DNA from: Eubacteriales bacterium
GTDB lineage: Bacteria; Bacillota; Clostridia; Oscillospirales; CAG-272
Direction: 5' to 3'
Length of the DNA stretch: 30,834 nucleotides
Assembly: GCA_045533995.1 (NCBI GenBank)
Contig: JAZSIV010000033.1
Location: 1-30,834 of the forward strand
In this document: piece by piece, positions 1 to 30,834 of the stretch
Numbering within the stretch: position 1 is the stretch's first letter
Layout: each line of letters opens with the position of its first letter
Program-made: the position numbers and the translations under genes
Notes under the pieces: model-generated
The model's database searches: none
Seen by the model: only the letters and a program-made list of their open reading frames with translations
What the model was told of the DNA's origin: nothing

Positions 1-56
1 CAAGTAGAAATCAAACTTCCTTAGGAGAACCTGCCGTTCGTAGGTCGCCTGATTTT

Positions 57-1217
57 TTATATAATTCTTACCTTGACAACTCCCGCGATGCCTGCTATCT
101 TCTCGGTTGCAGTCTCCGAAAGAGCTCCTGTTACGTCAACGAGTGTGTAAGCATTGTCACCCTTGGATTTGTTTATCATATTCTCGATGTTCGCACCCGA
201 CTCTGAAAGGATCGCCGTGATCTGCGAAAGAACTGTGGGAATATTTGCGTGAAGAACACAGATTCTCTTGTCACCGCTTACGGGCATTGAAACGTTCGGG
301 AAGTTTACGCTGTTCTTGATGTTACCGTAACGGAGGTAATCGTCAAGCTGTACTGCCGCCATAACTGCGCAGTTGTCCTCTGCCTCGGCTGTAGATGCGC
401 CAAGGTGAGGAATAGCAACGACTCCGGGTACTCCGAGAACGTCCTCGGTCGGGAAGTCGGTAACGTAAGAAGCTACCTTGCCGCTCTCAAGTGCAGCCTT
501 CATATCAGCAGCATTTACAAGATCTGCGCGCGCGAGATTGATGATTCTTACTCCGTCCTTCATTGTAGCAAGAGTTGCTGCATTTATCATTCCCTTTGTA
601 TCGGGAGTGGACGGAACGTGGAGAGTTACGTAATCAGCTTCCTTGAATACTTCGTCGAAGGTAGGAGCCTTTACTACGTGGTGGTTGATGTTCCAAGCAG
701 CGTCAACGCTGAGGAAGGGGTCGCATCCGATAACCTTCATTCCAAGGTGTACGGCAACGTTAGCAACGAGACCGCCGATAGCTCCAAGTCCGATAACTCC
801 GAGCTTCTTGCCCATTACTTCAACGCCAGCAAACTTGGATTTGCCCTTTTCAACTGCCTTTGCAACGCCCTCTGTTCCCTCGAGGGTCTTTGCCCATTCA
901 ATACCGCCGACAACGTCTCTCGAAGCGAGCATAAGTGCGCATACAGCAAGCTCTTTTACTCCGTTTGCGTTTGCACCGGGGGTGTTGAATACAACGATTC
1001 CCTCTTTGGAGCAACGGTCTATCGGAATATTATTTACACCGGCACCCGCACGTGCGATAGCCTGAAGCTTATCACCAAACTCCATTTCATGCATTGCAGC
1101 AGAACGAACCATTATTGCATCGGGATTTTCGATTTCTGTCCCTACGTTGTAGATCGCCTTATCAAGCTTATCTGTTCCGACAGCCGCGATCTTATTAAGA
1201 CACTGTATATTTTTCAT
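57..1217 (-). CDS. serA: D-3-phosphoglycerate dehydrogenase with C-terminal ACT domain
   Basis: 386 aa. Contains ARAGAGVNNI, Rossmann motif GVIGLGAIG, TLHVP, INLAR and PHLGAST, plus an ACT-like C-terminus. Lies downstream of serC on the same strand. Confidence 0.95.
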   Translation of the reverse strand: MKNIQCLNKIAAVGTDKLDKAIYNVGTEIENPDAIMVRSAAMHEMEFGDKLQAIARAGAGVNNIPIDRCSKEGIVVFNTPGANANGVKELAVCALMLASRDVVGGIEWAKTLEGTEGVAKAVEKGKSKFAGVEVMGKKLGVIGLGAIGGLVANVAVHLGMKVIGCDPFLSVDAAWNINHHVVKAPTFDEVFKEADYVTLHVPSTPDTKGMINAATLATMKDGVRIINLARADLVNAADMKAALESGKVASYVTDFPTEDVLGVPGVVAIPHLGASTAEAEDNCAVMAAVQLDDYLRYGNIKNSVNFPNVSMPVSGDKRICVLHANIPTVLSQITAILSESGANIENMINKSKGDNAYTLVDVTGALSETATEKIAGIAGVVKVRII

Positions 1218-1241
1218 AATGTGACTTTCCTTTCAATATGC

Positions 1242-2333
1242 TCAGCCCTTAGGATTTGCCTTTGCGAACTCCTTCATGAATTCAACGAGCTTCTCAACTC
1301 CCTCATAAGGCATTGCGTTGTAAATAGAAGCTCTCATACCGCCTACCGAACGGTGACCCTTAAGGTTCTTAAGTCCAGCCTTGCCTGCTTCTGATGCAAA
1401 CTTCTTATCAAGATCTGCATCTCCTGTTACAAACGTAACGTTCATCATAGAGCGGCTGTCAGTCTTAACGGGAGCTATGTAGTAATCCTGGTTATCAAGA
1501 TAATCGTAAAGAAGAGCCGCCTTCTTCTCGTTTCTCTTCTTCATCTCCTCAAGTCCACCAATGGAAAGGATCCACTCGTAAACGAGCTTTGCCATATAGA
1601 TGGTGTAGCAAGGAGGAGTGTTATACATTGAGCCGTTTTCAGCCATTGTCTTCCACTCAAGCATTGTGGGCATCTTCTCTTCTGCGTAGTCAAGAAGATC
1701 CTCACGGACTATAACGAGAGTAAGTCCCGCAGGAGCCATGTTCTTCTGTGCGCCCGCATAGATAACGCCGAACTTCGATACGTCAACAGGCTCGGAAATG
1801 ATGCAGGACGACATATCAGCAACAAGCGGAATATCTCCGGTATCGGGAATATAGCTGTACTTTGTTCCATAAATAGTGTTGTTGAAGCAAACGTGCAAAT
1901 ATGCAGCGTCGGGACGGATCATATCCTTTGTAACAACGGGAACGTGATTGAAGTTATCTTCCTTTGTGGTGGCAACGCACTTAACGTCGTAACCAAGCTT
2001 CTGCGCTTCCTTGAAAGCTTTACCCGAGAACTGACCGGATACTATATAGTCTGCCTTTCCCGTTCTCTTGATAAGATTCATGGGAACTGCCGCAAACTGT
2101 GTAGAAGCACCGCCCTGAAGGAAAAGTACCTTGTAATTGTCGGGTATATTCATAAGTGTGCGAAGCATAGCCTCTGCATCCTTAATTATAGCCTCATAGT
2201 CCGGAGATCGATGGGACATCTCCATAACCGACATTCCGGATTCTCCATAGCAAACAAGCTCTGATGCAGCCTTTTGAAGAACCTCCAAGGGGAGCATGGA
2301 AGGACCCGCAGAAAAATTGTAAACTCTGTTCAT
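1242..2333 (-). CDS. serC: Phosphoserine aminotransferase
   Basis: 363 aa. Contains YNFSAGPSMLP, MEMSHRS, FLQGGASTQF, the PLP lysine motif AGAQKN, NTPP and GHRSVGGMRASIYNA. Confidence 0.97.
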   Translation of the reverse strand: MNRVYNFSAGPSMLPLEVLQKAASELVCYGESGMSVMEMSHRSPDYEAIIKDAEAMLRTLMNIPDNYKVLFLQGGASTQFAAVPMNLIKRTGKADYIVSGQFSGKAFKEAQKLGYDVKCVATTKEDNFNHVPVVTKDMIRPDAAYLHVCFNNTIYGTKYSYIPDTGDIPLVADMSSCIISEPVDVSKFGVIYAGAQKNMAPAGLTLVIVREDLLDYAEEKMPTMLEWKTMAENGSMYNTPPCYTIYMAKLVYEWILSIGGLEEMKKRNEKKAALLYDYLDNQDYYIAPVKTDSRSMMNVTFVTGDADLDKKFASEAGKAGLKNLKGHRSVGGMRASIYNAMPYEGVEKLVEFMKEFAKANPKG

Positions 2334-2393
2334 AAAAAACCTCCGTTAATAAAACCTCGCCTTTTGGCGAAAAAATAAAAAATATTAATCTAT

Positions 2394-2422
2394 ATTATAT
2401 ATTCTTTTTCTCTTCAAGTCAA
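2394..2422 (-). promoter_or_regulatory. sigma-A promoter of serC-serA
   Basis: Minus strand TTGACT (2422-2417), 17 bp spacer, TATAAT (2399-2394). Confidence 0.8.
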
Positions 2423-2518
2423 GGGGTTTGTGATAAATTTGACAAACTCACCTTAAAATTTTCCAAGAAACTTTCTTTTTGCTTTTTTGAAGCTAAAGCA
2501 TCGGCTTTTTTTGGAATT

Positions 2519-3142
2519 TTATTCTTTGACAAGAATCATTTCCTTTGCATAAGGAAGACTTTCTATCCACTCGCAAACGGTATGCCATTCAGCAAGCTTG
2601 TGCGTTCTGCGGGCATAGTATATATTTATGAGATTTTCATAGTTAAGCGTTACCGTTCTCATCTGATTATAGCTTGACGGCAGCATCTGTATCATATTAT
2701 GCCAGCTCTGTCTGTCATTCTTATCTGCGCAGAACTTCTGTCTTTCAGATTCAAGATATTCTATAGTTGCATCGAGCATGCGAAGTCCGCCCTCGTCAAG
2801 TCTGTCGTGCGAGAAATCGTCTCTCTCGAATGCCTTTGAGTGTATCTTATGCATAGTGGAGCACGAGTTTGCAACAGTTCCGACCTTATAGGTGTCAAAT
2901 TCCTTCCACCAATAAAGAGGAGCGGTAATATCAACGCTGACAAATATCTGTCTTATAAATTTGCGGTGATCACTTCCCGCGTGGCAAAGCCGCGATGCAA
3001 AATCAAGATCGACCTCGCCCATTACAAATTTACCGTTCTCATCGTAATAACTGTCGCTTTTAGCCCAACTGTTCATCGGATTTCTTGCTCCGCGTATTGC
3101 ATTGTCGATATTCATAACTGACGCGCGTTCGATCTTAAGCAT
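2519..3142 (-). CDS. Divergent ThyX (flavin-dependent thymidylate synthase)-fold protein
   Basis: 207 aa. RKFIRQIFVSVDITAPLYWWKEFDTYKVGTVANSCSTMH and TLNYENLINIYYARRTHKLAEW align by eye with the ThyX core and C-terminal motif. The canonical RHRx7SxR motif is altered. Confidence 0.6.
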   Translation of the reverse strand: MLKIERASVMNIDNAIRGARNPMNSWAKSDSYYDENGKFVMGEVDLDFASRLCHAGSDHRKFIRQIFVSVDITAPLYWWKEFDTYKVGTVANSCSTMHKIHSKAFERDDFSHDRLDEGGLRMLDATIEYLESERQKFCADKNDRQSWHNMIQMLPSSYNQMRTVTLNYENLINIYYARRTHKLAEWHTVCEWIESLPYAKEMILVKE

Positions 3143-3160
3143 TTTCTTCTCTCCTTAAAA

Positions 3161-3466
3161 TTATATTTCACTGTCAAGAACCACACGGCTCTCAATAACA
3201 CTTCTGATAAACTGTGATACCTTGACGTGCTCGGGATGCACGGCATAGGTATTAAGGTCGCTCATACTTTCAAACTCGGTATCAAGCATGAAATCCATAG
3301 ACATTTCGGTGTGAGAAACGTCCACATATACATTCATTTTTTTGATCTGTGAAATAACGGAAGGAAGTGAGAGAAGTAACTCTTTTGCCTTTTTTATGTT
3401 TTCTTCTTTTCCCTCTTCCTTGAATTTCCACATTACAACGTGCTTTATCATTTTTATATTCTCCAT
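3161..3466 (-). CDS. Dabb family (stress-responsive A/B barrel) protein
   Basis: 101 aa. MIKHVVMWKFK and YAVHPEHVKV are typical of the family. Confidence 0.85.
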   Translation of the reverse strand: MENIKMIKHVVMWKFKEEGKEENIKKAKELLLSLPSVISQIKKMNVYVDVSHTEMSMDFMLDTEFESMSDLNTYAVHPEHVKVSQFIRSVIESRVVLDSEI

Positions 3467-3487
3467 ATCAAATATTACTTACTTTTT

Positions 3488-3516
3488 ATAATAACATAAT
3501 AAAGAAGAAAAGTCAA
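3488..3516 (-). promoter_or_regulatory. sigma-A promoter for the Dabb / ThyX-like genes
   Basis: Minus strand TTGACT (3516-3511), 17 bp spacer, TGn-TATTAT (3493-3488). Confidence 0.65.
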
Positions 3517-3545
3517 TTGACAATTTTATAAATATGTGGTATGAT
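3517..3545 (+). promoter_or_regulatory. sigma-A promoter of trpS
   Basis: TTGACA (3517-3522), 17 bp spacer, TGn-TATGAT (3540-3545). Confidence 0.8.
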
Positions 3546-3589
3546 ATTTGTTAATGATACGATCTTTACCTTTTATCTGGAGGTTTTTT

Positions 3590-4594
3590 ATGTTAAAGGA
3601 TAAACTTGTTTCCTACTCGGGTGTTCAGCCGAGCGGAAATCTTACCATTGGAAATTATCTCGGGGCAATAAAGAACTTTTCTTCATTCTCCGAAAAATAT
3701 ACCTGCTTCTACTGCGTTGTTGACGAGCATGCCATAACGGTTCGTCAGGTCCCCGCCGACCTAAGACGTCGCACCTACGAAACTCTCGCGCTTTATATCG
3801 CGTGCGGACTCGACCCCGAAAAGAATACTCTTTACGTTCAGTCTCACGTTCACGAGCACGCAGAGCTTGCTTGGATACTCAACTGCTTTACGGGCTTTGG
3901 CGAGCTCTCACGTATGACGCAGTTTAAGGATAAGAGCGCAAAGCACGCTGACAATATCAATGCAGGTCTCTTTACTTATCCTACCCTTATGGCGTCCGAC
4001 ATACTTCTCTATCAGACAGACGTTGTTCCGATAGGAGCTGACCAGAAGCAGCACGTTGAGCTCACAAGAAATATCGCTGAAAGATTTAATCAGATATATC
4101 CCGGCACATTCACTATTCCCGAGCCGATAATTCCTACCTCGGGCAAGAAGATAATGTCTCTTGCAGAGCCAACAAAGAAGATGTCGAAATCGGACGAAAA
4201 CGCAAACTCGGTTGTTTACATTCTCGATGATAAGGACACGATAATTCGTAAATTCAAGCGCGCGGTTACCGACTCCGACACCTGTGTAAGATTCGCAGAC
4301 GGCAAGGACGGTATCAACAACCTTATGACTATATACTCCTGCTTCACAGGTAAGGATATGGATGAGATAGAGCGTGAATTCGATGGCAAGGGATACGGTG
4401 ACTTCAAGCTTGCAGTTGGTGAGGCTTGCGCCGATGCGCTCGCTCCCGTACAGCAAAAGTTCAAGGAGCTACTCGCTGACAAGGCTTATCTTGAGACGGT
4501 TATGAAAAACGGTGCTGAATGTGCTTCCTACTTCGCTCGCCGAACACTTTCAAAGGTGCAGAAAAAGCTCGGCTTTGTTCAGATAGGAAGATAA
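3590..4594 (+). CDS. trpS: Tryptophanyl-tRNA synthetase
   Basis: Contains SGVQPSG, the HIGH-like motif TIGNYLG, VPIGADQKQH and KMSKS. Start moved to ATG 3590, which follows GGAGG at 3579-3583. Confidence 0.97.
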   Translation: MLKDKLVSYSGVQPSGNLTIGNYLGAIKNFSSFSEKYTCFYCVVDEHAITVRQVPADLRRRTYETLALYIACGLDPEKNTLYVQSHVHEHAELAWILNCFTGFGELSRMTQFKDKSAKHADNINAGLFTYPTLMASDILLYQTDVVPIGADQKQHVELTRNIAERFNQIYPGTFTIPEPIIPTSGKKIMSLAEPTKKMSKSDENANSVVYILDDKDTIIRKFKRAVTDSDTCVRFADGKDGINNLMTIYSCFTGKDMDEIEREFDGKGYGDFKLAVGEACADALAPVQQKFKELLADKAYLETVMKNGAECASYFARRTLSKVQKKLGFVQIGR

Positions 4595-4626
4595 CTTACT
4601 TTTTCTTTTGGAAAAGAAAAAGTAAG
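4595..4626. repeat. Perfect 15-bp AT-rich inverted repeat
   Basis: CTTACTTTTTCTTTT-GG-AAAAGAAAAAGTAAG, directly after the trpS stop codon. Confidence 0.85.
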
Positions 4627-4658
4627 CAAAAAGAAAACTAATTCGACGACGAATACTC

Positions 4659-4690
4659 AAAAGGGATGTTCACCGCATCCCTTTTATTTT
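4659..4690 (+). terminator. Rho-independent terminator after trpS
   Basis: AAAAGGGATG-ttcaccg-CATCCCTTTT followed by ATTTT. Confidence 0.75.
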
Positions 4691-4783
4691 TGCAAATATC
4701 AAACAATTTCTATAAAAAAACAAGATATCCTTTCTTTTTCGTTGTTATATTCTCCGAAAAGTTCGTCTAATTCTTAACAAAGA

Positions 4784-4812
4784 TTGAAGAGAAAAAACTG
4801 TTATGCTATAAT
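4784..4812 (+). promoter_or_regulatory. sigma-A promoter of the PTS IIC-like gene
   Basis: TTGAAG (4784-4789), 17 bp spacer, TGn-TATAAT (4807-4812). Confidence 0.75.
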
Positions 4813-4840
4813 GTACCCATTAAATTTGAGGAGGTGTTTT

Positions 4841-5911
4841 ATGGAAACACTTAAAAAAATTCTTAAAAGATATTTTATCGACGCAATGGGTGCGATGGCA
4901 CAGGGTCTGTTTGCTTCCCTTCTGATCGGTACTATCTTCAAGGCGCTTGGCATGATACCTTATCTTGGTATCCTTGCCGATATAGGCGGATTCGCGCAGG
5001 CAATGGCAGGACCGGCTATGGCAGCGGCTATTGCATTTTCACTTAAAGGTCACGCGCTTGTCGTATTTTCTGCAGCGGCTGTTGGATATGCGGCAAACTC
5101 TCTTGGCGGTGCGGGCGGTCCTCTTGCAGTTTTCTTCATTGCCATTATCGCAAGCGAAGTTGGAATGCTCGTATCCAAGAAAACAAAGGTAGATATTCTC
5201 GTAACACCCTTTGTGACTATCCTTGTCGGCGGACTTCTTTCGATCTTCGTTGCTCCCTTTATCGGAACACTTGCAGGCTACATAAGCAACTTTATCGGCT
5301 GGGCTTCGCTTCAGGCACCTCTAATTGCGGGAATAATCATCTCGGCCGTTATCGGTGTCTGCCTTACTCTCCCCATTTCAAGCGCGGCTATCTGCGCAGG
5401 ACTTCTCCTTACAGGTAGCGTTGCAGTACACGGCGCACCTAACGAAGGACTTGCTATTGCCGGGGCTGCCGCGGTTGCCGGCTGCTGTGCACAGATGGTC
5501 GGCTTTGCCGTTATCAGCTTCAGAGAAAACAAGTGGGGCGGACTTGTATCTCAGGGCATAGGAACAAGTATGCTTCAGATGCCCAACATCATTCGCCATC
5601 CGCAGATATGGATAGCACCCACGCTTGCTTCCGCTATCACAGGACCTCTCGCAGTATGCGTCTTTGATCTTCGTATGTACGGCGCGGCGATCAACTCGGG
5701 AATGGGAACCTGCGGTCTGCTCGGACCTATCGGAATGATACTCGGTTGGCTCTCTCCCGAAAACGGATATGCAGCGGACGTAACAGCTCTCGACTGGATA
5801 GGACTTGCGCTTATCTGCTTTATACTTCCCGCAATTCTTTCCTTTATCTTCAACGAGATACTTCGCAAGATAGGTCTTGTTAAAGACGGCGATATGAAGC
5901 TTGAGGTTTAA
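4841..5911 (+). CDS. Stand-alone PTS EIIC-like membrane protein (PTS_EIIC_2 type)
   Basis: About 356 aa, polytopic. Contains AMAQGLFASLLIG, TLPISSAA, GIGTSMLQMPNI and SGMGTCGL. RBS GAGGAGG precedes ATG 4841. Confidence 0.85.
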   Translation: METLKKILKRYFIDAMGAMAQGLFASLLIGTIFKALGMIPYLGILADIGGFAQAMAGPAMAAAIAFSLKGHALVVFSAAAVGYAANSLGGAGGPLAVFFIAIIASEVGMLVSKKTKVDILVTPFVTILVGGLLSIFVAPFIGTLAGYISNFIGWASLQAPLIAGIIISAVIGVCLTLPISSAAICAGLLLTGSVAVHGAPNEGLAIAGAAAVAGCCAQMVGFAVISFRENKWGGLVSQGIGTSMLQMPNIIRHPQIWIAPTLASAITGPLAVCVFDLRMYGAAINSGMGTCGLLGPIGMILGWLSPENGYAADVTALDWIGLALICFILPAILSFIFNEILRKIGLVKDGDMKLEV

Positions 5912-5922
5912 TATAATAATTA

Positions 5923-5972
5923 GAAAACCACCCCAATCGCACATAAAATGCGATTGGGATGGTTTTCTTTTT
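5923..5972. terminator. Likely bidirectional terminator between convergent genes
   Basis: GAAAACCAcCCCAATCGCA-cataaaa-TGCGATTGGGaTGGTTTTC, followed by TTTTT. Confidence 0.8.
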
Positions 5973-5980
5973 CCCTAAAA

Positions 5981-8149
5981 TTATTCAGCTATTCGTCCTA
6001 TCTCACCAAATGGTATTTTCTTAAATCCTAACTTATATGCTTCGGAATCCTCCGAAAGAGTGCAGTCCCCTTTCTCATAGTTCGGAAGCTGCTTGCAATA
6101 AAGATCAACAAACGTAAAATTATTTTCAACCACGCTCATATCAACGACTGATTGACTGATTCTGTCGCACGTATTATTTTCATTATTTACAATATAGTAC
6201 ACATTCATGCGGATAATATTATTTGCTGGGTTACAGCACAGCATAGGGTCATCAACGTCCCCCTTATAATCGGGAGTGTACGGAATAATATCTCCATATC
6301 CAGAAAAAGCATCAAGCCATTCCTTACTCTCTTGCATCTTGATAAGCTGCTTCGGCATCGATACCGTATACTCGTAAAACCACGACTCCTTGCCGCTTAT
6401 CATACCGTCACGAGCACGGTCATCATAATCTATGGTAGCTTTCTTTGTATTTATTAAAAGATTATTCTCAATGATATTATCACGTCCGCCGCCTACCTGT
6501 ATTCCATAACCTGTAACGTTTGCTATGACGTTGCCGTAAACAGTCTGCCCCGATAGCGCGTCATCCAGATAAATTCCCTGCGCATAAGCAGAACCGCTGC
6601 CAACGTCGTGTATGTAATTATAACGAATAATTCCACCGTACCAATTATAAGCACGTCCTGCATATATCGCACCGCAGTCACTCGTTTCAAGGCAAACATT
6701 ATATATCTCGTTATATTCAATAGTATGCTTAGGGCCAACCCACGTTATAGCTTGGTGAGGAGCATCGTGAATCTCATTATGAGACACCGTAGTACCGCAT
6801 CCGCCACTGATCCACACCGCGCTCTTATAGGTTCGACTAACCTGTGCCCAATGATGTATGTAATTGTTATATACCAAGTTATTCGAGGAAGTAAGAGTTG
6901 TAGCATCGCCACCGCTCACTACAACAGCCGACCCACCCACCTGACATATCTCGTTGTTCTCAATGGAAATATCCCTTCCGCTTATATTTATAGCATCATA
7001 TCCGAGGCTCTGGATCTTGCAGTTTTTCACTATAATATGATCACCCGAAAGAACAAATCCGCTCATTCTCGAGCCTGTCACCTCAAAGCCATCAAAGACA
7101 ACATAGGATAAATTTTCCCCGCTGATAATATTGTCATCAAGTAACGATAATGTTATAGAGCTATTCGTGAAATCCACGGTAGGATAAAGATAGAGAACGA
7201 GATTCTCCCGATCTATATAATATTCTCCCGGAGCATCGGTTTCCGCAAAAACGTTAAAAAAGTAGAAGGGTCTTGCAGAATCTATACCGTAGTTCATCTT
7301 AGGATCTTCAAACGATACAACAAGATTTTTAAGGTCAACGTTTTTTACCTCAATCGCCCCATCTGCCCACAAATGCTTAAAATAACCAAAAACCCAAAGC
7401 TCATCCAAATTCCACTTAAGTCCGCGCTCTTTTATTGCCTCACCGTCACCCTTGATTCTGAAGGTGTCAAAGCCATTACTTGCACCTGTGTACAGATTTG
7501 GGTCACTGTCCGTTATGTTGGGGTAACGTGAAATTGTCATTCTTTCCCCGTCAACAAAGAGCTCGGAATAACCAAGAGACGTCTCGTCTCTCTTTACGGC
7601 AAAACCGTATCTGTGCAGTTCACCGATATCCTCGGCAATCAGCCCATATTTTGTAAGATCCACCTTAAGGACTGCTTCCTTTGCCGCCTCGTCATTAAGA
7701 AGTTCCTTTTCATCATCACTTAGTGGCTCAAAATCTCTTGCAGAAAGGCTAACTCCACCTGTAAGCACGGCTCCTCCCTTCTCTGCCGACAGATATCTTA
7801 TGGTAGAATACTCTGTGCCCGAATCCTCGGAGGTAAATTTGATACCATTGGTAACGTTATACTTACCCGACGCGACAAGAACAGTAACACCGCCATTTGG
7901 CAAGCCCTCATCGCTTTTCATCTTGCGGATTCTTTCCTGCGCCTCGGATATATTCTGAAAGGGAGCTTCCTTGCTTCCATCACCATTCTTGAAAGCAGAA
8001 TCTACGTAAATAACGGTGCCCTCTACCTCGGGCCACTTATCAGAAGCTATATCGTCGGCACAATCTCCCCCGCACGAGCAGGATGCAAGTATGCCGGCAC
8101 ATAAAAAGCAAACCAATAATATCGCTAACGGTCTTTTAAGCTCTTTCAT
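5981..8149 (-). CDS. Lipoprotein with right-handed parallel beta-helix repeats (putative carbohydrate-active enzyme)
   Basis: 722 aa. Signal peptide with lipobox LAS-C24. Repeated IxxNxIxx rungs (IENNEICQV, VYNNYIHH, IEYNEIYNV, IRYNYIHDV), DCGAIYAG and GIYLDD. Confidence 0.8.
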   Translation of the reverse strand: MKELKRPLAILLVCFLCAGILASCSCGGDCADDIASDKWPEVEGTVIYVDSAFKNGDGSKEAPFQNISEAQERIRKMKSDEGLPNGGVTVLVASGKYNVTNGIKFTSEDSGTEYSTIRYLSAEKGGAVLTGGVSLSARDFEPLSDDEKELLNDEAAKEAVLKVDLTKYGLIAEDIGELHRYGFAVKRDETSLGYSELFVDGERMTISRYPNITDSDPNLYTGASNGFDTFRIKGDGEAIKERGLKWNLDELWVFGYFKHLWADGAIEVKNVDLKNLVVSFEDPKMNYGIDSARPFYFFNVFAETDAPGEYYIDRENLVLYLYPTVDFTNSSITLSLLDDNIISGENLSYVVFDGFEVTGSRMSGFVLSGDHIIVKNCKIQSLGYDAINISGRDISIENNEICQVGGSAVVVSGGDATTLTSSNNLVYNNYIHHWAQVSRTYKSAVWISGGCGTTVSHNEIHDAPHQAITWVGPKHTIEYNEIYNVCLETSDCGAIYAGRAYNWYGGIIRYNYIHDVGSGSAYAQGIYLDDALSGQTVYGNVIANVTGYGIQVGGGRDNIIENNLLINTKKATIDYDDRARDGMISGKESWFYEYTVSMPKQLIKMQESKEWLDAFSGYGDIIPYTPDYKGDVDDPMLCCNPANNIIRMNVYYIVNNENNTCDRISQSVVDMSVVENNFTFVDLYCKQLPNYEKGDCTLSEDSEAYKLGFKKIPFGEIGRIAE

Positions 8150-8199
8150 ATTTAAGCTCCCCCCTTTTAGATTTATACGAAATTATAAAGTGGTGACTT

Positions 8200-8901
8200 T
8201 TATCTTGCACCGTATGGGAAAATTATATTCCCCCAAATGTCAAAGAGGTAATCCTTTGATTTAATGAGCTCTGCAACGTCATAGGAATCGCGCAGAAGAT
8301 TCTTCGAGCGCACAAGACACATAGCTTCATGCCCCTCGTGATGATAGTCGCTTGCACCCGTGACGAGCAGGTCGTTTTCCTTTGCGTATTTTGCAGTGAT
8401 ACCCACGGGTCTGTTATGCCTTGGGTGAAGATTGAAGCTTTCCACACCGTCGATGCAGTCGAGAGGTGCGCGCTCCAAGCCCTTGTGGAATGGATGTGCC
8501 TGAATTATGAGATTTTTTTCATTTTTGAAATCTTTGTAAAATTCCCTAAGCCCTCTCGGAATGTAGCTTGCCATCTTCTCGATATCATCAGGACAGATGC
8601 CGTAAACGAGATAATCGTTCTTGTTCTCCTCAAAGCGGATCTCAGCTCCAAGTATCACTTTCACACCAAGCTTTTTTCCCGCATCCAGTGCTAAAAAATA
8701 ATCGTCAAGATAGCTTTTTACCTCATCATACGCAATTGTTTCAGGGGTAAGATGATTAGTAATAACGATAGAATCAGCGCCGGCCGCGGCATACGTCTTT
8801 ATTACCTCGTCCGGTTTGAAATCGGCACATCTGCTTACAGGAGACGTATGAGCGTGAAGCTCTGTTTTGTATTTGTACTTGCTTATAACTTCCTTAATCA
8901 T
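8200..8901 (-). CDS. PHP-domain metal-dependent phosphoesterase
   Basis: Contains ELHAHT, ITNH, QAHPF and ASDYHH. The likely start ATG 8901 directly follows the PPTase stop codon. Confidence 0.85.
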   Translation of the reverse strand: MIKEVISKYKYKTELHAHTSPVSRCADFKPDEVIKTYAAAGADSIVITNHLTPETIAYDEVKSYLDDYFLALDAGKKLGVKVILGAEIRFEENKNDYLVYGICPDDIEKMASYIPRGLREFYKDFKNEKNLIIQAHPFHKGLERAPLDCIDGVESFNLHPRHNRPVGITAKYAKENDLLVTGASDYHHEGHEAMCLVRSKNLLRDSYDVAELIKSKDYLFDIWGNIIFPYGAR

Positions 8902-8902
8902 T

Positions 8903-9586
8903 TTAACCTCTCTCAAGGGACTTGACCTCTATCCCTTTATCACACGTAAATTCTATTTTTTCACCTTTGGGAGCACAAACAGTCATTATATATCTTTCCT
9001 CGCCAAAGGACAGCAAAAAGCTCTTGAGCATTATTTCTTTCATAGTTTTATCCAAAGTCGTGTCGAGCAAGGGCAATTCTTTTGAAAGCCCACCCCCAAG
9101 ATACTTTGATAAAGCTTCTTTTGAAGTCCATATTTTATAAAAATTCATTAAAAACTTCTCTTCGCCGAGAAGTTTTTTTTCGTTTTCAGAGAAAAAGCGG
9201 TCTGCTATCTTTCGAACGCGCTTCGCATCGTCACAAAAACGGTTGGGATATAGCCTTTCGATATCAACTCCTATTTTTTTGCCTTCGCCATCAATAATAG
9301 CCGATACAGACAAACTTGCGCTGTGCGAAAAATTGAAATCCACACCACACATATTACAAAAATAGGGTCTTCCGTCCTCGTTTCTTAAAATTGTAAGGTC
9401 GGCAAAGCTTGGCAAAAGCATATCTGCGAGCTTTTTTAATGCCAAAAGTGCCGCATAGCTTTCCTTTTTATGATCATAATTCTTTATATTTTCGAGTCGG
9501 CATATCTCATTTTCGCCAAAGCACGAGATAGACGATGTCTCTACCGCAATATTCGAATTGTCGGTTATATAGACGAAAATGCTCAT
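8903..9586 (-). CDS. 4'-phosphopantetheinyl transferase (Sfp-like)
   Basis: Contains NEDGRPY, FNFSHS, IGVDIE and FYKIWTSKEALSK. Start moved to ATG 9586, after AAGGGGGAG. Confidence 0.85.
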   Translation of the reverse strand: MSIFVYITDNSNIAVETSSISCFGENEICRLENIKNYDHKKESYAALLALKKLADMLLPSFADLTILRNEDGRPYFCNMCGVDFNFSHSASLSVSAIIDGEGKKIGVDIERLYPNRFCDDAKRVRKIADRFFSENEKKLLGEEKFLMNFYKIWTSKEALSKYLGGGLSKELPLLDTTLDKTMKEIMLKSFLLSFGEERYIMTVCAPKGEKIEFTCDKGIEVKSLERG

Positions 9587-9617
9587 ATACTCCCCCTTAA
9601 AAAATTCATATAAAGTT

Positions 9618-9646
9618 ATTGTACACCAAAAAGCCGCCTTTTTCAA
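9618..9646 (-). promoter_or_regulatory. sigma-A promoter of the PPTase-PHP genes
   Basis: Minus strand TTGAAA (9646-9641), 17 bp spacer, TACAAT (9623-9618). Confidence 0.65.
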
Positions 9647-9760
9647 TAAATTTTAATATTTTTTTATTTTCTGACACAAGCTGCGACTCATTGAGACGGT
9701 TTGACACTCTTTTCTGCCTTATACTTACGGTGCACAGACAAAAAGGAGGTGGGAATATGA

Positions 9761-10186
9761 ATGTCAGATAAAGGTACGTCCGAGCTTGTTGAGGATGCCT
9801 GCATAAGAGGTGTGCTTGACAAGCTTGCCGATGAATACATCATTTTTTGTTATACGTTGGAAAAGGATGAAAAGGAGAACGAATGTGACAAGAAGAAATC
9901 AAAGGAGAAAGGCAGGCGGTTTCCGAATATTGCAGGATTTTGCCGATACTGCGGTATTGGGCAGGAGCAATATGAACGGCTGTCAAAAAAATACGTATCC
10001 GAATTTGAAAAGCTTCGGTCTATCTTTGAGGACGAGGCGCTCAATTCGGAAATTTCTCCGTCGATACTTTCGGCATATCTTAAGAGACGGCTCGGGTACG
10101 GCGACTCCTCCAATGAAAAAACAGAGGTCGACACAGGACAGCTCAAGCTTATTTTTGAGCACGACATTCTTCTTGACGGAGAATAA
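9761..10186 (+). CDS. Putative terminase small subunit
   Basis: 141 aa, directly upstream of TerL. FPNIAGFCRYCGI looks like an HTH segment. FEDEALN and AYLKRRLGYGD...TEV resemble the P22 gp3-type TerS pattern. RBS AAGGAGGT at 9743-9750. Confidence 0.65.
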   Translation: MSDKGTSELVEDACIRGVLDKLADEYIIFCYTLEKDEKENECDKKKSKEKGRRFPNIAGFCRYCGIGQEQYERLSKKYVSEFEKLRSIFEDEALNSEISPSILSAYLKRRLGYGDSSNEKTEVDTGQLKLIFEHDILLDGE

Positions 10187-10191
10187 AGGCT

Positions 10192-11526
10192 ATGCCCGAG
10201 CAAAATATTCTCCCGCGTGAGATACATATAAGCGGTACTCCGAATGAAAGGCAAAAAAGCTTTTTTGCATCGAGAACGCGCTATACCGCATACGGCGGCG
10301 CGCGAGGCGGAGGCAAGTCGTGGGCTCTGCGGCGCAAGCTTTGCGCAATGTGTCTGCGATATGCAGGGATAAGATGTCTTATCGTCCGCCGAAGTCTTCC
10401 GGAGCTAAAAAACAACCACGTTATCCCATTTCTGCGCGAATACGGCTCTTTCGTCAGCTACAAGGAAGCTGACAACTGCCTGATCTTCCCCAATTCAAGC
10501 AGAATATTTATGGGATACTGTGCATCCGACCGAGACGTTCTTCGTTATCAAGGTCAGGAATACGACGTTATCGCCATCGACGAGGCAACGCAGCTGAGCG
10601 AATACAGATTTTCAATTTTCAAGGCCTGTCTGCGAGGCGTGGGAAAAATTCCCCGTCGTATGTACCTTACCTGTAATCCCGGGGGCATTGGACACGCTTG
10701 GGTCAAACGGCTTTTTGTTGACCGCGATTTTCGCGCGAACGAAGACCCAAATGACTATAGCTTTATCCCTGCTCTCGTGTATGATAACAAGATTTTAAGC
10801 GAAGCGGATCCCGATTACATAAGATCTCTTGAATCTCTTCCCGAAAGACTGCGTGACGCTTGGCTCTATGGAAGATGGGACGTCTTTGAAGGACAGTTCT
10901 TTCCCGAATTCGATACCGCAGTTCATGTTTGCGGCCCTTCTGCTATTCCAAACAAGCTCAGATATTTTGCTGCATTTGATTACGGTTTCGATATGCTTGC
11001 CGCGCTTTTGCTTGGGATAGATACAGAGGGAATCATCTACGTACTTGACGAACACTGTAAATCGGGACTGACTCTTTCCGAGGCTGCCGAGCGCGTAAGC
11101 GGTCTATGCCGCGGATATCCCGTCGAATATGCCGTTGCCTCTCCCGACCTTTGGAACAGAAGACAGGACAGCGGGAAAAGCGGATTTGAAATAATGCAGG
11201 CTATCTGCGGTATGCCGCCAATGATATGCGCTGATGACCGCAGAATACCCGGTTGGCGCATTTTGCGCGAATATCTCTCATGCAAAAGCTCTTCCCCTAA
11301 GCTAAAGATATCGTCAAAATGCCACGATCTTATCCACTCGCTCCCCGCCCTGCTTTGTGACCCGAACCGTCCCGAAGATGCTTCAAGCGAGCCGCACTCG
11401 ATAACTCACTCTCCCGAAGCGCTACGATATGCTCTGATGAGCAGGATATCTGCACCTAAGGATAACGACGAGACAGGCTTTATTTTTCCCTCAAAGCACT
11501 CTTCGGGGAAAATAGGTTATAACTAA
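10192..11526 (+). CDS. Terminase large subunit
   Basis: 444 aa. Q-motif NERQ, Walker A YGGARGGGKS, Walker B VIAIDEA, coupling motif TCNPGG, and RNase H-like nuclease motifs AFDYG, SPDLW and HSPEALRY. Confidence 0.95.
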   Translation: MPEQNILPREIHISGTPNERQKSFFASRTRYTAYGGARGGGKSWALRRKLCAMCLRYAGIRCLIVRRSLPELKNNHVIPFLREYGSFVSYKEADNCLIFPNSSRIFMGYCASDRDVLRYQGQEYDVIAIDEATQLSEYRFSIFKACLRGVGKIPRRMYLTCNPGGIGHAWVKRLFVDRDFRANEDPNDYSFIPALVYDNKILSEADPDYIRSLESLPERLRDAWLYGRWDVFEGQFFPEFDTAVHVCGPSAIPNKLRYFAAFDYGFDMLAALLLGIDTEGIIYVLDEHCKSGLTLSEAAERVSGLCRGYPVEYAVASPDLWNRRQDSGKSGFEIMQAICGMPPMICADDRRIPGWRILREYLSCKSSSPKLKISSKCHDLIHSLPALLCDPNRPEDASSEPHSITHSPEALRYALMSRISAPKDNDETGFIFPSKHSSGKIGYN

Positions 11527-11621
11527 AACGTTTTTTGTCTGTGCATATAAATTGAATTCTTAAGCAATTCAAATTTTTTCAGAAGCCTATGCCGCAAGGC
11601 AAGGCTTCGGAATGGAGATCT

Positions 11622-13364
11622 ATGTCAGTTTTCAAACAAAAAAATGCCATTGCCTCTGCCAAAATAAAGGGCTTTGAGGGAATTGATGCGACTACGTCGC
11701 TTGAAAAAACGTCGTCAGCATACGATATGACGAACTTCAGGATCCTTCCCGACGGAACTCTTGAAAAACGGTGCGGATTTGCACCTATCGCCAAATGCTC
11801 ATCTAAAGTAAGGGCTATCTGGTCTGGCGAGCTTGACAAGGAGCAGCATACCTTCATTTTATCCGAAAGCACCGTATTTTCTCTTGACTCAAACAAAAGC
11901 TCACCCGCAAATATAGGATACGTCGACACCCGCGAGGGTGATGCAAGCTTCATCTTTTTTGATGCGAAGCTATATCTTATGGACGGAAGCGGAATATATA
12001 GGGTAAGTCCAAATGCGGTAAGCTCCGTCGAGGGCTATGCACCTCTTTGCGGAAAGGATTGGCCCAATGCAACCGTTGGAGAAGACTACGAGCCTCTGAA
12101 TTACACCACAAGACATATAAGAATGACCTACAACGTGATGGAGCCCTTGATATATCTCTGTGTTAAATACGTGATCTCTTCAATAGATGCCGTTTACGTG
12201 AACGGAAAGCTTTTGACGGATACGTCAAGCTACTATTTTGATCTTGAGCTTATGAGCGTCTGTGTCCTTGGCCTGAACGTCGGTGACCGTGTTGAGCTTT
12301 TTCTTACAGTAGACAGCTCGGAGATCGACTGTTCAAAACTCTTCTCATGCAAACACTCTGTTGTGTACGGCGGACTGACCGACAGCAGACTGTTCCTATG
12401 GGGTGGAGTCCGGAACAATCTTATGTTCGGTTCGCACAGCATAGACGAAGAATCGCTCCTCGAATCAAAAAAGGTATACACAAACACAGCAGATCTTTAT
12501 ATCCCCGTGGATGCCGCATTTACAGTCGGACGCGAGGGCAGAAGAATAACTGCGGTCAGCCGTCATTATGACAGATTGCTCATTTTTACCGACGGTGACA
12601 CCTGGATGTCATCAAGCCCCGCGGGCGACGGAGAGCCGCTTGAAGCTATCACCATAAACTCGTCGCACGGCTGCACCTCTGACGGCGCTGCAATAATGTG
12701 CGGAAACGATCCTATCTGTGTAGGAGACGGAGAAATACTTCGTTGGAGCACAGACACCGACGAGCTTAACGAGTGTAATGCGAAATGCATATCACAAAAG
12801 ATAAACAGCCGACTTGACAGATCGTTTTTCGATAACGCGATAATGTTCTTAAACAAGCCTACCTCAGAGCTTTTCTTTTCCGACCCAAACGATGAAAGCG
12901 ACACGGTCTGGGTCTACAATCTTGATACAGATAACTGGTACAGATTCAGTGGGATAAGAGCAGATTATTTCTTCTCATCAAACGGCAAGATGGGCTTTGT
13001 TTCCTATGATACGGTATATCTTTTTGACGATTCTCTTTACAAGGACACCTACAGTGACGGAAAGGAATCGGAAATCGTTGCGGAGTTTGTGACCCACCCG
13101 ACAGACCTTTTCATAAACGGCAACAAGAAAAGGCTTTATGGTATGCTGCTCGAAGCAGATCTTGACGGCGGCGAGGTGAACGTCAAATGTATGTCGGACG
13201 GCAAAGCTATAAGTGAAATTTCCTTTGAGAGCGAAAAGCATTTCCCAATAAGCATTCAGAAACGTATAAACTCACACAGATTTTGCTACACCTCTCTTCG
13301 TATTTCTGCAGGCGGAGACGCTCGGCAAAAGATATACGGTACGGCGATCTGGGCAAAGGCATAA
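11622..13364 (+). CDS. Putative packaged-DNA stabilisation / tail nozzle protein (P22 gp10 / T7 gp12-like beta-propeller)
   Basis: About 580 aa. The N-terminal GFEGID...MTNFRILPDGTLEKRCGF pattern and beta-rich repeats (RLFLWGG, ITAVSRHYDRLLIFT, INSSHGC, VWVYN...WYRF) fit this family by eye. GGAG precedes ATG 11622. Confidence 0.6.
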   Translation: MSVFKQKNAIASAKIKGFEGIDATTSLEKTSSAYDMTNFRILPDGTLEKRCGFAPIAKCSSKVRAIWSGELDKEQHTFILSESTVFSLDSNKSSPANIGYVDTREGDASFIFFDAKLYLMDGSGIYRVSPNAVSSVEGYAPLCGKDWPNATVGEDYEPLNYTTRHIRMTYNVMEPLIYLCVKYVISSIDAVYVNGKLLTDTSSYYFDLELMSVCVLGLNVGDRVELFLTVDSSEIDCSKLFSCKHSVVYGGLTDSRLFLWGGVRNNLMFGSHSIDEESLLESKKVYTNTADLYIPVDAAFTVGREGRRITAVSRHYDRLLIFTDGDTWMSSSPAGDGEPLEAITINSSHGCTSDGAAIMCGNDPICVGDGEILRWSTDTDELNECNAKCISQKINSRLDRSFFDNAIMFLNKPTSELFFSDPNDESDTVWVYNLDTDNWYRFSGIRADYFFSSNGKMGFVSYDTVYLFDDSLYKDTYSDGKESEIVAEFVTHPTDLFINGNKKRLYGMLLEADLDGGEVNVKCMSDGKAISEISFESEKHFPISIQKRINSHRFCYTSLRISAGGDARQKIYGTAIWAKA

Positions 13365-13388
13365 TAAAAAAGAAAGGTAATTAACAAA

Positions 13389-14945
13389 ATGAAGATCAAA
13401 TCAAAGGCTTGGGAGCAGTATGAAGCAGGCAAAGAGTACAAGCGAAGGATCGGTCTTTACGAGACTGTACGTCAAAACGAAAGGTTCTTCAGAGGTGACC
13501 AGTGGTATGCCACGCACACCGAGGATCTGCCAAAGCCGGTTTTCAACATAATCAGAAGAATAACCGATTATCTGGTATGCAGTGTCGCATCGTCTGACAT
13601 TTCTATCCGATACACGGCGGAAAATATGCCATTCCTTGAAAGAAAGGCAGATGCAGAGCTACTTAAATCCTGCCTTGACGGTATGAATAAAAACGTTGCC
13701 TACCGTTGGGAAAAGGACCGTATGAACAATAAGATATACTCTGTTCTCTATGATGCCGCCGTAAGCGGAGACGGAGTTCTCTATTGCTATTGGGATCAGA
13801 ACGTTAAAAACGCTCAGGATTTCACGGGCGACATTACGACAGAGGTTATCGACAACGTAAACCTCTTTCTTTCCGACGTTAACTGTCCCGACATCCAGTC
13901 GCAGGATTACATAATCCTTGCCGGGAGAAAAAGCGTGATTTCATTACGCGAAGAAGCGAGAAGACACGGAGCGAGTGAGGAAGATATAAGAAATATCGTT
14001 TCGGACAAGGTCGAGGGCTCTCAATCGGGAAATCTCTCCGAATACGAGCTTGAATGTGACGAGAGCGAGAAAGCGACCTATATTATAAAATTCTGGCGAG
14101 AGGACGGATACGTTGTCTTTGAAAAATCAACGCGCTCTGCCGTGATCTGTCGGGTTAAGACTGCTTGCAAGCTGTATCCTGTTGCATATTTCAACTGGTA
14201 TACGACGAAAAACAGCTTTCACGGAACCTCTCCCATAACATCCCTTATTTCCAACCAGAAATATCTCAATCGCGCCTATGCTATGGTTATGAAGCATATG
14301 ACCGATACGGCATTTTCAAAGGTTGTTTACGATAAATCAAGAATTCCCGAATGGTCGAACGGTGTCGGTGAGGCAATAGCCGCAGTTGGCGGCGGAAGTA
14401 TTTCCGACGCGGTTTCGGTAGTTGGAGTTGGCAAGATGCAGGATCATTATCTCGACCTCATCGAAAATACTCTTAATACCACAAAGGACCTTATGGGAGC
14501 GACCGAATCAGCCCTCGGAGATGAGCAGGCGCTTAATACAAGTGCGATACTTGCCCTTCAGGAAACGTCGCGCATTCCTCTTCATCAGGTGCGCTCGTCA
14601 TTACATACCTGTCTTGAGGATCTTGCGGATATTTGGGCAGATATGATGTGCGCATACTATCCACGCGAGAGAATGTTGCTTTGCGAAAAAGACGGTGTAA
14701 CAGAAGCATATTCGGTGGATTTCTCCTTGCTTAGAGCATCCCTGCTCCGTGCAAGAGTAGATATACTTGAGGTCAGCCGTTACAGCGCGGCAGGAGCGCA
14801 GAATATGCTTGACAAGCTGCTTGACGGCGGATATATAACTCCCGCCGAATACGTAAGACGACTTCCCGCAGGTCTTGTTCTGAACCGTCAGGAGCTTATA
14901 GACCTTCTCGAGCAAAAAGAAAAAGGAGAAAAGACAAATGAATGA
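13389..14945 (+). CDS. Portal protein (P22-like)
   Basis: 518 aa, largely helical. Contains NERFFRGDQW, PVFNIIRRI, DAAVSGDGVLYCYWD and ISNQKYLNR. Size and position also fit a portal. Confidence 0.85.
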   Translation: MKIKSKAWEQYEAGKEYKRRIGLYETVRQNERFFRGDQWYATHTEDLPKPVFNIIRRITDYLVCSVASSDISIRYTAENMPFLERKADAELLKSCLDGMNKNVAYRWEKDRMNNKIYSVLYDAAVSGDGVLYCYWDQNVKNAQDFTGDITTEVIDNVNLFLSDVNCPDIQSQDYIILAGRKSVISLREEARRHGASEEDIRNIVSDKVEGSQSGNLSEYELECDESEKATYIIKFWREDGYVVFEKSTRSAVICRVKTACKLYPVAYFNWYTTKNSFHGTSPITSLISNQKYLNRAYAMVMKHMTDTAFSKVVYDKSRIPEWSNGVGEAIAAVGGGSISDAVSVVGVGKMQDHYLDLIENTLNTTKDLMGATESALGDEQALNTSAILALQETSRIPLHQVRSSLHTCLEDLADIWADMMCAYYPRERMLLCEKDGVTEAYSVDFSLLRASLLRARVDILEVSRYSAAGAQNMLDKLLDGGYITPAEYVRRLPAGLVLNRQELIDLLEQKEKGEKTNE

Positions 14946-15513
14946 TGAGATAATGATCAACGAGGAAAAAATACTCCCTGTCGGAGAACCTCAAGAAGAG
15001 CTTACCGACGCTGATGAAGTCATAACGGAATATGATCTCGACGAAGAGGAAAAAGAGCTCCCCTTGACTGTTCCCGAAGAAAAGTCGACTTCAAAAGAGA
15101 CAGAGAACGTGAGAGACGAGGAAACGGTAGAATCACTCAAAAAGGAGCTTGAGGATATGCGCCGTGAGCTTGATGAAAAGAGATCGGCTTTCGAGCGAAT
15201 GAGCCGTGAGCTTGGTGAATTCTCCGCGCTTTTTCCAAATCAAAATCCCTCAAATATTCCCGATTCGGTCTGGGAGAGCGTTCGCGCCGGTATTCCCTTG
15301 GCAGCCGCATACGCCTTGTACGAAAAGAAGGCTCTCTCCCGCCTTGAGGCAGCGGCAAAAATCAATCAAAAAAACGGTGCTGCAAGCACCGGTGCACTCG
15401 GACGCGAAATAACAGAAAGCTTTTTTACACCCGATGAGGTAAGAGCAATGTCACGCGACGAAGTAAGAACAAATTATAAAAAAATTTTAGATTCCATGAA
15501 AAAATGGAACTGA
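14938..15513 (+). CDS. Putative capsid scaffolding protein
   Basis: 191 aa. Acidic low-complexity N-terminus, a coiled coil, and a C-terminal helical pair (FTPDEVRAMSRDEVRTNYKKILDSMKKW). Lies between portal and capsid and overlaps the portal stop (ATGAATGA). Confidence 0.7.
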   Translation: MNDEIMINEEKILPVGEPQEELTDADEVITEYDLDEEEKELPLTVPEEKSTSKETENVRDEETVESLKKELEDMRRELDEKRSAFERMSRELGEFSALFPNQNPSNIPDSVWESVRAGIPLAAAYALYEKKALSRLEAAAKINQKNGAASTGALGREITESFFTPDEVRAMSRDEVRTNYKKILDSMKKWN

Positions 15514-15534
15514 TAAAACGAAAGGATCTATACT

Positions 15535-16365
15535 ATGGCTATTACAAATTTTATTCCTACAATATGGAGCGAAAATCTTTATACAGAGCTTGACAAGCAG
15601 TATATTGCCGTTACAAACTGCAATCGTGATTTTGAGGGCGATATCAAAAACAAAGGTGCCGTTGTAAAGATATGCGGTGTTGGTGCCGTTGACGTAAACG
15701 ACTACACCAAAAACACTGATATGTCAATGGCTCAGGCACTCTCCGACACAGTTAAGGAGCTCGCCATCGATCAGGCTAAATACTTCAACTTCCAGATCGA
15801 CGATATCGACAGAGCGCAGTGCTCACCCAAGCTTATGAATGCCGCTATGAAGATCGCCGCAAGCTCGCTCGCAAACGAAGCGGATAAATATATCTACTCT
15901 CTCTACTCCGAGGCAGGAAACACAATTTCAAGCGCCGCGGCATCGATTGAGAATATCGTTGACCTTATAATCGATGCGAGAACAAAGCTCTACGCCAACA
16001 ACGTTACCGACGCGCACGAGGTAGTTATCGAGGTCTCTCCCGAGGTAGCGGCACTTATCCTCAAGGCAAAGGTAAATCTTGCAACAGACAACACCTCTGC
16101 TCTTGAGGCAGGCTGTCTTGGCAGCATCGGCGGCTGCAAGCTCTTCGTTTCAAGCAACATTGCAACCGAGGACGTTTCCGACAAAAAGCATCACAAGTGT
16201 CTTGTAAGAACAAAGCGCGCTATCGCGTTTGCGGAGCAGCTTTCTGAAATTGAGGCATACCGCCCCGAAAAGAGATTCTCCGATGCTGTAAAGGGTCTTC
16301 ACCTCTACGGCGCAAAGGTCGTTTATCCCACAGAAATGGTACTTCTCGACCTTGTTATCGCATAA
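15535..16365 (+). CDS. Major capsid protein (HK97 fold, P22/N4-gp56-like)
   Basis: 276 aa. Contains MAITNFIPTIWS, FEGDIKNKGAVVKI, IDQAKYFNFQIDDID and FSDAVKGLHLYGAKV. Confidence 0.88.
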   Translation: MAITNFIPTIWSENLYTELDKQYIAVTNCNRDFEGDIKNKGAVVKICGVGAVDVNDYTKNTDMSMAQALSDTVKELAIDQAKYFNFQIDDIDRAQCSPKLMNAAMKIAASSLANEADKYIYSLYSEAGNTISSAAASIENIVDLIIDARTKLYANNVTDAHEVVIEVSPEVAALILKAKVNLATDNTSALEAGCLGSIGGCKLFVSSNIATEDVSDKKHHKCLVRTKRAIAFAEQLSEIEAYRPEKRFSDAVKGLHLYGAKVVYPTEMVLLDLVIA

Positions 16366-16375
16366 GGAGTGAGAA

Positions 16376-16765
16376 ATGACAAACAAAGACATCTACGTCC
16401 GCGCTATGTATCAGCTTGGCGAGGTGGCTGACAGCGAGGAAAATGACGATTACGAGGAAAGGGCCCCCTATCTGCTTGCCGCATTCTGCACAGAGGTAGC
16501 TCCGATAGTGGAAGCATATTATGAAGCAAAGGGTCTTGACACCCCCGCCGAACCCGACTGTGTCCGCCTTCCCCTTGAATTTGATTTTCCCTATGACGAA
16601 AAGTTTGTCAGCCCCGCGGCGATGTATCTTGCCGCAATGCTTATAATTGACGAGAATACCGAGCTTTCCGACAAGCTCTTTGACAAATATTGCGACCTTA
16701 TGGCAAGTATACAGTCAAAAATTCCGTCAAAAATAGAAAAGATCGCACAAAAGTACGATTTTTAA
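16376..16765 (+). CDS. Putative head-tail adaptor (T7 gp11 / P22 gp4-like)
   Basis: 129 aa, helical. MTNKDIYVRAMYQLGE resembles adaptor N-termini. Lies directly after the capsid gene with RBS AAGGAG. Confidence 0.55.
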   Translation: MTNKDIYVRAMYQLGEVADSEENDDYEERAPYLLAAFCTEVAPIVEAYYEAKGLDTPAEPDCVRLPLEFDFPYDEKFVSPAAMYLAAMLIIDENTELSDKLFDKYCDLMASIQSKIPSKIEKIAQKYDF

Positions 16766-16773
16766 CCTAATAT

Positions 16774-16810
16774 AAAAAGGGCTGTCGCCTTGGCGACAGC
16801 CCACTTTCTT
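16774..16810. terminator. Bidirectional terminator shared by the phage module and icd
   Basis: AAAAA-GGGCTGTCGCC-tt-GGCGACAGCCC-ACTTTCTT. Confidence 0.85.
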
Positions 16811-16815
16811 TTATA

Positions 16816-18030
16816 TTATGCAAGCGACTTTTCAAGTCTTTCTCTGATAGCCTTGATAAATCCGATAGTATTTACAGCCGTTGCGGTATAGCCCTCGCTC
16901 ACAAGTCCAACAAGGTCCTTTGTCATAATTCCGTCGTTAAGAGTTGCAATACAAGCCGCCTCAAGCTTATCGGCAAAATCAACGAGCTCTGCGATGCCGT
17001 CAAGCTCGCCTCTCTTGCGAAGTGCTCCCGACCAAGCATATATTGTTGCCATGGGGTTGGTCGAGGTGTCCTCTCCTTTGAGATATCTGTAATAATGTCT
17101 TGTAACCGTGCCGTGTGCCGCCTCGTACTCATACTTTCCGTCGGGAGATACGAGAACGGAGGTCATCATAGCGAGCGATCCGAATGCGGTCGATACCATA
17201 TCGGACATTACGTCTCCGTCATAGTTCTTGCATGCCCAAATGTATCCGCCCTCACTTCTGATAACACGTGCTACCGCATCATCTATAAGGGTATAGAAAT
17301 ATGTAATTCCGAGCTCCTCGAACTTTGCCTTATAATCCTTTTCGTAGATGTCTTGGAAAAAAAGCTTGAAGGTCTGGTCATATTTCTTTGAGATCGTGTC
17401 CTTGGTCGAGAACCAAAGGTCCTGCTTGGTGTCTATTGCAAACTTAAAGCAGGAGTGTGCAAAGGATATAATGGACGAATCCTTATTGTACTGCCCCTGA
17501 AGCACACCGCCGCACTCAAAGTCGTAGATAGTCTCTCTGAATTCTGTTCCATCCTTACCAGTAAATACAAGCTCTGCCTTTCCCTCTCCCTCGACTCTGT
17601 ACTCAGTAGCCTTGTAAACGTCACCGTAAGCGTGACGAGCGATGGTAATCGGCTTCTTCCAGTTTCTTACCGCAGGCTTTATAGAATCGATAAGTATAGG
17701 TGCGCGGAAAACAGTTCCGTCGAGAATAGCACGGATAGTTCCGTTGGGGCTCTTCCACATTTCGGAAAGATTGTATTCCTCAACCCTCTGCTTGTTCGGT
17801 GTAATTGTCGCACACTTTACTGCAACACCGTATTTCTGCGTTGCATACGCGCTATCAAATGTTACCTTATCCTTTGTCTTCTCTCTCTCTACAAGTCCGA
17901 GATCATAATATTCGGTCTTAAGATCTATAAAGGGAAAAAGAAGCTCGTCCTTGATCATCTTCCAGATGATCCTTGTCATCTCGTCGCCGTCCATCTCAAC
18001 AAGCGGCGTCGTCATTTTAATCTTTTCCAT
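16816..18030 (-). CDS. icd: NADP-dependent isocitrate dehydrogenase
   Basis: 404 aa. Contains [47 protein letters not shown] and [11 protein letters not shown]. Confidence 0.97.
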
Positions 18031-18066
18031 AATTCAATACCTCCGAATTCTTTGGAAAATTATTTG

Positions 18067-18189
18067 TTTTTCATAAAAAACTTTTTGAAAAAAGTTTCCT
18101 TGACCTTCAAAAACTTTTCAATGATTTTTTCATAAGAAACTTTTTGAAAAAAGTTTCTTATGTATCTTCAAAAACCTTTCAATAGATTT
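18067..18189. repeat. Two tandem copies (59-bp period) of an AT-rich palindrome-containing unit
   Basis: The core CATAA(A/G)AAACTTTTTGAAAAAAGTTTC...CTTCAAAAAC(T/C)TTTCAAT starts at 18072 and again at 18131. The second copy contains a perfect 15-bp inverted repeat (18131-18162). Confidence 0.85.
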
Positions 18190-18271
18190 ATTAATTAAAA
18201 AATATCGTCTAACTAAATTTAGTGTGAGGGTTTTGGTTTTATCCCCCAAAAAGTCGTCAGGAAGTTCTTTG

Positions 18272-18339
18272 GCTACCTTTCTTCCAAGAAAGGTAGGAAA
18301 AACCTGCTACCTTTTTTTCCAAGAAAGGTAGGAAAAACC
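18272..18339. repeat. Two tandem copies of a 33-34 bp palindromic unit
   Basis: GCTACCTTTCTT-CC-AAGAAAGGTAGGAAAAACC at 18272-18304, with a near-identical copy at 18306-18339. Confidence 0.88.
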
Positions 18340-18340
18340 C

Positions 18341-20578
18341 TTATCCGTTATTTCTCTTATAATAGTTCATAAGGCAGCCGTCGAGGATTATGTCCTTTTC
18401 GTCAGGAGTAAGTCCCTTGACGTAGAGCTTTATATCCTCAACGTTTCCGTCAGCACGCACAACCTTGGCATCAAATTCTTCTCTTCCCTCAAGAATTCCC
18501 TTACGGATATCGCCAACAAAGACGTAATCGCCGACCTCATACTCAAATTTTGTATCAGGATCAAGCGTGAAAGGAAGAATACCCCAGTTTATGCAGTTTG
18601 AACGGTAACGCTTTGTAGCAAATTCATAGCAAATATTTGCAAATCCGCCAAGCACCTTCTGGCAGGAAGCTGCCTGCTCACGCGCTGAGCCGTCACCGGG
18701 CTTGTTTGCAAAGATACAAGAGCCGAACTGTGTGTTTGCGATCTCGTCAGCTTTGCCCACCTTTGTAAGCACCGCAGAGATTTCATCAACATTTACACCG
18801 CTTCTTCTATCTGCCTCTGTCTTTGCAACCTCTTTGCAACGTCCAACGTATTCGGGAACACGACGCGAGAGGGCAAATTCAGAAAGGCGGAGAGGGTTAG
18901 AACGGTATGACGAGGTCTCTCCCGAAGGGATAAGCTCGTCGGTCGTTGTAACGGGATCGTGAATTACTGCTGTAAGCTTTACAAGCAGATTATCTGCAAG
19001 CTCGTACTGCGCGGGCCAATCGGTGATATTAGGACCAAGGATAAGCTCCGCATTCTCGTCTGCTTTACCGTAACCGTAATAAACGCGCTTTTCATAAACA
19101 GACTTATCAAAATGATATTCGTGGGGAGTGTAATCGTAATCTATATCGGTCGCCGCAGTGATCACACCGCCATTTGCCGCACTTGCCGCGATACTGCGCG
19201 CATCCATAAGTGCGACACCCGATATCTGTCCCTCTCCCGGCTTTGAGCCTTCGCGGTTCGGGAAGTTTCTTGTGGTATGGCGGAGCGAAAGCCCGTTATT
19301 TGCGGGAACGTCACCTGCACCGAAGCATGGACCGCAGAAAGAGGGCTTGATAACGGCACCTGCAGAAAGAAGCTCTGCCGAAACACCGATTTTAGTAAGC
19401 TCAAGTGAAACAGGAACGCTTGTGGGATAAACCGAAAGCGAAAAATATCCGTTTCCGCAGCTCTTATCACGAAGAATTGCAGCCGCCTCATCAATGCTGT
19501 CAAACATACCGCCCGCACATCCTGCGATAATTCCCTGATCGGCGAGAACATTTCCGTCCTCTGTCACCTTTGAAGCAAGGTTCAGATTTGATTTTGGGAA
19601 TTTCTTTTTCGCTTCTGCATCTACCTTCGCAAGTATCTCCTTTGCATTTGCGCAAAATTCGTGAATGGTATATGCATTAGAAGGGTGGAAAGGAAGCGCT
19701 ATCATTGACTCCATCTTGGAAAGATCTATTTCGATCATAGAATCGTAATATGCTACCTTACCGGGCTTAAGCTCACGGTAATCCTCGGGGCGTCCGTGCG
19801 CCTCATAATGCTTCTTGGTTATCTCATCAGTCGCCCAAATTGAAGAAAGGCAGGTCGTCTCGGTGGTCATAACGTCAATACCGTTTCTGAAATCTATCGG
19901 AAGCTCAGACACACCGGGGCCAACAAATTCAAGCACCTTATTTTTAACAAACCCGTTTGCGAAGGTGGCACCGACAAGTGCAATTGCCACGTCGTGCGGA
20001 CCGATACCGCGACGGGGCTTACCTGTAAGATACACAAGCACGACCTCAGGAGCTTTTATGTCATATGTATTTTTAAGAAGCTGTTTTACAAGCTCAGGGC
20101 CGCCCTCGCCGACGCCCATCGTTCCGAGGGCACCGTATCTTGTATGAGAATCCGAGCCAAGGATCATCTTGCCGCATCCGGCAAGCTCCTCACGGGCATA
20201 GGAGTGTATTACACTCTGATTTGCGGGAACGTATATTCCGCCGTATTTTTTTGCCGCAGAAAGACCGAAAACGTGATCGTCCTCGTTTATCGTTCCGCCA
20301 ACCGCGCAAAGTGAATTATGACAGTTTGTCATAGCATACGGAATCGGAAATTCACGAAGACCGCTTGCGCGTGCCGTTTGAATAATTCCAACGTAGGTTA
20401 TATCGTGCGATACAAGAGCATCAAATTTTATCTTAAGATCCTTATCGTCACCTATATTATGAGATGAAAGTATAGAATAAGCAATAGTATTTTTTCTCGC
20501 CTCGCAAGGTGACATATCCGCACTTGCAGAAACCTTGCCGTCAACGAGATAAACACCTTTTTCATTAAGCTTTATCAT
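18341..20578 (-). CDS. Aconitase-family hydratase (YbhJ-like), probable aconitate hydratase
   Basis: About 745 aa. Contains SHDITYVGI, TNCHNSLCAVGG, GSDSHTRYG, Fe-S cysteines in AGCAGG and FCGPCFG, and RHTTRNFPNREG. RBS AAGGAGG precedes ATG 20578. Lies upstream of icd. Confidence 0.9.
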   Translation of the reverse strand: MIKLNEKGVYLVDGKVSASADMSPCEARKNTIAYSILSSHNIGDDKDLKIKFDALVSHDITYVGIIQTARASGLREFPIPYAMTNCHNSLCAVGGTINEDDHVFGLSAAKKYGGIYVPANQSVIHSYAREELAGCGKMILGSDSHTRYGALGTMGVGEGGPELVKQLLKNTYDIKAPEVVLVYLTGKPRRGIGPHDVAIALVGATFANGFVKNKVLEFVGPGVSELPIDFRNGIDVMTTETTCLSSIWATDEITKKHYEAHGRPEDYRELKPGKVAYYDSMIEIDLSKMESMIALPFHPSNAYTIHEFCANAKEILAKVDAEAKKKFPKSNLNLASKVTEDGNVLADQGIIAGCAGGMFDSIDEAAAILRDKSCGNGYFSLSVYPTSVPVSLELTKIGVSAELLSAGAVIKPSFCGPCFGAGDVPANNGLSLRHTTRNFPNREGSKPGEGQISGVALMDARSIAASAANGGVITAATDIDYDYTPHEYHFDKSVYEKRVYYGYGKADENAELILGPNITDWPAQYELADNLLVKLTAVIHDPVTTTDELIPSGETSSYRSNPLRLSEFALSRRVPEYVGRCKEVAKTEADRRSGVNVDEISAVLTKVGKADEIANTQFGSCIFANKPGDGSAREQAASCQKVLGGFANICYEFATKRYRSNCINWGILPFTLDPDTKFEYEVGDYVFVGDIRKGILEGREEFDAKVVRADGNVEDIKLYVKGLTPDEKDIILDGCLMNYYKRNNG

Positions 20579-20621
20579 ACGTATCTCCTCCTTGTTTTTC
20601 ATTATAAATCATAACCTCATA

Positions 20622-20650
20622 ATTATATATCATTTTTATCAAAAAGTCAA
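20622..20650 (-). promoter_or_regulatory. sigma-A promoter of the hydratase (and possibly icd)
   Basis: Minus strand TTGACT (20650-20645), 17 bp spacer, TATAAT (20627-20622). Confidence 0.8.
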
Positions 20651-20684
20651 CCGTATTTGCAACTTAGCACGATGTAGGTTGCAA

Positions 20685-21440
20685 TTATTTTATTATTACA
20701 GCCATTACCTCTGTGCTGTTAAATATTCTTGGAATTGATCCTGCCTCCCTAAGTCCGCGGCTTACTGCAAGCCTTCCGTCGTAAACACCCGACGTATATT
20801 TCGGAAATATTCCCTGCCCCGGCGCGAAAACACCTCTGCCAAAAAATCTCCACTGTCCACCGTGCGCGTGACCGCTCACAATAAGGTCAATATCCCTCCC
20901 CGCAAGATATTTTTCATAATATTCGGGGTGGTGACACAACAATATTTTAGGAAGCGCAAGAGCACAAAACTCATCGAGCCACGAAAGCTCAGGCTTGCAG
21001 TCATCGTTAAGAATGCCCGAGGTCAGACCGCCGATAGCAATACCGTCAAATACAGAATATGTGTTATTAAGCGAAGTACAGCCGCACTCCAAAACACATT
21101 TCTCTCCTCTTTCATTCCACTTGGACGATCCCTGCTTTTTAAGTCCGCACTTTACAAGGCCCGACTGTGTCCCGCCTATCTCGTGATTTCCAATAGAATA
21201 AAAGACAGGTGCGATCTTTGCCGCCTCGCTTAAAAGAATTGCTCCCTTTTCATTTTTCTCTATAAAGCGGTCATCAAAAACTTCAAAAATATCGCCTGGA
21301 GCAAATATCATATCGGGATTCAGCTCTCTGAGATATTCAACTGCTTTTTTGGGGTCGCTCCCGTGCAGATCGGAAATTATGGCAAAGCATTTTCCCGACG
21401 GTATTTTGTTGCTTTTTATATACCATTTTGTAAGCTTCAT
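20685..21440 (-). CDS. Calcineurin-like metallophosphoesterase
   Basis: Contains SDLHG, PGDIF, GNHE, CHHP and SGHAHGGQ. The likely start ATG 21440 follows GAAAGGTGA. Confidence 0.9.
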   Translation of the reverse strand: MKLTKWYIKSNKIPSGKCFAIISDLHGSDPKKAVEYLRELNPDMIFAPGDIFEVFDDRFIEKNEKGAILLSEAAKIAPVFYSIGNHEIGGTQSGLVKCGLKKQGSSKWNERGEKCVLECGCTSLNNTYSVFDGIAIGGLTSGILNDDCKPELSWLDEFCALALPKILLCHHPEYYEKYLAGRDIDLIVSGHAHGGQWRFFGRGVFAPGQGIFPKYTSGVYDGRLAVSRGLREAGSIPRIFNSTEVMAVIIK

Positions 21441-21532
21441 TTTGATCACCTTTCAAAAAGACTTATTAATATTTTAACATAAATTTGCACTCCTATCAAG
21501 GATTTTATATAATTTTTCAAAACATAAAACCA

Positions 21533-21561
21533 TTGACAATTATGCCCTCGTGAAGTATAAT
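21533..21561 (+). promoter_or_regulatory. Consensus sigma-A promoter of the CPBP gene and tadA
   Basis: TTGACA (21533-21538), 17 bp spacer, TATAAT (21556-21561). Confidence 0.88.
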
Positions 21562-21596
21562 TAAGCTAAAATATGCAATAGGAGGTTTCCGTATAA

Positions 21597-22592
21597 ATGC
21601 TGTTTGATAAGGAATTCAAAAATACGGCTTCCCACATTGGCATAGCGATGATCATTATGCTTTGCCTGATTACCCCGTTTCTTGTTATCTTCGGTTCATT
21701 GATCTCAACTGCCTCTTACTCTATCTTCAGTCCCGAAGTAGCGTATACTTTATATAGGATTTCATACGGTATTCTTTATTCGCTTGTCTTTTTTATTCCT
21801 CTGATAATATTCAGACTGATGAACAAGGACGTAAGGATCAGACCGATAGGCTTTAGAACTAAGCTCCCCAAAAGCACCCCGCTTATTATTCTCGCCTCGG
21901 TTACAATTATTTTCTGTGCCTCACAGATCAATGGAATACTGATCTCCTTTTTTGATTTTGCCGATACAATGCAGGATACCCTCACTCCAACAGAAAAAAT
22001 GAAGCCCTATGAAATAGTGCTTGCCATCTTCACGACTGCTATTATCCCGGGCATCTTTGAGGAGCTTTTGTTCAGAGGCACAGTACTCTCAAACCTCTTA
22101 CCCTACGGAAAGACCTTTGCAATTGTTTCCTCCGCCATTCTCTTTGGGCTGATGCACGAAAACCCCGCGCAAATTTTCTACACGGTGATAGCAGGAATAG
22201 TACTTGGATATGCTTACACTAAAACAAATTCAATAGTGTGTGTAATTTTAATACATTTCACCAATAATCTTTTCGGCGTATTTCAGTCTGTTCTTCTCGC
22301 AAACCTTGACCAGATAGTCGCAACACGTATTTTTGTGATTTTTGAAGCAATACTTTTTGTTGCCGGAGCTGCATCTATAATTTACTTTATTATTAAGTCA
22401 AAATCAAAGAAAGACGTATACAGCACAGGATGCTTTGAGGTTATTGTCGAAAGCACTCCCGACTATATACAGAAGCCAACATCATTTGAAGTTGCAAAAA
22501 AATTCTTTCTATCCACATCCGTGTTGATTTTTACAATTGCGGCTATTGGAAAAATGATTATACTCTTAATTTTCCCATCATTTATTTTTTGA
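21597..22592 (+). CDS. CPBP family intramembrane metalloprotease
   Basis: 331 aa, multiple transmembrane segments. Contains FEELLFRG, FGLMH and HFTNN. Confidence 0.9.
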   Translation: MLFDKEFKNTASHIGIAMIIMLCLITPFLVIFGSLISTASYSIFSPEVAYTLYRISYGILYSLVFFIPLIIFRLMNKDVRIRPIGFRTKLPKSTPLIILASVTIIFCASQINGILISFFDFADTMQDTLTPTEKMKPYEIVLAIFTTAIIPGIFEELLFRGTVLSNLLPYGKTFAIVSSAILFGLMHENPAQIFYTVIAGIVLGYAYTKTNSIVCVILIHFTNNLFGVFQSVLLANLDQIVATRIFVIFEAILFVAGAASIIYFIIKSKSKKDVYSTGCFEVIVESTPDYIQKPTSFEVAKKFFLSTSVLIFTIAAIGKMIILLIFPSFIF

Positions 22593-23084
<492 letters not shown>

Positions 23085-23092
23085 TTAATAAT

Positions 23093-23129
23093 AAAAAGTG
23101 CTTATAACATTCGTTATAAGCACTTTTTT
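23093..23129. terminator. Bidirectional terminator
   Basis: AAAAAGTGCTTATAAC-attc-GTTATAAGCACTTTTT, a perfect 16-bp stem between convergent genes. Confidence 0.88.
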
Positions 23130-23151
23130 ATTTAACATATCTATTTAATTA

Positions 23152-24570
23152 TTATTCTTCGGTCTTATCTTCGGTTTTTTTAGCCTTTTTGCCTGCAAAG
23201 AATGATCCTGCAATAATAACTACAGCAAATACAATTATGTAGAAAAGTACGGGGAACGAGAATGTTCCTGCTTCTTTTGCTGCAAGATAGGGTGTGATTC
23301 CGTGAGCATAAACAGCTGCAAACATCATAAACAGACATGCCACAATAGAAAGGATCGGAAGAACAAATCTCTTTACTGTTCCAAGCTCCTTTTCTTTCTT
23401 CATCCACATAATAAACATAGGAATATACATAGCATATATGGTTACTATGGGAAGCTCGGAGGAATCAAAGTTGAACAAGCCAAACCAACCGCCATCGGGA
23501 GAAAGGTTTGCGCCATAGAAGTAAAGCAACCAAGCAGCGCATACGAACAATCCCCAAACTGAAGAGTTAGTTGTCATATTTGTTGTCTTATCTACCTGAG
23601 AGAATACCTCTACCTTAGGACCGTTACCGCGCTCTGCGATAGCATACATACCACGTGTAACAGCTACCATAAGACCGTTGAGCGTACCAAGACAAGAAAT
23701 TACAATACAAATATTAAGTAAAGCTCCGCCTACTCCACCAAAAATGTTTGTGAAAGCAGTTGTTGCGCCCTCAGACATAAGAACCTCGTTTGAAGCTCCG
23801 CCTGCAACGCCTACGTAATACAAAATGTATGTAAGAACTACGATAAATGAACCTATGATAAGAGCCAAAGGAAGGTTCTTCTTAGGATTCTTAAGCTCTG
23901 CATTGATCGAAGTAGCAACGATCCAGCCCTCATATGCGAATACAGTAGCTACGATTGCAGCAAACAAACCGCTTCCAACAGTTCCGCCAACAGCCTCTGT
24001 AACAACGTTTGTAAAGTTGCCGGTAAGTGTTCCGTTTGCCAAACCAACTATTGTACCTACAATTGCCATAAGACAAATGGGTATAAACTTTATAACCGTT
24101 GCGCTAACCTGGAATTTTCCTGCAACCTTAGGAGAAAGAGCGTTTATGGTATACGATGTAATAAGGAAGAATCCCGCAAGAACCATAACACGGGGTCCTA
24201 CGATATCCCAGCCGAAAATAACGCCCATATATCTTGCAGAAACCCATGCAAGAACAGATGTCATAGCGGGATAATAAATATTTACCATAAACCAAGCAAG
24301 ATAATAAGCATATTTCTTGCCACAAGTAGCCTCAGCATAGTCAACTACGCCGCTGACGCGCTCATACTTTGTTGCCATTACAGCAAACTGTGCTGAGCAG
24401 ATGATCATAATAAGACCAGTAATCGCCCATGCCGCAATACCGAGCGGCATATTTCCACCGGTTGCGTTAAGAACGTTTTGTGCCTTAAAGAAGACACCGG
24501 ATCCGATAACAGTTCCTACTACCATGCATATTGCGGTAATAAGACCATATTTTCTTGTTAATTTTTCCAT
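23152..24570 (-). CDS. APC family amino acid permease
   Basis: About 472 aa, about 12 transmembrane segments. Contains VGTVIGSGVFF, FAYEGW and ELKNPKKNLP. The likely start ATG 24570 follows GGAG. Confidence 0.92.
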   Translation of the reverse strand: MEKLTRKYGLITAICMVVGTVIGSGVFFKAQNVLNATGGNMPLGIAAWAITGLIMIICSAQFAVMATKYERVSGVVDYAEATCGKKYAYYLAWFMVNIYYPAMTSVLAWVSARYMGVIFGWDIVGPRVMVLAGFFLITSYTINALSPKVAGKFQVSATVIKFIPICLMAIVGTIVGLANGTLTGNFTNVVTEAVGGTVGSGLFAAIVATVFAYEGWIVATSINAELKNPKKNLPLALIIGSFIVVLTYILYYVGVAGGASNEVLMSEGATTAFTNIFGGVGGALLNICIVISCLGTLNGLMVAVTRGMYAIAERGNGPKVEVFSQVDKTTNMTTNSSVWGLFVCAAWLLYFYGANLSPDGGWFGLFNFDSSELPIVTIYAMYIPMFIMWMKKEKELGTVKRFVLPILSIVACLFMMFAAVYAHGITPYLAAKEAGTFSFPVLFYIIVFAVVIIAGSFFAGKKAKKTEDKTEE

Positions 24571-24610
24571 AAAAATCTCCATCTTTCTTTTTTTATAAAA
24601 AACCACTTTT

Positions 24611-24639
24611 ATTTTATCATAAAAAAACATTTTAGTCAA
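24611..24639 (-). promoter_or_regulatory. sigma-A promoter of the APC permease
   Basis: Minus strand TTGACT (24639-24634), 17 bp spacer, TGn-TAAAAT (24616-24611). Confidence 0.75.
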
Positions 24640-24671
24640 TAACAATTAATCATTAAATAAAAAAAATTAAT

Positions 24672-24703
24672 AAAAAAGGGACTGCAACTTTTGTTGCAGT
24701 CCC
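24672..24703 (-). terminator. Terminator of the carbohydrate ABC cluster
   Basis: Minus strand GGGACTGCAAC-aaaa-GTTGCAGTCCC-TTTTTT. Confidence 0.88.
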
Positions 24704-24719
24704 AAATTTTACCAACAAA

Positions 24720-25826
24720 TCAATCTGCTGTAAGACCGGAACGTTCAATACCCTGAACAAGATACTTCTGACAGAAGAGATACATTACTATAAGCGGAGC
24801 AATTATCATAATACCACAAGTATTCTTGATTGCTGCATAGTAGAGATTCTGTCCGGCATAGTCTGTTGTCAAGGACGAAGGAACGTCTATGATCGTAGGC
24901 ATAAGAATTGTCTTTGATGTCGGGAAGAGGAAATTTGTATAGAAGTCGTCTGTCCACTGCCATGAGAACGAGAACAGGAATACTGTTATCATCATAGGCA
25001 CCGACAATGGGAGAATGATCGTAAAGAATGTGTGAAGAACTCCCGAGCCGTCAATATATGCTGATTCCTCAAGTTCGTCCGGAACACCTCTAAAGAACTG
25101 TCTGAGCATGAATATGTAAAGACCGTTCTTAAATGCGAGGCCGGCGATAGAAAGAATTATCAAAGGCCAGAATGTGTTAGTGAGGTTTATACCGTTTGCA
25201 CTAAATTTATCCCAAGCCTCAGGAATAATATCAAATCCTTCAAGGATGGTGTGTCCAAACACATCTATACCGCCGCCGGAGAGGAACTGAACTATTCCGA
25301 AGATATCAAAATATCTGAAAGACATATACATTGAAAGCTGCAATGTCTGATGAGGAACTACAAGCGTAAATATTACAAGCAAGAATATCAAGTTATTTCC
25401 CTTAAACTTGAACTTTGCAAGACCGTACGCGATAAACGAACAAATAAATGTCTGAATAAGCGCGGTACTCAAGGAAAGAATCAAGGTATTCTTAAATGCT
25501 TCAAGATAATTAAGCTCTGTCCATACGGCTTTGTATATATCGATCGAGAAGTTCTTAGGAATAAGTCTTACCGTTACGTCTACGAAATCCTCAGGTGCCA
25601 TGAAAGAACCTGCGATCTTTGTAAAGAACGGGAAAAGAACGATATACGATACACCTATAAGAAGTACCAGTCTGAAGATGTAGAATACCACCTTCTTAAG
25701 GAAAAACATAGATAAGAACTTTGCCTTAAGTCTTTCTTTCAGAGGAGTTCTGTCAAACTCAACTTTAATCTTGTTTTTTGATTCTCTTTTTACTTTTGGT
25801 TTGTTTTCAAGATTTTGTGCGTTCAT
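24720..25826 (-). CDS. Carbohydrate ABC transporter permease (MalG-like)
   Basis: 368 aa. EAA motif ELEESAYIDGSG, plus FSFSWQWTD and QKYLVQGIERSG. Confidence 0.92.
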   Translation of the reverse strand: MNAQNLENKPKVKRESKNKIKVEFDRTPLKERLKAKFLSMFFLKKVVFYIFRLVLLIGVSYIVLFPFFTKIAGSFMAPEDFVDVTVRLIPKNFSIDIYKAVWTELNYLEAFKNTLILSLSTALIQTFICSFIAYGLAKFKFKGNNLIFLLVIFTLVVPHQTLQLSMYMSFRYFDIFGIVQFLSGGGIDVFGHTILEGFDIIPEAWDKFSANGINLTNTFWPLIILSIAGLAFKNGLYIFMLRQFFRGVPDELEESAYIDGSGVLHTFFTIILPLSVPMMITVFLFSFSWQWTDDFYTNFLFPTSKTILMPTIIDVPSSLTTDYAGQNLYYAAIKNTCGIMIIAPLIVMYLFCQKYLVQGIERSGLTAD

Positions 25827-25842
25827 TTATACTCCTCCTTTC

Positions 25843-26814
25843 TTAATCTTTCCTCTGGTAGAATACGAATGCAGAGAACGCGAGAGCAACAACTGCAATA
25901 ATCGCAATAACGAGCAAGAAGTACATCCAAGACATTGCGGAGCTGATAACGTTACCGCCCGCCGTGTTGTTATATATATTCGAAATATATACCATTACTT
26001 CATTGGAATCAGTCGTGAACGAATCGATTATCGTATACACTGCATTAACAAGGATCATCGGGCTTATCATCGGGAATGTGATCTTCCAGAAGGTCTCCCA
26101 TGAGGTAGCTCCGTCGATCTGAACCGACTCATATATCGCAGGAGAAATAGACTGAAGTCCCGCAAGGAAGATAAGGATCTGAACACCTGCACGGTTTACA
26201 ATGTCATAGATATTGTTGATAGCCGTTACAACGTATTCAACAAGCTCTGTACCAACCGCCATGTTTGCGAAAAGCGCTTCAAAGTCCATCGCACTTACGA
26301 TATCATTTGCGGCACTTCCGCCCGAGCCGTCCTCAATTCCTTCTGCTGAATCCATGTAATCACCAAGAACGTTTTGCGCTTCGATTGATTCCATAAGACC
26401 TGTTGAAAGAATAACAGGAATGAAGAATATTGCACGGAAAACTGCTCTTCCTGCCATCTTCTGATTAAGAAGTACCGCCATAAACAGCGAGAATATCAAA
26501 ATCATAGGAATATCGAATGCCATGCTCTGAAGTCCTTTAAGAAGAACCTGAACGAAATCAGGGTCAACAAACAGCGCATTGCTGTAGTTGGTCCAGCCCG
26601 CAGGGATCAGCACAAAGCCGCCTCCCTGCGATCCGGGTATAGTTTTGATTGTATTAAAGGTATATCTTAACGAATCAAAAACGATAGGAAGATATATTAA
26701 TACGAAACCGATAATGAAAGGAAGAACGAATATCCATCCGGCGCGTGCCTTCTTTTTTTCGAGAGAGGCTATCTTCTTTTTCTTTGGTGCCTTAACTTTT
26801 AACTCTTTAGTCAT
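25843..26814 (-). CDS. Carbohydrate ABC transporter permease (MalF-like)
   Basis: 323 aa. Contains FRAIFFIP and FLAGLQSISPAIYESVQIDGA. Confidence 0.92.
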   Translation of the reverse strand: MTKELKVKAPKKKKIASLEKKKARAGWIFVLPFIIGFVLIYLPIVFDSLRYTFNTIKTIPGSQGGGFVLIPAGWTNYSNALFVDPDFVQVLLKGLQSMAFDIPMILIFSLFMAVLLNQKMAGRAVFRAIFFIPVILSTGLMESIEAQNVLGDYMDSAEGIEDGSGGSAANDIVSAMDFEALFANMAVGTELVEYVVTAINNIYDIVNRAGVQILIFLAGLQSISPAIYESVQIDGATSWETFWKITFPMISPMILVNAVYTIIDSFTTDSNEVMVYISNIYNNTAGGNVISSAMSWMYFLLVIAIIAVVALAFSAFVFYQRKD

Positions 26815-26832
26815 GATATTACCTCCCTTTCA

Positions 26833-29800
26833 TTATTTTGCTAAACCAATAACAACGTAGTCATAAGACCCAATTGTATATGTGGTTCCGTTATAAACTG
26901 TTTTTACGTCATAGTTGTTGAAGTTAAGCAAGAATGCAACTCCGTTTTCATACTCTACGTATGCGATCTTGTTATCGTCAGACTGATACTTGTTAACAAC
27001 ATCTTCTTCAACCTCTTCAGTATTTTCTACAGCTGTGTTTTCCTTGGGAAGCTCATATTTTTCAACTCCCTCAAGCTTTCCGTCAACAGCATTGAAAACT
27101 GCTGTCTGTGTGAAGCTTAATACTTCATCAAGAAGAGCCTTGTTAGCATCGTACGCCTTGATTATTGCATCTGCCTTAACCTTAAGCTCAGAGAGGAACT
27201 CGGGAATAATGTCTTCCTTTGTTTCAAGAAGCTCGATCGCTTCCTTTGCAGCCTCTGCATTTGCCTTAAGTGTGTTAAGAGTCTTAACGATGCTATCTGT
27301 CTGTCTGTAAATATCGTTAACAAATCTTACTGCCGTATTAAGAGCCTTGGTGCAAGCACTTGTCTGCTTTTCTATCTCGGCATTCTTATCCTTGATAGCT
27401 GCGGCATTTGCGCTTGTATCCTTATTAAGCTCTTCAAGCTCAGCATTGAGAGTATCAAGCATAGCCTTTGCCTCTGTATAATCCTTAACAAGCTTTGCAA
27501 GCTCTTCGCTTCTTGCAATCTTAACCGTAGCTCCGCCCTCACCTGTTGTTTCAACATTCTTAAGGGTATCTACTGCTTTCTTAAGAGAATCAACTGTTGA
27601 CTCAAGAGCGCTGTAGTTTGTCATTATGTTCAAACGAGCATTTCTGAAATCAACTCTCTCTTTGTCACCGGCAGCCTGTGCAAGAGCTTCTTCAAGCTTG
27701 ATTGCTTCCTGAATTGCCGCCTCAGCATCTGCCATTAATTCATCCGCATCGGGAACACGTGTTCCTTCAACGAACTTATGGTCAACGATTGTAGATGTCT
27801 GAACAGAAGCAAGTACAGAATTAAGCTCGCTGTAAAGGCTTACAACGTCATCAAACCAGATGTCGTATCTGATAGAGTAGTACTGGCTGAGATCCTGGAA
27901 GTCCTTAAGGTTATCTGTATTGCGGTAGGACAAAATAAACTTAAGTGACGCACCGCTTTCGATAGACTTAAGAAGTGCATAATTGAGGTTTCCTTCCATA
28001 TTGATAGGATCACCTGCCATCTGAACGTAGCCGTGAAGAACTATTCCAAGGAAAGGAACTGCTGCTGCAGCCTGTGCATAACGGCTGGAGTCAAGTGCTA
28101 CCTCTGTTATATGGTCGAGATATTTCCATGTGTAAGAGTTACCGCCGGAAGCGAGAACGCTTGCATAATTGTCTGCCATATACTCAAGAGCCAGCATCGT
28201 ATACTTCTTTGCATCCTCACGGTTGTAAGGCTCATCCTCATCGAAGTCACTGTTAAGGGCATTTCCGAGTGTAGAAACGGAAATTCCGATAGGCTCATAA
28301 TCAAGATATTTAGATGTCAGCTTTTCATAGAATCTGTTATAGTAAGCAGGAGATACCGCAAGTTCAAAGTAGCTTATATATGTCTGCTTTGTTGCGCTGT
28401 ACTCACGCTTATTAGCATATCTGTTATCTATGGTCTTTACGATGTGATCGTTAAGAGTTACACCGTCAAAAAGACCTGTAGATGAAATGTATGCAAAGTC
28501 GAAGTCGGGATAAATTCCGAATCCTTCCTTCTTAGCATATTCGAGAAGCTCCTCAAAGCCGCTCTTTCCGCCAACTGCCTTTTCCCACTTAAGACCGTAA
28601 GGAACAGTGGAGTACATTCCGCCGTTTGCATATCCTGTCAAAATGAAATTGACATTGGTTATACCCTTTGCGGAAAGGTCACTATACATCGTTTGAACAT
28701 CCTCGAACGATGTAAGAGGTGTCATTACGTTTACAGGAATAGAAAGGAATCTTTCAACAGTGGGAATCGTTCCGAACGTTTCAATATAAAGAGGAATATC
28801 CTTTGAAACATCGTCTGCTGTAAGCTTTGTAAGAGTTCCGTTCTTTATGAGGTAGTCGCGGTAAGCGAAAGCCATACCAACATATGAGCACTCATAATAA
28901 TCTTTAATTCCCTTTTCCTCTGCAACCTCATCGGGTGTAAGAAGGATATACTTGATCTTATAGTTGCCTGTATATTTTCTCGAGGATACAACTGTCCATT
29001 CACTGTTGTTACCAACTGAAATAGCGTCTGCAACGTTATATGTATCCTGGGGACGAGGATATACAGTCATCTTAACAGTACTGTAATTGTTAGCTCTTAC
29101 TTCATGGTAAGAGGAGAGCTCCATCATAGCTTCGCCTTCTTCAACGATAGCTACAAAACCTCTGTTCTTAGTCTCGGTAATATCCTTTATTACGTCTCCG
29201 GTCTCCTCATCGATCTCCTGACCGATCACCTTTTCATAAGAATCAACAACACCGAAAACGGGATATCTTATTTCCTGCTGATGCTTACCTGTAATTGTAT
29301 GATAAGCGAAGTCCTGTCCGTAGACCTTTGCTGTTACGGTAGTAGAAGCATTTGTATCTACTATCTTTTCAAGGTCAAACAATGTACCTGAACCGTCAGG
29401 GAAGAATGTGTATCCTGCGCCTGAGTTTTCAGCAGCTCCCATATAAGGAAGAATATCAAGGCTTACCAAACGGTAAAGTGTTTCGTTGAATCGAATACCG
29501 TTTGCAGGAAGTCTTACCGAAAGACCGTCTTCAGTGAGGGTATACTCAAGAGCCATTCTGAACAGAGGAGGATTATCGTCCTCTGCAACGTATCCTGTCA
29601 AAAGGTGGTCTTCATCGAGGTTGTCGAAGGTATAGTCCGGAACGTATGTCTTGATATACTGCTCAAGTCTATTCTTATCAACGTCAGACGTCTTACCGTC
29701 AAGCATATAGAAGTCCATCTGCTTGAGAAGCGGATACTTGCTGAGCGCACTATCAAGGGTGTCTCCCGTGTAGTTCTCTTTGAATATGTCAACATAGAAC

Positions 29801-30492
29801 GCATCAAATTTTCTGTAGTCGTAAGAATCCTCACCCAAAGCCTCTTTAAGAGGAGCAAGGATCTTTTCTTCAAACGATGTTCTTTCGATCATCATAGGAA
29901 GGAGTATCTTTGACTGCTCACGACCGATAGAATATTCAACTCTTATACCGTTTTTAATATTCTTTATATCGATCTGCTCTCTCTTTGCAGCCTCTGTAAA
30001 GCTGTAAAAGAAGTTTTCTTCGTTAGAAGTTGTACTTGTATACTTTACAACTATCTGAGAAAGAAGCTGTTCCTTAACGGAATCTGCAGATTTTGTAGTA
30101 GCTACGTCATAGGGATTGGAGAAAAGAACCTCTCCGCTCTCTACATTTTCTACAGCTACCTCGCCCGAGTAAGCATCAATATACAGACGGTATCCGTCTT
30201 TTTCAAGACGAAGATCCATATATTCAAGTCTTTCCTCGGCTGTGTCAACAACGATCTTATCGCCGTTTTCATCAACAACGTATATCGGCTCACCTGTACC
30301 TTCATTAATTATGAGTTTTCCTTCCTCATCATAATCAAGAAGGTTACCGGTCATGTAGTTTAACGTCTGTCTGTCAGTATTCTTCTCGTATTTTGTTCCG
30401 GATACTTCGGCAGCAGATGTCAGCACACTAAACGAACTCAACAGCATGAGAACAGCTAAGAGAGTCGATACTATTTTATTAAATTTCTTCAT
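26833..30492 (-). CDS. Secreted DUF5696-type protein (putative glycosidase-like) with a long coiled-coil insertion
   Basis: 1219 aa with a signal peptide. Contains LPYMGA, FFPDGSGTL, YPVFG, TGYANGG, PFLGIVLHGY and the C-terminal YENGVAFLLNFN. Sits in the usual position between a YIP1-like gene and ABC permeases. Family recognised from memory. Confidence 0.7.
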   Translation of the reverse strand: MKKFNKIVSTLLAVLMLLSSFSVLTSAAEVSGTKYEKNTDRQTLNYMTGNLLDYDEEGKLIINEGTGEPIYVVDENGDKIVVDTAEERLEYMDLRLEKDGYRLYIDAYSGEVAVENVESGEVLFSNPYDVATTKSADSVKEQLLSQIVVKYTSTTSNEENFFYSFTEAAKREQIDIKNIKNGIRVEYSIGREQSKILLPMMIERTSFEEKILAPLKEALGEDSYDYRKFDAFYVDIFKENYTGDTLDSALSKYPLLKQMDFYMLDGKTSDVDKNRLEQYIKTYVPDYTFDNLDEDHLLTGYVAEDDNPPLFRMALEYTLTEDGLSVRLPANGIRFNETLYRLVSLDILPYMGAAENSGAGYTFFPDGSGTLFDLEKIVDTNASTTVTAKVYGQDFAYHTITGKHQQEIRYPVFGVVDSYEKVIGQEIDEETGDVIKDITETKNRGFVAIVEEGEAMMELSSYHEVRANNYSTVKMTVYPRPQDTYNVADAISVGNNSEWTVVSSRKYTGNYKIKYILLTPDEVAEEKGIKDYYECSYVGMAFAYRDYLIKNGTLTKLTADDVSKDIPLYIETFGTIPTVERFLSIPVNVMTPLTSFEDVQTMYSDLSAKGITNVNFILTGYANGGMYSTVPYGLKWEKAVGGKSGFEELLEYAKKEGFGIYPDFDFAYISSTGLFDGVTLNDHIVKTIDNRYANKREYSATKQTYISYFELAVSPAYYNRFYEKLTSKYLDYEPIGISVSTLGNALNSDFDEDEPYNREDAKKYTMLALEYMADNYASVLASGGNSYTWKYLDHITEVALDSSRYAQAAAAVPFLGIVLHGYVQMAGDPINMEGNLNYALLKSIESGASLKFILSYRNTDNLKDFQDLSQYYSIRYDIWFDDVVSLYSELNSVLASVQTSTIVDHKFVEGTRVPDADELMADAEAAIQEAIKLEEALAQAAGDKERVDFRNARLNIMTNYSALESTVDSLKKAVDTLKNVETTGEGGATVKIARSEELAKLVKDYTEAKAMLDTLNAELEELNKDTSANAAAIKDKNAEIEKQTSACTKALNTAVRFVNDIYRQTDSIVKTLNTLKANAEAAKEAIELLETKEDIIPEFLSELKVKADAIIKAYDANKALLDEVLSFTQTAVFNAVDGKLEGVEKYELPKENTAVENTEEVEEDVVNKYQSDDNKIAYVEYENGVAFLLNFNNYDVKTVYNGTTYTIGSYDYVVIGLAK

Positions 30493-30513
30493 ATCATCAT
30501 CCTCCTATCTGTT

Positions 30514-30834
30514 TTACATTCTGAATTGCAACTCATCAATAATATTTGTAACAAAGCTTATAAGCTTGCCAAGAAGAGTTGAGAAGAGTATTGCGATGAA
30601 CATTATACAAATCATAGCCACTATTGTAGCCAAAACCGTTAATAGGTTTTTACCTATTGAATAATCGTGTGTTACCATTACACCGCATACAAGAAGCAAT
30701 GCCATCCAAATGAACGCAAAGGTTATAAGGAGAGAAAGAATATCTGTCTCAGTGGCAATAACAAAGTTTGATGCAATTGTTACGGGAATTACGAAGATCA
30801 AGAAAGGTGTAAGTGAATACGCAGCCGTAACGAA
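30514..30834 (-). CDS. YIP1-family membrane protein, 3' part only (gene runs past the window edge)
   Basis: The open frame continues to the window end (FVTAAYSLTPFLIFVIP...THDYSIGKNLLT...ISFVTNIIDELQFRM). Hydrophobic, and typical of genes preceding DUF5696. Confidence 0.7.
   Translation of the reverse strand, partial: FVTAAYSLTPFLIFVIPVTIASNFVIATETDILSLLITFAFIWMALLLVCGVMVTHDYSIGKNLLTVLATIVAMICIMFIAILFSTLLGKLISFVTNIIDELQFRM

Follow-up and report, generated by a model that had tools for sequence, protein, structure and literature searches.

A stretch of 30,834 nucleotides from an uncultured Eubacteriales bacterium (here called the window) carries a phage-derived seven-gene operon that is a strong candidate for a new gene transfer agent (GTA) lineage, its hosts being a broad assemblage of gut Clostridia known only without cultivation. 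We favor the view, with a probability of roughly 0.6, that the locus encodes the structural proteins of a podovirus-derived particle that has been domesticated and fixed in the chromosome, representing a candidate GTA-like viriform lineage distinct from FpGTA. The original prediction, made from the window alone, had proposed a domesticated head operon and candidate GTA in a clostridial lineage, and conserved synteny, phylogenetic trees, selection, and protein folds support this proposal. The locus constitutes an independent, well-delimited GTA candidate in Oscillospirales, whose strengths are a minimal seven-gene part list, evolutionary signs of domestication in 100 or so species, or more, and a testable regulatory circuit.

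A compact operon for building and filling a phage head

The operon consists of seven intact, consecutive ORFs in 7.0 kb, bounded by a promoter and a terminator, at the positions originally described:

9761..16765, + strand: whole operon, seven co-directional ORFs with no internal stops
9761..10186, + strand: g1, small terminase TerS (PF16677, gp3 family)
10192..11526, + strand: g2, large terminase TerL (PF03237, PF04466; phrog_979, E = 3e-42)
11589..13364, + strand: g3, podovirus tail nozzle/hub with a predicted P22 gp10/T7 gp12 fold (AF2 model, pLDDT 90)
13389..14945, + strand: g4, P22-type portal (PF16510, E = 1e-10; phrog_156, E = 8e-25)
14938..15513, + strand: g5, scaffolding-like protein with a coiled-coil N terminus and a conserved C-terminal motif, encoded between the portal and capsid genes
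15535..16365, + strand: g6, major capsid protein, HK97 fold (PF25209; phrog_267, E = 6e-49; PDB 8e16 capsid, E = 1e-54)
16376..16765, + strand: g7, head-to-tail adaptor, predicted to be P22 gp4/Sf6 gp7-like (AF2 model, pLDDT 89)
16779..16802, both strands: bidirectional intrinsic terminator with a 10-bp stem including 8 G-C pairs, common to the convergent icd gene

These genes comprise the parts needed to build a procapsid (portal, scaffold, and capsid), to fill it with DNA (TerS and TerL), and to close it with a stub tail (adaptor and nozzle). Their order is unusual in that the nozzle gene lies between those of TerL and the portal. The flanks are made up of housekeeping genes, with serA, serC, trpS, and genes for a PTS EIIC component, a PHP protein, and a PPTase on one side and icd and acn on the other, and the edges of the operon are clean, without gene debris. 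As the original prediction held, the window contains no integrase, replication, lysis, or fiber genes. Its statement that there is no repressor is correct for the window but not beyond it, as a phage-derived repressor/activator module is present on another contig. The cluster is thus, as a GTA would be, a set of phage-derived structural and packaging genes fixed in the chromosome, with no integration, replication, or lysogeny genes among them.

The three packaging-related proteins TerS, TerL, and portal are strongly conserved (59 to 78% identity), with TerL at 67 to 78% across the genus. On its own g1 scores below the PF16677 cut-off, and 16 of its 28 orthologs match the family, with a best E value of 1.6e-7. 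A conserved motif in g1, PNLAGFCRYLGI, looks like a helix-turn-helix (HTH), and because TerS has apparently kept this element, nonspecific packaging should not be assumed. From its position and composition only, we infer that g5 is the scaffold; a PDB search with it returned coiled-coil matches only. The capsid protein is a minimal HK97 fold of 276 aa. Its closest cultured relatives, at 40 to 43% identity, belong to the long-tailed phages phiCP39-O, AP45, and D6E, and it did not match the N4-gp56 type profile TIGR04387 at E <= 0.01.

Sequence searches of the PDB with profiles of g1, g3, g5, and g7 yielded nothing useful, and fold searches were needed to assign the two unannotated genes. For the g3 model, the top Foldseek matches in the PDB were the nozzles of Pa223, P22 (gp10), T7 (gp12), and SU10 (E values from 5e-22 to 1e-13). 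For the g7 model, the top 13 matches, and 16 of the top 17, were Sf6 gp7 or P22 gp4, with weak scores (E of about 0.1, probability up to 0.96, TM scores of 0.44 to 0.55). The models thereby bear out the nozzle and adaptor assignments originally proposed. The label "podovirus-type" holds for nozzle, adaptor, and portal, whereas the capsid has long-tailed phages as its closest cultured relatives. The nozzle gene evolves fastest of the seven (24 to 46% identity across loci) and is cleanly missing from seven complete loci out of 70, among them those of the two closest relatives; its loss in several lineages is odd for a delivery device.

The cluster is vertically inherited under purifying selection

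Roughly 100 genomes of uncultured Oscillospirales, each at the level of a separate species, show the same gene order, in keeping with the expectation of conserved seven-gene synteny without an integrase. Within the genus, 23 of 24 species carry the capsid gene, usually only once and without stops, and every locus whose contig extends far enough shows the g1-to-g7 order, as do the best 80 loci of a search of genome contigs (80/80). No integrase, replication module, or att site was found at any of the approximately 100 loci, and no pseudogenes of the cluster were seen, with capsid divergence among intact clusters reaching 45%. An ORF-length test was passed by 60 of 70 complete loci. Eight of the 10 that were flagged owed this only to an artefact of the start-codon search, which made their portal genes appear truncated; the portal frame is open in all eight and probably starts at a noncanonical codon.

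Trees were built from TerL, portal, and capsid for the cluster and from acn and trpS for the host. They are congruent, as had been anticipated for a host-retained element: 8 of 14 splits are common to both, where chance would give 0.2 and the highest count in 2,000 permutations was 3, and cluster and host distances are correlated (Mantel r = 0.67, p = 1e-4). Relative to housekeeping genes, evolution of the cluster is about 3.5 times faster. NG86 dN/dS values range from 0.05 to 0.3 for all seven genes, well below 1 as predicted, and are only indicative because dS is saturated (0.7 to 3.4, some values being undefined). The cluster occupies different chromosomal sites in different subclades; the flanking housekeeping genes also differ between subclades, and even the commonest flanking family is confined to about 19% of loci at most. 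Its distribution at the family level is patchy, with 26 of 80 genera positive and about half of the closest genera lacking it.

Among 2.9 million IMG/VR contigs, no close free-phage counterpart was found. The best capsid match there shows 46% identity, compared with 55 to 87% among chromosomal copies, so that the nearest viral contigs are distant, in agreement with the domestication proposal.

A phage-type promoter array precedes the operon

The region upstream of g1 contains the following elements:

9672..9707, + strand: putative activator-site array, TGACAC at 9672, TGCGAC at 9682, TGAGAC at 9692, and TGACAC at 9702, with an exact 10-bp period
9720..9725, + strand: -10 element TATACT, read directly, 12 nt (9708-9719) past the last hexamer
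9731..9751, + strand: conserved leader TGCACAGAC and, after it, the ribosome-binding site AGGAGGTG, from about 45 loci with their upstream regions set side by side

The array consensus is four TGnnAC hexamers, and no usable -35 element is present upstream of the operon. At least three strict, in-phase hexamers occur in 52 of 70 orthologous upstream regions, as against 0.15 of 70 in shuffled sequences and none on the reverse strand, and a spacing of 12 to 13 nt to a TAnAAT element is kept across loci. The 1.24-Mb genome holds no other such array. The same architecture precedes late operons in phage contigs of 30 to 44 kb, in which the array and the late operon adjoin genes for DUF1492/sigma-r4 activators, and an array is also found in an unrelated prophage of one cluster-bearing genome (G243). 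In five near-complete genomes of the genus, no prophage late operon with the array was detected. By these sequence comparisons, the array is a putative late promoter of a phage type found beside RinA-like activators, and it is new in this analysis.

Phage-type DUF6291 genes carry the same array. The DUF6291 protein was considered as the array-binding regulator and rejected, since no more than 7 of 24 genus genomes encode it and it shows no association with the cluster at the family level; it looks like a coregulated gene of phage origin. A sigma-54 reading of TGGCAC was also discarded, as the spacing is wrong and the genus of the window uses TGAGAC.

A candidate repressor/activator module lies elsewhere in the chromosome

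A candidate activator was located on another contig:

contig C160 of genome G000, 2603-2983: RinA/ArpU-like activator of 126 aa, adjoining a LexA/CI-like repressor of the self-cleaving type (204 aa)

Homologs of the activator are present as a single copy in 23 of 24 genus genomes, and its similarity to phage activators is weak (E = 0.004). It is accompanied by a small zinc-ribbon ORF, and the neighboring XRE-HTH/S24 repressor gene, which is divergent to it, is conserved together with an operator motif. As in RinA/ArpU/DUF1492 regulons, there is a small activator resembling sigma region 4 and a putative target promoter just upstream of terS. At the family level, 9 of the 22 genera with the cluster gave a strong match to the activator, as did 1 of the 58 without it (Fisher p = 2e-5, with no correction for phylogeny). 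From this co-occurrence and from synteny in phages, we infer a link between activator and array, and the phage-derived module probably drives the operon. The combination of the array, an unlinked chromosomal activator, and a LexA/CI-like repressor would fit control at the level of the host, and the operon seems to answer to a DNA-damage switch of phage origin located at another chromosomal site. The regulator pair and the promoter array are the new elements added by this analysis.

In the mechanism that we propose, the host-encoded RinA/ArpU-like activator would bind the four hexamers in place of a -35 element and switch the operon on. The activator and its zinc-ribbon ORF would be held off by the divergent repressor through operators of the CGGATTTCCG type. 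DNA damage would lead to self-cleavage of the repressor and synthesis of the activator, and hence to the production of heads in a fraction of the cells, after which the terminase would package cellular DNA by a headful mechanism. A DNA-damage trigger is proposed because the repressor is LexA/CI-like. All parts taken together, the locus would be an SOS-triggered, two-locus GTA of podovirus origin, with a capsid and portal unrelated to those of FpGTA, fixed in a large gut and rumen clade of Oscillospirales, in which release of a RinA-like activator by a CI-like repressor lets the four-hexamer array fire the seven-gene operon; we regard this joint reading as tentative, at somewhat under even odds. 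If it is true, such a GTA could be one source of the particles filled with 4 to 10 kb of host DNA in gut viromes.

Such an element would offer a tractable system for how a podovirus head becomes a host organelle and for the minimum size of a GTA, and it would bear on the share of gene flow in gut and rumen Clostridia that passes through such particles. The promoter array provides a sequence handle for late operons and their domesticated relatives in metagenomes.

Comparison with known systems

FpGTA of Faecalibacterium prausnitzii is a podovirus-like, GTA-like element in the same order (PMC12946183; Nat Commun 2026). GTA-like packaging of host DNA was recently shown to be common in gut Oscillospirales, with 4- to 10-kb DNA documented in several of them whose loci are not known, and a locus is proposed only for Faecalibacterium (PMC12946183). 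The original statement that no GTA of this kind had been characterized in the lineage therefore needs qualification: FpGTA is the closest known system, but its capsid family differs (PMC12946183). The two elements have in common the host order, a near-ubiquitous chromosomal operon within a genus, a podovirus-like affinity, genes for TerS, TerL, portal, scaffold, capsid, and short-tail parts, and the lack of replication and integration genes. Operon I of FpGTA has 10 ORFs in 10.5 kb, compared with seven in 7.0 kb here. FpGTA has a second operon with baseplate, fiber, receptor-binding protein (RBP), holin, and endolysin genes, whereas a limited search revealed no second structural or lysis locus of that kind here. 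By annotation and family profile, which is how the two were compared, the FpGTA capsid belongs to the N4-gp56 family, unlike g6 with no TIGR04387 match; TerL is the one protein that the present cluster has in common with N4-type clusters of the order, at 25 to 39% identity. The TerS of FpGTA is reported to have no DNA-binding domain, whereas that of the present cluster keeps its candidate HTH motif. The available text of the report makes no mention of a promoter array or repressor/activator module of this kind. FpGTA particles have been seen and are 40 nm in size with about 8.5 kb of DNA, while a particle of the element described here is predicted from its genes.

RcGTA-type elements of Alphaproteobacteria resemble the cluster in vertical inheritance, in evolving faster than housekeeping genes, and in combining a head-packaging cluster with accessory loci elsewhere and, as proposed here, host control. 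They differ in being siphovirus derived, with 15 to 17 genes and no sequence relation to the present ones, in a TerS without the HTH motif apparent in g1, and in regulation by CtrA/GafA and quorum sensing rather than by a putative CI-like/RinA-like pair.

PBSX of Bacillus subtilis, too, is a defective phage fixed in its host, whose DNA it packages. Its control involves a repressor of the Xre type and Xpf, a sigma-like activator of late genes, which turns on the terminase/head operon. By analogy with this xre/xpf logic, the present element is probably SOS inducible in the same way. PBSX, however, occupies one contiguous stretch of about 28 kb that includes genes for lysis and a contractile tail, and it produces a killer particle. 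The present element has its regulatory genes unlinked to the structural operon, a podovirus stub for a tail, and no known lysis genes.

Capsid-forming PICIs (cf-PICIs) have a similarly compact TerS-TerL-portal-scaffold-capsid-connector module without tails, fibers, or lysis genes, and a late-type promoter such as the one described here could likewise respond to phage activators. They are mobile and self-packaging and carry an integrase, regulators, and replication genes, which the cluster lacks; it codiverges with its host. Podoviruses of the P22/Sf6 and T7 types resemble the cluster in how their portal, adaptor (gp4/gp7), and nozzle (gp10/gp12) proteins fold and in the overall set of components for a DNA-filled head. 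Compared with them, the cluster has no tailspike, needle, plug, or ejection proteins, its capsid is nearest to those of long-tailed phages, and its gene order is unusual.

Alternative explanations

No holin, endolysin, tail fiber, receptor-binding protein, or plug gene was found by similarity in the window, the conserved flanks, or the genome, which at 68% completeness leaves room for such genes. Release and adsorption functions must therefore come from other loci or from an outside source, if the element has them at all. One alternative is that the operon is a phage-responsive head module, serving as a satellite or in defense, with RinA-like activators of phages, either infecting or resident, as the main trigger of its array. 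Its heads would then borrow tails and lysis functions from a helper and so spread host DNA, following the logic of capsid-forming PICIs without their mobility, or divert packaging and abort infection. The occurrence of the array as a genuine late promoter in the 30- to 44-kb phage contigs and the G243 prophage argues for this, as do the phage-type DUF6291 genes with the same array, the dispensability of the nozzle in some lineages, and the failure to find lysis or adsorption genes of the element's own. However, a host-encoded candidate activator with its own SOS-type repressor, kept in 23 of 24 genus genomes, would make a helper unnecessary for induction, and podovirus adaptor and nozzle proteins do not fit the tails of long-tailed helpers. 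The cluster also lacks any integrase, replication, or excision function, att sites, and signs of mobility by which a PICI or cf-PICI satellite would be recognized, and the five near-complete genus genomes are devoid of array-bearing prophage late operons. We consider a phage-responsive module unlikely.

Somewhat less probable still is a domesticated particle that does not serve gene transfer, acting instead in PBSX-like altruistic lysis or killing, in DNA disposal, or in another structural role, with host DNA packaged incidentally and never delivered. The repressor and sigma-like activator recall PBSX, and no receptor-binding genes were found; however, PBSX kills by means of its contractile tail, and nothing comparable is encoded here. 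The strong conservation of TerS, TerL, and portal indicates that DNA packaging itself is under selection, which does not sit well with incidental packaging. The authors of the FpGTA report raise the same doubt for their own element (PMC12946183). An ordinary prophage in decay, or the chance capture of a mobile element, could account for the patchy family distribution, the varying chromosomal positions, and the rapid evolution of the cluster relative to housekeeping genes. This explanation is strongly disfavored and very improbable, as some 100 species keep this set of seven genes intact, mostly in single copy with no pseudogenes seen, their tree agrees with that of the hosts, and no close viral counterpart exists among the contigs searched. 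Neither contiguous lysogeny, replication, tail, and lysis modules nor their remains were observed, and presence in 23 of 24 species contrasts with the strain-variable occurrence of prophages.

Other candidates near the locus

Several genes close to the operon were evaluated as additional parts of the element and set aside. A 722-aa beta-helix protein (5981-8149) was considered as a tailspike but has three weak matches in the 24 genus genomes and no PHROG match. The PPTase and PHP genes adjoin, on either side, only about 19% and 5% of loci, respectively, and their adjacency probably reflects an ancestral neighborhood. Two proteins encoded upstream of g1 in one subclade (F9 and F10) are restricted to 14 to 16 loci and have no Pfam or PHROG matches. 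Among public sequencing runs, a trace was detected in one run only, amounting to 7% of the sampled words.

Gene content of the cluster

Positions 9761-16765 hold seven ORFs (g1 to g7) in one direction, with short gaps or overlaps and zero internal stops. Pfam and PHROGs identified g2 as the large terminase (TerL), g4 as a P22-type portal and g6 as the major capsid protein; g1 gave a weak small-terminase (TerS) match, and 16 of 28 g1 orthologues match the same gp3 family. The sole PHROG match of g3 is to 'virion structural protein', and its predicted fold (pLDDT 90) is that of a podovirus nozzle, with Pa223, P22 gp10, T7 gp12 and SU10 as best PDB matches (E 5e-22 to 1e-13). For g7 (pLDDT 89), the top 13 PDB matches, and 16 of the top 17, are the Sf6 gp7/P22 gp4 adaptor, with weak E-values. 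The g5 product, a coiled coil with a conserved C-terminus, occupies the scaffold position. Domain matches, predicted folds and gene context therefore bear out the seven-gene list of the original prediction, including the nozzle and adaptor that annotation had left unnamed, and the observation of a seven-gene operon is confirmed. The cluster ends at a strong bidirectional terminator 3' of g7 and is flanked on both sides by housekeeping genes; the window contains no tRNA genes. Similarity searches found neither lysis nor fibre genes in the window, the conserved flanks or the 68%-complete genome.

Two neighbouring genes were noted:
5981-8149, minus strand: 722-aa right-handed beta-helix protein, two genes from the cluster
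8200-9646, minus strand: Sfp-type 4'-phosphopantetheinyl transferase gene, beside the cluster

The beta-helix protein has three weak partial matches in 24 genomes of the genus and no PHROG match, and is missing in the two closest relatives, themselves without a nozzle gene; it probably acts on glycans and is particular to this strain, a spike being possible. The transferase gene, also seen in fetched loci L015, L017, L031, L036, L038, L062, L080 and others, adjoins the cluster in about 19 of 100 loci, with no fixed side or orientation; for a PHP-domain gene the count is about 5. This proximity probably reflects an ancestral neighbourhood split by inversions.

Conservation and inheritance

The capsid gene was found in 23 of the 24 sampled species of the genus, mostly in single copy and at 55-75% identity; the sole genome without it is 71% complete. 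Every fetched locus of the genus keeps the order g1 to g7 to the limit of its contig. A scan of one genome per species yielded at least 542 relatives, the best 80 of which all show this order, as expected of the synteny originally proposed, and all come from uncultured Eubacteriales/Oscillospiraceae MAGs of ruminant and human guts (one, UMGS1002, is placed in Oscillospirales). The ORF-length test was passed by 60 of the 70 loci spanning the whole cluster; eight of the ten failures are artefacts of the start-codon search, because their portal frame is open with an apparently non-ATG/GTG/TTG start. The nozzle gene is cleanly missing in 7 of the 70 complete loci, including the window's two nearest relatives. 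Housekeeping genes (HPr kinase, RadA, RF-2, SpoU, amidase and others) flank the relatives in several distinct contexts, each flanking family in at most about 19% of loci. The conserved unit is exactly seven genes plus the promoter.

Two clades deviate in detail. At L051:7800-7830 (also L054, L057, L059, L063, L071, L092 and L121), the open portal frame lacks ATG, GTG or TTG for about 100 codons past the upstream stop and has a GGAGGA site followed by ATC GTT ATT, pointing to initiation at a rare ATT or ATC codon. In a nozzle-less clade (L101:10837-12087, plus strand; also L106 and L109), adaptor homology forms the C-terminal quarter of a 416-aa protein. Its N-terminal 310 aa, without PHROG matches, may take the place of the nozzle; a 211-aa ORF of no assigned family lies 3' of it.

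Across 17 species, TerL+portal+capsid distances correlated with those of acn+trpS (r = 0.67, Mantel p = 1e-4). Of 14 splits, 8 are common to the cluster and host trees; 2000 label permutations gave at most 3, the expectation being 0.2. Both trees pair the window's genome with G024, another genome of the set; the anticipated congruence with the host was thus recovered. Cluster branches are about 3.5 times as long as housekeeping branches. NG86 dN/dS values were 0.05-0.3 for all seven genes versus 0.04-0.075 for acn, well below 1 as predicted, and are rough because dS is saturated. The best capsid relative in IMG/VR is 46% identical, just a handful of viral contigs there also share the portal or scaffold, and one 6.5-kb 'viral' contig is a fragment of a chromosomal cluster of the same type. 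At the family level the distribution is patchy, with matches in 26 of 80 genera (about 22 strong); about half of the genera nearest by trpS identity lack the cluster, and the icd-acn neighbourhood in other species does not contain it. In our reading the cluster was acquired once, long ago, and then underwent losses and local rearrangements; occasional transfer is also possible.

A phage-type promoter array

Comparison of 70 upstream regions revealed four TGnnAC hexamer slots with an exact 10-bp period, a -10 element 12-13 nt past the last hexamer, a conserved GCACAGAC leader and a ribosome-binding site. At least three strict in-phase hexamers occur in 52 of 70 regions versus 0.15 in shuffles, with none on the opposite strand. 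The hexamer is clade-specific (TGAGAC/TGACAC in the window's genus, TGGCAC or TGGGAC elsewhere). The 1.24-Mb assembly of the window's genome has no second array of that kind; in five near-complete relatives, the only extra arrays lie in front of either a 29-codon ORF or a DUF6291 gene standing by itself.

Genome G243 contains an unrelated long-tailed prophage whose TerS-TerL-portal late operon has the same array in front (L357:504-17649, contig C17; five TGGGAC/TGGTAC hexamers, 10-bp period). A 904-aa protein of that operon may, from its size, be the tape measure. In IMG/VR, the array architecture is also seen in phage contigs of 30-44 kb, where it separates an HNH-TerS-TerL late operon from a gene for 159-173 aa; the product of this gene matches DUF1492 and sigma-70 region 4, as in RinA/ArpU-type late activators. 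The array thus belongs to the activator-dependent class of phage late promoters. G243 also carries the seven-gene cluster with its own array, and cross-activation between prophage and cluster is possible.

DUF6291 proteins resemble phage replication organisers. The array stands before the gene in six of the seven genus species having one (L252:7305-8184, L253:4260-5058, L241:3305-3889, L255, L254 and L256), with the hexamer variants of the same species' cluster promoter. These stand-alone genes are confined to about a third of genus genomes and lie in unrelated chromosomal contexts. Their distribution does not follow that of the cluster; DUF6291 was therefore rejected as regulator of the array and is regarded as a co-regulated accessory.

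Downstream of the -10 element and ahead of the ribosome-binding site, most genus loci keep the motif TGCACAGAC (9731-9740 in the window), which the DUF6291 promoters lack; it may mark where the transcript starts or serve as a further site of control. At L242:12036-12275 (G023, contig C50), a phased array and -10 element precede only a 29-codon hydrophobic ORF, convergent with lysS.

A putative, unlinked regulatory module

The phage activators match one place in the window's genome, C160:2603-2983 (tblastn E 0.004), encoding a 126-aa protein with the C-terminal helix-turn-helix of those activators; its nearest Atlas clusters are labelled Sigma70_r4, DUF1492 or ArpU. The locus is organised as follows:
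C160:2603-4000 (L418:1498-2852): 204-aa LexA-like repressor, divergent from a 66-aa Cys-rich ORF and the 126-aa sigma-r4/DUF1492-like activator

The activator is single-copy in 23 of 24 genus genomes (46-69% identity). In the set of 80 genera, 9 of 22 cluster-positive genomes have a strong match, versus 1 of 58 cluster-negative ones (Fisher p = 2e-5, relatedness ignored). A cysteine-rich ORF of 66-90 aa precedes the activator gene in about 22 of 25 loci. The divergent protein combines an XRE-type HTH with a LexA/UmuD/CI S24 self-cleavage domain (PDB LexA E 8.5e-17). The module is conserved in the genus, with CGGATTTCCG repeats between repressor and activator side on C160; a CGGATTTCCG-like palindrome occurs in 24 of the 25 fetched activator loci, doubled in the intergenic regions of the window's genome and G024, and the hexamer array in none of the 25.

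We propose that DNA damage would cause the CI-like repressor to cleave itself, allowing production of a zinc-ribbon protein and the activator; the latter, on four hexamers along one helix face, would bring RNA polymerase to a promoter that lacks a -35 element. The seven proteins would then form a procapsid, to be filled by the terminase and sealed by adaptor and nozzle. PBSX has a similar regulatory logic. In one clade (L054:11981-13093 and relatives), the opposite strand carries recA two genes downstream of the cluster, which is noteworthy under the proposed SOS control and may be a coincidence.

Relation to known systems

Every test run supported domestication, and the cluster is a candidate gene transfer agent (GTA). 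A helper-responsive role is a live alternative. The cf-PICIs have similar gene content, whereas the cluster was negative on every mobility criterion. Compared with the GTA-like element of Faecalibacterium prausnitzii (FpGTA), the cluster is distinct in lineage and architecture, with a very small part list and a proposed unlinked repressor/activator/array circuit. FpGTA is the closest system, sharing the order, a podovirus-like part list and near-ubiquity at genus level. Its gene count is ten, versus seven here, and it adds a second operon for fibre and lysis functions; its capsid protein is of the N4-gp56 type (PMC12946183). Membership of FpGTA was rejected because the g6 capsid protein fails the N4-gp56 model and TerL alone is common to the cluster and the N4-type clusters of the order. 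The same paper reports GTA-like packaging of 4-10 kb fragments in several uncultured Oscillospirales and Christensenellales that have no assigned locus (PMC12946183); the cluster is a candidate locus for some of these.

A rearranged relative in another family of the order (L023:7498-19998, genome G040) has no adjacent terminase and carries portal, adaptor, nozzle, scaffold and capsid genes, with a tail-fibre-assembly-like 316-aa protein and then a 1665-aa protein 3' of the capsid; it may be a fuller version of the particle, or a prophage.
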